Source: Spirochaetia bacterium
Lineage (GTDB): Bacteria > Spirochaetota > Spirochaetia > CAKZLE01
DNA: 64,000 bases
Assembly: GCA_963677595.1 (NCBI GenBank)
Contig: OY782041.1
Location: 2,560,001-2,624,000, forward strand
Direction of reading: 5' to 3'
The notes below the pieces were generated by a model. It was given only the letters and a program-made list of their open reading frames with translations, had not been told where the DNA came from and ran no database searches. Of the stretch, positions 1 to 64,000 are shown piece by piece. A program made the translations under genes and the position numbers. Positions within the stretch are counted from its first letter, which is position 1; every line of letters starts with the position of its first letter.

Positions 1-1013
1 ACCATACCCTCCTCGATCTCCCCGGCCTTCATCGGGACGAGCTTCTCGACGAGTTTCGCGAACTGCGTGATCAGGGGGATGAACAGGATGGTGTTGATCA
101 CATTGAACACCGTGTGGAACATCGCCAGGTGCTGCGGGAGGTATTCAGCGCTGCCTGCCCCGGTGACCGGTCCCGGTACCAGGACATCGACCAGCCTGAG
201 GAAGGGGGTGAAGAGGATCATGACCCAGACCGTACCGAGGACATTGAAGAGTATATGGGCCCGCGATGCCCGCTTCGCCGTGGTGGTGGTCCCGATCGAG
301 GCGAGGAATGCCGTGACGGTCGTACCGATGTTCTGCCCGAGCACCAGTGCCGCTGCGGCAGAGTAGCCGATCCAGCCGGAGTAGGCCATGGTCAGGGTTA
401 TCGCCATGGCGGCCGAGGATGACTGGACGATGATGGTGATGAGGATCCCGACGAGTACGAAGAAGAGCATGCTGAACACACCTCTCTGCGAGAAGTGCTG
501 GATGAACTCGAGTACTTGAGGACTCTGGTTGATGTCCGGCACTGAGTCCTTGAGGAATTCAAGGCCGAGGAAGAGCAGGCCGAAACCGACCAATACCTCG
601 CCGAAATCCTTGTGCTTGAGACTCTTGATGAAGAGGAAGGGGAACCCGATCGCAATCGCGGGGATCGCGAGTGTGGACACCTTGATCTTGAACCCGAGGA
701 GTGCCACGATCCATCCGGTGACGGTCGTACCGATGTTCGCCCCGAGGATGACCCCGATGGACTGGGTCAGGTTCATCAGGCCTGCATTCACGAAACTGAC
801 GATCATGACAGTCGTCGCTGAGGATGACTGAATGATCGCGGTAATCGCCAATCCGGTAAACACTGCCGCGAACCGATTCCCCGTCATGAACTTGAGGATC
901 GATCGCATCCTGTCACCGGCAGATTTCTGTATACCCTCACTCATGACCTTCATCCCGTAGAGGAAGAGGCCGAGGCTGCCGATGATCTCTAATAATTGAC
1001 CAATAATATTCAT
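1..1013 (-). CDS. Na+/Pi cotransporter family protein (partial, runs off window start)
   Basis: Manual translation from ATG at 1013: MNIIGQLLEIIGSLGLFLYGMKVMSEGIQK...IIQSSSATT...GANIGTT...VQSSSAA...GQNIGTT; duplicated QSSS/GxNIGT motifs. Confidence 0.9.
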   Translation of the reverse strand, partial: MNIIGQLLEIIGSLGLFLYGMKVMSEGIQKSAGDRMRSILKFMTGNRFAAVFTGLAITAIIQSSSATTVMIVSFVNAGLMNLTQSIGVILGANIGTTVTGWIVALLGFKIKVSTLAIPAIAIGFPFLFIKSLKHKDFGEVLVGFGLLFLGLEFLKDSVPDINQSPQVLEFIQHFSQRGVFSMLFFVLVGILITIIVQSSSAAMAITLTMAYSGWIGYSAAAALVLGQNIGTTVTAFLASIGTTTTAKRASRAHILFNVLGTVWVMILFTPFLRLVDVLVPGPVTGAGSAEYLPQHLAMFHTVFNVINTILFIPLITQFAKLVEKLVPMKAGEIEEGM

Positions 1014-1106
1014 GATGGAATGGTAGCAACTGATGAGGAATATGTAAATACTGTAAGAGTAATGTGAGAAAAGTATGAGTTAATTTAACCGTTTTATAAC
1101 AATTGG

Positions 1107-1934
1107 TCAGGCACGCTTCTTCGAGACGATGGCGCCGCGTATGGTAAGTCCTATGAATGTAATGAGATAGGGGAAGCCTGAGAAGAGGGAAGAGGGAAGG
1201 TCGAAGGCACCCTGCGCAAGGGTTGCCAGCATCTCGGCGAGTGCGAAGAACACAGTGGCATAGATGAGGCCGGAAGCCTTCCTGTTCCCGAGGTAGATCG
1301 CCGCGAGGGCGAGCCATCCCTTCCCCGATGAGATGTTCGGTACGTAGGCATGGACGGTCAGGGTGAGCATGGCCCCGGCCAGCCCGCTGAGCAGCCCGGA
1401 ATAGCCGAAGGTGAGGACCTGGATCCTCACGGGATTGCCTCCCCGGATCTCGAGTGCCCGCTGGTTCAGGCCGGCAGCCCTGACCGAGAGGCCGGCCTTC
1501 GTCCCTTTCAGGAACCGGACTGATACGATGAATACCAGTGCCGAGAGGATGAGGAAGCCCGCTGAGACAGCCTCCGAGGAGACCAGGGCTTGCCGTACCT
1601 GCAGGACGCCGCCGGTCCCGTAGGCCCCCTTCGAGACCATGGTGATGATCCCGGGGATGAGGAGGTTCATGGCCAGGCCGGTGATGAATATATTCCCCCT
1701 CAGCCTGAGGGTCAAGGCCGCATAGAGGCTGCTGACCAGTGCTGCTGCAAGGGCTGCGATGACCAGTGCGGCCGGGATCGAGCCGGTGAGGGAGAGGACG
1801 GTGAAGGAGACGAAAGCCCCGCAGAGGATCAGACCCTCTGCCGCGATGTTCAGGAGTCCCGACTGGTCGGTGAAGAACCCGCCGAGTGCAGTGAGGAAGA
1901 TCGGGAGGCTGTAGATCAGGAGAGAGTTTATCAT
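1107..1934 (-). CDS. BMP/nucleoside-type ABC permease (RfuD-like)
   Basis: MINSLLIYSLP..., SGLLNIAAEG, GKGWLALAA motifs; start overlaps upstream stop. Confidence 0.85.
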   Translation of the reverse strand: MINSLLIYSLPIFLTALGGFFTDQSGLLNIAAEGLILCGAFVSFTVLSLTGSIPAALVIAALAAALVSSLYAALTLRLRGNIFITGLAMNLLIPGIITMVSKGAYGTGGVLQVRQALVSSEAVSAGFLILSALVFIVSVRFLKGTKAGLSVRAAGLNQRALEIRGGNPVRIQVLTFGYSGLLSGLAGAMLTLTVHAYVPNISSGKGWLALAAIYLGNRKASGLIYATVFFALAEMLATLAQGAFDLPSSLFSGFPYLITFIGLTIRGAIVSKKRA

Positions 1935-2938
1935 GCAGTCCTCCTTCGGGGGAAGACGAGCTTGAGCGTGATGAAGAGCAGGATGATCCCCCGGATGACC
2001 TCGCTGATCTCGAAACTCATCGAGCTGCCTGCCATGGCTGCCCGGGTCCCGGTCTCCATCCAGGCAAGGAGGAGGGCTGACGGGATGGTCAGCAGCGGGT
2101 TGTTCCCCGCGATGAGCGCGATGACGATGCCGTTCCACCCGTATCCCGAGGTGAACCCGATGATCGATGCGTGCTGGGTCGAGAGGACCATCAGCGCCCC
2201 GGCAAGGCCGAAACAGGCCCCGTTGACCAGCAGGGGTAGGATTGTGTAGGTCCCCTGTGAGATGCCCCCGAACGCCGCGAACTCCCGGTTCGTCCCGATC
2301 ACCCGCAGTTCATAGCCGCCGGGCATATGGTAAAGCCAGAGCCAGAGCGCTGCAGCCGTGAGACATGCGATGAAGATGGTGGCCGTGAGGTTCGACGGGG
2401 GCAGGATCGATGCCATGTGCATCGAGGTATCGATCTGCCTCGTTGTCTGGAGGAACGAGTCCGTATCCCTGAGCGGGCCGGAGATGAGATAGTCGACCAG
2501 GCTCAGCAGGGCCCCAGAGAGCAGGAACGATGAGATGAGCTCATGGATGTGGAAGCGATGCTTCAGGACCCCTGATACCCCCGCGATCACGGCTCCGGTG
2601 GCCATGCTCACCCCGATGACCAGCAGCATCCCCGGGATACCGGCTCCAGCCGGGAGGCTGAGTGCTGTCAGGGTTCCTGCAAGGGCTGAGGTGTAGATCT
2701 GTCCCTCCCCCCCGAGGTTGAAGAGCCCGGCAGTGAAGGAGATGGAGATGCCGCAGCCGCTGATGATGAGGATGGCGGCGATCGCCAGGGTGTTGCCTGC
2801 CGTGTACAGGTTCGAGAAGGGGCCGGTGAGGAAGGTGATGAATGCCTTCCCCGGTTCCGGGGAGACGATGAGGAGGAGGGTGAAGCTGGTGACGAGGGTC
2901 AGCAGGATCAGTATGAGCGGTCTTGCAGCACGTTTCAC
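1931..2938 (-). CDS. BMP/nucleoside-type ABC permease (RfuC-like)
   Basis: AGLFNLGGEGQ, GYGWNGIVIALI motifs; hydrophobic. Confidence 0.85.
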   Translation of the reverse strand: MKRAARPLILILLTLVTSFTLLLIVSPEPGKAFITFLTGPFSNLYTAGNTLAIAAILIISGCGISISFTAGLFNLGGEGQIYTSALAGTLTALSLPAGAGIPGMLLVIGVSMATGAVIAGVSGVLKHRFHIHELISSFLLSGALLSLVDYLISGPLRDTDSFLQTTRQIDTSMHMASILPPSNLTATIFIACLTAAALWLWLYHMPGGYELRVIGTNREFAAFGGISQGTYTILPLLVNGACFGLAGALMVLSTQHASIIGFTSGYGWNGIVIALIAGNNPLLTIPSALLLAWMETGTRAAMAGSSMSFEISEVIRGIILLFITLKLVFPRRRTA

Positions 2939-4458
2939 AGCATCATCTCCCCGATCTCCCGGGCAGTCATTCCCGGGGTGTTGGCGATGATCCCCTTGAG
3001 CCTCCCCCGCTGGAGCACGGCGATCCTGTCGGCTTCATCGAGGGCGGTCTTCACCTCGGAGGTGAAGAAGAGCACTGCCAGCCCCTCCTGCTTGAGCACC
3101 TCGATGGAATCGAAGAGGCTCTCCCTCGTCTGTATATCGAGTCCCCAGGAGATATCGGCGCAGATGAGCACCTTCGGCTGGTGGTAGAGAGCCCTGGCCG
3201 TGATCAGCTTCTGTATATTCCCTCCCGAGAGGCTGAGCAGGGAGTCTCCTGCCTTCCCCTTGATGGAGAATGCCTTGATCACCGAACGGGAGATCCTCTT
3301 CAGCTTCTTCGGTGAGTAGATCGGGATCCGCGGGTGGATGAAGAGCGAGGCCTCCCGCCTCCAACCGATCATCAGGTTCTCCGTCACACTCATCGATATC
3401 GCCCCGCCCTTGGAGAGTCGGTCCGAGGGGATGTACCCGACAGGCTCACCGGGAGTCCCCGGTTCCCGGCCGAGCAGGCGGACCGTACCCCCGGTCTGCC
3501 TGAACGTATCGGAGGCATGCCCTGAGACGATAGCCTCCAGGGCCCGGAGCCCGTTGTCCCGGATCCCGACGACCGCCAGGGTCTCACCCGGCGATACCGT
3601 CAATGAGATATCTTCCACGAAGTCCCGAGTCCCCGGCCTGCCGCCGGAAACCTGGTCCAGTTCTATCACCGGGGCAGCTTTCTCCCAGTCGATCTTCCGG
3701 CCATGGTGCTCCCGCCTGGTCCCGTCGTCGAGCAGGAGCCTCGAGTCATGGTCCCCCATGATCATGGCTGCCAGCCGTTCACGGGTCATGGAGCTCGTGG
3801 GGAAGGTCCCCTGGTGGGTCCCCGCGCGCAGGACGGAGACGGTGTCGCCGAAGGAGAGGGCGTCCTCTATGTTGTGGGTGATCACGATGATGGTCTTCCC
3901 CTCCTCATGCAGCCGCCCGGCAGCCTCAAGGATCTCGGCAGGGGGTTCGTCGAGGATGAAGATGTCGACATCCCTGCTGATCAGGGTCATGAGGGCGGTG
4001 AGCTGCCTGGATGCGGCATCAAGCCGCTCCACCTGCTCATCGGGGTCACAGGGGATGCCGTAGTGTTCACCGATCTGCCTGATGTGCTCATCGACATCGA
4101 CCTTCCTGATCCGGCTGAACGGCTTGGCCTGCTTCATGCCGAGGATGAGGTGGTCCCGCACGGTGAGTTCTGGGAAGAAGTGGAGTACCTGGTGGATCAT
4201 CCCGATGCCTGCATCGAGTGCAGCCTCGGGATGGCTGAAGGCTACCGGCCTCCCGTCGAGCAGGATCCCTCCCGAATCGGGAGGGATGTCCCCGGAGAGG
4301 ATCTTCATGACAGTAGACTTGCCTGCACCGTTCTCTCCCACGATGATGTGTCGCTCCCCGGCCCGTATGGTCAGGGAGATGTCGTCACAGGCATGGATAT
4401 GGTTCGATGCATAGGTCTTGTGGATATGTCTCAGCTCGATGCTGTCATGAAAACCCAC
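2935..4458 (-). CDS. CUT2-type tandem ABC ATPase (RfuB-like)
   Basis: Walker A GENGAGKST, ILDEP, second-domain LSGGNIQK. Confidence 0.9.
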   Translation of the reverse strand: MGFHDSIELRHIHKTYASNHIHACDDISLTIRAGERHIIVGENGAGKSTVMKILSGDIPPDSGGILLDGRPVAFSHPEAALDAGIGMIHQVLHFFPELTVRDHLILGMKQAKPFSRIRKVDVDEHIRQIGEHYGIPCDPDEQVERLDAASRQLTALMTLISRDVDIFILDEPPAEILEAAGRLHEEGKTIIVITHNIEDALSFGDTVSVLRAGTHQGTFPTSSMTRERLAAMIMGDHDSRLLLDDGTRREHHGRKIDWEKAAPVIELDQVSGGRPGTRDFVEDISLTVSPGETLAVVGIRDNGLRALEAIVSGHASDTFRQTGGTVRLLGREPGTPGEPVGYIPSDRLSKGGAISMSVTENLMIGWRREASLFIHPRIPIYSPKKLKRISRSVIKAFSIKGKAGDSLLSLSGGNIQKLITARALYHQPKVLICADISWGLDIQTRESLFDSIEVLKQEGLAVLFFTSEVKTALDEADRIAVLQRGRLKGIIANTPGMTAREIGEMML

Positions 4459-4472
4459 CTGCTCCTCCTTAC

Positions 4473-5507
4473 CTACAGGCTCTCCAGGTAGGCATGCTGG
4501 GCCTCCCGAACAGACTGCGGGACATGCTCGATGTAGAGCGGGTCATCCTCGATGAAGGAGATGAAGCCCGATTCGACCCCGAGCGTCACGGCGCTGCCGT
4601 AGGGGAGCGTTCCCGCCACTGCCTGCTTCAAGGTCTCGTAGGTAGCGGTATCCTGCCGGATGGAGGTGGAGCCCACCACGGTCCCCGGGGCTTGTGCGTA
4701 GCCGTTGGCGTCGAACCAGAGCACGTAGATCCCGGCCTCCCCGGCTGCGGTGATGACTCCCTGGTTCGCCCCTCCCGAGATGGGGAGGATGACATCGACA
4801 CCGGCTGCGACCATCGCCCGGGCGAGTTCAGCACCTTTGGCAGCATCATACCAGTTGCCGACGACCCGGAAGTCGAGGTCGATGGAGCTGTCCACCATCC
4901 TCGCGCCTTCGAGGAACCCCGGTGCGATCAGGTCGGTCATGTCAGGGTACTCCTGGCCGGCTACCAGCCCGATGGTAAGGTCCCCGTTGGCCCCTTCCAT
5001 GGTGCTCGTGGTGACGAGTCCCGCGATGTAGCCGTTCATCCGTGCCTGCTCGAGCTGGTTGTACCTGAGCGTGTAGATCTGGTCGTTCCCATCCAGGTAC
5101 CCGTCCATGACGATGAACTGCTGGGAGGGGAACTTCGCTGCGACAGCCTCGCAGATAGCCGGCATGGCCGGGTTCGAGGTGATGATCACGTCATGGTCCC
5201 CGGAGGCGGCGAGGGTGGAGATCTTCTCCTCCCATTCCCCCTGGTTGCTCCCTCCCTCGATGACGCTTATCTGCGTCTGCTCGGATTCGGCAGCAGCCTG
5301 TTCGGCACCTGCGACCAGCATCTCATAGATCGGGCTCCCTGAGACGATCCCGGGTACGAATACCGCGATACTGAACTGTTCTGATTGCTCTTCCTGTTTT
5401 GAACAGGAGCTGAAGATGATTCCTGTGAGCAGGAGGCCCACCAGGATGACGGTTCGGAATCGAACAGCTTTCCCGCTGTCCTGATTTCCGGAAAACAATG
5501 TAGACAT
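4473..5507 (-). CDS. BMP-family lipoprotein, probable riboflavin-binding RfuA-like
   Basis: Lipobox IFSSC; BMP-type sequence; GGAGGA RBS at 5513-5518; directly downstream of FMN riboswitch. Confidence 0.8.
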   Translation of the reverse strand: MSTLFSGNQDSGKAVRFRTVILVGLLLTGIIFSSCSKQEEQSEQFSIAVFVPGIVSGSPIYEMLVAGAEQAAAESEQTQISVIEGGSNQGEWEEKISTLAASGDHDVIITSNPAMPAICEAVAAKFPSQQFIVMDGYLDGNDQIYTLRYNQLEQARMNGYIAGLVTTSTMEGANGDLTIGLVAGQEYPDMTDLIAPGFLEGARMVDSSIDLDFRVVGNWYDAAKGAELARAMVAAGVDVILPISGGANQGVITAAGEAGIYVLWFDANGYAQAPGTVVGSTSIRQDTATYETLKQAVAGTLPYGSAVTLGVESGFISFIEDDPLYIEHVPQSVREAQHAYLESL

Positions 5508-5596
5508 ATGTATCCTCCATACATGTGTGTTTTCCGGGAGTTCTGTCATGTCTTGATTACACGTGTGCAGTAAAGCGCATGATGATTCAGGATATG

Positions 5597-5717
5597 ACGT
5601 TCTTCTCCCATCCAGACTTTCACTGTCGGTCACGGAATTGCACCGTGTCACCTATGGAACCCATAGATTGCGGACTGTCACCGCCGGTCGGGACCGAAGT
5701 CCCTCCCTCGAAGTACG
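5597..5717 (-). ncRNA. FMN riboswitch (RFN element), variant L2 loop
   Basis: Minus strand reads CGUACUUCGAGGGAGGGACUUCGGUCCCGACCGGCGGUGACAGUCCGC...GGUGCAAUUCCGUGACCGACAGUGAAAGUCUGGAUGGGAGAAGAACG; contains RFN signatures CCCGACCGGCGGU, AGUCCG, ACCGACAGU..AGUCUGGAUGGGAGAAG. Confidence 0.92.
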
Positions 5718-5947
5718 CTGCTTGATCTCACTCAAGCTATGAACCAAGCATACGAGTACGCGAGTGGGTTGTCAAGTTCCCATCCCCGCATTCTCCCTCC
5801 TTTCTTTCTTGGACACTGTTTCCCCTTGGGCTCTTCAGGCTCACGAAGGGGTCCGGCGATTCCCGCGGGAAGGGGAGTGTGCGGGAATTGCCCCAGTCTT
5901 CTTCGCAGTCATTGACCAAGAAAATTGAGGTGTGTTATTCTCAGCCT

Positions 5948-7183
5948 ATGAGTATTGTCAAACCGAACAAATTAGGGGTCATCGCCGGCCCTGGCGCCGA
6001 GCCGTTCACCGGCAAGGTACTTCGACACCTGCGACAGCTGTATACCAAACGTTACAAGAAGCTAGCCAGTGCCCTGGTGAAACGCCATGATATGACGGAG
6101 GAGGAGATCCTCAAGTTCGTCACCCTCTACGAGGATGTCAACAGTAAGAAGATCCCCCACTACAAGCCCTCCAAGACCTATCATGCCCCCAATTTCGATA
6201 TACCGGTGAAGTTCACGAAGTTCGCGAACGGCGAGGTGAAGGCAGAGATCCTCCAGTCGGTCCGCGGCTTGAGGATCTTCGTCATCTTCGACATGGCGAA
6301 CCAGTACCCGGTCAGGATCAGCGGCTGCGACGAGCCGGTCGTCCTGAACGTCAATGACTACATGATGTTCCTCTTCACCACCATCAATGCCGTCAAGGTA
6401 GCCGGTGCGGAGAGTGTCCACCTCGTGCTCCCCTCATACCCCTATGCCCGTCAGCACAAGAAGTCGGGACGGGAAGGGCTCACGGCCAGCTGGTTCGGCA
6501 GGACCTGCGAGTTCATGGGGGTCGAGCGGATCATCACCCTCGATATTCACTCACGGGAGATCGAGAACTCCTTCGGTGACCTGCGGCTCGAGAACCTCCA
6601 TGCCTCCTACCAGGTGCTGCTGCAGCTCAAGCGGCTCGTCGACTTCGATGACCCGGACCTGGTGGTCGTCTCCCCGGACACGGGAGCCGTCGCCCGGAAC
6701 AAGTTCTATGCCGAGGCACTCCATAAACCGCTGGCGATCCTCTACAAGGAACGGGACTACTCGAAGGTCAGTACCAATGCGAAGAACTCGAACATCAGCT
6801 CCATCAGGCTGCTCGGGGATGTCAAGGACAAGATCGTGCTCATGGCTGACGACATGATCGGGACCGGCGGCACGCTGCTGATCGCCATGCGTGAGCTCAA
6901 GGCCCTTGGGGCGAAGAAGATCATCTGCGCTATCAGCCTGCCGTTCTTCAACGGCAATGCCATCGATACCTTCAACAAGGCATATGAGGACGGGGACTTC
7001 TTCCGGATCATCGGGACGAATGCCGTCTACCATGATGAGCGGCTTGCGAACATGCCGTGGTTCATCTATACCGATGTCTCTGACCTGTTCGCCCGGATCA
7101 TCTCACGACTGCACCACGGCAGGACCCTCAGTCCACTGCTCGACAACAGGATGTTCATCACCCGATTGATCAATGGCGACTAG
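5948..7183 (+). CDS. prs: Ribose-phosphate pyrophosphokinase
   Basis: FANGE, PYARQ, VVSPDTGA, ADDMIGTGGT PRPP-binding motif. Confidence 0.93.
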   Translation: MSIVKPNKLGVIAGPGAEPFTGKVLRHLRQLYTKRYKKLASALVKRHDMTEEEILKFVTLYEDVNSKKIPHYKPSKTYHAPNFDIPVKFTKFANGEVKAEILQSVRGLRIFVIFDMANQYPVRISGCDEPVVLNVNDYMMFLFTTINAVKVAGAESVHLVLPSYPYARQHKKSGREGLTASWFGRTCEFMGVERIITLDIHSREIENSFGDLRLENLHASYQVLLQLKRLVDFDDPDLVVVSPDTGAVARNKFYAEALHKPLAILYKERDYSKVSTNAKNSNISSIRLLGDVKDKIVLMADDMIGTGGTLLIAMRELKALGAKKIICAISLPFFNGNAIDTFNKAYEDGDFFRIIGTNAVYHDERLANMPWFIYTDVSDLFARIISRLHHGRTLSPLLDNRMFITRLINGD

Positions 7184-8552
7184 GACGGTCCTCGCAATAG
7201 ACATCGGAACCTCCTCGGTGAAGATGGCCTTGATCACGGAAAGCGGGGAACTCTCCTCCTATTCCCGTACATCACTGCATCCCTACTACACAGACCATGA
7301 CCCGGCAGACGCCTGGGTGAAGGCGGTCACCGAGGGGGCATCCGCCCTGGTCGGTATCGCATCCGCTGCTGCCGTCTGCGTCACGGGTAACGGACCGACG
7401 CTGGTTCCCCTTGATGCGGACCTGCAGCGAAGTGCCCCTGCCGTCACCTGGATAGGGACGAAGCCGAAGCCCCTGGAGGAGTGCCGGTCCCTCTACCTGC
7501 CCCGCCTCATGGCAGAGGCTGAGCAGGACCCCGGCCTTACGAGCCGGAGCAGCTGCTTCATCGGCTGCCCGGAGTACATCACGCTTCGTCTCACCGGCAT
7601 TGCCTCGACATTCCTCCCCGATGAGCGGTTCACCCCCTATATATGGGATGATGCGCAGCTCGGGAAGCTGGGACTCGACGGGGGACTCTTCCCCCCCATG
7701 GTCGATACCGGGGAGCGGATCGGGCATGTCACCGCAGGAGCTTCTGCGCAGTTCGGGTTACCTGCCGGCATCCCGGTCTTCGCCGGCCTGGTCGATTTCC
7801 ATGCCGCCCTTCTCGGCTGCGGGACGGTGCGACCCGGCATGACCTGCGACCGTGCGGGTACGTCTGAGGGGATTAACTATCTCTCCCCTGACCCGATCGC
7901 CGGGGATGGCCTGCGGACCCTTCCCGGGATCACTCCCGGTACCTGGACCGTCGCCGGCCTGCTGCCCGCCTCGGGAGAGGTCTTCGAGTGGTTCAGGTGG
8001 GAAGCCGGCTTGGAGGAGCTCTCCTATACGGAACTCACCCGCCTGATCACGATGAGTGCCCCCCAGCAGGAGTACCGGTTCTACCCCGTGCGGGATTTTT
8101 CCAAGGACCCGGGAGACCCCTTTGCAGGAGGGGTGTTCTCCGACGGCGGGAACTGCAGTGATGACCCCGGGAAACGGGGACGGGCTGTCGTCGAGGGGAT
8201 CGGTTTCTCCGTGAGGAAGGCCCTGGACCTGCTCGGAGACCAGGGATGCCGGGTAGATTCCCTCCGCCACTGCGGTGGACAGGCACGCTCCTACCACTGG
8301 AACTACATGAAGGCGCAGATCCTCCGGGTCCCGGTCGAGGTCCCCAGGATCATCGATGCAGAGCTGCTCGGCTGTGCCGTCGTCGCCCTGACCGGTCTCG
8401 GGCACTTCGGCAGCCTGGTCGAAGCGGCAGAGAGCCTGGTCGTGGTAGACCGCATCTACAGCCCGCTCAAACGGACTGCGCTTCACTATGATTCGAGTTA
8501 TGAGCTGTGGCTGGCTGGTCAGGCTCCCTCTTCTGCACTGTACTCTTCGTAG
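7173..8552 (+). CDS. FGGY-family carbohydrate kinase (xylulokinase-like)
   Basis: AIDIGTSSVK, GTS, EGIGF, GGQARS motifs. Confidence 0.85.
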   Translation: MATRTVLAIDIGTSSVKMALITESGELSSYSRTSLHPYYTDHDPADAWVKAVTEGASALVGIASAAAVCVTGNGPTLVPLDADLQRSAPAVTWIGTKPKPLEECRSLYLPRLMAEAEQDPGLTSRSSCFIGCPEYITLRLTGIASTFLPDERFTPYIWDDAQLGKLGLDGGLFPPMVDTGERIGHVTAGASAQFGLPAGIPVFAGLVDFHAALLGCGTVRPGMTCDRAGTSEGINYLSPDPIAGDGLRTLPGITPGTWTVAGLLPASGEVFEWFRWEAGLEELSYTELTRLITMSAPQQEYRFYPVRDFSKDPGDPFAGGVFSDGGNCSDDPGKRGRAVVEGIGFSVRKALDLLGDQGCRVDSLRHCGGQARSYHWNYMKAQILRVPVEVPRIIDAELLGCAVVALTGLGHFGSLVEAAESLVVVDRIYSPLKRTALHYDSSYELWLAGQAPSSALYSS

Positions 8553-9508
8553 ATGGCGTTGAACTCATCCTCATGGCTGAGGAAGATCTCCACGAGGGTA
8601 GGGTCGAACTCGGTCCCGCTATGGTCCTTCATGTAGGTCAGCGTCTTCTCGTGGTCCCAGGACTGCTTGTACTCCCTCTTTGAACGGAGGGCGTCATACA
8701 CATCCACGATCGTGACGATCCTCGCCTCGATGGGGATAGCATCCCCGGCAAGCCCGTCAGGATACCCCTTCCCATCCCATCGCTCATGATGCGACTTCGC
8801 GATCCTTGCGGCCGTCTGGAGGGTCGGTACCTCGACGAGGATCTCATAGCCGATGAAGGTATGGGTCCTCATGATCGACCGTTCATGGGAGGTGAAGCTG
8901 TTCTTGCTCAGCAGGATGGTATCGGCGATCCCCACCTTCCCGATGTCGTGGAAGCGACTCGAGAGGGCGATGTCGTCACACTGTTTCTCGGGAAGCCCGA
9001 GCAGCCTGGCGAGGAGTCCCGAGTAGACGCTGATCCGCTTCATGTGCTGGCCGGTCTTGTTGTGCCTGAGCTCCGCAAGGTCCGCGAGGGCCGTGTAGCA
9101 CTGGAGGCGGATCTCCTTCTCCTGGGTCTTGAGGCGGTCCTCCGCATCGATGAGCCGCTGCCCCACGGCGATATGGCTCTTGAGCACACCGGGAGAGACC
9201 GGTTTTGACTGGAAGACATGTGCCCCGCTGTTGATGGCCTTGACGAGGTCCTCCTCGGAGGTCTTCGCGGTAAGGAGGATGATGTAGATCAGCGGGGACG
9301 AATCTTTCAGGGCGGCGCAGATGTCGATCCCGGTGTACCCCTCCATCATCCAGTCCAGGACGGCGATACGCGGCGGGTCCTCGCTGGTGAGGTATCCCAT
9401 GGCCTCGGTCCCGTTCTCACAGGTGATGACCTCGTATCCCCAGTTCTTCAGCTGGGCCTTGAGGATGAATCGTACTGAATGGTCGTCGTCAGCGATGAGT
9501 ATCTTCAT
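8519..9508 (-). CDS. Response regulator with HD-GYP phosphodiesterase domain
   Basis: REC domain (ADDD, LDWMM, KP) plus HDIGK and HHERWDGKGYP. Confidence 0.92.
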   Translation of the reverse strand: MKILIADDDHSVRFILKAQLKNWGYEVITCENGTEAMGYLTSEDPPRIAVLDWMMEGYTGIDICAALKDSSPLIYIILLTAKTSEEDLVKAINSGAHVFQSKPVSPGVLKSHIAVGQRLIDAEDRLKTQEKEIRLQCYTALADLAELRHNKTGQHMKRISVYSGLLARLLGLPEKQCDDIALSSRFHDIGKVGIADTILLSKNSFTSHERSIMRTHTFIGYEILVEVPTLQTAARIAKSHHERWDGKGYPDGLAGDAIPIEARIVTIVDVYDALRSKREYKQSWDHEKTLTYMKDHSGTEFDPTLVEIFLSHEDEFNAIYEEYSAEEGA

Positions 9509-9858
9509 GGTTCCAAGGACTCCCGGTATGCTCTCAGTTCCGTGAAGAACTGCGTGATCTCTCGTGAGAAGATCTTGAAGGCATCCCTGCAGGTCCCGAC
9601 GTCCCCCTGTTTGGCGGCTTCGTTGATGTACCGGGCAGTCTTGCTCGGCTGGTTCCCGCCCACGTTTCCTAAGGACCCCTTGAGTGTATGGGAGGTGTTC
9701 CTTATCTCCTCGATATCGCCTGAATCGATCGCCTGTTCCAGCTTCGTCACGGTCACAGGATAATCGGCCAGGATGATCTCAACGATCTCATCCACCATGG
9801 ACCGGTCCCGCCCGAAGAGCAAGTCGAGGCGCTGGGCATCGAACACCTTCTCAATCAT
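9505..9858 (-). CDS. Stand-alone Hpt phosphotransfer protein
   Basis: SHTLKGSLGNVG motif; 117 aa helical protein. Confidence 0.85.
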   Translation of the reverse strand: MIEKVFDAQRLDLLFGRDRSMVDEIVEIILADYPVTVTKLEQAIDSGDIEEIRNTSHTLKGSLGNVGGNQPSKTARYINEAAKQGDVGTCRDAFKIFSREITQFFTELRAYRESLEP

Positions 9859-9928
9859 CTCTCTGATCCCCTCATTACGCTATCATACCATATACCGGAA
9901 TGAACGTACAACCTGAAACTCTGTCTCC

Positions 9929-11173
9929 TCATGCATGGCCCTGCTGTATGAGTGCCCGGTCCAGCGGGTAGCCCCAGTAGGCTGCCTGCAGGATATGGCG
10001 CACATCGTCACAGGAGACCTGCTCCGGGTTGTAGAAATGGGAGCCGTCCCCGAGGGCCTCACACGCGATGAGGTCCAGATGGTCAGGGCGAACTGCCGGA
10101 CCTCCTGCACGGTCGGTCACATCGTGGAGCCTGGTCACGTGTTTCCCTGCGGTTGCCCTGTTCAGCCGGTCATTGAGGTCCCTGATGGCCGTGATCATCT
10201 CCTCCGCGTCCCTTGGTTCCCCGAAGAAACAGAAGGAGAGGTCGGTAAGTTCCTTCCGGATCTTGTGCAGGTTGTACTCGAGCCCGTAGGGGAGCAGGAT
10301 GCTCATCGCCAGTCCGTGATGCACGCCGCAGATCGAACCGACCGTATGGCCTACCATATGGACGATCCCTACCATGGAGTTCGAGAATGCCTGACCGGCG
10401 AGGTTGGACCCGACAGCCAGGGCGAGCCTGCTCTCAGTGTCCTTCGGATGCTTCACCGCATGCTCGAGGTTCTCCAGGATCAGCCGGATCGCCTCTAAGG
10501 CCAGCCCGTCGCTCAGGGGGTTCTTCCCCAGGCCGGTATAGGCCTCGATCGCATGGGTGAGCGCATCCATGCCGGTCGCCGCAGTGATGTGCGCGGGCAG
10601 GGTCACCGTCAGGGCAGGGTCGAGCAGGGCTGCGGACGGCTGGATGAAGGGGGAGGTGAAGAGCATCTTCCGCTTCCGTTCATGGTCCTTGATCACCGCC
10701 ACGAGGGTGGATTCACTCCCGGTCCCCGACGTGGTGGGCAGGACCACGAGTGGACGGAGTTCCCGGGAGATGATGTCAGCCCCGGCAAATCGGCGGAGGT
10801 CGGGTTCCTCATCCTTCCCGGAGAGGGAGACCACGATGTTCACCCCCTTTGCCGTATCGATTACCGAACCCCCTCCCAGGGCGATGATCCCGTCGCATCC
10901 GCCGTCCCGGTAGGCTGCGGCGATCGTGTTCACCGTCCTGAGGTCGGAATCGGGAGGGATGTCGGTGAAGACGGGCGGCTGGTCATGCTCATCGCTGCCG
11001 AGAGCCTCGATGATGGTCCCGACCAGGCCCGCTTTCTCGAGTCCCTTGTCCGAGAGGATGATGGGGTTCGAGACGTGCAGGGAGTCGAGCAGGTAGGGCA
11101 GACGCTCGAGGGCGTGCTCCCCTGAGATGATCCGGGGCCGGGAGGAGAAGCGGTAGAAGGACGGAAGTCTCAC
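9929..11173 (-). CDS. Iron-containing alcohol dehydrogenase
   Basis: GGGSVIDTAK, PTTSGTGSE, DALTHAIE, H..GH, HG metal ligands. Confidence 0.92.
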   Translation of the reverse strand: MRLPSFYRFSSRPRIISGEHALERLPYLLDSLHVSNPIILSDKGLEKAGLVGTIIEALGSDEHDQPPVFTDIPPDSDLRTVNTIAAAYRDGGCDGIIALGGGSVIDTAKGVNIVVSLSGKDEEPDLRRFAGADIISRELRPLVVLPTTSGTGSESTLVAVIKDHERKRKMLFTSPFIQPSAALLDPALTVTLPAHITAATGMDALTHAIEAYTGLGKNPLSDGLALEAIRLILENLEHAVKHPKDTESRLALAVGSNLAGQAFSNSMVGIVHMVGHTVGSICGVHHGLAMSILLPYGLEYNLHKIRKELTDLSFCFFGEPRDAEEMITAIRDLNDRLNRATAGKHVTRLHDVTDRAGGPAVRPDHLDLIACEALGDGSHFYNPEQVSCDDVRHILQAAYWGYPLDRALIQQGHA

Positions 11174-12294
11174 AGTTCACCTCCCATGATGGTCTCACTC
11201 GACGAATGGGTGACGAGGTCCCTGATCAGGGTCAGGACCTCGGAGTTGTCTTCATGACTCATGAGCCGGTAGGACTGCCGGACCATCGATGCGATGATCG
11301 AACGGGTCCTGCCGCAGTGAAAATAGGGCTCATACCTCCCGAGCAGGTCGATGATCATCTCGTCGGCCCGCTTCCATGGGCGGGGACCGCTAATGATCTC
11401 CATCTCCCCGAGCAGCCGGTCATAGGCGGACCCCTTGCTGAAATCGAGCTGGTGGAGGAAGTAGGGCAGGAGGGCCGAGGCTGCCTGGGCCCCGGTGGAG
11501 AACCGCGATATCCTGCACATCTCGGCAAGGATCATCACCGGTCCCGGGGGGAAGTTGCTGTGGACGATCTGGGCTGTGACGGCTGCATCGACCAGTGCGA
11601 TGCGGGAAGCCGGTGTGTCCATCCCGGCATGGTCTGAGAGGAAGTGATAGACCGATTTCGTCAGGCCGAGGGTGATCGGGTTCATGACCTGCTTCCGGTA
11701 GGCCTCACAGCTCTGGGCAAGGGTGATCACGGCGGCGGATGCGAGTGCTTTCCTGTCGGCGCGGCTCAAGACCCGGTCATCGATGACGATGCAGTCGGGG
11801 TAGAGCGAGGTGTCGTGGAACCTGAACTCGTCGATGAGCAGCCGGTCAGTCGCCTCCCACCCGTCGATGTACTCATCGAGAACTGCGATATAGGGCATGG
11901 TAACATAGGCATCACAGGGGAGAGCTCCGATCTCCTTCAGCGTGAGGCCGCAGCTGTACATGATATTGAGCAGTTTCGCCACCGACTGGATCGTACCGCT
12001 CCCGAGGGCGATGATGGAATCGCTCCCCGATTCCTTCATGAGGGTGAGCAGCTCCTCGAGCTCTCCTCGGCCGGGTTCGTCTGCGAGGCGGCAAACCGGG
12101 CCGATCTCGAGGGCGGGATCGCTGCATGCGCCTGCAAGGAGTCTCTCGATCCGTGCCCCCCGGCTCTCATGGCTGAGAATGACTGGATGGTGCACTCCCC
12201 GCGCACGCAGTTCACCCGGGATCGTCTCAAGGGCCTTCAGGCCTGAACAGACAGTCGGACGTGCAAGGAAATCATATTCAAAAACCGTTCTCAT
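11170..12294 (-). CDS. Divergent Fe-ADH-fold protein (metal ligands apparently missing)
   Basis: IIALGSGT in place of GGGS; LAQSCEAY in place of LTHAIEAY; adjacent to intact ADH. Confidence 0.6.
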   Translation of the reverse strand: MRTVFEYDFLARPTVCSGLKALETIPGELRARGVHHPVILSHESRGARIERLLAGACSDPALEIGPVCRLADEPGRGELEELLTLMKESGSDSIIALGSGTIQSVAKLLNIMYSCGLTLKEIGALPCDAYVTMPYIAVLDEYIDGWEATDRLLIDEFRFHDTSLYPDCIVIDDRVLSRADRKALASAAVITLAQSCEAYRKQVMNPITLGLTKSVYHFLSDHAGMDTPASRIALVDAAVTAQIVHSNFPPGPVMILAEMCRISRFSTGAQAASALLPYFLHQLDFSKGSAYDRLLGEMEIISGPRPWKRADEMIIDLLGRYEPYFHCGRTRSIIASMVRQSYRLMSHEDNSEVLTLIRDLVTHSSSETIMGGEL

Positions 12295-12303
12295 CCAACT
12301 CCC

Positions 12304-12828
12304 CTAATACCCGATGATCGTCCGCAGGTAGAGCCTGCCGCGCAGGGATGCCAGTCTCCCCGGCCTTCTGTAGCGTTTGACAGCCCGTTTCGAGAGGAAG
12401 GCTGGCAGCAGGAGTATCTCTATCTCATCGAGGACCCTCACGAAGGTGCAGCCGTGGTCCAAGTCCCCGACCATGCTGATCCGATCATGGGCCGCAGCTG
12501 CGGCAGTGCTCTCCCGGAAGGTGAGCAGCAGCATCGCAGACTCGATGTCATGCACCTGGAGGTCCAGGTCTATTCCACGCTCCCCTGCATCCCTGCCGAG
12601 GTAGCTGATACCGCCTGAGAGGCTCTTCCTGATGACCATGCGCGGTCCGTCCGGCATGACGCTCAGGGCGAAGGTATACTCCTCAGGCAGGGAGAAGAGC
12701 TCCTCCTTGATGAGCGGGTCCAGGTGGACCGACGCCTGGATGGACCTTCCAACGAACCAGAGCAGGGTCCTGAGGTAGAGTCTCTTGAACGGCTTCCTGG
12801 CCGGATGCAGCTTCTGCTTCACTCTCAT
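12304..12828 (-). CDS. Conserved hypothetical protein, possible SCP2-like fold
   Basis: First gene of ADH operon; AAGGAG RBS upstream; C-terminal 'RISMVGDL' resembles SCP2-type ends. Confidence 0.55.
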   Translation of the reverse strand: MRVKQKLHPARKPFKRLYLRTLLWFVGRSIQASVHLDPLIKEELFSLPEEYTFALSVMPDGPRMVIRKSLSGGISYLGRDAGERGIDLDLQVHDIESAMLLLTFRESTAAAAAHDRISMVGDLDHGCTFVRVLDEIEILLLPAFLSKRAVKRYRRPGRLASLRGRLYLRTIIGY

Positions 12829-12951
12829 AACGGTAAAAACTCCTTGCAATATTCTAATACACAAGCTCAGATATGTATACCTGTTATCGGGACAACCTCG
12901 CATGCACTTCTCATTGACAGAGACAACCCCGTGGTAGTAGAGTGGTTGGAA
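12740..12951. repeat. Long direct repeat copy 1 (IS1634 target duplication, 212 bp)
   Basis: Matches 15110-15322 with 3 substitutions and one 1-bp indel. Confidence 0.95.
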
Positions 12952-15109
12952 CCTGTGTTTTTACCAATTTAGGAAATGACGGCGCTAACCTATTGCAATA
13001 CAACACAATAGGTCAGCACCTGGCTAAAAAAACTTGTAGTACGTCCCTACCGTTTCCGGTTTTTTTTCGTCTCAGCGATCATCTTCTTGATCGCAGCTCT
13101 CGAGTATACATTCATGCCGAACGGGATTCCCATCTTTTCCTTCAAAGCCTTTTGGACTTCATCGTACTGCAAAGTCATGTACGTTGCCCCAGTGATCTCT
13201 GCGACATTCGCCTGATTCAGGGAAGTCCCTATCTGCTCTGTTGAGAATTCATGATCGAGTTCATGCTCCAGGATACGCAGGATGAGCAGAGCGATGAAGC
13301 AGGTAAGGAAGTGGGAATGAATTCGATCCTCTAAAGACAGAAAGACCGGACGGGCATCCAACTCACTCTTGGTGACCCTGAAGGACTGTTCGATCTTCCA
13401 CAGCCCATGGTACATCGTAATAATATCCAGAGGGCCAATCGGCCGGTTGAGCTGCAGCATGCCCTCTTCTTTGAGCCAGCGGTGAGGTGTGGCAAACGCA
13501 GGCTCGAGTTCACCGGTCTCATGTCCCCTGGCATCGACAAACGGTCTGAGCCCCGTCACATTGGTCTCAATGACATAGAATCCGTCAAACGACTCATCTT
13601 CTTCAAGCTTGGCAGCATCAAACTCCGTCTTGGCCTTATAGTTGTCGGTATACTTCTTGGTCTGGGGATCATAGACCATGGTCATCAGATACTTGTTCTT
13701 CCCGTAGTTACTGTCGATGACTTCCTTACTCTGCCGTGATGATGCATCAAGCGCATGCTCTACCGCTTCCAGCCGCTGCGCTTTGGCTCGTTTGTCATAC
13801 GCACGTGACCAATAGATGATCTGGTAGTGGCCAACACCTGAGGAGGCTACCCGCTTGCCGTCCGTGTTCGTCACATAGGTGGGTTTCTGCTCATCAAGGA
13901 TCTTGTACTTGGACCAGACTGCCGTCTCGTTGTCACCAGGCGCAATGAGCTTCCCGTCTTCCGCAAACCGCAGATAGCCATGAGGATCCCTGACCGCCTG
14001 CTTGAGTTTTTTCGTCCCGCCCCGTACCGACTTGCTGAAGACATACCCGTTATGATGGAGGATCACATCTGCGATGTTGTTCCCCGTGAGCATGGCCTTG
14101 TCAGCTACGAAGATCAGATGCTTGGCCTCAAACAGGGTTCTGGCATGCTCGCTCATTGCTTCAAAGGTCAGGCAGTCATTGACATTACCGGGAAACAAGT
14201 CAAAGGACACCGGGAAGCCCTGTTCATCCATGAACAGCCCCATCTGCACGATCGGTAACGGACGGTGCTCCTTGCAGATTCCCCTTATGCGAAAATCATC
14301 AGCTTCGTCGATCTCAAAGTAGTAGTTGGTCACATCATAGTACATGAGGGTGGTATCCCGGTCATAGAGTTCTACCATCTTCGCATGCAGGTGAGCGATC
14401 AGGTCATCAGTCCAGGGGTTGATGTGAGAAAGGGTCTGGTATACCGCATTGAGATTGAAGTCCATCTTGTCAAAGTATCGCCTTCGAGACTTCCAGGTAG
14501 CGCGTTTGGAGGCAGGAGCCAGAATACGCTCATAGATGAGGAGTTTCATGACAGCGGTCAGATTGAACTGCACATCAAGCTTTATCCGGCGCCGATCAAA
14601 GAAGGTGTGGAGGTCAAGGGTGTGGAATACCTGACTGATCGCCGCATGGCCGATGTTGAATTCACGGGAGAAGCTGTGGGTATCCGGATCGAAGGGAAGC
14701 CGTGCATCGGGTTGGAGTTCAACCCCTATAGTCTTCTGCTGAGCTTTCCGCTCTGCTGTGATCCGCTTGGCCTCTGCTTTGAAGTGAGCGACCGGGTCAT
14801 CATAGCGATCAAGGAAGTCCTCGACATAGCCGATGGTTTCCTCCGTGGTTTTCTTAGTCTTTTTCCCTTTGCGGGTACTTGTGACGTACTGCATCAGATG
14901 CTTGCCGGTTGCGTGTTCTGGGATAACGGAGACATACATGGGCTACCTCCTGTGTAATATAGTGTAACACATTTGGTAGCGTGGCGCAACGTGGTACAAC
15001 GTAGCACAGTAATATTTCTTTAAAAATTCGTAATGGCCAAAAAAATAGCCCTAGACAGGGCTGAAATGGGGAAAATGGGCATACTCGCTAATTCTGGTAA
15101 AAAGACCGG
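12952..15109 (-). mobile_element. IS1634-family insertion sequence
   Basis: Imperfect TIRs CCTGTGTTTTTACCAATTTAG / CCGGTCTTTTTACCAGAATTAG (right end, reverse complement); lies exactly between the long direct repeats. Confidence 0.92.
13047..14939 (-). CDS. IS1634-family DDE transposase
   Basis: YYDVTNYYFE, FVADKAM, YHGLWKIEQSFRVTKSEL..RPVFL..EDRIHSH. Confidence 0.95.
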   Translation of the reverse strand: MYVSVIPEHATGKHLMQYVTSTRKGKKTKKTTEETIGYVEDFLDRYDDPVAHFKAEAKRITAERKAQQKTIGVELQPDARLPFDPDTHSFSREFNIGHAAISQVFHTLDLHTFFDRRRIKLDVQFNLTAVMKLLIYERILAPASKRATWKSRRRYFDKMDFNLNAVYQTLSHINPWTDDLIAHLHAKMVELYDRDTTLMYYDVTNYYFEIDEADDFRIRGICKEHRPLPIVQMGLFMDEQGFPVSFDLFPGNVNDCLTFEAMSEHARTLFEAKHLIFVADKAMLTGNNIADVILHHNGYVFSKSVRGGTKKLKQAVRDPHGYLRFAEDGKLIAPGDNETAVWSKYKILDEQKPTYVTNTDGKRVASSGVGHYQIIYWSRAYDKRAKAQRLEAVEHALDASSRQSKEVIDSNYGKNKYLMTMVYDPQTKKYTDNYKAKTEFDAAKLEEDESFDGFYVIETNVTGLRPFVDARGHETGELEPAFATPHRWLKEEGMLQLNRPIGPLDIITMYHGLWKIEQSFRVTKSELDARPVFLSLEDRIHSHFLTCFIALLILRILEHELDHEFSTEQIGTSLNQANVAEITGATYMTLQYDEVQKALKEKMGIPFGMNVYSRAAIKKMIAETKKNRKR

Positions 15110-15322
15110 ATGGACCTTCCGACGAACCAGAGCAGGGTCCTGAGGTAGAGTCTCTTGAACGGCTTCCTGGCCGGATGCAGCTTCTGCTTCACTCTCATAA
15201 CGGTAAAAAACTCCTTGCAATATTCTAATACACAACCTCAGATATGTATACCTGTTATCGGGACAACCTCGCATGCACTTCTCATTGACAGAGACAACCC
15301 GGTGGTAGTAGAGTGGTTGGAA
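15110..15322. repeat. Long direct repeat copy 2 (213 bp)
   Basis: Duplicate of 12740-12951; holds the 5' fragment of the SCP2-like gene and the divergent intergenic region. Confidence 0.95.
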
Positions 15323-15335
15323 AGGGGTGAGCCGG

Positions 15336-15752
15336 ATGGCATTGGTGATCAATGAATCCTGTATCGGCTGCGGGGCATGCAAAGAGGTGTGCCCGGTCGG
15401 GGCGATCACGGGTAAGAAGAAAGGCAGGCACACGATCGATGAGAAGCTTTGCATAGAGTGCGGGGCTTGCGGCAGGGTGTGCCCCGCCGGGGCCGTGGAT
15501 GACCTGTCGGGGACCCTCATGAAAAGGGTCCCGCGCAGCGAATGGCTCGTTCCCCACATCGACATCTCGCGATGCGTCTCCTGCGAGAGCTGCGTCGAAG
15601 TCTGCCCCGCGGATGCCCTCGTCATGGTCGATGATGAGTACCATGGCCGCCTGATCCCGGCACTCGCCTATCCACGATCCTGCGTCAGCTGCTGGTGGTG
15701 TTCGGAGCATTGTCAGTTCAGTGCCATCACCATGCACAAGCTGGTGCTGTAG
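15336..15752 (+). CDS. Polyferredoxin (4 x 4Fe-4S)
   Basis: Four CxxCxxCxxxC motifs. Confidence 0.9.
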   Translation: MALVINESCIGCGACKEVCPVGAITGKKKGRHTIDEKLCIECGACGRVCPAGAVDDLSGTLMKRVPRSEWLVPHIDISRCVSCESCVEVCPADALVMVDDEYHGRLIPALAYPRSCVSCWWCSEHCQFSAITMHKLVL

Positions 15753-15771
15753 CGGGAAACAAAGGATACCT

Positions 15772-17649
15772 ATGATTAACGAGAAAGGCTTCAGCAACCA
15801 CTACCTCTATATCAACCTGACCGATCGGAGCTGGTCCGTCAGGCGCCTGACGGAGAAGGAGCTTACCGACTACATCGGGGGGAAGGGGACCGGGCTGAAG
15901 CTCTTCAATGACCATTTTCAGGACCTCGCACAGATCGACCCGCTCGGGGAGGAGAACCTCCTCTGTTTCACGATGAGCCCCCTCCTCGCGACCGGTGCTC
16001 CCTGCAGCGCCCGGTTCGACGGCGTGACGAAATCTCCCCTCACCGGCATCATGGTCACCTCCTCCTGCGGGGGACCCTTCGGCTATGCCTGCAAGACCGC
16101 CGGCTGGGACGGCATCCTCATAGAGGGGCGTTCGAAGGAACCGGTCCTGCTCTCCGTCAATTATGAGGGGGTCGACTTCCTTGATGCGAAGCACCTGTGG
16201 GGGATGGGCACGGCACAGGCCCAGGGGGCCCTGGGGCTCAGTCCGAAGGATGCTGCCCTCGTCATCGGCCCCGCGGGGGAGAATCTCGTCCCCTATGCGA
16301 ACATCTGTTCCGGTGAACGGTTCCTCGGACGCGGCGGTATGGGAGCGGTCATGGGATCGAAGAACCTGAAGGCCGTTGTCGCGAGGGGGAGGGCCTACCA
16401 GGTCTCCCCGGCACATGAACGGCAGTTCCGCAGGTTGTCGAAGAGGACCAGGAAGTATATCGAACGCAACAGGTACCTGCAGCAGTACCGGAAGTACGGT
16501 ACCAATACCAATGTGGCGATCAGCATGGAACAGGGTTTCGCCCCCGTTGACAACTTCAGGCGCCGAACCGATAAACGGATCAGGCACCTGACTGGTGAAC
16601 TGCAGCAGGACCGGTACCGCACCCGCTTCTCGGCCTGCCGGCACTGTTCCATCCTCTGCGGCCACAAGGGGTACTACCCTGACGGGAAGCTCCGCCAGAT
16701 ACCCGAGTATGAGACGACCGGCATGTTCGGCCCGAACATCGGGAACTACAACCCCGATATCATCGGGCAGTGGAACGAGCAGCTCAACGACCTCGGTCTT
16801 GATACCATCTCCGCGGGCGGGACCATCGCCTGGGCGATGGAAGCAACGGAGGAGGGGATCTTCTCAAGCGACCTTGCCTTCGGGCACCCGGAGAACATCA
16901 CTGAGACGATCGCCGCGATTGCCTCCCGGACAGGCATCGGCGAGGAGCTCGCCCTCGGTTCCAGGGCATTGAGTGAGAAATACGGGGGGGCAGGGTATGC
17001 CTGCCAGGTGAAGGGGATGGAACTTGCCGCCTACGACCCGAGGGGGTCCTGGGGACAGGGACTTGCCTATGCGGTGAACAACCGCGGCAGCTGCCACCTC
17101 GGCTCATACATGGTCGGTCCCGAAGCCATGTTTGGCTTCCTCCATCCGCATTCCACGAGGTCGAAGGCCCATTGGGCCTGCTTCTTCGAGAATATCTATA
17201 CCGGGATCAACTCCCTGCAGACCTGCCAGTTCATGGCGTTCGCCGTCCTGCTCGAGCCTCCCATCGTGAGGTTGACCCCCGCCCCGATCCTCAGCTTCGC
17301 CATGAGCCGGCTTCCCGGCCTTGCCGCAGCCCTGATGGACTGGGGCATCCTCAGCGGCTTCTTCGAGGCCTCGACCGGGCTGACGATGAGCCAGCGGGAT
17401 TTCTATACTGCCGGTGAACGGATCCATGTGCTGGAACGGTGGATGAACACGAGGATGGGGATCTCCGCTGAGGACGATACCCTCCCTGCCAGGTTCCTCG
17501 AACCGTCGGAGGGAGATGGGTCAGGGAAGCAGGTCGACCTTGAGCCGATGGTACGGGAGTATTATGAGATCCGCGGATATGATGAGAACGGGATCCCGAG
17601 GGACTCGACACTCGAGCGCCTCGGGCTGGTCCCGCATGCTCAGCAGTAG
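15772..17649 (+). CDS. Aldehyde:ferredoxin oxidoreductase (AOR family)
   Basis: KSPLTG, GRGGMGAVMGSKNLKA, CxxCxxxC, PEYET, DLGLDTIS, DDTLPARF. Confidence 0.93.
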   Translation: MINEKGFSNHYLYINLTDRSWSVRRLTEKELTDYIGGKGTGLKLFNDHFQDLAQIDPLGEENLLCFTMSPLLATGAPCSARFDGVTKSPLTGIMVTSSCGGPFGYACKTAGWDGILIEGRSKEPVLLSVNYEGVDFLDAKHLWGMGTAQAQGALGLSPKDAALVIGPAGENLVPYANICSGERFLGRGGMGAVMGSKNLKAVVARGRAYQVSPAHERQFRRLSKRTRKYIERNRYLQQYRKYGTNTNVAISMEQGFAPVDNFRRRTDKRIRHLTGELQQDRYRTRFSACRHCSILCGHKGYYPDGKLRQIPEYETTGMFGPNIGNYNPDIIGQWNEQLNDLGLDTISAGGTIAWAMEATEEGIFSSDLAFGHPENITETIAAIASRTGIGEELALGSRALSEKYGGAGYACQVKGMELAAYDPRGSWGQGLAYAVNNRGSCHLGSYMVGPEAMFGFLHPHSTRSKAHWACFFENIYTGINSLQTCQFMAFAVLLEPPIVRLTPAPILSFAMSRLPGLAAALMDWGILSGFFEASTGLTMSQRDFYTAGERIHVLERWMNTRMGISAEDDTLPARFLEPSEGDGSGKQVDLEPMVREYYEIRGYDENGIPRDSTLERLGLVPHAQQ

Positions 17650-18839
17650 TCCTTCAGGACCGATTCCAGGATATGCATCGCGGTCTTGACCTCCTCGGTG
17701 GAGACGACCAGCGGCGGTACGAACCTGACGACATGGGTACCTGAGCCGACGAGCAGCAGTCCCTTCTCAAGACAGCCTGCTATGACAGGCTTCACTTCCC
17801 TGGTGAGCTCCATCCCCATCATGAGTCCCATGCCCCTGACTTCCTTGACCAGGGAAGGGTAGGTACTTGCCATACCGAGCAGCATATCCTTGAGGAGCCT
17901 TGACGATTCCTGGATGGCGGCGAGGAACCCATGGCTCTTCAGCAATGATGTCATGTACCCTGCTGCGGCACCCGCGAGGAAGTTGCCGCCGAAGGTGGAG
18001 GCATGGTCACCCGGCTCGAAGGTATCTGCCGCCTTCTCCCCGATGACGAGCGCCCCGGTCGGGACTCCCGCACCGAGGGCCTTGGCAAGCGAGACGGCAT
18101 CCGGCTTCACGCCGAACTGCTGGTATGCGAAGGGCAGGCCGGTCCTGCCCATGCCGCACTGGACCTCATCGAAGATCAGCAGGATGTCATGCTCATCGCA
18201 CAGGTCCCTGACTCCCTTGAGGAATGCCTGTTCTGCAGGCCTGATGCCCCCCTCGCCCTGGATGGGTTCGATGAGGATCGCGCAGGTCCTGCTGTCGATC
18301 AGGGACTTGACGCTCTCGAGGTCGTTGAACTCGGCATACGTGATGTCCGGCATCATCGGGGCGAAGTTCTTATGGTACTTCTGCTGCCCGGTAGCCGTCA
18401 CGGCACCGTAGGTCCTGCCGTGGAACGAGTTGGCCATGGAGATGATCTTGTTGGCATTGGGGCTCTTGTGCTTGTGCCCGTACTTCCGTGCCAGCTTCAG
18501 CGCCGCCTCGTTCGCCTCGGCGCCGCTGTTGCAGAAGAAGACGTTCTTCAGGCCGCTCAGCTCGACGAGGTTCTGTGCCGCCTGGATGGCATAGTTGTTC
18601 CAGTAGAGGTTGGAGCAGTGGAGGATCCCCCCCTGCAGCACCTTCTCGAGTGCCGCGGTCAGGCCGGTGTGGCCGTAGCCCAGGGCATTCACGGCGATGC
18701 CTGCCACGAAGTCGAGGTACTCCTTGCCGTCACTGTCGGTGACGGTACAGCCTTCCCCCGATTCCAGCACGATGGGGAACTGTGCATAGGTCGGTGCGAA
18801 CACCTGTCCCCCTGTCTGTATGATCTCTTGCGTCTTCAT
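17640..18839 (-). CDS. argD: Acetylornithine aminotransferase
   Basis: NSGAEANEAA, FHGRT, DEVQCGMGRTG, AKALG; in arg operon. Confidence 0.93.
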   Translation of the reverse strand: MKTQEIIQTGGQVFAPTYAQFPIVLESGEGCTVTDSDGKEYLDFVAGIAVNALGYGHTGLTAALEKVLQGGILHCSNLYWNNYAIQAAQNLVELSGLKNVFFCNSGAEANEAALKLARKYGHKHKSPNANKIISMANSFHGRTYGAVTATGQQKYHKNFAPMMPDITYAEFNDLESVKSLIDSRTCAILIEPIQGEGGIRPAEQAFLKGVRDLCDEHDILLIFDEVQCGMGRTGLPFAYQQFGVKPDAVSLAKALGAGVPTGALVIGEKAADTFEPGDHASTFGGNFLAGAAAGYMTSLLKSHGFLAAIQESSRLLKDMLLGMASTYPSLVKEVRGMGLMMGMELTREVKPVIAGCLEKGLLLVGSGTHVVRFVPPLVVSTEEVKTAMHILESVLKDYC

Positions 18840-19711
18840 TCTGCATCCCCCTCCGCGGTGATCATGGTGCCGATCCCCTTGTTTGTGAATATCTCGAGCA
18901 GCATGCAGTGCTCGATCCTCCCGTCGAGGATATGGACCCGCTTCACGCCCTTCTCGATGCCGTCTATGCAGCAGAGGGCCTTGGGGATCATCCCCCCTGA
19001 GATGGTCCCGTCCTCGATGAGCTTCTTCGCGCTCGTCACGTCGATACGCCTGATGATGGAGTCCTCGTCGTTGACATCCTTCATGATGCCCTCGACATCG
19101 GTCAGGAAGACGAGCTTCTCGGCGTTCAGCGCACCGGCGATGGCAGAGGCTGCGAAATCGGCATTGATGTTGTAGGTATGCCCCAGACTGTCCGTCCCGA
19201 TCGGTGCGATGACGGGGATGAAGTCGTTCTCTATGAGTGAGGAGATGAGCGAAGGGTTCACCCTCCTGATCGACCCGACGAAGCCGACATCCTCCCCGTT
19301 GACGAGGTGTTTCTCCGCTTCGAGGGTGTTCGCATCCTTCCCGTTGATCCCGACGGCATTGATCCCGTGGAGCTGGAGGGTCGCGACGATCTGCTTGTTG
19401 ATGTTCCCCGAGAGGACCATCTCAGCCACCTCGGCTGTCTCCTCGTCAGTGACCCGCAGCCCGTTCTTGAAGACTGTCTCCTTCCCCAGCCGGGAGAGGA
19501 GGTCGGTGATCTTCTTCCCGCCGCCGTGAACGATGACCGGCTTCATGCCGACCCGCTTCATCAGGACGATGTCCTCGATGACCTTCTCCTTGATGGTCTC
19601 GTCGGTCATGGCACTGCCGCCGTACTTGACGACGACGACCTGCCCGTAGAAGCTCTTGATGTAGGGGAGTGCCTCGATGAGCACATTCGCTTTCTCTATA
19701 TATTTTTCCAT
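18836..19711 (-). CDS. argB: Acetylglutamate kinase
   Basis: VKYGGSAM, VHGGG, NINAD, GGMIPK. Confidence 0.95.
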   Translation of the reverse strand: MEKYIEKANVLIEALPYIKSFYGQVVVVKYGGSAMTDETIKEKVIEDIVLMKRVGMKPVIVHGGGKKITDLLSRLGKETVFKNGLRVTDEETAEVAEMVLSGNINKQIVATLQLHGINAVGINGKDANTLEAEKHLVNGEDVGFVGSIRRVNPSLISSLIENDFIPVIAPIGTDSLGHTYNINADFAASAIAGALNAEKLVFLTDVEGIMKDVNDEDSIIRRIDVTSAKKLIEDGTISGGMIPKALCCIDGIEKGVKRVHILDGRIEHCMLLEIFTNKGIGTMITAEGDAE

Positions 19712-19721
19712 TGTGTTTCTC

Positions 19722-20948
19722 CTAGGTCCTGTACTCACCGTTGATCTTCACATACTCATAGCTGAGGTCGCAGCCCCAGGCGGTAGCCTCGGCACTGCCT
19801 TCAGCCATGGTCATGGTCATGGTGATCTCGTTCTCTTGCAGGATGGTCAGGGCCTCCTCCTCGCTGAAGGGGACCGGTGTCCCGTCGGTGAGCAGCGTGA
19901 TGCTCCTGGCATCACTGCTGATCACCAGGGAAACCCCTGCAGGGTCGAAGGCGACGCCGGAGTAGCCGGCAGCGCAGAGGATCCTGCCCCAGTTGGCATC
20001 CTCGCCGAAGAAGGCGGTCTTCACCAGGTTCGAGGTGATGATCGACTTCGCGATGGTACGGGCATCCCCGACTGAAGCGGCCCCTTGCACCACGGCAGTG
20101 AGGAACTTGCTCGCTCCCTCCCCATCCTTGACGATCTGTTTCGCCAGGTAGGTATGCACGGCATCGAAGGCCTCCTTGAACTCCCCGTAGAAGGGGGAAT
20201 CCTCGGTGATCACGTCCGCACCGGATGCGCCGTTGGCCATCACGAGGACGGTGTCGTTGGTGCTGGTGTCCCCGTCGACGGAGATCATGTTGTAGCTCTC
20301 GCTGATGGAGGAACCCACCATGCGGGAGAGCAGCTCCTTGGGGACTGCTGCATCGGTCACGATGAACGAGAGCATGGTTGCCATGTTCGGGTGGATCATC
20401 CCTGACCCCTTGGCAAAGCCGGCGATCCGTACCGGGATGCCACCGAGTTCCACCTCGACGGCTATCTCCTTCTTGAAGGTGTCGGTAGTCAGGATCGCCT
20501 GTGCCGCATCGTCAGCGCTCTTCTCATCGGTGCCGAGCAGTCCCGCGATCTGTGCGATCCCCTTCTTCACCGTCTCCATCGGCATGGGGACGCCGATCAC
20601 GCCGGTCGAGCAGACACAGACCTGCCCGGCGGCGATCCCGCCCCCGAGCGCCTCTGCCGTCGCTGCAGCCATCTCGAAGCAGTCTTGCTCTCCCTGCTTC
20701 CCGGTGCAGGCATTGGCGTTCCCGCTGTTGATGATGATGGCGTGGGCAGTCTCCCCGCTGGAAACCACCTGCTCGTCCCAGAGGACCGGCGCTGCCTTCA
20801 CCACATTCTGGGTGAAAGCCCCGGCGATCTGCGCCGGAGTCTCACTGTAGATGAGGGCCAGGTCCTTCTTAGCCTTCTTGATGCCCGCATACATGCCCGC
20901 GGCCTGGTATCCTTTCGGGGAGGTGATCCCCCCTGGTATGATCTTCAT
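19722..20948 (-). CDS. argJ: Ornithine acetyltransferase
   Basis: KGSGMIHPNMATML autoproteolysis motif, DGDTSTND, INGEYRT. Confidence 0.95.
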   Translation of the reverse strand: MKIIPGGITSPKGYQAAGMYAGIKKAKKDLALIYSETPAQIAGAFTQNVVKAAPVLWDEQVVSSGETAHAIIINSGNANACTGKQGEQDCFEMAAATAEALGGGIAAGQVCVCSTGVIGVPMPMETVKKGIAQIAGLLGTDEKSADDAAQAILTTDTFKKEIAVEVELGGIPVRIAGFAKGSGMIHPNMATMLSFIVTDAAVPKELLSRMVGSSISESYNMISVDGDTSTNDTVLVMANGASGADVITEDSPFYGEFKEAFDAVHTYLAKQIVKDGEGASKFLTAVVQGAASVGDARTIAKSIITSNLVKTAFFGEDANWGRILCAAGYSGVAFDPAGVSLVISSDARSITLLTDGTPVPFSEEEALTILQENEITMTMTMAEGSAEATAWGCDLSYEYVKINGEYRT

Positions 20949-20961
20949 ATGGTATAGTCCT

Positions 20962-22005
20962 CTACATGGGGAAGCCGGGGATGAGATCAAGCCCGGTCTC
21001 TTCCGGCAGGCCGCAGATGATGTTCATGTTCTGCACTGCCTGTCCTGAAGCCCCTTTCACCAGATTGTCGATCGCCCCTGAGACGATGACCCGTCCTGTC
21101 CTCTGGTCTACCGTGAACCCGATATCGCAGATGTTCGACCCCTTGACCCAGCGGGTCTCGGGGAATGTTCCCGGCTGCAGGAGCCGGATGAACCGTTCGT
21201 TGCCGTAATGGGCCCGGTAGGAGGTCTCGATCATCTCAAGCGTCACACCCTCCTTCAGGGATGCATAGGCCGTGACGAGGATGCCCCGGTTCATCGGTAC
21301 GAGATGGGGCGTGAAGCTCAGGGTCACCGGTGTGCCGGCTGCCCTGGAGAGCTGTTCCTCGATCTCGGGGGTGTGTCGGTGGCTCGCTACCCCGTAGGCC
21401 TTGATCGACTCGTTCACCTCTCCGTAGAGGGTAGCCGTCGATGCCTTCCTGCCTGCGCCTGAGACGCCCGACTTCGCGTCGATGATGATGCTTTCGATGT
21501 CTATGAGCCCGTCAGAGACGAGCGGGGTCAGGCTCAGGATCGAGCAGGTCGTGTAGCAGCCGGGGTTCGCGATGAGCCGTGCCCCGGCGATCTCCTCCCG
21601 GTAGAGCTCACACAGGCCGTAGACGGCCTCTCCCAGAAGCTCCGGTGATCCATGGCCGGTCTTGTACCACTGCTCGTAGACTCCCTGGTCCTTCAGCCGG
21701 TAGTCCGCCCCGAGGTCGATGACCTTGCACGTCGCTAACAGTGAGTCGCTCACCTGGTGTGATGCGATCCCATGGGGAAGCGCGACGAAGAGCACGTCGC
21801 AGCGTTCTGCGGCCTCCTCGATGGTGAGGTTCTCGCACGTCTTGTCCATATACTGGAGCGCATTGCCGTAGATGGAGCTGAACGGTTTCCCGTCATAGGA
21901 CTGTGACGTGAGTACGGAGATCTCAGTCTCCGGGTGGTTATGGAGCAGCCTGATCAGTTCCTGACCGGTGTATCCTGTTGCCCCGATGATTCCAACCTGT
22001 ATCAT
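20962..22005 (-). CDS. argC: N-acetyl-gamma-glutamyl-phosphate reductase
   Basis: GATGYTG, NPGCY, SGVSGAG, IDNLVKGASGQAVQN. Confidence 0.95.
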   Translation of the reverse strand: MIQVGIIGATGYTGQELIRLLHNHPETEISVLTSQSYDGKPFSSIYGNALQYMDKTCENLTIEEAAERCDVLFVALPHGIASHQVSDSLLATCKVIDLGADYRLKDQGVYEQWYKTGHGSPELLGEAVYGLCELYREEIAGARLIANPGCYTTCSILSLTPLVSDGLIDIESIIIDAKSGVSGAGRKASTATLYGEVNESIKAYGVASHRHTPEIEEQLSRAAGTPVTLSFTPHLVPMNRGILVTAYASLKEGVTLEMIETSYRAHYGNERFIRLLQPGTFPETRWVKGSNICDIGFTVDQRTGRVIVSGAIDNLVKGASGQAVQNMNIICGLPEETGLDLIPGFPM

Positions 22006-22016
22006 GTCTACCCTCT

Positions 22017-22106
22017 TATGTATAAATATACAATCAAATTCCCATTTAGTTGGATAATTATACAAGATTGTACGGTTTTGTATAGCCTTTTTGTATAAAT
22101 ATCTAA
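22017..22106. promoter_or_regulatory. Putative ARG boxes (ArgR operators) upstream of argC
   Basis: TGTATAAATATACA (~22019), TGGATAATTATACA (~22051) and TGTATAAATATCTA (~22092) resemble the TGnATAwwwATnCA consensus. Confidence 0.7.
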
Positions 22107-22113
22107 TAATTTT

Positions 22114-22656
22114 CTACAGTTTCAGGTGCATATGCATCAGCTGCCTCGCCCGGTGGAGCTCCCGGACCTCGATCGCATCAGCAGTGATGATCCCGTAGGT
22201 CGCTCTCTGCCCGCCCCTCGGTTGTGCGATGGAGCCCGGATTGAGCAGGTAGAGGTCTCGCTCGGCGAGCCAGGAGGCCTCCGGGCGATGGGTGTGGCCG
22301 GAGATGAAGATGGCCCCCGGGGGGAGGAGCGGGGGGTGGGCAGGGGTGATCCGGTTCCCGTGGGTCAGGAAGACATGCCTCCCGGCAAAGGAGAACTGCT
22401 GGAACTCAGGCAGGGGGAAGAAGAGTACCTGCTCCTCCCAGGAGGAGTCGCAGTTGCCCCCGACTGCCGTGATGTGGTTCCTGAAGGAGTTGAGCGCCCC
22501 GGCGAGCTGCTCGCTGTACCGTGCGGTGATGTCCCCGGCGATCAGCAGGTGGTCTGCTTCCTCCTGTTCGTACCGTTCCCTCGCAGTGGTGAATGCCGCT
22601 TCCGACCCATGGAGGTCACTGATGACCATGATCCGCTTGTATGATGCTTCCCTCAT
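22114..22656 (-). CDS. YfcE-family metallophosphodiesterase
   Basis: SDLHG, GD, GNCD, THG, GHTH, NPGS. Confidence 0.9.
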   Translation of the reverse strand: MREASYKRIMVISDLHGSEAAFTTARERYEQEEADHLLIAGDITARYSEQLAGALNSFRNHITAVGGNCDSSWEEQVLFFPLPEFQQFSFAGRHVFLTHGNRITPAHPPLLPPGAIFISGHTHRPEASWLAERDLYLLNPGSIAQPRGGQRATYGIITADAIEVRELHRARQLMHMHLKL

Positions 22657-22848
22657 AGGGAGATGGTATGCCGGTTATGGAAAACTTGCAATAAGAGGGG
22701 ATGAAAGAAACGACTTGATTTCCCGCTTCCCGGCTACTAGAATATTAGATACAGACTGTTAAAGAAGTTATCTGGCACATATATGTCAGGCAACTCATCG
22801 ATAGAGGGGTGTGTTCACAATATTCCCCATATAAAATAAGGAGCAGGT

Positions 22849-23766
22849 ATGGCAACGACAACAACATTCACCGCAAGTGATGGCAGGACCATCACCTATT
22901 ACACCTGGATCCCGAGGAAGGAGATCAAGGGTACCGTGCAGATCGTCCACGGCATGGCGGAGCACGCCATGCGGTATGACCACTTCGCAACGAAGTTGCG
23001 AACCAAGGGGTATGCGGTCTATGCCTGCGATCTCCGCGGCCATGGGAAGACAGCGGAAAGCCCTGAGGAGCTTGGCTATTTCGCTGAGGAGAACGGCTGG
23101 TCGCGTGTCGCCGATGATATCTACGAGCTGACGGGGATCCTCAAGGAGGAACAGCCCGACCAGCCGGTCTATCTCATCGGGCACAGCATGGGCTCATTCC
23201 TGGCTCGGACCCTCATGGTTGCACATGGAGATGCCTATGCCGGCGTCATCCTGTCCGGCACGGCAGCATCCCCGGGACTGCTCGGCGTCATCGGCAGGTT
23301 CCTTGCATCACGGGCAGTGAAGAAGGATGGGGGGAAGGTCCCGAATCCCACGCTTGACAAGATGAGCTTCGGGTCCTACAACAAGGCCTTCGCCCCGAAC
23401 CGGACGAAGTTCGACTGGCTCAGCCGGGACGAGGCCCAGGTAGACCTCTATGTGGAGGATCCCCTCTGCGGGTTCGTATGCACCTCGAAGTTCTATGAGG
23501 ATCTCCTTGGCGGGCTGCTCTTTGTCAATGATGCCCAACAGGCAGGACAGATCCGGAAGGACCTGCCGGTACTGCTGATCAGCGGTGACAAGGATCCTGT
23601 CGGAAAGATGGGGACCGGGGTGAAGAAGGTGTATGAGCTGTACCGGGCTGCGGGACTGTCAGATGTCTCGATTGAGTTGATTCCCGGTGCCCGTCATGAG
23701 GTCTTCAACGAGACGGACAGGAATGACAGCGAGAATCTCTGTATCGCCTGGATCACCTCGCACTAG
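22849..23766 (+). CDS. Alpha/beta hydrolase (lysophospholipase-like)
   Basis: HGMAEH, DLRGHG, GHSMG nucleophile elbow, RHE. Confidence 0.9.
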   Translation: MATTTTFTASDGRTITYYTWIPRKEIKGTVQIVHGMAEHAMRYDHFATKLRTKGYAVYACDLRGHGKTAESPEELGYFAEENGWSRVADDIYELTGILKEEQPDQPVYLIGHSMGSFLARTLMVAHGDAYAGVILSGTAASPGLLGVIGRFLASRAVKKDGGKVPNPTLDKMSFGSYNKAFAPNRTKFDWLSRDEAQVDLYVEDPLCGFVCTSKFYEDLLGGLLFVNDAQQAGQIRKDLPVLLISGDKDPVGKMGTGVKKVYELYRAAGLSDVSIELIPGARHEVFNETDRNDSENLCIAWITSH

Positions 23767-24794
23767 ATGAGGACATAGCCGAGGATGGTGTAGGAGAGGT
23801 AGAGGGCGAACATGACAAAGCCCTCCCTCCTGCCTATCAGCGGTCTCCCGAGGGTGAGGAAGAGCTTGAAGACAACGAGGATCAGCAGCATGAAGGGGAT
23901 GTGGAACCAGTAGAAGTAATGAGGTACCACGATACCTCCCGTTGTCACAGCAGTCGATGCACCGATGACGAAGAGGATGTTCAGGATGTCGGCGCCGATG
24001 ACGTTCCCCACGGCAAGTTCCCCGTGGCCCTTGCGTGAAGCCTGGATGGCGGTGATCAGTTCCGGCAGGGAGGTCCCGAAGGCTACGAGGGTCGCCGCGA
24101 TGATGCTCTGAGGGATCCCGATCCGTATAGCAGTCTCCTCTACCGTCGGCAGCAGTACCTTCGATGAGAGGATGATCAGCGCAAGCCCGACGGCGAGCTT
24201 GACGAGGACGACCGGGACCGGTGCATGGTCATGCTCGGCGGCCTCATGCTCGATGTCGACCGACTCGAGCTTCCCCGTCTTCGCCTTCCTGAATGAGAGA
24301 TAGAGATAGGTTATAAGCAGGATGAGGAGGATGAACCCCACCCACTGGGGGATGCTCCCGTCCCGTGAGAACATGCCTGAGAGATGCGAATAGGGGAGGG
24401 CTATCAGGACGAGGAGGAGCCCGGAACCGAGCTGGATCCAGCTCTGGCTGTCGGTCGTGGACCGGTGGACCGGCAGCGGCCGGATCATGCTGGCGATCCC
24501 GATGATCAGGGATGAGTCGCAGATGACCGACCCGATGGCATTCCCCAGGGCGATATCGGGATTGCCCCCGACCGCGGCAGCCACGGAGACCGTCGCCTCC
24601 GGGAGGGTCGTACCGAGACTGACGATGGTCGCCCCGATGATGACTTTGGGTATGCCCCACCTCACCGAGAGCGTTACCGCCTCGTCGACGAGGATGTCGG
24701 CTCCCTTGCTCAGGGTTCCCAATGTTCCGAGAATGATGATGAATAGGACGATGATCGGCAGTTCCGATGTGAGTTCAATGATCCATTGCTCCAT
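23763..24794 (-). CDS. Ca2+/Na+ antiporter (YrbG family)
   Basis: Two alpha repeats GTTLPE...GNAIGS and GTSLPE...GNVIG. Confidence 0.92.
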   Translation of the reverse strand: MEQWIIELTSELPIIVLFIIILGTLGTLSKGADILVDEAVTLSVRWGIPKVIIGATIVSLGTTLPEATVSVAAAVGGNPDIALGNAIGSVICDSSLIIGIASMIRPLPVHRSTTDSQSWIQLGSGLLLVLIALPYSHLSGMFSRDGSIPQWVGFILLILLITYLYLSFRKAKTGKLESVDIEHEAAEHDHAPVPVVLVKLAVGLALIILSSKVLLPTVEETAIRIGIPQSIIAATLVAFGTSLPELITAIQASRKGHGELAVGNVIGADILNILFVIGASTAVTTGGIVVPHYFYWFHIPFMLLILVVFKLFLTLGRPLIGRREGFVMFALYLSYTILGYVLI

Positions 24795-24936
24795 AGTGAT
24801 CCTCCGGGATGCTGTTCAACCACCAATCATAGCCGCAAGGACAAGATACTTCAATACGGTTTACCGATATTTAAGTTGAATTGCTTTCCCATAAACGATA
24901 TGATGGACAGCAGGTGCACCGGGCACCGTATGAGGA

Positions 24937-26169
24937 GTGAGTGACCAAGTGAGTGCCAGACAATCGTCAGTATACCGTATCTACCTGTTCATCAAGATGG
25001 TGGCGAAGAAGTTCGACAAGGACAAGTGCTTCATCCTCGCATCGAGTGTCGTCTATGCCACCCTGATCTCCTCCGTCCCCTTCCTGGCATTCATCATCGC
25101 GCTGTTGACCGCCTTCGGGGCCTTCGATATCGCGAGGGAGGCCCTGCTGGAACTGGTAGCCCAGCAGTTCGGGGCGACAGCCGGGGGCCAGCTGCTCAAT
25201 GTCGTCGAGGGGTTCACGCGGAATGCGAGCAGCCTCGGGGTCGTCGGGCTCGTCTCCTTCCTCATCACCTCGATCATCCTGATCAACCGGGTCTGGGTGA
25301 CGATCAACCAGATCTACCATACGTCCACGAACCGGAACCAGGTGACCAGGTTCATCCAGTTCATCACCTTCCTCGTGGTCGGTACCCTGCTCATCAGCGC
25401 CTACTTCAGTGTGAACACCCTCATGAGTGACTTCCTCAGCCAGTACTATGCCCTTACCGCGTTCAAGTCCTTCATCGGAAAGGTCGGGCCGTTCCTGATC
25501 CTCTACCTGATCTTCTTCCTCCTGATCACCGTCATCCCGAACACCAAGGTGCGGATCCGGTCAGCCCTGCTCGGGGCCTTTGTCGGCACGCTGGTCTTCC
25601 AGACCGTGAACTGGGTCTTCAACCGGATCATCATGGGACTGCTCAACTATTCGATCATCTACGGCTCCCTCGGGTCGGTCCTCATGGTCCTCTTCTGGAT
25701 CTACCTCTGGTGGGTCATCATCTTCTGGGCGATCGAGGTCGCCTATGTCCACCAGTACCGTCCGGAGGAGGTCACCCGCAGGGGGCTTCCCAATCCGCCT
25801 TCCGAGCAGATCGCCTGCGGCTTCGACATCCTCAATATGCTGGCGACCAACTTCAAGCAGGGACGGGGGGCGATGAACACCCGGGACCTGGGACTCAAGC
25901 TGAAGATACCGGACCGCACGCTCTTCACCTATCTCGACCTGCTCGAGCAGTGCGGCTATGTCATCAAGATGGACCGGACCGGCAGGCATTATATACCTGC
26001 ACGTCCCCTGGATGATATCTCGACCGAGGAGATCGCAGCCGTGATCTACGGCTGCAGGGCCGATACCGAGAACATGAGCGAGGGGGAGCTGCTCGCGCGG
26101 CAGCTCTATGAGTCCGGAGTCGGCAGTCTGCCGAAGAAGACCCTCCAGGAGCTGGAACCTGACGAGTAG
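24937..26169 (+). CDS. YihY/BrkB membrane protein with C-terminal wHTH-like extension
   Basis: TM helices, IYGSLG motif, C-terminal LEQCGYV..YIPARP; start codon uncertain. Confidence 0.85.
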   Translation: MSDQVSARQSSVYRIYLFIKMVAKKFDKDKCFILASSVVYATLISSVPFLAFIIALLTAFGAFDIAREALLELVAQQFGATAGGQLLNVVEGFTRNASSLGVVGLVSFLITSIILINRVWVTINQIYHTSTNRNQVTRFIQFITFLVVGTLLISAYFSVNTLMSDFLSQYYALTAFKSFIGKVGPFLILYLIFFLLITVIPNTKVRIRSALLGAFVGTLVFQTVNWVFNRIIMGLLNYSIIYGSLGSVLMVLFWIYLWWVIIFWAIEVAYVHQYRPEEVTRRGLPNPPSEQIACGFDILNMLATNFKQGRGAMNTRDLGLKLKIPDRTLFTYLDLLEQCGYVIKMDRTGRHYIPARPLDDISTEEIAAVIYGCRADTENMSEGELLARQLYESGVGSLPKKTLQELEPDE

Positions 26170-26175
26170 GGGGGC

Positions 26176-26385
26176 TCAGCGTTCCTCATCCATGGCGGCA
26201 TTGTAGCCGAGCTCATCAAGGATGTTGATCAGCTTGACCGGCTGGGCATCACTCGTGAGCACCACCCGCTTCCTGTCGAGGTCCACCGAGATATCGGACA
26301 CCTCGGCAAGCCCCTTGAGGGCATTGGTGATCTTCTCCCTGCAGTTCTCGCAGTGCATATCTTCGACATAGAGTGTGTAGTTCAT
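26176..26385 (-). CDS. Heavy-metal-associated (CopZ-like) chaperone
   Basis: MHCENC metal motif, ~69 aa, GAGGAGG-like RBS. Confidence 0.85.
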   Translation of the reverse strand: MNYTLYVEDMHCENCREKITNALKGLAEVSDISVDLDRKRVVLTSDAQPVKLINILDELGYNAAMDEER

Positions 26386-26553
26386 ACAGGCCTCCTCTCT
26401 CGTTCTTCTATTGTACATCGTTTCTTCCCGATTCGGGAGTGTTTTTGTGAAGAGAAAACGATGATACTGCCAGGAAAATAGCATATGCTAATAATTGACA
26501 GGTTCCCGATTTTCCTGTAGGATGTCAGCAGAGAATCTGAAGCAGGAGCGATC

Positions 26554-27418
26554 ATGAACATAGCAGTAGCAAGTGGCAAGGGGGGGTACCGGGAAGACGA
26601 CCCTCTCGACCAATCTCACCCACTACCTGGCAGGAGAGGGGTATGAGGTGGTCCTCACCGACCTCGATGTGGAGGAGCCCAACTCGGGGCTCTTCCTCTC
26701 CGGGGAGACGGTCCAGGCGAGTCGGGAGGTGAGGATGGTCCCCCGGTGGGACAAGCAGGCCTGTACGTTCTGCGGGGCCTGCCAGGCAACCTGCAGGTTC
26801 CACGCGATCGTGAAGCTGCCGACCGAGGTGATGATCTTCCCTGAGATGTGCCACAGTTGCCATGCCTGTTCCGAACTCTGCCCGGCCCATGCCCTTCCCA
26901 TGGTGGAGACCGAGATCGGGACCCTGACCCATATGAGGAGTACGGCCTTCGATTTCATCGAGAGCAGGCTCGATATAGGGGAGGAGCAGTCCGTCCCGCT
27001 GATCCGCAGGACGATCGACTATGTCGGGGAGCACTTCAACCCGAACATCATACGGATCTTCGATGCGCCGCCGGGGACTGCCTGTCCGGTGATCGAGGTC
27101 GCGAAGCGGATGGACCTCATCCTCTTGGTGACCGAACCGACCCCCTTCGGGCTCCACGACCTCTCCCTGGCTGTTGAGACGATGCGCCATGTGGGAGTTC
27201 CCTTCGGCGTGGTCATAAACCGGTACGGTATCGGGGATGACGGCGTGGAGGAGTACTGCCGCCGGGAGGGGATCGGTATCATCGCGAGGATACCGAACGA
27301 CCGCAGGATAGCGGAACGCTACTCGAGCGGTGAGCTCGCATACCCCGGTCATGCCGGGATGCAGGAAGCATTAGCAAAGGTCAGGGACCGGATCCTGGGA
27401 GTGGAGGTGCGTGTATGA
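26554..27418 (+). pseudogene. MinD-type P-loop ATPase with inserted ferredoxin domain; +1 frameshift in G7 run
   Basis: ATG 26554 with AGGAG RBS gives MNIAVASGK; the G run at 26580-26586 has one extra G; GGTGKTT continues in another frame. Confidence 0.75.
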
Positions 27419-28287
27419 AGGAGATCGTCGTGATCTCAGGAAAGGGCGGTACGGGGAAGACCTCGATCACGGCAGCCCTGGGCGTGCTCGGTGCGGACTG
27501 TGTGGTTATCGCCGACTGCGACGTGGATGCTGCCGATATGCATATGCTGATGTCCCCCAAGGTGGAAGCCAGTGAAGGGTTCCTCAGCGGGGCGGTCGCC
27601 GTGATCGATGAGGATGCCTGCATCCACTGCGGCAGGTGTGCCCGGGTCTGCAGGTTCGACGCGATCCCCTATCGGGACGGTAAGTTCGTCGTGGAGCCGC
27701 TCGACTGCGAGGGCTGCGGCTACTGCGAGCGGATCTGCCCGGCACAGGCGATCAGGATGGAAGAGCAGGAGGTAGGTACCGTCTTCTATTCGGAGACCCG
27801 GTACTCCTCCCCCATGGTCCATGCGGCCCTCCATATCGGGGCGGAGAACTCAGGGAAGCTCGTGGCCAAGGTCAAGCGGGAGGCGAAACGCATCGCAGAG
27901 AAGAACGGCAGGGAGGTCGTCCTGGTCGACGGGTCCCCCGGCATCGGGTGCCCTGTGGTCTCCTCCCTGACCGGGGCGGACCGGGTGCTGCTCGTGACCG
28001 AGCCGACCGTCTCGGGTCTGCACGACCTGAAGCGCGTCCACGAGGTGGTGAAGCGGTTCCAGATCCCTGCTGCCTGCCTGGTGAACAAGGCTGACCTGAA
28101 TGTGGGGATGGCTGATGAGATCCATGCCTACCTTGCAGAGGAGCATATCCTCCACCTTGGCGATATCCCCTATGACGAGGCTTTCACGAAGAGCATGGTG
28201 GATGGGAGGACGATCGTGGAGACCGACGGGGACGGCAGGATCAGGGACCTGCTCCAGGCGGGCTGGGAGCGGATCACCGGGGAGTAG
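27415..28287 (+). CDS. MinD-type P-loop ATPase with inserted ferredoxin domain
   Basis: SGKGGTGKT, two CxxCxxCxxxC, DGSPGIGC, VTEPT. Confidence 0.9.
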   Translation: MKEIVVISGKGGTGKTSITAALGVLGADCVVIADCDVDAADMHMLMSPKVEASEGFLSGAVAVIDEDACIHCGRCARVCRFDAIPYRDGKFVVEPLDCEGCGYCERICPAQAIRMEEQEVGTVFYSETRYSSPMVHAALHIGAENSGKLVAKVKREAKRIAEKNGREVVLVDGSPGIGCPVVSSLTGADRVLLVTEPTVSGLHDLKRVHEVVKRFQIPAACLVNKADLNVGMADEIHAYLAEEHILHLGDIPYDEAFTKSMVDGRTIVETDGDGRIRDLLQAGWERITGE

Positions 28288-28460
28288 CCTACTTGGTAAT
28301 CGATTGATCGATAATGAATTGCATATGACCAGAGTACCTTGGGACACAGCAATATAGAGCAAAATAGTGTAGATAAACACTCATATATAGAATCGCTTGT
28401 ACAAAGGGAATATATGTGACACAATGTTAGGATAATACAAATCAGTAGAGGAGATTGAGT

Positions 28461-29555
28461 ATGAAAAAAGCATTGGCACTCATCTGTTTTCTCATGGTGC
28501 TGGCTCCGTTTGGCGTGTTCGCAGGAGGAGCTCAGGAGACGGTAGTCGCTGAAGATGAACCATTCAAGGTCGCATTCGTCTATATCGGGCCCCCGGGAGA
28601 CCTCGGCTGGACCTATATGCACGATGTCGGCAGGCTCGAGCTCGAGGCATCCTTGGGTGATGCAGTCGAGACGACATTCATCGAGAGTGTCGAGGAGGGT
28701 CCTGACAGCGCACGCATCATGGGCCAATACGCTCGAAACGGCTATGACATGATCTTCGCCACCTCCTTCGGTTATATGGACTATACCCTGGAATCAGCAC
28801 AGGGGAATACCGATACCCTCTTCGAGCACTGCTCAGGGTACAAGGTAGCTGACAACATGGCTACCTACTTCGGCCGGATCTACCAGCCGAGATACCTCTC
28901 AGGTATCGTGGCAGGCTCCATGACCGAGACCGACACGATCGGTTATGTCGCTGCATTCCCGATCCCTGAGGTCATCAGGGGGATCAATGCCTTCGCCCTC
29001 GGCGTACAGTCAGTCAACCCTGCGGCCAAGGTGAAGGTCGTCTGGACCAACACCTGGTATGATCCGGTCCTTGAGCGAGAGGCTGCGATCTCTCTGCTCG
29101 ACTCCGGCTGCGATATCCTCGCACAGCACCAGGATACCACCGAACCTCCCAAGGCAGCACTAGAGAGAGGCGCCATGAGCATCGGGTACGATGCCGACAT
29201 GGCCAAGTTCGTGGGTGAGTCGGTACTCTGTTCCCCGATGTGGAACTGGGGCCCGTACTACACCGAGACCGTACAGGCTGCTATGGATGGCACCTGGGAA
29301 TCACACCAGTTCTGGGGCGGTCTGACGGACAATACCGTGAAGCTCTCAGACCTGAGCCCGCTGGTTCCCGCAGACGTAGCAGCCAAGGTCGCTACAGCCC
29401 AGGCTAAGATCGAATCAGGCTCCTGGGACGTGTTCACCGGGCCGATCAGGGACCAGTCTGGTGCGGTTGTCGTTCCGGCAGGTGAGGTCATGAGTGACGG
29501 CGACATGCTCAACATGGGCTTCTTCGTCGAGGGAGTCGTCGGTACGATCAACTAG
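28461..29555 (+). CDS. BMP-family ABC substrate-binding protein (purine/nucleoside type)
   Basis: GDLGW..HD.GR, TSFGY, PIPEVIRGINAF, WYDP. Confidence 0.9.
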   Translation: MKKALALICFLMVLAPFGVFAGGAQETVVAEDEPFKVAFVYIGPPGDLGWTYMHDVGRLELEASLGDAVETTFIESVEEGPDSARIMGQYARNGYDMIFATSFGYMDYTLESAQGNTDTLFEHCSGYKVADNMATYFGRIYQPRYLSGIVAGSMTETDTIGYVAAFPIPEVIRGINAFALGVQSVNPAAKVKVVWTNTWYDPVLEREAAISLLDSGCDILAQHQDTTEPPKAALERGAMSIGYDADMAKFVGESVLCSPMWNWGPYYTETVQAAMDGTWESHQFWGGLTDNTVKLSDLSPLVPADVAAKVATAQAKIESGSWDVFTGPIRDQSGAVVVPAGEVMSDGDMLNMGFFVEGVVGTIN

Positions 29556-29586
29556 TATCCGGGCAGACTTCGAAAGAGTGAATGAA

Positions 29587-29611
29587 GATGGCGGACGGCG
29601 AGTCCGCCATC
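29587..29611 (+). terminator. Intergenic hairpin after BMP gene (terminator or mRNA stabiliser)
   Basis: GATGGCGGAC-GGCGA-GTCCGCCATC, 10-bp perfect stem. Confidence 0.55.
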
Positions 29612-29640
29612 GTTCGTTACGACCAGTGAGAGAGAAGCTA

Positions 29641-31173
29641 ATGAGTACACAACACGATACCGCGCTCCTGCGCATGGAGGGGGTCACCAAACGGTTCCCC
29701 GGGGTCATCGCCAATGACGGGGTGGACCTGGAACTCCATGCAGGCGAGGTCCTCGCCCTCCTCGGGGAGAACGGGGCGGGCAAGAGCACCCTGATGAACG
29801 TGCTCGCAGGGCTCTATCGCCCTGATGAGGGAACGATCTCCCTGCGGGGAGAGCGGGTGGCCATCCACTCGCCGCAGGACTCCATGCACCTGGGGATCGG
29901 CATGATCCACCAGGAGTTCATGCTGGTGCAGACCATGACCGTCGCCGAGAACATCATCCTTGGGCTGCAGGACCTGCAGTTCATCCCTCCCATGCCTGAG
30001 GTGAGGAAGCGGATCACCGAGCTCTCGGACCGCTACGGCCTCAAGGTCGACCCTGATGCATACATCTATGAACTGAGTGTCGGGGAGCAACAGCGGGTAG
30101 AGATCCTCAAGCTCGTCTACCGGGGGGCAGAGATCCTCATCCTCGATGAGCCTACGGCTGTCCTGACTCCCCAGGAGTCACGTGAGCTGAACGGGATCAT
30201 CTCGACCATGCTCTCGGAGGGGAAGTCAGCGATCTTCATCACCCACAAGATGGATGAAGTGCTCTCCTTCTCCCACCGGGTCCAGGTCCTTCGGCAGGGA
30301 AAGACCGTCGCCGCCTGCCAGACCAAGGGCACGACACCGAAGGAGCTGGCGACTATGATGGTGGGTAGGGAAGTCCTCTTCCATCTCGAGAAGGGACCCT
30401 TCGACCCGGGACAGTCGAGGCTCCAGCTCGACCATGTCTCGAGTGTCGATCCGACCGGACGCCGCCTGCTCGATGATATCACCCTCTCCATACGGGAGGG
30501 CGAGATCCTCGGGATCGCCGGTGTGGCCGGGAACGGCCAGCAGGAGCTTGCCGAGGTGATCACGGGCTTGAGGAAGGCCTCGGAAGGGACCGTCAGAATA
30601 GATTCAGCAGACCTTACCAACCGGCAGCCGATCGAGCTGATCCGGGCCGGTATGAGCCACATACCCGCGGACCGTGGGGCGATGGGCATCGTCGGGGACA
30701 TGAGCGTCGCCGACAACCTCGTCATGAAGCGGTACCGGAAAGAACCGATCGCGAGCAGGCATGGAGTCATGCATGCGAACCGTATCGTCGATTTCGCGAA
30801 GAGGATGATCTCCTCGTTCAGGATCGCTACCCCGAGACCGGAGACGCATGTGAAGTTCCTCTCAGGCGGTAACATCCAGAAGACGATCCTTGCCCGGGAG
30901 ATCGACTCCTGCGGGGGAGTACTCATTGCCGTCTACCCCTCCCGGGGCCTTGATGTCGGTGCCACTGAGGCCGTGAGGATGAACATCATCGCGCAGCGGG
31001 ACAACCGCGGCGCGGTGCTGCTTGTTTCCGAGGAGCTTGATGAGCTGATGTCTGTTGCTGACAGGATTGGCGTCATGTTCGAGGGACGGCTGATGGGTAT
31101 CGTCGAGGCTGGAAAGACCAACAGGGAAGAGCTCGGGCTGATGATGGCCGGGATGCGCGGAGGTGATGCATGA
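29641..31173 (+). CDS. CUT2-type ABC ATPase
   Basis: GENGAGKST, LSVGEQQRVEI, LSGGNIQK. Confidence 0.92.
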   Translation: MSTQHDTALLRMEGVTKRFPGVIANDGVDLELHAGEVLALLGENGAGKSTLMNVLAGLYRPDEGTISLRGERVAIHSPQDSMHLGIGMIHQEFMLVQTMTVAENIILGLQDLQFIPPMPEVRKRITELSDRYGLKVDPDAYIYELSVGEQQRVEILKLVYRGAEILILDEPTAVLTPQESRELNGIISTMLSEGKSAIFITHKMDEVLSFSHRVQVLRQGKTVAACQTKGTTPKELATMMVGREVLFHLEKGPFDPGQSRLQLDHVSSVDPTGRRLLDDITLSIREGEILGIAGVAGNGQQELAEVITGLRKASEGTVRIDSADLTNRQPIELIRAGMSHIPADRGAMGIVGDMSVADNLVMKRYRKEPIASRHGVMHANRIVDFAKRMISSFRIATPRPETHVKFLSGGNIQKTILAREIDSCGGVLIAVYPSRGLDVGATEAVRMNIIAQRDNRGAVLLVSEELDELMSVADRIGVMFEGRLMGIVEAGKTNREELGLMMAGMRGGDA

Positions 31174-32234
31174 GGATCGTACTGGAAAAACGTGAGACCC
31201 GTTCAAGGAAGGTGACCGCACTCGTGCCGATCGTCTCCTTCATCGTCTCCCTGCTGCTCGGGGCGATCGTCCTCGCCCTCTCAGGTGCCAACCCGTTCTC
31301 CACCTACGGCTATATGTTCCGCGGTGCCTTCGGTTCCTGGATCGATTTCACGGAGACCCTGGTGAAGGCGATCCCGCTGATCCTGACAGGGCTCGGCGTG
31401 GCACTCGCCTTCAAGCTCAGGTTCTGGAATATCGGGGCTGAGGGTCAGTTCATCTGGGGAGCCATCGGGACGGCTTGGGTCATGATCTTCTGGAAGTTCG
31501 TTCCCCTTCCGCTGCTGCTCCCGACGGGGCTGCTCATGGGAATGATCGCGGGTGCCGTGTGGGCCGGGGTTCCGGCCATCCTGAAAGCCCGCTGGGGCGT
31601 CGATGAGACGCTCACGACCCTGATGCTCAACTACGTGGCCATCAGGTTCGCCGAGTATCTCTACTACGGCCCCTGGAGGGACCCGAAGGGGTTCGGGTTC
31701 CCGGGAACCGAACCGTTCCCCGCTGAGGCATGGCTGCCGAGGTTCTCAGGCCGGGCACATGCCGGGCTCTTCATAGCCCTGGCCATCGCGCTGGTCCTCT
31801 GGTTCGTTCTCTCGAAGACCCGCTGGGGGTTCGAGATACAGATGATAGGCCAGAACCCGAAGGCGGCACGCTGTCTTGGTGTCAGGATCGAGCGAAACAT
31901 CATCCTGACCCTGCTCATCTCAGGGGCCCTGGCAGGCCTTGCCGGTGCGACCGAGGTGGCGGGGATCTCCCACCGCCTGCAGAAGGGCATCGACATGGGC
32001 TACGGGTACACGGCGATCATCATCGCCTGGATGGCCCAGCTCAACCCGATAGCCTGTATCCTCGTAGCCGTCCTTATGGCAGGGCTCCTCGTCGGCGGGG
32101 ACCAGCTCCAGATGATGGTTGGACTCCCCTCGGCCATGGGGCTCGTCATCCAGGGACTCCTGCTCTTCCCGCTGCTGGCAGGCAGCGTCTTCTCGGAGTA
32201 CCGATTGAGAATCCTGCCGAAGGAGGAGGCTTGA
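31170..32234 (+). CDS. Nucleoside-type ABC permease
   Basis: WNIGAEGQ, GYGYTAIIIAW. Confidence 0.9.
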   Translation: MRIVLEKRETRSRKVTALVPIVSFIVSLLLGAIVLALSGANPFSTYGYMFRGAFGSWIDFTETLVKAIPLILTGLGVALAFKLRFWNIGAEGQFIWGAIGTAWVMIFWKFVPLPLLLPTGLLMGMIAGAVWAGVPAILKARWGVDETLTTLMLNYVAIRFAEYLYYGPWRDPKGFGFPGTEPFPAEAWLPRFSGRAHAGLFIALAIALVLWFVLSKTRWGFEIQMIGQNPKAARCLGVRIERNIILTLLISGALAGLAGATEVAGISHRLQKGIDMGYGYTAIIIAWMAQLNPIACILVAVLMAGLLVGGDQLQMMVGLPSAMGLVIQGLLLFPLLAGSVFSEYRLRILPKEEA

Positions 32235-32235
32235 T

Positions 32236-33189
32236 ATGCAGCTGATCACCACACTACTCGCAGTGACCTTGAGCGCTGGTACCTCACTGCTCTATGCCAC
32301 CATCGGCGAGGTCTATACCGAACGTGCCGGGATCCTCAACCTCGGGGTCGAGGGCATGATGATGATGGGGGCCCTCTCGGCCTTTGCCGTCTCCTTTCAT
32401 ACCGGAAGCCTCCTGCTCGCGATGCTCATCGCGATGCTCGTCGGCGGTACGCTGGCACTGCTCCATGCCTTCCTCTCGATATCGATGCGGGCGAACCAGG
32501 TCGTGAGCGGCCTGAGCATCACGCTCTTCGGTACCGGGCTGGCCAGTTATCTCGGGCAGCGGTTGGGACCTGAATCGAACGGATTCAACCTCGCAGGGAT
32601 GACAGCAGCGTCATTCAAGGATATACACCTGCCGGTACTCGGGGAGATCCCGATACTCGCGGCCTTCTTCAACCAGGATATCCTGACCTACCTGCTCTAC
32701 CTGATCGTTCCGTTCGCCTGGTTCTTCCTCTACCGGACCCGCGAGGGCCTGTCCCTGCGATCGATAGGGGAGAATCCCCGGACCTCCTCGGCCATGGGGC
32801 TCAACGTGGCAGGGCTGCGGTATGTCTATACCGTGATCGGGGGGATGCTCGTCGGCCTCGGTGGGGCCCACCTCACCCTGGCCTATACCCCGGGGTGGAC
32901 GGAGAACATCACGGGAGGTCGTGGATGGATCGTCATCGCGCTGGTCATCTTCGCAGGCTGGAACCCCGCACGGGCAGTTTTCGGGGCAGTCCTCTTCGGC
33001 GGGATCAACGCCATCCAGTTCCGCCTCCAGGCAGCTGGGACCGTGATCCCTGCCTCCTTCCTGAACATGGCGCCGTACATCATGACGATCATCGTCCTGG
33101 TGATCATGACAGTCGCGGGAAAGAAACGCAAAGGGAAGTTCTCCTCCCCGTCAGCACTGGGGACAGCGTTCTCCATCGAGGATAAGTAG
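32236..33189 (+). CDS. Nucleoside-type ABC permease
   Basis: ERAGILNLGVEG, GRGWIVIAL. Confidence 0.9.
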   Translation: MQLITTLLAVTLSAGTSLLYATIGEVYTERAGILNLGVEGMMMMGALSAFAVSFHTGSLLLAMLIAMLVGGTLALLHAFLSISMRANQVVSGLSITLFGTGLASYLGQRLGPESNGFNLAGMTAASFKDIHLPVLGEIPILAAFFNQDILTYLLYLIVPFAWFFLYRTREGLSLRSIGENPRTSSAMGLNVAGLRYVYTVIGGMLVGLGGAHLTLAYTPGWTENITGGRGWIVIALVIFAGWNPARAVFGAVLFGGINAIQFRLQAAGTVIPASFLNMAPYIMTIIVLVIMTVAGKKRKGKFSSPSALGTAFSIEDK

Positions 33190-33196
33190 ATCCCCG

Positions 33197-33230
33197 GGTT
33201 CAGCATGGGGTGCCCTCCTCATGCTGAACC
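33197..33230 (+). terminator. Hairpin after ABC operon
   Basis: GGTTCAGCATG...CATGCTGAACC, 11-bp inverted repeat. Confidence 0.55.
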
Positions 33231-33306
33231 AGAATCGCTCATTGACTCAATGTAATGTTTAAAAAAATTGACAAAAAGACTTTTAACGTTTAACATAATA
33301 GACATT

Positions 33307-33621
33307 ATGAAGAAGAAGATTACCCTGCTACCGAAAACAGAACGAATCCTCCAGCAACTGGGTGAGAATATCAGGCTTGCCAGATTGAGGAGGAAGATCT
33401 CTGTTGAGCTGCTGTCTGAACGTGCAGGTATCAGTAGGGCCACTCTCTGGTCGATCGAGAAGGGAAGTCCTTCAGTCAGCATGGGGGCTTATATCCAGGT
33501 CCTGGCAGTTTTGGGTCTCTCCTCAGATATGCTGAAAGTCGCTGAGGATGATGAGCTGGGAAGGAGACTGCAGGATGCAGGACTGAAGACCAGGATCAGG
33601 GCTCCAAAGAGAGGATCCTGA
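33307..33621 (+). CDS. XRE-family HTH antitoxin (HipB-like)
   Basis: LGENIRLARLRR..AGISRATL..IEKGSPSVSMGAY; immediately upstream of a hipA remnant. Confidence 0.85.
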   Translation: MKKKITLLPKTERILQQLGENIRLARLRRKISVELLSERAGISRATLWSIEKGSPSVSMGAYIQVLAVLGLSSDMLKVAEDDELGRRLQDAGLKTRIRAPKRGS

Positions 33622-33661
33622 TCATGGCTGAGAAAGTAGTATGACTGTAGTTGAGAAGTCA

Positions 33662-33840
33662 TAGATGCTATCCTATTCTTGACGGAGAATGGGAACCGGT
33701 GATCGTGTAATGATCTATTGTGATGGATGCTGGACTTTCAGACATACCTCAATGAGAAAGATACACTGACCGGTCATCGAAGACTACTTGGAGACTTCCC
33801 GGGGAATTCTCCCCGGGAATGATCTCAATAATAAAAATGA
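33662..33840 (+). ncRNA. Putative bridge/seek RNA of IS110 element 1
   Basis: Hairpins covary with the element 2 NCR; segments match its own target (TGAGAAAGA, GATCTATT) and donor (ACTACTT, AATAAA); ends approximate. Confidence 0.75.
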
Positions 33841-33909
33841 AGGGCATCTACGCACTTCCTGTCATAAAGCTTCCCAACTATCCGTTAATTTTATTTTGAG
33901 GAGGCTGCC

Positions 33910-35079
33910 ATGATAGACAGACCTTTACGATTGACGGCAACCAGGATCATCGGCTTGGATCTTTCCAAGAAGACTCTGGTTGGGTGTATGCTACTAGCAG
34001 AAGAAGGGTTCATGAAGAATCACTTCTTCAACGAGAAGATGAATGCTCAAGGACGTCAGCGACTCGCTGAACGGTTCAAAGCAGGAGATGCGATCTTCAT
34101 GGAGGGAGGGACCTCTTCCTTCAACCTCGCACGGTATCTGCTGAAGCACACCGAAGCAGACGTGTATGTACTCAACCCCATGAAACTGCATATCATCTTC
34201 GAGTCGATCTGCAAGTCAGATCGGCAAGATGCTGCAAAATTGGCTAAGTATGCACGGGATGCCCACCCGGAGAACTGGGTACTGGTTCCTATCCCGACTG
34301 AACAGGAATCTGCTGAGCGCTCAGTAGTCAAGCTTCACATCGCCTATTCACAGTATCGTACGAAGGTCATCAACAAGCTTCATGCGGTATTCACGGGAAT
34401 GGGGTTCCCTGACCTGAAGAAATCGGATCTGAAGGATCCTCGCAAGCGACGGGACTGGGTGGAGACCCTGCTCACCGAGGAGATAGCTCTATTCAGTGCA
34501 GGGCTCCTGCTCGAAGAGCTTGAATCATTGGAGTCGCAGATGGAACGTATTCATGAGAAGCTCAAGGAGATCATTCTCGCTCACCCACGAGAAGCTCTTT
34601 CCTGGCTCTCGATTCCTGGTATCGGAGACATCACGGCTGTAACGCTCATTGCCTTCCTCGGTAATGGGGACCGATTCTCTTCTGCTAACCAACTGAGGAA
34701 CTATATCGGTCTCATCCCGAAGAAGGATCAATCCGGGACGGTCGATAAGCATCTTGGGGTCTCTCGTCACGGGTGTATGCCGATCAGGAGGCACATCATG
34801 CAGGGAGCTTGGGGGATCAAGAGCTTTAGGAGAGATTGTTCTCTTACTCGGTACTGGCAGCGTCTTGAAAGCCGACGGAAGCTTGGTCAGAAAGCATCAG
34901 TTGCCATTGCTAATAAGATGCTCTCTATCGGATTCGCTCTGCTGAAGAACGGTGATATCTACCGGATGCCTGACGGGGAACAGTATCTGTTGAAGAAACT
35001 GCAATACTATAAACTTGAAGCTCTCATCGGAACCCGATCCTGCAAGATTAATTCCGATAAGAGCTCAATAACCAGCTAA
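33910..35079 (+). CDS. IS110-family DEDD recombinase
   Basis: GLDLSK, FMEGG, KSDRQDA (DEDD); SIPGIG; GLIPKKDQSG catalytic Ser motif. Confidence 0.95.
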   Translation: MIDRPLRLTATRIIGLDLSKKTLVGCMLLAEEGFMKNHFFNEKMNAQGRQRLAERFKAGDAIFMEGGTSSFNLARYLLKHTEADVYVLNPMKLHIIFESICKSDRQDAAKLAKYARDAHPENWVLVPIPTEQESAERSVVKLHIAYSQYRTKVINKLHAVFTGMGFPDLKKSDLKDPRKRRDWVETLLTEEIALFSAGLLLEELESLESQMERIHEKLKEIILAHPREALSWLSIPGIGDITAVTLIAFLGNGDRFSSANQLRNYIGLIPKKDQSGTVDKHLGVSRHGCMPIRRHIMQGAWGIKSFRRDCSLTRYWQRLESRRKLGQKASVAIANKMLSIGFALLKNGDIYRMPDGEQYLLKKLQYYKLEALIGTRSCKINSDKSSITS

Positions 35080-35589
35080 AGCCAATCTAACGGTTTTAGC
35101 CTATCACTAACCACCTCCCCACGCAAGTCCTTATTTTTAAGGTCTCGGAGAATTGTGTCTATTTGAATTGCCAAAACTTTCTTGTTTATACCTCTTGACA
35201 TCTACAGACAAATAAAGAGATCTATGTCTATGCAGATTGGGAAGGGATTTCAGGTCCTGAACTCATAGGGACTCTTACCGTCGACAGGACCAGGGGGAAG
35301 GACTTCTACGGTTTCTCATATGCCGATACCTGGCTGAAAAGCGAACATCAGGCGATCCTGTCTCGTTCTGGAAAAGCACAGAATCCCCGAAATGGAACAA
35401 TCCCTGTATGCATCAGCTTTCAAGGTTGAATTGACCTCATAGCTCTGTTTCTGGGATTAGGGATGATATAAAAAAACGGGATGGTGCACATCGTGTCGTT
35501 CAGGTAGTTGTTGATCCCCACGATCTTCTCAACACGCGGGGTAAGATATCCCTGTTCAAGGGCAGTCCCTGCCTCCGTGAAGAGGGGGG

Positions 35590-35945
35590 GGAGCGGCAGG
35601 TGAAGCTCGAGGTCGGGTATGGACTGGAAGGGTACCTGACAGACGGATACGTCAGCGCCGATCCTTGATACTTCTGTCATCCCGGCCTTCAAGCAGAGGA
35701 GTGACTGGGGAGACGGTATGGTAGACGGAACCATTGCTATCGGTGCCACACTGGCTGATAAGAGGGATTTGTCATTCGATATCAGTAACAGTTCTTCCTA
35801 TTCGATCACGAACGAGGAGGGGAGTATCGTTGATATCATCGGAACGATCTGCACCCTCATCTTCGTGTTTTTCATGATATTCGGCAGGAGACGGCGTCTC
35901 CCGAGGATTCTAGCAATTTCAGGAGTATGGATTAATGAAAAATAA
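35590..35945 (+). pseudogene. TPM (DUF477)-domain protein remnant
   Basis: Frame-broken ERQVKLEVGYGLEGYLTDG / ILDTSVIPAFKQ / DWGDGMVDGTIAI. Confidence 0.65.
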
Positions 35946-35976
35946 TACACTGGAGTATCATTATTCTGGGTTTTCC

Positions 35977-37335
35977 CTATTCGATCAATGGCAGTAGATA
36001 TCCCTTCAGGGCCTCCATCGAGTAGTACTTCGCTCCTATGGAATAGTTCCTTTCTACCGCTTTCATTCGGGAATTCCTGTCCGTGAGATAGGTGATCGCC
36101 TCATCTGCAGCCTTTCCGATGACAGCCTGTTCGACTGAGATCAGGCCTGTGGACTCATCCTTGGTATGCTCATGGCCCAATGAGATGTAATCGAAATCTC
36201 TCTGTTTGATATCAGAGAGGAATATCGGGTATTCATAGACTGCCATCGGTACCTTTGCGAAGAGCCCTTCGAGGAACTGATTTCCCCATCCTTCCCAGTA
36301 GGAAGGGTAGGTGATCAGGTCCGCATGGACGTAGGAGTCCCAGAGACTATAGACCTTCTTTCCTTCAATCTCTGCTCTCTCATGACCGATATGGTCACTG
36401 ATGAAAAGAAGCCTGACACCGTTCTGCTGTGCATGGCTCTCTAAGCGTCTCACATAGGTGCCGGTCGCATCATCACTGGAGTATCCTGTAAGTACCAGGA
36501 CGATCTCACTGGATTCAGTGAATATGTTACCGTTCCATAGAGTCTTTCCCAGTAATGCATCCCGTCTGTCATGGATTCCCCTGATCAGGTCTATTGCGAG
36601 CTCTATGCCCTTTCTTTCAACGATCCTCGTTGCCTGGAGGATGAGGATATCGTCATCTTTGAGTCCGATGGTCTTCCTGAAGTCACGGTTGTAATCATCT
36701 GCGACCCATGGGTCCATCCTGAAATCGAAGACATTGGGAATGATCGTTGCCTCAAGTCCCCGCCTGGTGAGCATCTGCCTCTGCCCATAGCTGTTGATCA
36801 CGACATGCCTGTACGCTTCATTCAAAGGAGGGAGATAGTTCTCCATCAGGTCTTTCGCGGTCTCAGAGGTGATCTTCGCACCGCCGAGCCGCTCCCAGTA
36901 GAAATCATGGTGCTGGGCGAGGACCGGGAGCTGGTACTTCTCCACGATCCGTTGAAGGGCTATCGCTACAGCAGGATTCATGGCTACCGACCAGACATTC
37001 TGCGGGATGACGAAATCGATCCGGTTCTCCTGGATGAACTCATCCAGGACTGTCTGGGCTTTACGTACCTCTGCATAGAGTGTCTCCCGGTATTCCTCCT
37101 CGCTCTCAAAACCGACCGGTTCTGCGAATGAGTAATGGTAGAGCCGCTTCGCGATATCACTGGTGTGGTGGAGGGCAGGGTGGATGAGCTTCGCATCATC
37201 ACCGACCTCCGCACCGAGGAGGATGACCTCATGACCTGCCTCCTCCAAGACTTTCTTCCATTTGTTCATCTCCAGGGAGACGCCGTCTGTTCCCATGATC
37301 TTGTAATGGATCATCCCGATCCGGTAGTGTTTCAT
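35977..37335 (-). CDS. GT4-family glycosyltransferase (MggA-like)
   Basis: DGVSLE, HHDFYWER, TRIVERKGIE, YPSYWEGWGNQFLE. Confidence 0.8.
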   Translation of the reverse strand: MKHYRIGMIHYKIMGTDGVSLEMNKWKKVLEEAGHEVILLGAEVGDDAKLIHPALHHTSDIAKRLYHYSFAEPVGFESEEEYRETLYAEVRKAQTVLDEFIQENRIDFVIPQNVWSVAMNPAVAIALQRIVEKYQLPVLAQHHDFYWERLGGAKITSETAKDLMENYLPPLNEAYRHVVINSYGQRQMLTRRGLEATIIPNVFDFRMDPWVADDYNRDFRKTIGLKDDDILILQATRIVERKGIELAIDLIRGIHDRRDALLGKTLWNGNIFTESSEIVLVLTGYSSDDATGTYVRRLESHAQQNGVRLLFISDHIGHERAEIEGKKVYSLWDSYVHADLITYPSYWEGWGNQFLEGLFAKVPMAVYEYPIFLSDIKQRDFDYISLGHEHTKDESTGLISVEQAVIGKAADEAITYLTDRNSRMKAVERNYSIGAKYYSMEALKGYLLPLIE

Positions 37336-37336
37336 C

Positions 37337-39064
37337 TTACGCTCTCACACCCTCGATCCACAGGACCTCATAGGGTTCTATTGAATCCCTCAATGCACTT
37401 CTGGTCAGTGGTTTTATCACGGCCCCGGGGAGGATCTCAGCGAAGAGCGCCTGGATATCAGGGGAAGGGCAGTTCTTATCGGCAACATTGGTGATACACA
37501 GTACTGCCTTGACTCTGTCCTTGCAGACCCTGGCATTGATGAAGAGTGAGGATTCCTCACTCCCAATGATCTGCTGGTCAGCATGCGGGGAGAAAGAACA
37601 GTGGTGATTCCTGATTCTCAGCAGTTCACTGAAACTCTTGAGGACCTGATGCTGCTGACTGGTCGGATCATCGAGTATTTCCTCGATCGCATCCAGAGAG
37701 AGTTTCTCCCGGTTGATGCTTCTCGGCATACCGGTCAGTTTCGGTCCTTCGGTCCAGTTCCCGGATCCGATGATGCTGTGGAAGTAGATACCCGGGACTC
37801 CCCGCAGGGAGAGCATGATTGATTGGGAGGCGATGAACCTCCTTACTTCATGATCAGTACTTCCTGCGATCGAGAGGGCATCGAAATAGTTCATGTTCAT
37901 CTCATACGGGCTCTTCGAACCGTCCGAGTTGTTCTTGTAGGAGACATAGCCACCCTGTTCGATGATCCTCTCTGCCATCTGTGTGACATCCTCTTCCGGG
38001 AGGATGCCCCGTGCCGGCATGAGACCGACCCCATCATGGGAGGCGAGGAAATTAAAATAGGTGGTATCTTCTGACGGAAATTCCAGATCCTTAGCCCAGC
38101 CTGACAGATAGGAGGCATCCCCGACCATGAACGCATGGAGGGTGAGCGGCGGGAGCGGGAAGTTATAGACGAGGGCAGCCTCATCATGACCGTTCCCGAA
38201 ATAGGAGATGTTCTCCTTATGGGGGACGTTGGTCTCGGTGATGATGCGTACATCCGTACCGGAAGCGTCGATGAGTCTCCTCATGAGCTTGATGATGCGA
38301 TGAGTCTTTGGATGATGAATACAGCTCGTGCCGATCTCTTTCCAGATATAGGCGATCGCATCGAGCCTGATGAGATCAGCTCCATGCCTGATATAGTCGA
38401 GGAGGATATCGATGACTTCCAGCAGGACCGCAGGATTACTGTAGTTCAGGTCTATCTGATCATCACTGAAGGTCGTCCATACGTGCCGCTTCCCATTCGC
38501 TGTATCCACTTCGGTCAGCAGGGGCAGAGCCCTGGGGCGGAACACCCCGGATAAGTCGCTTGTCTCATCAGCTTCGATGAAGAACTCATCGAAGGGTCTC
38601 CTGCCCTGTTTGTACTCATCGAACCAGGTGCTCATGCTCGAGACATGGTTCGCTACCAGGTCGAACATCAGGCGGTGCTTACTCCCAAGCCTGCTGATAT
38701 CATCCCAGCTGCCGAGTCTCTCATCCACCTGACGGTAGTCGATGACGGAGAAACCGTCATCAGAAGAGTAGGGGTAGAAGGGCAGGATATGAACGGAGTT
38801 CACCACGTCCTTGATATGGGTATGGAGGAACTCATACAGTCCCTGGAGGGGGGGGCTCCCGTCATCCGGCCTGATGATATCCCCATAGGTGATGAGGATG
38901 GAATCCTTCTCACATAACTGATGTGGGGTAATCTGCCGTTGTGCAGCAGCCTGCCGCAGATCTTCAAGCCGCTGCAGGACTGCAGGAAGGGTTTGACCCG
39001 CAATGTTGCTCCCATAGATGAACTCAAGGTCTTCAAAGACAGCTTCTGAAATCGTATTACCCAT
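37337..39064 (-). CDS. GH13_18 phosphorylase, probable glucosylglycerate phosphorylase (YcjM-like)
   Basis: SSDDGF, RLDA, ITETNVP, ASHDG, PYEMN (ETN/YE signature). Confidence 0.85.
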   Translation of the reverse strand: MGNTISEAVFEDLEFIYGSNIAGQTLPAVLQRLEDLRQAAAQRQITPHQLCEKDSILITYGDIIRPDDGSPPLQGLYEFLHTHIKDVVNSVHILPFYPYSSDDGFSVIDYRQVDERLGSWDDISRLGSKHRLMFDLVANHVSSMSTWFDEYKQGRRPFDEFFIEADETSDLSGVFRPRALPLLTEVDTANGKRHVWTTFSDDQIDLNYSNPAVLLEVIDILLDYIRHGADLIRLDAIAYIWKEIGTSCIHHPKTHRIIKLMRRLIDASGTDVRIITETNVPHKENISYFGNGHDEAALVYNFPLPPLTLHAFMVGDASYLSGWAKDLEFPSEDTTYFNFLASHDGVGLMPARGILPEEDVTQMAERIIEQGGYVSYKNNSDGSKSPYEMNMNYFDALSIAGSTDHEVRRFIASQSIMLSLRGVPGIYFHSIIGSGNWTEGPKLTGMPRSINREKLSLDAIEEILDDPTSQQHQVLKSFSELLRIRNHHCSFSPHADQQIIGSEESSLFINARVCKDRVKAVLCITNVADKNCPSPDIQALFAEILPGAVIKPLTRSALRDSIEPYEVLWIEGVRA

Positions 39065-39081
39065 GGTGATTCCTTATCGTA

Positions 39082-40047
39082 TTATTCTTTGACTCCACCT
39101 GAAGTCATGTTGCCTGCAAGATATTTCTGTACGAGCATGAAGAGGATGACGACCGGGATCGCTGTCAGCATGGAAGCTGCCATGATCCTGTCCCAGATCG
39201 CGTTCTTCGATACGAACAGGGCCTTCAGTGCGATCGGCAGGGTGAAGATATCCTTGAAGGACTTCAGGAATACCGATGCGAAGAGATACTCGTTCCATGC
39301 GATCATGAAGGAGTATACGAATACCGTCGCAAGTGCCCCGAGTGATAACGGGATGATGATCTTGATGATCGTCTGGAACCGGGTATAGCCTTCGACGAAC
39401 GCAGCTTCCTCGATGGAGAACGGGATACTCCTGAAGGTGTTGCCCAGCATGTAGAGCGAAACCGGCAGGGTCTGTACCATATAGATGACCATCAGGGAGA
39501 AGACTGTTCCCCCTTCGGTCCTGGCAAGGCCGAGGGCCACGGAAATCTTGTAGAGCGGTATCAGCAGCAGGATCCCTCCGACCATATAGACGAAGAGGAC
39601 TCCACGCTGGATCAGTTTCTGTCCGCGGTATTTCATACGGCTAATCGAATAGGCCCCGAAGATGGCTATGATCAGGGAGATGAAGGCTGCCGTGGTCGAG
39701 AAGGCCAGGGAGTTCCTGAAATACTTCGGGAAGGGGAAGATGTCTCCAGAATCCTTGTATTTGGCGATGATAGACTCTCGCTGGTCTTTCGTGAGGTCCG
39801 GGGTCTCATCGAGGAGGATCTTCACCGATTCCGGGAGATTCTTCTCATCCTGTCCGATGTTCAGCAGTTCCTTGTAGGCTTCCGTGTTGACCTGTGCGGG
39901 GATGAGGGACGGGTTCCCCCAGTCCCAGGAATGCTTCAATGAAGTCGAGAGCATCTGGAGAAAGGGGAAGAGGCTGAAGGAAACGATGAACAGTACCAGC
40001 AGGGTGAACCCGATATTCTTTACTACATTCTTATGTGTCACTACCAT
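39082..40047 (-). CDS. Carbohydrate ABC permease (YcjP-like)
   Basis: EEAA loop, AWNEYLFA. Confidence 0.9.
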   Translation of the reverse strand: MVVTHKNVVKNIGFTLLVLFIVSFSLFPFLQMLSTSLKHSWDWGNPSLIPAQVNTEAYKELLNIGQDEKNLPESVKILLDETPDLTKDQRESIIAKYKDSGDIFPFPKYFRNSLAFSTTAAFISLIIAIFGAYSISRMKYRGQKLIQRGVLFVYMVGGILLLIPLYKISVALGLARTEGGTVFSLMVIYMVQTLPVSLYMLGNTFRSIPFSIEEAAFVEGYTRFQTIIKIIIPLSLGALATVFVYSFMIAWNEYLFASVFLKSFKDIFTLPIALKALFVSKNAIWDRIMAASMLTAIPVVILFMLVQKYLAGNMTSGGVKE

Positions 40048-40913
40048 TTGAGTACCTTCTTTACATAGAACAGTATCAGGCCGATGAGCAGCCCGAACTG
40101 AATGACGACGAGTGCAGAACCCTGTCCCAGGTCCATGTTCCCGGTGAATGCCTTGAAGTAGGTGTAGATCGAGAGGACCTTGACATTGTCAGTCAGCAGG
40201 TAGACATCCTCGAACTTGTTGAAGTTCCAGATGAACCTGAGCAGTACGATAGAACCCATGACGAAATAGAGTTCCGGCAGGGTGATGGAGAAGAACTTCC
40301 TGACAGGGCCGCAGCCGTCGATCTCTGCAGCTTCATAGAGGTTCTTATCAATTGTCTGGAGTCTTGAAAGCAGCATGAGATAGGTGAACGGGAAACTCTT
40401 CCAGATACTGAATATGATCGCTACCCAGAGTGCATAATCAGGGGATCCGATGAGGTTGAACCGCTGAGTATAGATTCCGAACTTGTCGACCATCAGGTGC
40501 ATGAAGATACCGTTAACTGGATCGAAGAAGAACTGCCAGGCGAAGACGACCGAGATGACCGGTGCGACATAGGGCAGCAGGAGAATCGATCTGACGAGCC
40601 ACCTGAGTGGGAACTTCTTGTTCATCGTGAGTGCTACGATGAGACCGAAGATCGTGGTCCCAAAGGTTGAGAAGATCACGTACATGAACGTGGTATAGAC
40701 CGACTTCCAGAAGGTTGGGTCGGTGATGACTGAAGAGTAGTTCTCTCCGCCGATATAGGTGCTCTCGCCGGTCATCGTCACATCGAAGAAGCTCAGATAT
40801 ATGTTGTACCCGACCGGGTAGAGGATTAAGAGCAGTATGATGGAGAGCGCAGGCAGGACCAGCTTCACTCCAAGACGTGCATCTTTCTGTTCCAATGTTA
40901 ATTGCTTTTGCAT
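40041..40913 (-). CDS. Carbohydrate ABC permease (YcjO-like)
   Basis: LYEAAEIDG, FNKFEDVYLLT. Confidence 0.9.
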   Translation of the reverse strand: MQKQLTLEQKDARLGVKLVLPALSIILLLILYPVGYNIYLSFFDVTMTGESTYIGGENYSSVITDPTFWKSVYTTFMYVIFSTFGTTIFGLIVALTMNKKFPLRWLVRSILLLPYVAPVISVVFAWQFFFDPVNGIFMHLMVDKFGIYTQRFNLIGSPDYALWVAIIFSIWKSFPFTYLMLLSRLQTIDKNLYEAAEIDGCGPVRKFFSITLPELYFVMGSIVLLRFIWNFNKFEDVYLLTDNVKVLSIYTYFKAFTGNMDLGQGSALVVIQFGLLIGLILFYVKKVLKW

Positions 40914-41028
40914 AACATCTCCTGATCACAGATATTGTGAAGTACATGGTGTTTGTGATAATGTCTAGAAACTTGAAGGTCGAGCCTGCGGTCTGCAACA
41001 ATCGACAGGCTCTTCCAGCTTGAAATGC

Positions 41029-41069
41029 GGTTTATGGGAGGGCTTCGTACAGAAGCCCTCTCCTAAACC
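41029..41069 (-). terminator. Hairpin downstream of SBP gene
   Basis: GGTTTA..GAGGGCTTC-GTACA-GAAGCCCTC..TAAACC. Confidence 0.55.
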
Positions 41070-41083
41070 CTTTTTTGTCTTGA

Positions 41084-42472
41084 CTATTCGAGGACAGCCT
41101 TCATCTCTTTCTCAGCCCAATCCATGGCAGCATCAATGTCCATGCCTTCCTGGGTGATCTTGTAGATCATCTGAGGAATGATCTGCTGTGTGGTGATGAC
41201 GGTCGCGTCGTTCATCTTCTTACCGTCGACGATGCTGAATGATGCGATATCATTCATACCTTCAGCGATCTCAGCCATCTTCTCAGGACCGTAGTGCTTG
41301 AAGATTCCATTAGGATCGTTCTGGAAACGTGCATTCTCTGCGATTCCCTTGATGACAGGGTTCATTCCGCCAGGTGCCATGTGCAGGAAGGTGATGTATG
41401 CGTTCTGGGTATAGAGGTATCTCAGGAAGTCTGAAGCAGCCTGTGTCTTTGCAGCATCCGGCTGGTTGATCAGCCCCATGGTTACGACGACACCATAACC
41501 TGCAGTCTCGGTGTTGGTGATCAGAGGAGACATCTTGGTATGGTCTACGAGTTCTGGATCGAAATCGTCACCTGCGAGGTCCGCGAAGTTCTCTGAGGTG
41601 AGGGAACCTGCAGCGACTTCTGCCAGTGAGAGGTCATCCATGATATAGGTTGAGTAGAAGAACATTGCCATCTTGCCTTGGAGATAGTAGTCTCGGGCTC
41701 TCCAGGTCTGTGGTCCTGGAGGATTGTATTTAGCGAGTTCGGTATAGATCTCGACTGCTTCTTTCATCTCAGGTGAGTTGAAGATCAGTTCTCCATCACT
41801 GTTGAACAGCTGTGCGCCGTTTGACATAGCGAACGGGGTGAAGCACTGTTCAGCGAAGTTCTCAGGTTTGGTTCCTACGAGAATACCATACTGGTTGTCT
41901 TCCGGTTTGTAGAAGTACTTTGCAGCCTTGAGGATGTTATCCCAGGTGTTCGGAGCTTCCAGACCTGCTTCCTCGAACCAGTCTGACCGGTACCAGATTC
42001 CCTGTACCCAACCATGGTATGGCAACGCATAGGGTTCACCGTTCTCGCTTTCTACGAGCTTCATAGCTCCTTCGTAGAAAGAGTCTACACCGATCTTGTC
42101 GATCAGTGCCTGGTTTGCATCTACGTTCATCAGTCCGTCAACACCGAATGCCACAGCGTTCTCTGCTCCGATCTCGATGAGAGCGGGGAGAGTCCCTGCT
42201 GATGATGCAGTCTGGAGCTGGGTAGCCATATCATTCTCATCTACCGGGATGAGTTTGATCTTGACATCTGGATTGAGTGCTTCGTAGGTGTCGATCAGTA
42301 CCTGGATGGTAGCCTGACGGTCTGACTGAGTCTCTGTTGACCAGAATTCGAATTCCACAGGACCTGATGGGGTCGCTTCGACGGCTTCTCCTTCACCTTG
42401 AGCGAAGATAGCAGCAGGTGCTAAGAGCAGGGCGATGAGAGCTACTGTCATGATTCTTGACAGCTTTTTCAT
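41084..42472 (-). CDS. Carbohydrate ABC substrate-binding protein (YcjN-like)
   Basis: Signal peptide; WVQGIWYRSD, AMFFYSTYI. Confidence 0.88.
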   Translation of the reverse strand: MKKLSRIMTVALIALLLAPAAIFAQGEGEAVEATPSGPVEFEFWSTETQSDRQATIQVLIDTYEALNPDVKIKLIPVDENDMATQLQTASSAGTLPALIEIGAENAVAFGVDGLMNVDANQALIDKIGVDSFYEGAMKLVESENGEPYALPYHGWVQGIWYRSDWFEEAGLEAPNTWDNILKAAKYFYKPEDNQYGILVGTKPENFAEQCFTPFAMSNGAQLFNSDGELIFNSPEMKEAVEIYTELAKYNPPGPQTWRARDYYLQGKMAMFFYSTYIMDDLSLAEVAAGSLTSENFADLAGDDFDPELVDHTKMSPLITNTETAGYGVVVTMGLINQPDAAKTQAASDFLRYLYTQNAYITFLHMAPGGMNPVIKGIAENARFQNDPNGIFKHYGPEKMAEIAEGMNDIASFSIVDGKKMNDATVITTQQIIPQMIYKITQEGMDIDAAMDWAEKEMKAVLE

Positions 42473-42611
42473 GGTAAACCTCCTTACGGTTCTCTATCGG
42501 GATAGTTCCAAAGATGCGTGATGCGGATGATGTCTGAAAAGTCCTGTTCTCTCTCCCGATCCATAATTCATACAGGGCTTAGGATTTCCCTGCATATCTT
42601 CTATTTCAAGA

Positions 42612-43604
42612 TCACCTCAATGATGACCTGATAACCAGTTTTGGTGTGATACTGATCTCGTCGTTCTGTATATCCTCGATCTTCCCGGATAATCTTTTCA
42701 GCAGATAATCGACAGCCATCTCACTCTTCTTTATGACGAACTGTTTCATCGTCGTGATGCCCAGTGTCTCGGCTATGGAGAGATCATCGAATCCCATGAT
42801 CCCCATGTCCTGCGGGACCCGCATGTCGAACTCTCTCAGGTACCGGTAGCCTCCCGCGGCCATATCATCACAACCGTAGAAGATCGCATCAGGCGGGACC
42901 TCGAGGGACATCAGTTCCTTGGTCGCCTCATAACCGCCGTCTGCGGACAGCGGGGCAGTACGGTAGTATTGCTTCAGTAATGGACGTCCAGCCTGCTCGA
43001 GAGCAGAGGAGAACCCCATGTATCGATCGCTGATATGCTCATCATCTGGAACCCAGCCTACGAAGGCTATGCGTTCATAGCCCCGGGAAAGCATATACTT
43101 TGCAGCATCCTGACAACCGACGAAGTTGTTGGTGCTGATCGATTTCTCGTTCTCGCATCTGGCCTGCATGAGGACCAGGGGGATTCCCAGGTTCTTGAAG
43201 AACTCAGACCCCTCTTCATTGAGGATCGCGGCACTGATGATGAGTCCATCCACTTTAGATAGATAATCCAGGTGCTGAGAGAAGTAGTGGTGGACATTCT
43301 GCCGTTTCCCGAGATTGAAGAGCAGCAACTGATATGGGCTTCCTGCCAGCTGTCTCTCGATAGCTCCCATGAGGGTGCAGGTAAAGAGAGACTGCGCATC
43401 AGAGAAGGTGAGACCGATGATCTGTTTCTGTTTGCCATATGGCTTTTTCAGAGTGAAATCACTAGTCTCCAGGTATTTCATGATAGCTTTCCGGGTCTCC
43501 TCGTTCACGAGTTCCGGATGGTTCATCACTCGAGATACCGTACTCGGACTGTACCCTGTGAGTTCAGATAACTCCTTAACTGTAAGTTTCTCTTTGCTGC
43601 CCAT
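42612..43604 (-). CDS. LacI-family regulator
   Basis: TVKELSELTGYSPSTVSRVMN HTH; GFDD. Confidence 0.92.
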   Translation of the reverse strand: MGSKEKLTVKELSELTGYSPSTVSRVMNHPELVNEETRKAIMKYLETSDFTLKKPYGKQKQIIGLTFSDAQSLFTCTLMGAIERQLAGSPYQLLLFNLGKRQNVHHYFSQHLDYLSKVDGLIISAAILNEEGSEFFKNLGIPLVLMQARCENEKSISTNNFVGCQDAAKYMLSRGYERIAFVGWVPDDEHISDRYMGFSSALEQAGRPLLKQYYRTAPLSADGGYEATKELMSLEVPPDAIFYGCDDMAAGGYRYLREFDMRVPQDMGIMGFDDLSIAETLGITTMKQFVIKKSEMAVDYLLKRLSGKIEDIQNDEISITPKLVIRSSLR

Positions 43605-43768
43605 GATCTGACCTTATCATCGCTGAAATGAGAAGTCAATGAAAATTGCACAAAAAGTATAAAAACTTTCATTGAAATATATGAAATATTTCAGTAGGTG
43701 GTACAGATTCTTTCTTCTTGAATTTCAAGAGGGTTTTTTCTAATTATCTATGAATAAATAAGTAATGA

Positions 43769-44941
43769 TCATAACAGGCAGGATTCTATGAGATTTTCCA
43801 TATATTCCACGGTCTCATCCCTGTTTTCATGAGATTTCATAGTGGTCTCCCAGGAGGTACGGTAGGTCTCATAAGAATCGATCATGCCTTGAGCTTCAGC
43901 CTGCAGGGGGCTGACCAATCGTTCTGCTTCATCGTCACTGCAGAGATCGGGGAACTCCGTTCTGAGGGCATCTACGCAGTATCGATACAGGGACTCTCTA
44001 TCATGGAGGAAGGGGCCGGGATAGGGGGAGAGATCGAGCTCCGGGTATCGGGACTGTTTCTCCAGAGCATAGAGGAACCTGCTGAAATCCGAGAGCATCT
44101 TCTGCATCTGTGCTTCACGGGTAATCCCTGAATGCTTCGGCGGCAGATGAACGATCGGTATATCACGGTGGAAGAACCAGGAGAATCCATGATTGAGCGC
44201 ATTGATCACATAATCGAAATCCTCTCCCCTTGCGATATATTCATCATGACAGATCGAGGCCATCAATCTCCTGCTGAATACCATGTTCCCACCAAAGGCC
44301 ACATGGGAAGCATGTGGCTGTACCGAATCCTGCATCGCCTCATCTACCGCAAGGTTGATCAGATGGGCTTTCTTCAGGAACGGGTTGCTCATAGTCTCAT
44401 CACCTTCTGTCGGGAGCAAGTATCCCCCTTCGGGATTCAGATAGACCCCGGACATCCCGTGGATCTCAGGCTGGTCTCTCATCGTCTGAACGATCGTATC
44501 AAGATAGCTGCTATCCCCTATGACCTCATCATCATCGATGGCGACCACATATTCTGCCCCGCAGAGATAGGGGACTGCCAACTGGACGTTCCTGATACTG
44601 CCGTAACTCTTCAGACATAACGATGGGATTTCCAGTGATTCCTGTAGTGCATCTACATCCTTCCCCGTGACTAGACAGATGGGTTTCTTCTCTGTATAGG
44701 GTCCCAGGATTTTTCTGACTGCCTGTTCGGCAGCTTCCTGTAGGTGGCTGTGTGTCACGGCCAGGATAATCAGCAGTGTGAAGTCCTGCGGGAGACTGCA
44801 GAGACTATTGACGGTCCTCTCGAGGGTCTGTGGTCCATCTATCGGGGTCGGATGGTCGAATGCCCCGGTGTCAGCCGGATGCTCTTCAGTACCGTTCTCT
44901 CCCCAATATGTCGGTACGGTGATCCATAGTGGTCGTCTCAT
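43769..44941 (-). CDS. GT-A-fold (GT2-like) glycosyltransferase
   Basis: AIDDDE DxD motif, FGGN, RGED. Confidence 0.6.
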   Translation of the reverse strand: MRRPLWITVPTYWGENGTEEHPADTGAFDHPTPIDGPQTLERTVNSLCSLPQDFTLLIILAVTHSHLQEAAEQAVRKILGPYTEKKPICLVTGKDVDALQESLEIPSLCLKSYGSIRNVQLAVPYLCGAEYVVAIDDDEVIGDSSYLDTIVQTMRDQPEIHGMSGVYLNPEGGYLLPTEGDETMSNPFLKKAHLINLAVDEAMQDSVQPHASHVAFGGNMVFSRRLMASICHDEYIARGEDFDYVINALNHGFSWFFHRDIPIVHLPPKHSGITREAQMQKMLSDFSRFLYALEKQSRYPELDLSPYPGPFLHDRESLYRYCVDALRTEFPDLCSDDEAERLVSPLQAEAQGMIDSYETYRTSWETTMKSHENRDETVEYMENLIESCLL

Positions 44942-45489
44942 GGCAGTCCCCCTGCGAATCTGGCATTTCTGTCCAGTCTACTGTCCTTGTGGACAGAAAG
45001 CAATGAGTGTATGAATGTTTCAAGCAGATGCAAATAATTATTTGTACTGGCTTGACCAACTGTCACTGCTGAAGACGCTTAGTGATCTCAAAGGCGGGAC
45101 GCAGAAGATCAGTAAGAAACGGCTTCGCAAGATGTTCGGCTGGAACTTCAATGATTCCCTGTCTGAAGCCCTGACCCTGATGGATCCCTACACCTTTGCC
45201 AGAGCCGTGGAGATCACCCCAAGGAAACCTCGGAAACGGTAACACATACCGTCAATACGAAGCAGCCCCCATTCCTGGCATGTGGGACTGCTTGGCATGC
45301 CCCAATACATTCCAATCTATTCAATAGTGCCTACCGATGAGTTTGTCCCGGCCCTGTGTGTGACCTTGAATTCTGCATCATGACTTGGCAACTTAGGCAA
45401 CATGCATGTTGATGCGTAAGTCCTCCTAACCCAACCTTTTTGATCAGATTTCCTTGAGATATCGCATCAAAGGTATATACTGGTTATAA

Positions 45490-47817
<2,328 letters not shown>

Positions 47818-47847
47818 TGGCAAAGGGGAGAATCATCGACTATTAAT

Positions 47848-47879
47848 AGGAAGGGAGCTGTGTTGACAGCTCCCTTCCT
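47848..47879. terminator. Bidirectional terminator-like hairpin between convergent katG and leuD
   Basis: AGGAAGGGAGCTGT-GTTG-ACAGCTCCCTTCCT, 14-bp perfect stem. Confidence 0.75.
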
Positions 47880-47911
47880 GCTAAGATATCACATGTAACT
47901 ATAAGGATATG

Positions 47912-48448
47912 TTAGTAATTGGAATCAGCGAACTCTACCCAGCCCCCTGCCTCGACCAGGGTCTTGTCGAACTCGGAGAGGCTGAAGGGTACGGTAACGC
48001 TCTCCTTCCCTGATGTGAAGGTGAACTCCATGGCATCAAGGTCAGTGGTCACCGAGGCAGTGCTGCCGGCGAAGGTGCTGAAGAGCATGTCGATCTGCTC
48101 CTTGGGCAGTTCCACGGCCATCATCCCGCAGTTGTACATGTTCTGCCGGTAGATCCGTGAGAACCCTTCCGCGATCACCAGGTAGATCCCGTTGACCTCG
48201 AGGGCCCAGGGGGCATGCTCACGTGAGGAGCCGCAGCCGAAGTTGTTCCGGGTCACGACGACCCCGATCCCCTTAAGACTCTCGGCGGGGTCGAACCCCT
48301 CGAGTTTCAGGTCCTCGAGCAGGTAGGGCTTCAACGCCTCCTTTGAGATCTCGGTAAGGTATTTTGCCGGGATGATCTCATCGGTGTTGATGTCGTCCCG
48401 GTCGAGGAAGAGGATGTTCCCCTTGAATTTATCGCTTTTACTACTCAT
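47912..48448 (-). CDS. leuD: 3-isopropylmalate dehydratase small subunit
   Basis: DINTDEIIP, NFGCGSSREHA. Confidence 0.88.
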   Translation of the reverse strand: MSSKSDKFKGNILFLDRDDINTDEIIPAKYLTEISKEALKPYLLEDLKLEGFDPAESLKGIGVVVTRNNFGCGSSREHAPWALEVNGIYLVIAEGFSRIYRQNMYNCGMMAVELPKEQIDMLFSTFAGSTASVTTDLDAMEFTFTSGKESVTVPFSLSEFDKTLVEAGGWVEFADSNY

Positions 48449-49739
48449 CTGATCCTCCTGTGAATGCCGGGGAGACCGACAGTGTTCCAGCAACTGCCGT
48501 TGCGGCAGCAGAGGCCGGGCTCATGAGGTGGACCATACCGCCTTTCCCCATCCGTCCGTTGAAGTTCCTGTTGGTGGTGGAGGCACAGACCTCATTGTTT
48601 GCAAGTACCCCGTTGCTCATCCCAAGGCAGGCACCGCAGGTCGGGTTCGTCACGCAGAACCCTGCATCCATGAAGATGTCGATGAGGCCCTCCTTGAGTG
48701 CCTGCTTGTAGATGTCGGGGGTGGCAGGGGAGAGGATACCCCGGACACCCGGAGCAACCTTCTTGCCCTTCAGTACCGCAGCAGCCTCCCGGAGGTCGCT
48801 GATCCGGCCGTTGGTGCAGCTCCCGATATAGACCTGGTCCACGGGAGTGGATTCGAACTCGGTTATCGGCTTCACGTGGTCCGGCTTGTACCCGAAGGTT
48901 GCTACCGGTGCGAGGTCTGAAACGTCGATCGTGATGACATCTGCATAGACGGCATCCTCATCGGCGACCCACTTGCTGTATTCGGCGAGTGCTGCTTCCT
49001 TGGAATCGAACTCATCGGAGATGAAGTCCCAGAGGTACTCGACTGTGGTCATGTCAGGGTAGCAGATACCGGTGGTACCGCCTGCCTCGATGGCCATGTT
49101 CGACAGCGTCATCCTCGACTCCATGGAGAAGCCGTCGATGACCGGTCCGGTGAACTCGATGACCTTGTTCGTCGCGCCGTTCACCCCGATCTTCCCGATG
49201 ATCGCGAGGATCACATCCTTCGCGAACACTCCCGGCTGCAGGGTCCCGGTGATCTCGACCTTCAGGGTCTCAGGCGTCCTGAAGCTGCAGACCCCCTTGA
49301 GGATACCGACCTCGAGGTCGGTGGTCCCGACGCCTGCTGCGAATGCGCAGAAGGCCCCATGCGTACAGGTGTGGGAGTCCCCCATGATGACGGTGAATCC
49401 CGGTCGCACGAATCCCTTCTCCGGGAAGATCGCATGGCAGACGCCATTCTCCCCGATATCGAAGAAATCCTTGATCCCCTGGCGTTTTGCCCAGTCGCGC
49501 ATGATCTTTCCCTGTTCAGCGGTCTTTGAGTCCTTCGCCGGTGTGACGTGGTCGATTACGGCCTTGATCTTGTCCGGATCGAAGACACGGTCCTTTCCCC
49601 GTGTCACGAGATCATTGATCGCTATCGGTGTGGTGATCTCGTGGCAGAATACTCTATCCAGCGAGAGGATGCTGATATCTGCACCCTGATTGTCGACCAG
49701 ATGAGCTTCAAAGATCTTCTCTGCTACTGTCTTTCCCAT
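48441..49739 (-). CDS. leuC: 3-isopropylmalate dehydratase large subunit
   Basis: DSHTCTHGA, GSCTNGR, CGACLG, STTNRNF.GR.G. Confidence 0.88.
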   Translation of the reverse strand: MGKTVAEKIFEAHLVDNQGADISILSLDRVFCHEITTPIAINDLVTRGKDRVFDPDKIKAVIDHVTPAKDSKTAEQGKIMRDWAKRQGIKDFFDIGENGVCHAIFPEKGFVRPGFTVIMGDSHTCTHGAFCAFAAGVGTTDLEVGILKGVCSFRTPETLKVEITGTLQPGVFAKDVILAIIGKIGVNGATNKVIEFTGPVIDGFSMESRMTLSNMAIEAGGTTGICYPDMTTVEYLWDFISDEFDSKEAALAEYSKWVADEDAVYADVITIDVSDLAPVATFGYKPDHVKPITEFESTPVDQVYIGSCTNGRISDLREAAAVLKGKKVAPGVRGILSPATPDIYKQALKEGLIDIFMDAGFCVTNPTCGACLGMSNGVLANNEVCASTTNRNFNGRMGKGGMVHLMSPASAAATAVAGTLSVSPAFTGGSDE

Positions 49740-49778
49740 ATGTTCTCCTATCTATTACGGGCCATATCAGCCCGTGAT

Positions 49779-50369
49779 CTAGCTTTCGCTGCGGAAGACC
49801 CTCGGCGGCGATACGATCCAGATCGCTTTGAGGCTGGTCTTCCCGCTATTCTTCAGGGTATGCGGGATGTGGGAGGAGAAGGAGACGCTGTCATCGATCC
49901 CCAACTCATACCGCTTGTTCCCATACACCAGCTCGGCGCTCCCCTCGAGGATGATCCCCATCTCCCGTCCCGGGTGGCCGAACTCCTCGCTCCCGCGTTC
50001 CCCGCCGACCTCGATCGTCAACTCCAGTGCCTCGAAGGCGAAATCCTCCGTCGAATCGATCGGGGGGGAGAGCTGTTCATAGCTGACCTGCTGCAGCCTC
50101 AGGTGGTTCCGGTCCTCCTTATGGACGATCTTCACCTTCCTCGGTTTCTGCAGGTCCCGAAACAGGTACTCCAGGTCTATGTCAAGTTCATCGGTGATGG
50201 CGAGCAGCGTGTCGAGCGAGGGTGAGACCCGGTTGTTCTCGATCTGCGAGAGCAGGCTCGTGCTCACCCCAAGCGATTCTGAGAGTGTCCGCAGCGTGAT
50301 CTTCTGCCGTTCACGTATCTTTTTGATCTTCTCCCCGAACCGGTATGCCTCTTTCTTCTCTGCCATCAT
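49779..50369 (-). CDS. XRE-HTH plus cupin transcriptional regulator
   Basis: LSQIENNRVSPSL; HPGRE cupin motif, PH. Confidence 0.88.
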   Translation of the reverse strand: MMAEKKEAYRFGEKIKKIRERQKITLRTLSESLGVSTSLLSQIENNRVSPSLDTLLAITDELDIDLEYLFRDLQKPRKVKIVHKEDRNHLRLQQVSYEQLSPPIDSTEDFAFEALELTIEVGGERGSEEFGHPGREMGIILEGSAELVYGNKRYELGIDDSVSFSSHIPHTLKNSGKTSLKAIWIVSPPRVFRSES

Positions 50370-50531
50370 CTCCGCCTGGTTGTTTAAAAATACTAAATAT
50401 GTATAAGTATTTATAAAACCAGATGGCTGGTTTGTCAAGGTGAAAGAAAGCGATTCATGGAATTGCATGATATATGGTACTATGGAGACTAAAGCAGTGG
50501 TACACTGAAGATTAACGACAGGGGGACAACG

Positions 50532-50882
50532 ATGTTCATATCGCACAGGGACGAGATAGAGAAGCAGGTCCAGGCAGGGGATGCCCTCAAGGGGGTGACC
50601 AAGCAGATCCTCATCGGGCCGCATGAGGGATGGGATGACTACGTCATGAGGATGTTCACCCTCGAGTCAGGCGGCTATGCACCGATGCATGCACATGACT
50701 GGCCCCACATCGTGTATGCGGTCGAGGGGGAGGGGGTCCTCCATTTCGAAGGTGAGGAGCATCCGCTGCCCAGCGGGGCTACCGCCTATGTCGACAGCAA
50801 TGCCACCCACCAGATCAGGAATGCGGGGGACGGGAAGTTCGTCTTCATCTGCATCGTGCCGAGGAGGGGGGACCCCGTCTGA
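50532..50882 (+). CDS. Cupin-domain protein
   Basis: HAHDWPH, H.IRN metal ligands. Confidence 0.85.
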   Translation: MFISHRDEIEKQVQAGDALKGVTKQILIGPHEGWDDYVMRMFTLESGGYAPMHAHDWPHIVYAVEGEGVLHFEGEEHPLPSGATAYVDSNATHQIRNAGDGKFVFICIVPRRGDPV

Positions 50883-50892
50883 GCATAAAGAA

Positions 50893-50931
50893 GCCGTCGC
50901 TGCGGGAAAACAATGACCTTGCAGCGACGGC
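50893..50931. terminator. Hairpin between convergent cupin gene and trxA
   Basis: GCCGTCGCTGC...GCAGCGACGGC, 11-bp inverted repeat. Confidence 0.6.
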
Positions 50932-50968
50932 CGATACTACATGCGATTCGGAGTGTCCTTATTCAGTA

Positions 50969-51319
50969 TTACGGCAGCAGGATATCGTTGATAGCCTGTT
51001 CGAAGCTCTGTTTCGGCAGGGCTCCCATGGCAGCCTGGGGCTGTCCTTCCTTCGGGACGAAGAGTATTGTGGGGATACTCCTGATCTCGAACATCCCGGC
51101 CAGCTGCTGCTGTTCCTCGGTATTCACCTTGAAGATGTCGATCTTGCCCTCATAGTCCTTTGCCAGTTCTTCGAGGACCGGTGCCACCATCTTACAGGGA
51201 CCGCACCAGTCTGCGTAGAAGTCGATGATGCAGGGTTTGTCACCTGCGAACTTCCATTCTTTGCTCTCTTCCCAATTGAAGACCTTTTCCTTGAATGTAT
51301 CCAGAGTTAAATGTTCCAT
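50969..51319 (-). CDS. trxA: Thioredoxin
   Basis: WCGPC, SIPT. Confidence 0.95.
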   Translation of the reverse strand: MEHLTLDTFKEKVFNWEESKEWKFAGDKPCIIDFYADWCGPCKMVAPVLEELAKDYEGKIDIFKVNTEEQQQLAGMFEIRSIPTILFVPKEGQPQAAMGALPKQSFEQAINDILLP

Positions 51320-51491
51320 ACGTTTTCTCCCGTTCTTATGCTTTGTATTAATTCATTATTAAAATACTAATAAATAGCAAAAAGTCAAATCAATTTTGAC
51401 ATATACCAGAAATCGGGTTTTTCCTCCTCATATTTATATGATACCATACCTACACTCAACATGAGCACTGTTTTTTTCTGAAGGAGATTCG

Positions 51492-52259
51492 GTGATGATA
51501 CGAAGGACTGTCCTGGTCGTCTTGTTGGCTTGTTTGGTGATCTTCCCGCTCAGCGGGGCTCCTGCCGAGAGTGGGAACGCTGCGGCGGCCGGTGTGAATG
51601 GCTACCTCGTCATCCCCAGTGCGGTTCCTGCCTGGGCAGAGAACGATGGGACGGTGACGATCGGTTACTCGGCGAATCTCTCCGGTAACGGGTTCAGCCA
51701 TATACCCTACCTCCAGGTAGGCGTGAACGGGCAGCTCGAGTTCGCCCTGAGTGCCGATCTCGGTACTGGCGCTGCGATCCTCTTCAACGGGAAGCTGCGG
51801 GTGGATAGGGCTACCGGCAGGTCCCTTGCCTTCGGGGTCAACGGGCAGCTCCTGCAGATCACTCCGTCGTTGGACTGGGCAGCCCAGCTCTACGGGGCCT
51901 ACACCTTCTCCGGCAACATCCTGAACCGGTCTGCTTCGGCGACCCTCATGCTGGGGTATACCCTGCGGCCGAGTATCAGTTCCAACATCGATTATGGGAT
52001 GGGGCTGGAGTTCCCGTTCCTCGAGGATGTCTTCAACGGGAAGGTAGACTTCGTCCTCGACTTCGGGAACATCTCCTACAGTGCAGCCCCGAGCATCACG
52101 GATGCCGGGAACCGGGGCATGGTGAACCTCGGCCTCAGGCTGCGCCCGATAACGCTCACGGACGGGATCTATTTCAGCGCCGACCTGCGTACCCTCGATA
52201 TCATGGATGCGGCAGACCGGGGACTGAGCCTCGGGGTCGGTTTCTCCTTCGAACCCTGA
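51492..52259 (+). CDS. Exported hypothetical protein, possible beta-barrel
   Basis: Signal peptide; alternating beta pattern; C-terminal GVGFSF; AAGGAG RBS. Confidence 0.6.
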   Translation: MMIRRTVLVVLLACLVIFPLSGAPAESGNAAAAGVNGYLVIPSAVPAWAENDGTVTIGYSANLSGNGFSHIPYLQVGVNGQLEFALSADLGTGAAILFNGKLRVDRATGRSLAFGVNGQLLQITPSLDWAAQLYGAYTFSGNILNRSASATLMLGYTLRPSISSNIDYGMGLEFPFLEDVFNGKVDFVLDFGNISYSAAPSITDAGNRGMVNLGLRLRPITLTDGIYFSADLRTLDIMDAADRGLSLGVGFSFEP

Positions 52260-52359
52260 TCACCTGAATCTATATTCATGTAATACAATGCACGCATATT
52301 GACAGACACCCCCATCTGCAGGTACTGTGCTGGTGTCAACACAGCAGAGAGGTGAGAAG

Positions 52360-54135
52360 ATGGGGAAACTGAATTCATGGCGAATACTGACGAATCATGC
52401 ACGGGTGCTCCTCTACCTGCTGCATAACCCCACTGCCCGGGTTCGGACTATTGCAGGCAAGCTCGGGATCACGGAACGTGCCGTCCACAAGCTCATCTCG
52501 GAACTCGAGGAGGAGCACTACCTGTCCAGGAGCCGGGACGGGAGAAGGAACATCTATGAGCTCGACCTCTCTGCGCCAGTGACGATCAATGAGGATGACA
52601 AGCTTACCGTCCGTGAGCTGCTTGAACGGCTCTCGCTGGAGCGGATCGAGCGGCCTGCAGTCTTCCTCGACCGGGACGGCACCCTCATCGAGGACCGGGG
52701 GTACATCTCCTCACCCGACGATATCGTGCTCTTCGATGATACCATCGATGCCCTGCACAGTCTTGCCGGTACCTACGAGCTCTTCGTGGTGACCAACCAG
52801 TCCGGGATCGCCAAAGGGTTGATCAGCCGGGAGGATGCGGACCGGGTGAATGCCGCCCTGGATGCTATCCTGCGGAAAGCGGGGATCACGATCAGGAAGT
52901 GGTATGTCTGCCCGCACAACAGGGAGGACGGCTGTGACTGCATGAAGCCAAGACCTCGGTTCCTCCTGGAGGCCTCCAATGAGTTCAGGGTCGACCTTGC
53001 GAGGTCGTTCACCATCGGGGACCACCCCCATGATGTCCTGACCGGGAGCGAATACGGCTGTACCGGGCTCTACCTGCTCACCGGTCACGGTGAGAAACAT
53101 GCTGCAGAACTCCCGCATGACAAACTGCTCTTCCACAGCCTCTCCGATGCCGTCTCCTGGATCGGGACGCATGGGGATGCGAGAGGATCCCTGGAAGAAG
53201 AGATCGCCCGGGGCGTGAAGGCTATCAGGGAGGGAGGGCTCACCGCCTTCCCGACTGAGACCGTCTACGGCCTCGGGGCTGATGCCATGAACGAGGATGC
53301 GGTCAGGAAGATCTTCATCGCGAAGCAGCGTCCCTTCGAGGACCCGCTGATCTCCCATGTCTCGAGCCGCGATATGGTGCTTCCTATGGTCGGGGAACTT
53401 CCCCCGAAGGCCGTGAAGCTCATGGATGCCTTCTGGCCGGGACCGTTGACCCTCGTCTTCAGGAAGTCCGGACTCGTACCCGATGCCGTCACGGCAGGGA
53501 ACCCGACGGTCGCGATCAGGATGCCGAGCCATCCCGTGGCTCTCGAGCTGATCAGGAGGGCCGGGACACCGATCGCGGCTCCGAGCGCGAACTCCTTCGG
53601 GAAGACATCCCCCACTACCGCACAGCACGTGATCGATCAGCTCGAAGGTCGGTTCGATGCGATCATCGACGGCGGAGCCTGCAGGGTAGGGGTGGAGTCG
53701 ACCGTCCTCTCGATCGTGGATGAGGAACTTCCGGTCCTCCTGAGGCCGGGCGGGGTGACCATCGAGGAGATCGAGGCCGTGATCGGACCGATCACCATGG
53801 CTCTGCCGAAGCAGGAGCTCGTCTTCGACAGCCCCGGGATGTTCCCCTCCCACTATGCCCCGAAGACTCCGATGATCATGGTCGATGACCCGTCGCTCTA
53901 TGCCCATGAGTCCCATATAGCGGTGATGCTCTTCAGGCCGTCAGAGGTCGAGTATGCTGGTGAGGTCTTCACCCTGAGCAGTTCAGGTAATGCAGCCGCA
54001 GCTGCTGCGAGGCTCTATGAGACCATGCGGAGGATCGACCGGCTCGGCCTGCGGCTGATCGTCGCCGAGAAGCTCCCCGAGACCGGTATGGGGGTCGCGG
54101 TGAATGACAGGATGAGCAGGGCAGCCGCCGATTAG
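52360..54135 (+). CDS. wHTH + GmhB-type HAD phosphatase + Sua5/TsaC threonylcarbamoyl-AMP synthase fusion
   Basis: LTNHARV..GITERAV..GRRN.Y; FLDRDGT, TNQSG, CPH..CDC.KP; FPTETVYGL, PSAN, SPT, ESTV, HYAP. Confidence 0.85.
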   Translation: MGKLNSWRILTNHARVLLYLLHNPTARVRTIAGKLGITERAVHKLISELEEEHYLSRSRDGRRNIYELDLSAPVTINEDDKLTVRELLERLSLERIERPAVFLDRDGTLIEDRGYISSPDDIVLFDDTIDALHSLAGTYELFVVTNQSGIAKGLISREDADRVNAALDAILRKAGITIRKWYVCPHNREDGCDCMKPRPRFLLEASNEFRVDLARSFTIGDHPHDVLTGSEYGCTGLYLLTGHGEKHAAELPHDKLLFHSLSDAVSWIGTHGDARGSLEEEIARGVKAIREGGLTAFPTETVYGLGADAMNEDAVRKIFIAKQRPFEDPLISHVSSRDMVLPMVGELPPKAVKLMDAFWPGPLTLVFRKSGLVPDAVTAGNPTVAIRMPSHPVALELIRRAGTPIAAPSANSFGKTSPTTAQHVIDQLEGRFDAIIDGGACRVGVESTVLSIVDEELPVLLRPGGVTIEEIEAVIGPITMALPKQELVFDSPGMFPSHYAPKTPMIMVDDPSLYAHESHIAVMLFRPSEVEYAGEVFTLSSSGNAAAAAARLYETMRRIDRLGLRLIVAEKLPETGMGVAVNDRMSRAAAD

Positions 54136-54154
54136 GCGATACCAGCCGGCATAG

Positions 54155-55153
54155 TCACTGCCGGGTCAGGGTATCGTCCTTGATGATGATCGATGCCTGT
54201 GAGAGGACCTCCTCAGGGATCGTGATCCCGAGCTTCTCCGCAGTATCAAGGTTCACCAGCAGCTGGATGTCCTCCGGTTCGGTCATGAAGCCGACCGGTA
54301 TGGAGGCAGGGTCTGCTCCCTCCAGGAGTTCTGCAGCCATACGTGCCGTGGCTCTTCCGAGTTTGTAGTAGTCGAATCCCCAGGCGAGCATGATATCCAA
54401 ACCCTCTGCCGAGGTAGTATCGGCACTCATGATCGGGATGCCTGCGTTCAGGGCAACATCAGCGAGGGCGGGAAGGGCCGAGACGACGGTGTTGTCATTG
54501 GAGACGTAGAACCCGTCCACCCTGCCCGCGATCGCCTGGGCTGCCTGCTTCACCTCCGAGCTGTTGGTAACCGAGGAGGGGACGTACTCGATCCCGAGCT
54601 TGTCACAGACCTCTTCGGCCATCCCTGCCAGCAGGACCGCGTTCGCCTCCCCGCTGGTATAGACGACACCGAGACGCCTGATCCCCGCAACCTCTTTCAG
54701 GAGGCTGATCTGTGCCGCTACCGGGGTCAGGTCCGATACTCCGCACACATTCCCGATACCATGGTCATAGGTCTCCACCAGCCCCGCCGCGATCGGCTCG
54801 GTCACTGCCGAGAAGAGTACGGGGCTGTCAGTGATTGTGTTGGCCAGCGCCTGGGACGTCGGGGTGGCGATCCCGATAGCGAGGTCCACCCGGTCCGCCT
54901 TGAACTTCCCGGCGATGGAGTTCGCTGTTGCGATATCCCCGTTGGCCTGCTGCAGGTCGAAGGTGATGTCATCGTAGCCTGCGTCCCGCAGCCCGTCGAT
55001 GATTCCCTGCTCGATCGCGTCCAGCGCGGGGTGGGTAATGATCTTCGAGATCCCCACGGTGACCTTCCCGTCGTCCTTCCTGCAGCCGGTCAGCCCGGTG
55101 AGGCCTAGAAGTATGATGATGATCGCCGCAGCGATCGCAGATGACTTCTTCAT
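54155..55153 (-). CDS. ABC substrate-binding lipoprotein (aromatic amino acid/TrpX type)
   Basis: Lipobox LTGC; HPALD, IATPTSQA, GVSD, DNTV. Confidence 0.85.
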   Translation of the reverse strand: MKKSSAIAAAIIIILLGLTGLTGCRKDDGKVTVGISKIITHPALDAIEQGIIDGLRDAGYDDITFDLQQANGDIATANSIAGKFKADRVDLAIGIATPTSQALANTITDSPVLFSAVTEPIAAGLVETYDHGIGNVCGVSDLTPVAAQISLLKEVAGIRRLGVVYTSGEANAVLLAGMAEEVCDKLGIEYVPSSVTNSSEVKQAAQAIAGRVDGFYVSNDNTVVSALPALADVALNAGIPIMSADTTSAEGLDIMLAWGFDYYKLGRATARMAAELLEGADPASIPVGFMTEPEDIQLLVNLDTAEKLGITIPEEVLSQASIIIKDDTLTRQ

Positions 55154-55171
55154 GTCTTGTCCTTCCTATAA

Positions 55172-55231
55172 TGTTTCTATCGATAGAAACAATTTGCAGG
55201 ATTACTATATATGTTTCTACGAATAGAATCA
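55172..55231. promoter_or_regulatory. Tandem palindromic operator pair
   Basis: Perfect 20-bp palindrome TGTTTCTATCGATAGAAACA (55172) and imperfect copy TGTTTCTACGAATAGAATCA (55212). Confidence 0.65.
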
Positions 55232-55297
55232 ATAGGGTCTGAAGAATTATAATGTCCACATAAGAGATTGATGCTTTCAGTCTCTTATTCTGGAAGG

Positions 55298-55490
55298 TTC
55301 GATGTTATTCTGGACTTGACGGAGTCCGGAAGCCGGTGGTCATGCGACTACGTTTGTGAAACACGTCTGTTGACGGTGATTTCTTTGAAGAAAATACACA
55401 GACGCCGGCCATCGAAGTATAAGGTGGGACTGATGGAGGATGGTGAGCATCCGGTCATATCCTCCATCTGAGCCCGATAATAAAAATGAA
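55298..55490 (+). ncRNA. Putative bridge/seek RNA of IS110 element 2
   Basis: Homologous structure to the element 1 NCR; TGAAGAAAA matches its target; TATAA and AATAAA match its donor; ends approximate. Confidence 0.7.
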
Positions 55491-55554
55491 AACAACGAAC
55501 TGCTAAAAAGCCTTCCGGATATCTTCCGCCAATCTATTTTTAGGAGGTGGCAAG

Positions 55555-56706
55555 ATGAATGGAAACTTGCCAGAAGGTTCTCGGATCATAGGGCTCGACC
55601 TATCCAAGAAATCGTTCACAGGATGTATCCTCTCCGGTACGGGTTACGTGAAGAAGCAGTACTTTTCGGGGAAGATGACGCAGGAAGACCAGGGGTGGAA
55701 ACTCATACGTGACTACATCCATGACGGAGACCTGGTACTCATGGAGGCAGGCACCTCATCGTTCACGTTAGCCCGGTACCTGCAGCGACGTTCGAAAGCG
55801 AGTAAGGTGATCGTCTTGAATCCCGGTACGCTGCGCATCATCTGGATGAGCCATCAGAAGAATGACAAAGCAGATTCGGCAAAGATTGCCTGTGTCGCCA
55901 GGGACATGCCTGAGGAGGCCTGGCCGGTAGTTCCTATACCTACCGATCAGGAGCAGGCAGAACGATCATGTATCACCCTGTATGTGTTCTTTAAACGGGA
56001 AGAGACGCAGTTGATCAACCGTCTGTATGCGCTGTATAACTCACTGGGCTATCCGGAGATCTCCCCAGCGATCCTCAAGGAGCAGCCGGAGGGACGGCAT
56101 GCGTTAGCCCGGAAGTTGTTGTCTGACTGCCCGACAGCCTTGGATGGGGCAGTCCTGCTGAATGAGCAGCTTGAGTTGACGCAGCATCATATTGAGGTGA
56201 TGATCGATAAACTGCGGAGCATCTGTCTGGCCCATCCGAAGCAGGCGCTCTCCTGGTTCTCGATACCGGGTATCGGCCTCATTAATGCAGCTACGTTACT
56301 AGCCTACATCGGAGATGGTTCACGATTCACCAAATCGTGCCAGCTGCTCAACTATGCAGGCCTCATCCCCAAGCAGGATCAAAGTGGTACAGTCGATAAG
56401 CATCTTGGGATCACCCATCGGGGCAATGCCTACATCCGCAGGAACATCGTCCAGGGAGCCTGGAGAGTCTCGAATATGAAGCCGGTTTGCCAGATTACCA
56501 AGTTCGCATATCATAAGAAAATGGCAGGAAAGAAGAAGCAGATAGTCGCTATAGCAGTCGCGAACAAGATGCTTCGAACGGGGTTGGCTATGCTGCATTC
56601 AGGAGAACTCTATTACCCCACGATCGAGGAGGGATACGCCAAGCTCGAAGCAAAGCTTCGATCGTACAAAGTACAGGCCCTTATGAATTCCATAGCAGAA
56701 AGGTAA
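55555..56706 (+). CDS. IS110-family DEDD recombinase
   Basis: GLDLSK, LMEAG, KNDKADS; SIPGIG; GLIPKQDQSG. Confidence 0.95.
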   Translation: MNGNLPEGSRIIGLDLSKKSFTGCILSGTGYVKKQYFSGKMTQEDQGWKLIRDYIHDGDLVLMEAGTSSFTLARYLQRRSKASKVIVLNPGTLRIIWMSHQKNDKADSAKIACVARDMPEEAWPVVPIPTDQEQAERSCITLYVFFKREETQLINRLYALYNSLGYPEISPAILKEQPEGRHALARKLLSDCPTALDGAVLLNEQLELTQHHIEVMIDKLRSICLAHPKQALSWFSIPGIGLINAATLLAYIGDGSRFTKSCQLLNYAGLIPKQDQSGTVDKHLGITHRGNAYIRRNIVQGAWRVSNMKPVCQITKFAYHKKMAGKKKQIVAIAVANKMLRTGLAMLHSGELYYPTIEEGYAKLEAKLRSYKVQALMNSIAER

Positions 56707-56713
56707 TTTCATA

Positions 56714-57947
56714 GGCTCTTTTCGTAAGTTTTAGTTATGGGCTATCGGCTGCAAGATCTTAGGAAATTCAAGATTTCTGACCTGCTTTGTCGTAGCCGTT
56801 TCCTTCCCCGGTACCATCAGAGATTTAAGAATGTCCACTTTTTCTGATAACCGTTTCGGTTTGTTCACTAACTTCCAAGCTTCCCACATAATATACAACT
56901 CAGCATTCTTCGTGGCAAAACTCGATCGGCTATGAGCTTTCTCTGCAATAATCGAGTGTAACGCATTCACCATCTGCAGATTGAACTGGCCATATCGCGA
57001 TTCCGTCTTTGAATCAAGCGCAACATGGGATAGTCCAGAATCCTGGGCAAACTTTATTCCGCCCTTGCTCTTATCGGTTACCAGAATCGCCTGAGTATTC
57101 AGCCGAGTGTCAAACGCATACCCCAAGCCCTCACTGCTGACCGTACCTCTCCCGATGGGTTTGCCAATCACATTGCGATCTTCATCTATCGCTGTAGCGA
57201 TGCAGACCTTATCCCTGCTCAACCCGCGTTTTTTGTCCTGGGAGCCACGCTGGTGAGGATGATCTCGGAATCCATACTTCTTATAGTCGGGGATCATGTC
57301 CGTATAGTCCTGTTCGATCCCTAAGTTTGCTACACTCTTCTTATTGCCCTTAAAGCTTGCTGGAAGATAGAATTCGTCTTCTTGGATGATCCCGGTTAGG
57401 ATTTTCCCCTCGACCGAATTCCCCACATGATTGAACAGCTTCATCCGCCATGCATGTGCTGTAGCTAGGGATATGTGGCACTTTTCAGACAAGATGGTTA
57501 ACGTATCATTACACAGCATGCCCTCGATGAAGGTATCCCAGGCTTGGTTTGAGGTTGCGCTGCCTTGCGATACCCGCCCTGTAGATACCCCAAAATATGA
57601 TCGGCACTCATTGCATCGATATCTTGGTTTCCCATATGCAGAACCGTTCTTCACCACATGAGTCGACCCACAGGTCGGACAACATATTGGTGTCGAACCT
57701 GCCTCCGGCTGCTTCCTGCCAGCTTCCAATGGAGAAACAGATTCAGTATTGTCAGGGGAAAGGCCATTTTCCTCTATCAAGGTATTCACGATTGTGATGA
57801 TGGCTTTTTTCTCTTCAACATCCTTCAGAGCATCCAGCATCTGCTGATAGATTTCCAATGCAATTTGTTCGTTACTTCCCATAGCTATAGTATAGCAGAT
57901 TTAAGGCCTGCTGTATACAAAAATCACTTTATCTTACGAAAAGAGCC
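56714..57947 (-). mobile_element. IS1595-family element nested in the right end of IS110 element 2
   Basis: Perfect 15-bp TIR GGCTCTTTTCGTAAG; 8-bp TSD ATTTCATA (56706-13, 57948-55). Confidence 0.95.
56731..57882 (-). CDS. IS1595-family transposase
   Basis: Zn ribbon CPTCGS..RYRCNEC, HTH, QEDEFY, VTDK. Confidence 0.92.
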   Translation of the reverse strand: MGSNEQIALEIYQQMLDALKDVEEKKAIITIVNTLIEENGLSPDNTESVSPLEAGRKQPEAGSTPICCPTCGSTHVVKNGSAYGKPRYRCNECRSYFGVSTGRVSQGSATSNQAWDTFIEGMLCNDTLTILSEKCHISLATAHAWRMKLFNHVGNSVEGKILTGIIQEDEFYLPASFKGNKKSVANLGIEQDYTDMIPDYKKYGFRDHPHQRGSQDKKRGLSRDKVCIATAIDEDRNVIGKPIGRGTVSSEGLGYAFDTRLNTQAILVTDKSKGGIKFAQDSGLSHVALDSKTESRYGQFNLQMVNALHSIIAEKAHSRSSFATKNAELYIMWEAWKLVNKPKRLSEKVDILKSLMVPGKETATTKQVRNLEFPKILQPIAHN

Positions 57948-58178
57948 ATTTCATAAGAGCCCCATAATTCAAAGTACCTCAGCGTTTCGCCTGTGTCTAT
58001 TCATAGGCTAGTATCATTATATGCAGATGTCAAGATTTAGATATGTTTAAAGTTTACTCTTGACTTATGTGGACAAATAAAAACATGAGAAAATATCTCG
58101 TCAGGGAATGGCAGGCGGTCCCAACCTACTGGACAACCGTGTCGTGGCGATTATGCTTACCTCAAGGGAGGATACCGC

Positions 58179-58817
58179 ATGCTCAAGGAACACCAGTTGA
58201 AGACGATACGATCATATGAGAAGACAGCCGGCCGCTTTCGTGATACCGTGGCTCTCCTCGATAACTACCATGAGACCTATGACTACCTGCTCTCCCTCCT
58301 GCATGCCGGTGACTCGGTGCTCGACCTTGCCTGCGGCCCGGGAAATATCAGCGGGTATCTTGCGGACCGGATGGGACTCAGGATCACCGGATTCGACCTG
58401 TCTGAGCATATGCTTTCGCTGGCTCGTGCACGGGTCCCAACTGGTGAGTTCCGGGTACAGTCGATCATAGACTTCTCCCTTACAGTCCCAGTCGACCTCG
58501 TGGTCAACGGGTTCGGCCTCCCGTACCTGGATGATGGACAGGTCGACTCTTCACTTGCGGCCTCCTGCAGTGTGCTCAAGGATGGGGGGTATCTCTATCT
58601 CAGCTTCATGAACGGCATGGGTGAGGGGTTCGAGATCACCTCCTTTGGCGGGGCTGAGGAATTCTATGTGCACTATCATGACCGGGAACAGGTCAGGGGA
58701 AAGCTTGCTGCCGCAGGGTGTACCCTGATCAGGGAATGGACCCTTCCGTACACCGAGCCTGATGGCTCGGTCACTGATGACCTCATCCTCCTGCTGCAGA
58801 AATGCATACAAATTTGA
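58179..58817 (+). CDS. Class I SAM-dependent methyltransferase
   Basis: VLDLACGPG, GFDLS, LKDGG. Confidence 0.88.
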   Translation: MLKEHQLKTIRSYEKTAGRFRDTVALLDNYHETYDYLLSLLHAGDSVLDLACGPGNISGYLADRMGLRITGFDLSEHMLSLARARVPTGEFRVQSIIDFSLTVPVDLVVNGFGLPYLDDGQVDSSLAASCSVLKDGGYLYLSFMNGMGEGFEITSFGGAEEFYVHYHDREQVRGKLAAAGCTLIREWTLPYTEPDGSVTDDLILLLQKCIQI

Positions 58818-58855
58818 CTTGACTTCTTTCTTGTGAAAGCATACCCTTTTAATAT

Positions 58856-58874
58856 AGTAATACAAAGTATTACT
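58856..58874. promoter_or_regulatory. Palindromic operator upstream of RHH-znu operon
   Basis: AGTAATAC-AAA-GTATTACT, perfect 8-3-8 repeat. Confidence 0.6.
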
Positions 58875-58892
58875 TATGATCGGAGGTACGCT

Positions 58893-59174
58893 ATGAAGAA
58901 GGAGAGTGTCATCACATTCAAGGCTGACCAGAAGCTGTCTGAGCTGCTGCAGGATATACCGAACCGGTCAGATTTCATCCGGAAAGCTGTCCTCGAGGCC
59001 CTAAACTCGACTTGCCCGCTCTGTAACGGGACCGGTATCCTTACCCCGTCCCAGCGGAAGCACTGGGATGAGTTCTCCGAGCATCACCATGTTGCTAAGT
59101 GCAGCGAGGGATGCGGGGAGCGGATCCTCTTCTGCGATTACCAGGAACCCGGAGAACATGGAGGTGAACTATGA
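58893..59174 (+). CDS. Ribbon-helix-helix (CopG-like) regulator with Cys/His-rich C-terminus
   Basis: VITFKAD..NRSDFIRKAV; CPLC..HW..HHH..CxxxC..C; GGAGG RBS. Confidence 0.75.
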   Translation: MKKESVITFKADQKLSELLQDIPNRSDFIRKAVLEALNSTCPLCNGTGILTPSQRKHWDEFSEHHHVAKCSEGCGERILFCDYQEPGEHGGEL

Positions 59175-60106
59175 AACGACTACTGCTAATTGTGAGCCTG
59201 TTTTTCTCCGTCCTCTCGCTCTTCGCGGGCGGGACCGCTGAGTCATCCGGGGATGATTCCCGGCAGGATGTGTTCGTATCGATCCTTCCCCAGACCTATC
59301 TCGTAGAGAAGATAGGGGGGGAGCGGGTATCGGTCGAGGTCATGGTACCTCCCGGGAAGAATCCCGCGACCTATGAGCCGACTCCTCGACAGGTGAGTGC
59401 CCTCGGAGCTGCTGATGTATTCTTCACGATCGGTGTCGCGTTCGAGGATGCGTTCCTCCCGGTCATCGAGTCGAACCTACCTGGCCTCCCGGTCATCGCA
59501 GGCGATGGTGGGATCACCAAACGTACCATTGAGGACCATGACCATGGGGATGAGGAGGAAGGTCATGATCATGAAGAAGAGGGCCCTGACCAGGAGGAAG
59601 AGGAAGGACATGAGGCTCCAGACCCCCATATATGGATGGACCCGCTGCTGATGAAGCAGCAGGCACAGACGATCAGGGACGCCCTGATCGAGCTGGACCC
59701 AGAGGGTGAGAGTATCTACACCACAGGCTATGCAGCCGCTGCTGAGGAGCTGGACTCCCTCCATGGGCACCTTACGGAGGTCCTGGCTCCCCATCGTGGG
59801 GAATCCCTCTTCGTCTACCATCCGGCCTTCGGGTACTTCGCCGACCGGTACGGGCTTACACAGGTCTCGATCGAGACCGGCGGGAAGGAGCCGACACCTG
59901 CACAGCTGGAAGCGATCATAGAGCATGCGCTCGAGGAACACATACAGATCATATTCGTACAGCCGGAGTTTCCCGTGAAGAGTGCCCAGGCTGTCGCGAA
60001 GGCAATAGGCGGCACCGTGATCCCGGTGACACCGCTTCGTTCCGATTACATCGAGGGCATGGAGGAGCTTGCGCAGGCCATCCTCGAAGGAGGGGCACAT
60101 GAATGA
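59171..60106 (+). CDS. znuA: Zinc ABC substrate-binding protein
   Basis: P.TYEPTP, His/Glu-rich loop, DPHIW, HPAFGYF. Confidence 0.88.
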   Translation: MKRLLLIVSLFFSVLSLFAGGTAESSGDDSRQDVFVSILPQTYLVEKIGGERVSVEVMVPPGKNPATYEPTPRQVSALGAADVFFTIGVAFEDAFLPVIESNLPGLPVIAGDGGITKRTIEDHDHGDEEEGHDHEEEGPDQEEEEGHEAPDPHIWMDPLLMKQQAQTIRDALIELDPEGESIYTTGYAAAAEELDSLHGHLTEVLAPHRGESLFVYHPAFGYFADRYGLTQVSIETGGKEPTPAQLEAIIEHALEEHIQIIFVQPEFPVKSAQAVAKAIGGTVIPVTPLRSDYIEGMEELAQAILEGGAHE

Positions 60107-60854
60107 CCAGACAGTGATCACCGCTGAGCATCTCACCTTCTCCTACGGCAGCAGCCCGATCTTCTCGGACCTGAGCTTCGAGGTCCACGCCCATGAGATG
60201 GTGACGGTCGTGGGGCCGAACGGCGGGGGGAAGACCACGCTGCTGCAGCTGCTGCTCGGGTTCATCGAGCCCGAGAGCGGGAGCATCAGGATCATGGGAC
60301 ACTCTCCCCATGAGGCAGGGGCGCACATCGGTTATGTGCCGCAGTACGCGAAGTATGATGAGAAGTTCCCCATCACCGTGATGGAGGTCGTGCTGATCGG
60401 GAGGATCCGGAACTTCTTCGGCTACTACTCGGCAGAGGACCGGAGGATGGCTCTCGAGGCCATGGAACGGGTCGGGGTGGCGAACCTCGCCAAGGAGGCG
60501 TTCTCTGCGCTCTCCGGCGGGCAGCGGCAGCGGGTACTCATCGCGAGGGCGCTGGTCAGCAACCCGGAGATCCTCCTGCTCGATGAGCCGACGGCCAACA
60601 TCGATGCCTTCATGAGTGAGAAGTTCATCTCGCTCGTCGAGGAGCTCGCGAAGGAGAAGACCGTCCTCTTCGTCACCCATGATACCGGTTTCGTCTCCGA
60701 TTTCACCGACCGGGTATTCTGTATCAACCGGGGGCTTCATGAGCACCCCGTCGATGACATCTCAGGGACTCAGATCCTCCAGGCTTACGGGCACCCGGTC
60801 AGGAGTGTCCGCCATGATATTAAACTCAATGAAGGGGGGGTAGGATCATGTTAG
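60099..60854 (+). CDS. znuC: Zinc ABC ATPase
   Basis: GPNGGGKTT, IGYVPQ, LSGGQRQR. Confidence 0.88.
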   Translation: MNDQTVITAEHLTFSYGSSPIFSDLSFEVHAHEMVTVVGPNGGGKTTLLQLLLGFIEPESGSIRIMGHSPHEAGAHIGYVPQYAKYDEKFPITVMEVVLIGRIRNFFGYYSAEDRRMALEAMERVGVANLAKEAFSALSGGQRQRVLIARALVSNPEILLLDEPTANIDAFMSEKFISLVEELAKEKTVLFVTHDTGFVSDFTDRVFCINRGLHEHPVDDISGTQILQAYGHPVRSVRHDIKLNEGGVGSC

Positions 60855-61708
60855 AGTTCTTTTCTGCCGTAGCAAACCCCATGGTGCCGTTCATACGGTA
60901 CGCACTCATCGCAGGCCTGCTCTCCTCCATAGCGTTCGGGATGGTAGGCTCATTCGTCGTCGTGAGGCGGATCACCTATATAGCGGGGGCGATCAGCCAT
61001 GCTGCATTGGCAGGGCTCGGAGCCTCGGTCTATTTGAGTACCGTCTACTCGATCACCTGGCTGACTCCGCTGGCGGGGGCCATGGCTGCGGCAGTCCTCT
61101 CCGCCTGGTCCATCGGCTGGGTCTCACTCTATGCCTCGGAACGGGAGGACACGGTGATCGGGACGATCTGGGCGGTAGGCATGGCGATCGGGCTGATCTT
61201 CATCGCGAAGACCCCTGGGTACATCGACCCGATGAGCTACCTCTTCGGGAACATCCTGCTGATCGGGAAGGGGGACCTCCTGCTGATCACGGTGCTCAAT
61301 ATCGTGGTGGTCGGGGTGATCATCCTCTTCTACCCGCAGCTGAAGGCCCTGAGCTTCGACGAGCCCTTCGCAAGGACGAGACGGGTCCCGACCGGCTTCT
61401 TCACGATGCTGCTGCTGACGGTGATCGCCTTCACCGTCGTACTGATGGTCTCCACGGTGGGGATCGTCATGGTGATCGCCATGCTCACCATCCCGGCCGC
61501 GACCGGCGGGCTGCTGGTGAAGCGGCTGTTTCCCATGATGGTGTTGGCAGGCCTCTTCTGCGCCGTCTCGAATACGTTAGGTCTCGGGATCAGCTACACC
61601 CTGGATCTCCCCACCGGTGCGACGAGCATCCTGGTAAGCGGTGTGATCTACCTTGCGGTCCTGCTCTCTAAGAAGGTACGAAGACGCATCCGGCCTCAGA
61701 CAGACTGA
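60848..61708 (+). CDS. znuB: Zinc ABC permease
   Basis: ISHAALAG, YLFGNIL. Confidence 0.88.
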   Translation: MLEFFSAVANPMVPFIRYALIAGLLSSIAFGMVGSFVVVRRITYIAGAISHAALAGLGASVYLSTVYSITWLTPLAGAMAAAVLSAWSIGWVSLYASEREDTVIGTIWAVGMAIGLIFIAKTPGYIDPMSYLFGNILLIGKGDLLLITVLNIVVVGVIILFYPQLKALSFDEPFARTRRVPTGFFTMLLLTVIAFTVVLMVSTVGIVMVIAMLTIPAATGGLLVKRLFPMMVLAGLFCAVSNTLGLGISYTLDLPTGATSILVSGVIYLAVLLSKKVRRRIRPQTD

Positions 61709-63357
61709 TCCGGCAGCAGCCCGGCCTCCTGGAGCTCGAGGAGCTTCTCCTCCTCCAGGCTGTCAGTCTCCCCGGCAATGAACCGTGCGGTCTCCCGGTC
61801 CGCGTAGTAGAGTGCAGGTTCCCCCTCGAGGAGGTAGGAGACGATGATCGTCTCCTCTTCTCCCACCATCCCCGCGATATCTTCAAGGCTCAGGATCCCC
61901 TGCTCACATAACTCGATGACGGCGAGCGGGTCGTACCGATAGGTCGTCACGGTGACTGCCTGTCCATCCGCACCCCGGGCATCCCCCTCATGGAAGTAGG
62001 TGACCAGGTCCACTGCGAGATCAGTCAGTTGCGGTATCCCTGCAGCCTGGTAGACGTCAGTGATGGCCCTCCCCTGGTAGGAGAACGGCTCTTCCCCTTC
62101 ATATGGTGGGGGGGCAGCCTGGAAGAAGGCTGAGGGGGTGAGCCCTGAGGCAGAGAGGATGATGTCGAACCAGGTGACGGCCCTCCCCTCATTGTAGAGA
62201 CGGACGACCTTCTCGGTGAAGGCAGCAGCTGCTGCCATATCATCGGCGGAGAAGGTCGGCGTGGAGCAGACGAGGTACTCCTTTTCTTCGTCGTAGGTGA
62301 TCAGGTACTCCTCAGCACGGTCGTAGAGTTCGGTCCCCGGCAGGATCGCGAGCGGAAAGATGTCGAGGTGGTTCGGCACCATGCCCATGGCATAGTCGAA
62401 GCTCTCATAGAAGCCCTCGAGGGTATCGCCCGGAAGGCCGTAGATCAGGTCGAAGCCGTAGGGGACCTCCCGCTCATGCAGGAGGTAGATATGGTCGCTA
62501 AACTGCTGCGCATCGAACCTGCGGTTGATCAGGGAGAGTACGTCCGGGTGGATGCTCTGCAGGCCGATCTGCAGGGCGCAGTCCAGCCCGGAGAGCAGGT
62601 CGCCGAGCTCTTCGTCGATGAACTCGGCCCGTATCTCCATCATGTAGTGGATCCACGGGGCTTTCTCGATCAGCATCTGCAGCAGCCCCTTGGCAGTCGG
62701 CAGGTGATAGTTGAAGGTCGGGTCGAGGATGAAGATCTCCCTGACCCCCTTCTTGACGAAGAGTTCGAGCTCATTGGAGATCCGCATCTTGGAGAATCTC
62801 CTCAGCGAGGTCTCCCCCCGTGACTCGAAGCAGAAGGCGCACCGGAATGGGCAGCCCCGTGAGAGTTCCCAGAGGACTCCTGTGTGATCGGCAAGGTCGA
62901 TCGTGCCGTCAAGGTAGGGTGAGGGGAGGGTGGCGAGGTCCGGATGCCCCGGAACGTCTCCTCGTGCGGGGTCGAGCAGCTTTGCTGTCTTGAGCTCCCC
63001 CTCTCCCACGATGACGGAGTCAATACACGCAAGGGCCTCATAGAACCCCGGTCTGGCGGTCGGCTCGGGACCCCCGACGATGACCCTGCACCCCGGGAGG
63101 GCTTCCTTGAGCAGTGCTGCTGTCTGGAGCGAGAGTTCCCGGTTCCAGAGGTAGATCGAGAACCCGACGAGATCGGGCCCGAAGGAGATGATCCTCCCCA
63201 GGATCTCGTCTGCGTGCTCATGCAGATAGGCATTCATGACAAGGATCTCATAGCTTTCGTTCAGCTGCTGCTTCAGGGCTGCTGCCACCGATGCGGCGCC
63301 GAGCGGGACTGCCCGCGGGGACTCTTCTATATGGATTGATACGAACAGGATTCTCAT
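61696..63357 (-). CDS. B12-binding radical SAM protein
   Basis: GFSIYLWN, GGPE, GEGE, SRGCPFRCAFC, YGLPGDT; start may be 63363. Confidence 0.88.
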   Translation of the reverse strand: MRILFVSIHIEESPRAVPLGAASVAAALKQQLNESYEILVMNAYLHEHADEILGRIISFGPDLVGFSIYLWNRELSLQTAALLKEALPGCRVIVGGPEPTARPGFYEALACIDSVIVGEGELKTAKLLDPARGDVPGHPDLATLPSPYLDGTIDLADHTGVLWELSRGCPFRCAFCFESRGETSLRRFSKMRISNELELFVKKGVREIFILDPTFNYHLPTAKGLLQMLIEKAPWIHYMMEIRAEFIDEELGDLLSGLDCALQIGLQSIHPDVLSLINRRFDAQQFSDHIYLLHEREVPYGFDLIYGLPGDTLEGFYESFDYAMGMVPNHLDIFPLAILPGTELYDRAEEYLITYDEEKEYLVCSTPTFSADDMAAAAAFTEKVVRLYNEGRAVTWFDIILSASGLTPSAFFQAAPPPYEGEEPFSYQGRAITDVYQAAGIPQLTDLAVDLVTYFHEGDARGADGQAVTVTTYRYDPLAVIELCEQGILSLEDIAGMVGEEETIIVSYLLEGEPALYYADRETARFIAGETDSLEEEKLLELQEAGLLPDQSV

Positions 63358-63616
63358 AGCCATACCATACGGGAAAGAGGCGGAAATGTTTAGTCCCACA
63401 TTCCTCACTTTCATGACGCACACATAGCAGGATTTTCCATTTCAGGAAAGGATTGAGACTACGAAGGGCTATTCATCCTTACCGATCCTCCACACGGCAT
63501 AAAAATCGGCAAATCCGCCTGGTTGCTACCCCGTCTGAACAGACATGCTGATGATCAGGACAGTAACCAGCCTTCTCATAGGTTCTGAGGATCAGACGCA
63601 GGTACACCTACGAAGT

Positions 63617-64000
63617 TCATGCATGCAGAGAGGTCAGGACACACCTCACCCCCTTGTCGTAGAATACGCGTTCATCAAGACCCAATGCAGACAGGAAGGC
63701 CAACTGACGGGAAGAGAGCGGATTTACCAGCACCGCTTCTGCTCCCATCTCTGCCGCCATGATACCGCCAAACACGGTACTCATCATGAATGAAGTCGGC
63801 TTTGCCGTCGGTTTGTTGTCCCAGCCTGGTACCGTAGTACCTTCCTTCTGGAGATACCGCCGCATCTGCCGCTCCATCAACCGCCAGACCATCAGGGCGA
63901 TCACGAGAATCATCCCCAATGCATCTATGCGGGAAGGGGTTTTCAGAAACAGGTCATTGACTACCAGGGGATCCTTGAGGAATGAAAAATCACTCTCGAT
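63617..64000 (-). mobile_element. IS1634-family transposase C-terminus (partial, runs off window end)
   Basis: IESDFSFLKDP..LFLKTPSRIDAL..ALMVWRLMERQMR..KPT. Confidence 0.85.

Follow-up and report, generated by a model that had tools for sequence, protein, structure and literature searches.

The interrupted locus and its element

The window, a 64,000-nt stretch of a Spirochaetia genome, contains an element of the IS110 family inserted in the first codons of a hipA-like gene. Upstream of the insertion is a gene encoding a HipB-like XRE HTH antitoxin (33268..33621, + strand; Pfam HTH_31, E 1e-8; TIGR03070 couple_hipB, E 1e-9, below the cut-off). The left target flank (33624..33633, +) holds the first codons of the interrupted gene, and its final 5 nt agree with the 3' target guide described below (5/5). 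The right target flank and the rest of the short hipA-like N-terminal frame lie beyond the element (35217..35429, +); the first 7 nt match the 5' target guide at 5/7 positions. The empty site restores a reading frame from the ATG at 33624, the relatives of which are hipA-like N-termini located downstream of a hipB-like gene. The toxin gene is also truncated, as the stretch similar to these relatives is about 48 residues long and a stop at 35429 ends the frame.

The element encodes an IS110-family recombinase of 389 aa (33910..35079, +). The protein contains the Pfam domains DEDD_Tnp_IS110 and Transposase_20 and scores 198 bits against NCBIfam NF033542 (cut-off 140). The catalytic residues D17, E65, D104, and D107, and S275-G276 in the motif GL-P----SG, are invariant in 30 aligned relatives (30 of at least 120 listed, counting the two window proteins). 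The best fold matches of a predicted model (pLDDT 88.6) are IS621 and ISCro4 (E 1e-14; TM 0.57-0.64 by query), although the recombinase is only 21-23% identical to IS621. The RuvC-like DEDD domain, the Tnp domain with a catalytic Ser-Gly, and the predicted IS621-like fold are features of the IS110 family. Among the matches listed, the close protein relatives (63-78%) come from Sphaerochaeta-type genomes and from metagenomes.

Five full genomic copies (c0, the window copy, to c4) fix the boundaries of the element; these copies are 96.5-99.9% identical, have common ends and different flanks, and carry AA at both junctions. The boundaries are confirmed by a contig of the public run X1, which may be the sample from which the window was assembled. 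This contig joins 33632 to 35214 and omits 1581 nt, representing the empty site; the depth at the joint is 21, compared to 25-28 for the filled junctions, and four letters fit either side. According to this joint, the element with a single core measures 1581 nt and the empty site is GCTGAGA-AA-GAGATC, as reconstructed in the preliminary description. The span given there (33634-35216) counted both core copies, AA at 33634..33635 and AA at 35215..35216 (both +; TT on the other strand). The empty-site contig and the restored frame reveal scarless insertion at a shared 2-nt core, with four letters ambiguous here. When c1, c2, or c3 is removed together with one core, frames of 227, 175, and 137 codons, respectively, are open across the site, so these copies probably interrupt genes as well.

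A site near 2896262 of contig G000:C1 (minus strand) is empty in the assembly, yet is joined to the right end of the element in X1. Guides of c0 fit the left side of this site (4/5) and guides of c4 fit the right side (5/7). Empty and filled alleles are both present, and X1 has a junction where the assembly shows an empty site; the element has thus either moved in recent time or varies from strain to strain. Of three loose-end strings taken from X1, two had no match in the assembly. The genome also harbors c5, a 181-nt remnant of the RNA region (G000:C1:253785-253963) with a third guide set; this variant is present in run X4. The remnant is cut inside the donor hairpin with the target arm whole, its left end is decayed, and its guides fit no site above 6/12. 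It could act in trans.

The window holds a second element of the same layout, d1 (55245..58081, +; ORF 55555-56706), which is 45% identical. Its guides are at 55347, 55386, 55417, and 55478, and its repeat matches at 12/12 positions. The right end of d1 was predicted from the left repeat and then found beyond an ORF on the minus strand (56731-57882) that, from its motif, is presumably an IS1595-like transposase. The right flank of d1 fits its guide poorly.

A predicted bridge RNA with target and donor guides

The noncoding region upstream of the recombinase gene is 274 nt, compared to 135 nt at the other end. It likely contains a bridge RNA (33650..33875, +), predicted from a fold z-score of -4.8, covarying pairs, and an RNA-model match spanning 33650-33875. 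In the consensus fold, a basal stem (about 33656-33668 with 33844-33857) closes a multi-branch loop. Inside this loop are a 5' hairpin (33671-33694), a target arm with an internal loop (33697-33779), and a donor hairpin (33791-33826) flanked by unpaired linkers. The fold, from 11 close-clade sequences, has 63 pairs, with 95.5% of cells paired and 19 pairs changed on both sides. None of 500 shuffles reached 19 two-sided pairs and slid controls reached at most 7, where the fold is derived from the same sequences on which it is scored and kinship inflates the shuffle test. Folding and alignment of the noncoding region, as proposed in the preliminary description, thus recovered a conserved structure. 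No Rfam family matches the RNA region, the sole Rfam match being a chance snoRNA inside the ORF, and a linear promoter scan was uninformative (2 sites versus 1.8 expected).

The four guide segments proposed earlier are all present, with GATCTATT at 33712, TGAGAAAGA at 33753, ACTACTT at 33783, and AATAAA at 33830, and the internal hairpin at 33796-33819 is perfect. When 33660-33860 was base-shuffled 20,000 times, the single-match rates were 0.066, 0.0016, 0.012, and 0.098, and the four matches never occurred together. The extent of two segments is revised. The right-guide segment, given as 33712-19, belongs to a 5' target guide of 7+2 nt (33711..33719, +) that covaries with the right flanks. 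The left-guide segment had been read as a 9/9 match to the target. The segment itself stands as a 3' target guide of 5+2+2 nt (33753..33761, +) that covaries with the left flanks, but a targeting role for its last two letters, GA, was rejected, as GA is identical in all 14 close-clade entries with this slot read, whatever the target. This constancy indicates that GA probably represents handshake letters instead of target guide. The first handshake letter equals the next base of the donor in 18 of the 20 entries with that arm read, the behavior expected of handshake guides.

The 5' donor guide (33782..33789, +) is complementary to the core and the left-end arm. The 3' donor guide (33829..33837, +) comprises the right-end arm and core, followed by two predicted handshake letters. 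Each guide pair had been described as flanking an internal hairpin; in the consensus fold, the donor guides lie in the multi-branch loop and not in a simple internal loop.

Covariation of target guides with insertion sites

Covariation between guides and targets, named in the preliminary description as the test that could overturn its reading, was observed both across relatives and within the genome. On the left, the 3' target guide matches 85/105 letters over 21 sites, compared to 58.7±3.7 when permuted (p 5e-5); with one site per guide, the count is 45 versus 28.4 over 12 units (p 5e-5). On the right, the 5' target guide matches 45/105 letters over 15 sites in a fixed register (35.2±4.7 permuted, p 0.03) and 71 at the best register within ±1 (51.2±3.7, p 5e-5). 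With one site per guide, the right-hand count is 51 versus 36.4 over 11 units (p 0.02 and 1e-4). These p-values overstate the case, since the guides are A-rich and the kin are not independent. Loci L036, L042, L043, L050, L008, and L048 were left out as duplicates, and L004, L044, L045, L051, L052, and L056 were left out because a needed end or flank is missing. Elements with AG or TG cores were scored apart, and the remnant c5, with its decayed left end, was left out. The guide polarity of IS621 was also tried for the segments and rejected, with matches at chance level (30/147 and 14/70).

Within the genome, c4 carries different letters in both target-guide slots. Guides of c0 score 10, 9, and 10 out of 12 on the sites of c0, c1, and c2, respectively, and 3 on the site of c4. 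Conversely, the c4 guides score 9 out of 12 on c4 and 2-4 on c0-c3. Programmability of the recombinase is suggested by this natural variation.

The fit is uneven. The right guide is loose, and in a fixed register 4 of 15 sites score 0/7 and need a shift of ±1. Poor right fits include L006 (3/7) and d1 (2/7, or 3/7 when shifted); on the d1 site, the c0 guides and the d1 guides score equally (7 versus 7 of 12). Two left junctions are without the AA core, GG in L015 and TA in L041. The right junctions of c3, L003, L035, L037, L041, and L047 have their best register shifted by -1 to +2 within A-runs, which suggests slippage or bulges at the core.

Donor guides, sub-terminal repeats, and the predicted circle junction

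The left end contains a 7-nt donor arm (33636..33642, +) and the right end a 5-nt donor arm (35210..35214, +). Sub-terminal inverted repeats, reported in the preliminary description, are borne out. The left repeat (33640..33654, +) pairs with the right repeat (35198..35212, +) at 11/15 positions in c0, and at 8/9 for 33642-33650. The match is 11-14/15 in the seven clade A/B elements scored, and 13/13 in L040 and L047. The spacing between strict repeats in the circle is 12 nt, or 8-12 nt depending on where the repeat is taken to start.

A predicted promoter is formed when the ends are joined with one core: the -35 box TTGACA (35195..35200, +) is then 17 nt from a -10 box within the left-end donor arm (33637-33642). 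Joined in this way, 13 of 14 elements have a TTGAC-type -35, a 17-nt spacer, and a TANNNT -10, whereas ISHvo9 has none. No circle joint was found among the contigs of the four runs X1-X4; contigs drop rare forms.

The donor guides match the predicted circle junction. It is conceivable that, as for a seekRNA, only the target arm guides, with the ends read mainly by the protein through the long repeats and the donor matches secondary. The repeats keep their complementarity through compensatory changes, at 12-14/15 positions in L001, L040, L006, L047, and d1. The 3' donor guide is A/T-rich and nearly invariant in the close clade, so covariation is not seen there. The 5' donor guide is without core pairing in several relatives (AG, TG, GG) and has no clean match in ISLin1 and the G097 element, and short seekRNAs are described as sufficient for ISEc11 (PMC11187229). 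However, the 5' donor guide changes together with the left-end arm in four sub-groups, and the 3' donor guide tracks the right-end arm and core with 0 mismatches in each of ISLin1, the G097 element, and three haloarchaeal elements. Guidance by the target arm only is therefore improbable.

Polarity of the site and a proposed mechanism

The preliminary description emphasized an AA core and a right-guide-first order. Both are seen, but they represent one feature and not two separate novelties. The IS621 design template reads LLLLLLLCC, then RRRRRCCHH (PMC11208160, supplement 7), and IS621 fixes T as the second core base and accepts a TT core (PMC11208158). The guides here, 7+2 followed by 5+2+2, reproduce this pattern when read from the other strand, on which the core is TT. 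Similarly, the AG cores of ISLin1 and the G097 element read CT when flipped. The flipped G097 donor begins with ATA and ends with TAT, which IS110 donors are described as carrying as a short repeat (PMC11208160), and the long repeat of the G097 element runs directly out of these letters. Since the flipped reading fits the IS621 template, core and guide order reduce to a single trait, the polarity of the site relative to the gene, and the complex need not differ in geometry from that of IS621.

The order and core do differ from those of IS621 in gene orientation, the protein is distant in sequence, and Siddiquee et al. suggest that the mechanics may differ between the two guide orders (PMC11187229). 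A complex with a strand arrangement unlike that of IS621, the strongest version of the earlier reading, could be required for these reasons. It seems very unlikely, given that guide lengths, handshake position, and second core T all map onto the IS621 template once flipped, as do the CT and ATA/TAT signatures of the relatives. Finally, the words are 6-9 nt, the guides A-rich, and several sites poor, but the proposal that the matches are chance, or a mere trace of the latest insertion site, in a leader without function, is scarcely tenable, as it is already contradicted by the covariation and permutation tests, the shuffles, the conserved fold, the switch of guides between c0 and c4, and the fit of one G097 guide set to many independent sites.

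Covariation and fold thus support an RNA-guided recombinase of the IS110 family with upstream target and donor guides and the top-strand-pairing guide first, as originally described. Very probably, the element belongs to the ISLin1 clade of the IS110 family and its predicted bridge RNA guides a DEDD/serine recombinase to 14-bp sites in target and donor, flipped as in IS1111. On the model of IS621, ends joined as a circle with one AA core would create the -35/17/-10 promoter, from which RNA and gene would both be transcribed. Both target strands would be paired by the target arm, the 5' guide with the core and 7 nt to the right, and the 3' guide with 5 nt to the left and the core. The circle junction would be paired by the donor guides, within the multi-branch loop. 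Strand exchange at the core would be carried out by a tetramer via S275-DNA links, aided by the handshake letters. The right-hand register often shifts by one base in A-runs, and the guides drift, so that copies retarget. The cut-out step is uncertain, since some IS621 excision is described as possibly single-stranded and dependent on the donor loop only.

Relatives and the distribution of the layout

In the protein tree, the query, ISLin1, and elements from genomes G097 and G299 form a clade with support of 100/99. Its sister, at 87/88, is a group of four core IS1111 rows, and the IS110-group rows and ISHvo9 lie apart. The tree comprises 31 rows, thinly sampled and without IS621, with a midpoint root, and the group labels (IS110 versus IS1111) of its named rows are in part our assumption. 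The RNA model matches 11 of 27 loci at E <= 0.1, all in the ISLin1 clade, and among these 27 loci has no match at ISHvo9-type, core IS1111, or IS110-group loci. The match is clear for the G097 element (E 4e-8) and weak for ISLin1 (E 0.016, 0.073). By protein, the clade includes the G299 element (L054), which gives no convincing match to the RNA model.

Relatives outside the close clade also have guides that can be read against sites. The G097 left flanks are identical to the guide readings in 21/21 cases and the right flanks in 19/20. Genome G097 has 21 copies of this 36%-identical relative (L073-L093), all in the end of a repeat of roughly 100 bp. The repeat, a MITE-like target, has inverted ends and is found in both orientations. 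For ISLin1, one of two scored sites fits the guides, and L064 does not. At L063 (400-895 and 1950-2100), ISLin1 is in tandem, inside a short repeated unit that matches its guides. In three haloarchaeal ISHvo9-type elements (L066, L120, L121), which have a TG core, a two-arm RNA is clearly recognizable upstream and the guides track the sites. ISLin1, the G097 element, and the three haloarchaeal elements all have the same upstream layout with the top-strand guide first. The combination of features once considered unusual is therefore present but not unique, as it is common to the catalogued ISLin1 and ISHvo9.

A bolder proposal is that the ISLin1 clade, perhaps with the ISHvo9 type, constitutes a third bridge-recombinase architecture that keeps the missing step from IS110 to IS1111. 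In such an intermediate, the site would be flipped, the short ATA/TAT edge extended outward to form a long repeat, and the donor guides placed in a multi-branch loop, with the RNA still upstream; the target arm would slip by one base in A-runs, and differing guides would coexist in one genome. This proposal is tentative, and on the whole more doubtful than not.

The results permit a simple reading of the published guide-order puzzle of IS110 versus IS1111: one geometry of the complex, with the site oriented in either of two ways relative to the gene and the position of the RNA varying independently. Predicted guide RNAs and targets can be assigned to a spirochaete clade that includes ISLin1. 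The data point to natural reprogramming within a single genome, and the filled and empty alleles to recent movement. With a TT core and low identity (22%), the recombinase is a candidate for the bridge-editing toolbox. No new class of RNA-guided enzyme is added.

Comparison with known systems

The element falls within the IS110 family, but by the defining lists belongs to neither the IS110 nor the IS1111 group. Like the IS110 group, it has a long left end holding the predicted RNA; unlike that group, it has neither a bottom-strand (left) guide in first position nor absent or very short sub-terminal repeats. As in IS1111, the segment matching the top strand lies 5' of the one matching the bottom strand, the reverse of the order in IS110, according to Siddiquee et al. 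(PMC11187229). The same source gives IS1111 repeats of 11-13 bp and 7+3 extensions (10 nt between repeats in the circle). The repeats of the query are of about this size and near perfect in relatives, but imperfect in c0, and the query is without the 7+3 extensions, the long downstream noncoding region, and the 330-350 aa protein in the IS1111 clade. The previously proposed misfit with the IS110/IS1111 split is therefore genuine, but its novelty is not, since the IS1111 order and upstream exceptions are already published. The exceptions in PMC11187229 include IS1111 elements with upstream noncoding regions, namely ISMtsp17 and ISHvo10, the latter with both regions. According to Durrant et al., the LE/RE split holds for the "vast majority" but not for every element (PMC11208160). 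A literature search, excluding figures and most subscription papers, revealed no description of guide RNAs of the ISLin1 clade, nor of the upstream, top-strand-first layout as such.

ISLin1 of Leptospira interrogans, listed with the IS110 family in the source data of PMC11187229, has the lowest E-value among the named plasmid matches (27-28% identity, E 1e-35). Besides its place in the same clade, it shares with the query a weakly matching homologous upstream RNA, the top-strand guide in first position, imperfect sub-terminal repeats, and the same predicted junction promoter. It differs in its core (AG, CT when flipped, versus AA, TT when flipped) and protein length (357 versus 389 aa). ISLin1 targets are repeat-associated, whereas query sites are dispersed and A-rich. 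ISHvo9 and its haloarchaeal relatives likewise have an upstream two-arm RNA with the top-strand guide first, and among the haloarchaeal elements guides follow sites in 3/3 and repeats match at 14/15 in two of three. The ISHvo9 type is unlike the query in its TG core, 10-nt spacing, 28% identity, separate position in the tree, and absence of an RNA-model match.

IS621 and ISCro4 (PMC11208160, PMC11208158) share with the query the fold and the junction promoter (both predicted for the query), the DEDD and SG residues, an upstream RNA with the target arm before the donor arm, and guides of 7+2 and 5+2+2. The query differs from both in that its site has the opposite polarity with respect to the gene, its repeats are long, its donor guides are predicted to lie in a multi-branch loop, its identity is 21-23%, and it falls in a separate clade. 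ISPpu9 also has an upstream bridge RNA and, in gene orientation, an AG core, which hints at the same flipped polarity as the query; unlike the query, it belongs to the IS110 group and is without repeats (PMC12288879). The IS1111 group (ISEc11, ISKpn4, ISPa11, IS5075) resembles the query in its top-strand match first, sub-terminal repeats, GL-P----SG motif, and longer arm in the left end, as well as in the multi-loop donor guides reported for many IS1111 elements by Durrant et al. (PMC11208160). ISEc11 also inserts at TG*AA (PMC13604230, Table 1). In contrast to the IS1111 group, the query has its RNA upstream (274 versus 135 nt), a recombinase of 389 aa versus 330-350 aa, a position outside the core clade, and repeats that are 12 nt apart (8 when counted from the ATA/TAT edge) instead of 10.

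Follow-up and report, generated by a model that had tools for sequence, protein, structure and literature searches.

The interval 55245-58081 of the window, the 64,000-nucleotide stretch of spirochaete DNA analysed here, holds a 1,593-bp IS110-family element that is very probably RNA-guided, using a predicted bridge RNA from its left end to insert at an AA core, with an IS1595-family element lying behind its recombinase gene. The sequence-only reading had taken the whole interval for one element, but it contains two, and 56714-57947 belongs to the nested insertion. With that insertion removed, the IS110-family element (element 2) is close in size to element 1, its comparator in the same window (Table 1). 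The outer boundaries and AA core proposed earlier are confirmed by an empty allele from another sample: 2835 bases are missing from a contig of run X7 that passes from 55244 to 58080, with exactly two ambiguous letters (AA) at the joint. The empty site of element 2 is therefore TGAAG-AA-AACATG, and a three-base core (AAN) is ruled out because the joint has two ambiguous letters, not three. As is characteristic of the IS110 family, the empty allele reveals no target duplication beyond the 2-bp AA overlap. Among the family junctions parsed, the core is AA in 63 of 65 on the left and in all 52 on the right. Element 2 is single-copy in its own genome, and the empty site was also sought in the same-genus genomes G001 and G002, where gene order differs and the orthologous site is absent. 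Its non-coding ends measure 308 bp on the left and ~130 bp on the right without the nested element, with the long NCR upstream of tnp; an upstream NCR was found in every parsable relative.

Table 1. Features of element 2, its nested insertion, flanking host DNA and comparator, in window coordinates.
Feature	Position	Strand	Basis or remark
Left target half TGAAG, host DNA	55240..55244	+	In empty allele; identical to guide 55386-55390
AA core, left copy	55245..55246	+	Empty-site joint
Left-end extension TTATAA, 6 bp, the right donor half	55247..55252	+	With 55253 gives -10 hexamer TATAAT
Left sub-terminal inverted repeat, 12 bp, perfect	55253..55264	+	
5' hairpin in leader, near predicted transcription start	55260..55289	+	Fold; start inferred from -10 position
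Predicted bridge/seek RNA	55290..55506	+	Long closing stem, multiloop; fold and covariation
Right target guide ACTACGTTT, complement of top strand, 5' side of target loop	55347..55355	+	Family covariation
Left target guide TGAAG + core AA, 3' side of target loop	55386..55392	+	Family covariation
Predicted right donor guide TATAA, then GG opposite core	55418..55424	+	One register only, clade-confounded
Candidate left donor guide containing AATAAA	55477..55486	+	Matches right end AATA + core
IS110-family DEDD recombinase, 383 aa, open frame	55555..56706	+	D15/E64/D104/D107 and S277 present
8-bp target-site duplication ATTTCATA, first copy	56706..56713	.	8 ambiguous letters at joint
IS1595-family element, 1,234 bp, 25-bp TIRs	56714..57947	-	Transposase ORF 57882-56731
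8-bp target-site duplication ATTTCATA, second copy	57948..57955	.	
IS110 right end, remainder	57956..58079	+	-35 hexamer TTGACT 58060-58065; right sub-terminal repeat 58064-58075
AA core, right copy	58080..58081	+	Empty allele
Right target half AACATGAG, host DNA	58082..58089	+	Guide prediction AACGTAGT
Element 1, comparator	33634..35216	+	389-aa recombinase 33910-35079

The nested element is an ordinary member of the IS1595 family. Its transposase, a 383-aa ORF, scores 82.6 against NF033547 (cut-off 75), and it shares with the family an N-terminal zinc ribbon, TIRs initiated by GGC (56714-56738 and 57923-57947) and an 8-bp duplication. Contigs of runs X2, X6, X3 and X5, from two studies, join 56705 to 57948 with eight ambiguous letters, and the IS110 right end is uninterrupted in genome G003. 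The TIRs, the copies of ATTTCATA on both sides, these IS-free alleles and G003 together establish that the IS1595 element jumped into the right end of the IS110 element. It landed at the stop codon of the recombinase gene and disrupted neither the recombinase frame nor either IS110 end. This assembly carries one copy, which is missing from close relatives.

Profile and fold comparisons place the element 2 recombinase in the IS110 family. It scores 181.6 bits against NF033542 (cut-off 140) and combines a DEDD RuvC-like domain with a C-terminal domain carrying the catalytic serine, the arrangement expected of the family. The catalytic residues are conserved in alignment A1 and align to those of IS621 and ISCro4, whose complexes are its best fold matches at about 21% sequence identity. 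The element 1 recombinase is 44.8% identical. Relatives were gathered from 401 genomes of the class (9 with a match), 43 metagenome loci and 34 genome loci. Omitted from the counts below were five distant loci (L026, L027, L030, L033 and L035), own-genome duplicates (re-extracted directly), rows that lacked an end or whose loop could not be parsed, and identical guide-flank pairs. Parser errors in nine family rows were corrected by hand.

The left-end NCR of element 2 folds more stably than its shuffles (z=-5.28), into a predicted RNA whose multiloop carries the target arm, both donor guides (right and left) and two hairpins, a GACG-loop hairpin (55308-55331) and a donor hairpin. The element 1 NCR folds into the same architecture, and both donor guides are single-stranded in the folds of the two elements. 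An Rfam search of the element 2 NCR returned no match. The consensus helices are 96.9% paired in 40 sequences, a level reached by 0 of 500 shuffles and set against 31-50% in slid controls, and two-sided changes occur at 13 of 26 pairs in these 40 sequences, a type of count that kinship of the sequences inflates. Among 47 sequences, the duplex that closes the 5' and 3' ends averages -11.1 kcal/mol for own pairs, compared with -8.5 between clades and -7.0 when shuffled. Holding the target guides open turns the target arm into an internal loop whose 5' side carries the top-strand guide; opening both costs 5.7 kcal/mol in element 2, the sixth highest of 62.

Much of the motif map drawn from sequence alone stands: TGAAGAAAA begins at 55386, TATAAGG at 55418 and CTACGTTT at 55348; both NCRs contain TTGTGA, TACAC, CATCGAAG and ATAATAAAAATGAA exactly once each; and both TGACGG hairpins are as described. 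The GATG...CATC closing stem proposed for both elements is real in element 1 (33662 with 33844), but in element 2 the 3' partner differs, GATGTT pairing with AACAAC near 55488-55500 while CATC at 55410 closes the target loop. A pairing of GATG with CATC at 55410 in element 2 was considered and rejected: it is fully compatible but has no two-sided change (helices 1-4 used). Handshake guides of the IS621 type were looked for by eye, and none could be assigned.

The element ends add a predicted promoter to this picture. If joined, they would give the consensus promoter TTGACT-17-TATAAT, and TAnnnT at the 17-bp spacing is present in 61 of 62 parsed rows (duplicates counted), which lends independent support to a 6 + 2 + 4 junction, that is, a 12-bp spacer between the repeats made up of 6 bp, the 2-bp core and 4 bp. 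No circle junction was seen among the contig joints examined in two rounds of read-based comparison, the second of which yielded no new flanks. TATAA in the right donor guide lies opposite the left end, in the register that ACTAC occupies in element 1, and across 20 end/guide types this guide matches the ends at 4.1 versus 2.7 of 6 positions, a clade-confounded comparison in which the commonest type scores 4/6. The sequence-only reading had singled out the GG that follows TATAA in place of TT. It is indeed there but is not peculiar to element 2, the bases opposite the donor core being TG in 39, TT in 13, GG in 10, CG in 2 and AG in 1 of 65. With TT in only 13 of 65, core pairing on the right-donor side is likely dispensable or discontiguous. 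The candidate left donor guide is nearly invariant in the family, which places it beyond the reach of covariation.

How such an element would move, from expression and circle formation to RNA-DNA pairing and catalysis, we infer from IS621 and ISEc11. Element 2 would circularise, and the promoter built by its joined ends would transcribe both bridge RNA and recombinase. The donor junction would be held by the multiloop guides with the aid of the 12-bp sub-terminal repeats. Of the bases beside the core, the target loop would read five on the left strictly and about seven on the right loosely, tolerating G-U pairs and one-base slips.

This architecture straddles the two published groups. In the available text of PMC11187229, IS1111 elements have 11-13-bp sTIRs, 7 (or 6) + 3 extensions, a downstream NCR and the top-strand match first, whereas the IS110 type has an upstream NCR and the reversed guide order, with the bottom-strand match first. 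The portion of PMC11208160 that we consulted states that phylogeny can be predicted from where the RNA lies and that a multiloop often houses the donor guides of IS1111 elements. Element 2 has a perfect 12-bp sTIR, where the IS110 group has none or a short and imperfect one, and its top-strand guide (55347) precedes its bottom-strand guide (55386), the opposite of the IS110-group order. Both traits are those of IS1111, but its extensions are not 7 (or 6) + 3 and its NCR is not downstream. Its structured RNA loops covary with target DNA, as described below and as in the IS110 family at large. Given these mixed outcomes, element 2 is a clear member of the family that fits the definition of neither group.

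A few IS1111 members, ISMtsp17 among them, do have an upstream NCR according to the available text of PMC11187229, and element 2 could be just another such exception, a reading we regard as somewhat unlikely. The perfect sTIR, the guide order, the multiloop donor guides and a GL-P----SG motif are IS1111 traits and would all fit. However, the protein has 383 aa as opposed to 330-350 aa for IS1111 transposases, the junction is 12 bp rather than 7+3, and identity is 26% to the IS1111 element IS5075 versus 31% to ISLin1 (16 versus 48 orders of magnitude in E-value), an element that the source data of PMC11187229, as far as available, label family IS110. ISLin1, from Leptospira, is the best named match in the plasmid collection; its NCR too lies upstream and contains the same GACGG hairpin, with CCGGTGG after it. 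Judged by eye, ISLin1 (one site) and four copies in genome G097 also place the top-strand guide first, although ISLin1 has a core, ends and a donor region unlike those of element 2, a right end that is shorter and repeats that are imperfect.

Comparison with characterized systems gives the same mixed result. Element 2 resembles the IS1111 seekRNA elements ISEc11, ISPa11, ISKpn4 and IS5075 in its 11-13-bp sTIR and 5' top-strand match (PMC11187229, available text), and in its multiloop donor guides (PMC11208160, likewise), predicted junction promoter and natural reprogramming (as in ISEc11/ISXne4), but not in its upstream NCR, 383-aa protein and 12-bp junction spacer. With IS621 and ISCro4 (IS622) it shares the DEDD and serine fold, a left-end RNA, a 2-bp core, separate target and predicted donor guides and a putative junction promoter. 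Unlike them, it has a reversed guide order, long sTIRs and an AA rather than CT core, appears to read only five bases on the left and about seven loosely on the right, and does not reliably pair its donor core.

The left target guide speaks for RNA guidance. That of element 2 matches its own flank at 5/5 positions and all 61 other family flanks at no more than 3/5. Over 62 pairs, left guides match their own flanks at 4.32 of 6 positions, versus 2.97 by permutation (z=13.0). The signal is confined to register 0, positions -1 to -5 covary and positions -6 to -8 do not, and the match persists within clades when each distinct guide is counted once (z=9.2, n=46). Where the guide base is not A, it agrees with the flank in 13/15 cases at -2, in 10/11 at -3 and in 19/28 at -4, versus 9-14% expected. 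The two-element comparison that the sequence-only reading had offered as a covariation control is thin alone, as the left guides of elements 1 and 2 agree at 3/5 bases, and becomes strong once relatives are added. Element 1 itself is present in the genome as five full copies and a left-end fragment, which carry three target-guide sets between them. One copy with changed guides sits in correspondingly changed flanks in the same genome, while the fragment's own left guide is matched at only 1/5. Overall, the shared covarying scaffold and the family-wide covariation of guides with flanks within clades support the view that elements 1 and 2 are naturally reprogrammed variants of one RNA family.

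Recognition on the right is looser. Right guides match at 3.62 versus 2.33 of 7 positions (50 pairs, z=8.6) in a modal register anchored on the 5' stem and chosen after seeing the data; a one-base slip gives z=6.0, and the value within clades is z=6.0 (n=40). The signal is present at several registers, is weak in two of five clades (z about 2), and leaves 14 of 50 family sites with at most 2 of 7 matches in the modal register. Out of sample, five left ends in genome G052 share one right guide, which predicts AACTCCCT. The unassigned right flanks there start ACTCCC, ACTCCCT, CACTTCC, AACCTCC and AATATCTCCC, so that CTCC or TTCCC falls within the first 10 bases of all five, at a distance from the core that varies. 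The relatives in genome G005 all carry other guides; of four right flanks there, two agree with guides from that genome and the other two agree poorly.

The right site of element 2 itself, earlier called a poor match, scores 2/7 in the register used then and 4/7 plus one G-U pair in the modal register, with the first three bases contiguous. Most of the apparent mismatch was thus a register error of one base, and the consensus predicted earlier, TGAAG-AA-ACGTAG, becomes TGAAG-AA-AACGTAG. One might still suppose that element 2 occupies an off-target or half-match site recognised by its left guide alone. We consider this unlikely. Half-match insertion is reported for IS621 in the available part of 10.64898/2026.08.31.748434, and the right guide of element 2 can fold back on the scaffold. 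Moreover, its right match is not significant alone, as 152 of 2127 TGAAGAA sites in the genome (about 7%) also score at least 4 of 7 and no second insertion of the exact guide set was found in its own genome, five family genomes or viral contigs; a scan of genome contigs with a single protein likewise found nothing. On the other hand, none of the 2127 sites exceeds 5 of 7, and the element 2 match is the family median, with 24 of 50 family sites lower and 19 higher. With the left guide matched at 5/5 and the right at the family median, the site is typical. Of the earlier description "relaxed or off-target", relaxed holds for right-target recognition in the whole family, and off-target is not supported.

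In many relatives the insertion lies directly 5' of a GC-rich hairpin, reminiscent of ISPpu10, ISPpu9 and IS621, which insert beside palindromic DNA. A fold stronger than in shuffles (z below -2) is found for 25 of 56 right flanks versus 20 of 151 control windows taken 60-180 bases further along (Fisher p=5.6e-6). Selection may account for part of this excess, since the controls are often coding and intergenic insertions survive best. The hairpin begins within 6 bases of the core in 21 of the 25. Together with the A-rich left target it resembles an intrinsic terminator tail on the opposite strand, and terminator targeting by the lineage is likely on this sequence evidence. Here, unlike in ISPpu10, ISPpu9 and IS621, the right target that the guide matches is an arm of the hairpin, and the sites are diverse instead of repeating a single sequence. 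The site of element 2 lacks a hairpin, and a terminator there is ruled out (z=-0.6). That target choice is instead driven by protein or structure, at A-tracts beside hairpins, with guide matches arising from composition and ancestry, is highly improbable: near the core both guides and flanks are rich in A/T, hairpins are frequent in right flanks and a target stem-loop aids ISPpu10 (10.64898/2026.03.19.712850, available part), but the left-guide signal is register-specific, persists within clades and extends to non-A bases far beyond expectation.

RNA guidance thus remains our preferred reading, and a broader proposal builds on it. We suggest tentatively, as a plausible scheme that we do not quite favour, that this lineage and ISLin1 form a third class of bridge recombinases. 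In this class the RNA would lie in the left end, with the guides ordered as in IS1111 and the donor guides in a multiloop; the AA core would sit in an A-tract and let the right guide slip, and the guides would have been reprogrammed repeatedly to the tails of intrinsic terminators as safe harbours. If so, the published coupling between RNA position and guide order would be broken, and the class could represent an intermediate in the RNA's move between ends. As the lineage mixes the published IS110 and IS1111 packages, it tests whether guide order follows protein clade or RNA position. In the open-access literature searched, as far as available, we found no description of this lineage, of the RNA or guide order of ISLin1, or of terminator-directed guides. 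What is new, as judged from sequence, is the mixture of traits from both groups, an AA core whose right guide slips and the probable targeting of terminators.

Bridge recombinases are under engineering for genome writing, and the solved structures that we found are those of IS621 and ISCro4. To this effort the lineage offers an AA-core enzyme for AT-rich targets, with more than 40 natural guide variants, and its apparently loose, slipping right-guide recognition is a natural example relevant to off-target design. The in-window comparison of two elements is by itself a modest result, natural reprogramming having already been described. More interesting are features that the sequence-only reading missed: the nested IS1595 element, the sub-terminal repeats, the predicted junction promoter and the IS1111-type guide order.

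Within the genome of the window (G000), another copy of the IS110-family element 1 is a cleaner reprogramming control than the IS110-family element 2 (55245-58081). The flanks of this copy have changed to match its changed guides, the predicted bridge-RNA bases that match target flanks, with agreement of 5/5 on the left and 4/7 plus two G-U on the right. A left-end fragment of element 1 (L120) is truncated inside the donor hairpin and has no recombinase, and there is no match between its guide and the flank on its left.

Further element 1 sequences in the genome of the window
Feature	Coordinates	Description
Element 1 copy	G000:C1:145121-146705	96.5% identity to window copy (33634..35216, +); both target guides differ
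Element 1 left-end fragment (L120)	G000:C1:253783-253963	carries third guide set

Comparison over window positions 55245-58083 revealed a variant ~94% identical to element 2 in sequencing runs X2, X3, X5 and X6, which lacks the nested IS and differs from element 2 in both target guides. Its contigs in X2, X3 and X5 end at both element ends, as expected for a multi-copy element. Run X1 has loose contig ends at 55245 and 57949, with the element 2 left end and the IS1595 end placed in other flanks, which suggests that the sample holds further insertions.

In the family alignment, the guide base directly 3' of the core-facing AA (window 55393) equals the first base of the left end in ~94% of rows, with 44% expected; agreement with the first right-target base is lower, at 63% (48% expected). 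Agreement with the left end may reflect pairing with the post-insertion junction. The guide base is mostly clade-fixed, and within the element 2 clade three states track the first left-end base, an agreement to which element 2 itself is an exception. Left-end extensions vary even within one genome (G005), where copies L002, L009, L014, L114 and L115 carry TTATAA, TTATAC, TCATAC, TTATAT and TTATGA, thereby altering the -10 hexamer of the predicted junction promoter.

Distant relatives (31-35%) comprise L026, L030, L033 and L035 in G097, L027 in G299, and L116, the Leptospira element ISLin1. All keep the upstream GACGG hairpin and differ in core and donor region. The leader of L027 is much longer.

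The right flanks of two further elements, L085 and L104, place the insertion just before a sequence that may resemble the terminal part of an opposite-strand 5S rRNA gene. Just outside element 2, a perfect 20-bp palindrome (55172-55191) and, 40 bp away, an imperfect second copy (55212-55234) sit upstream of an ABC substrate-binding gene (55153, -), and are likely a repressor operator pair.
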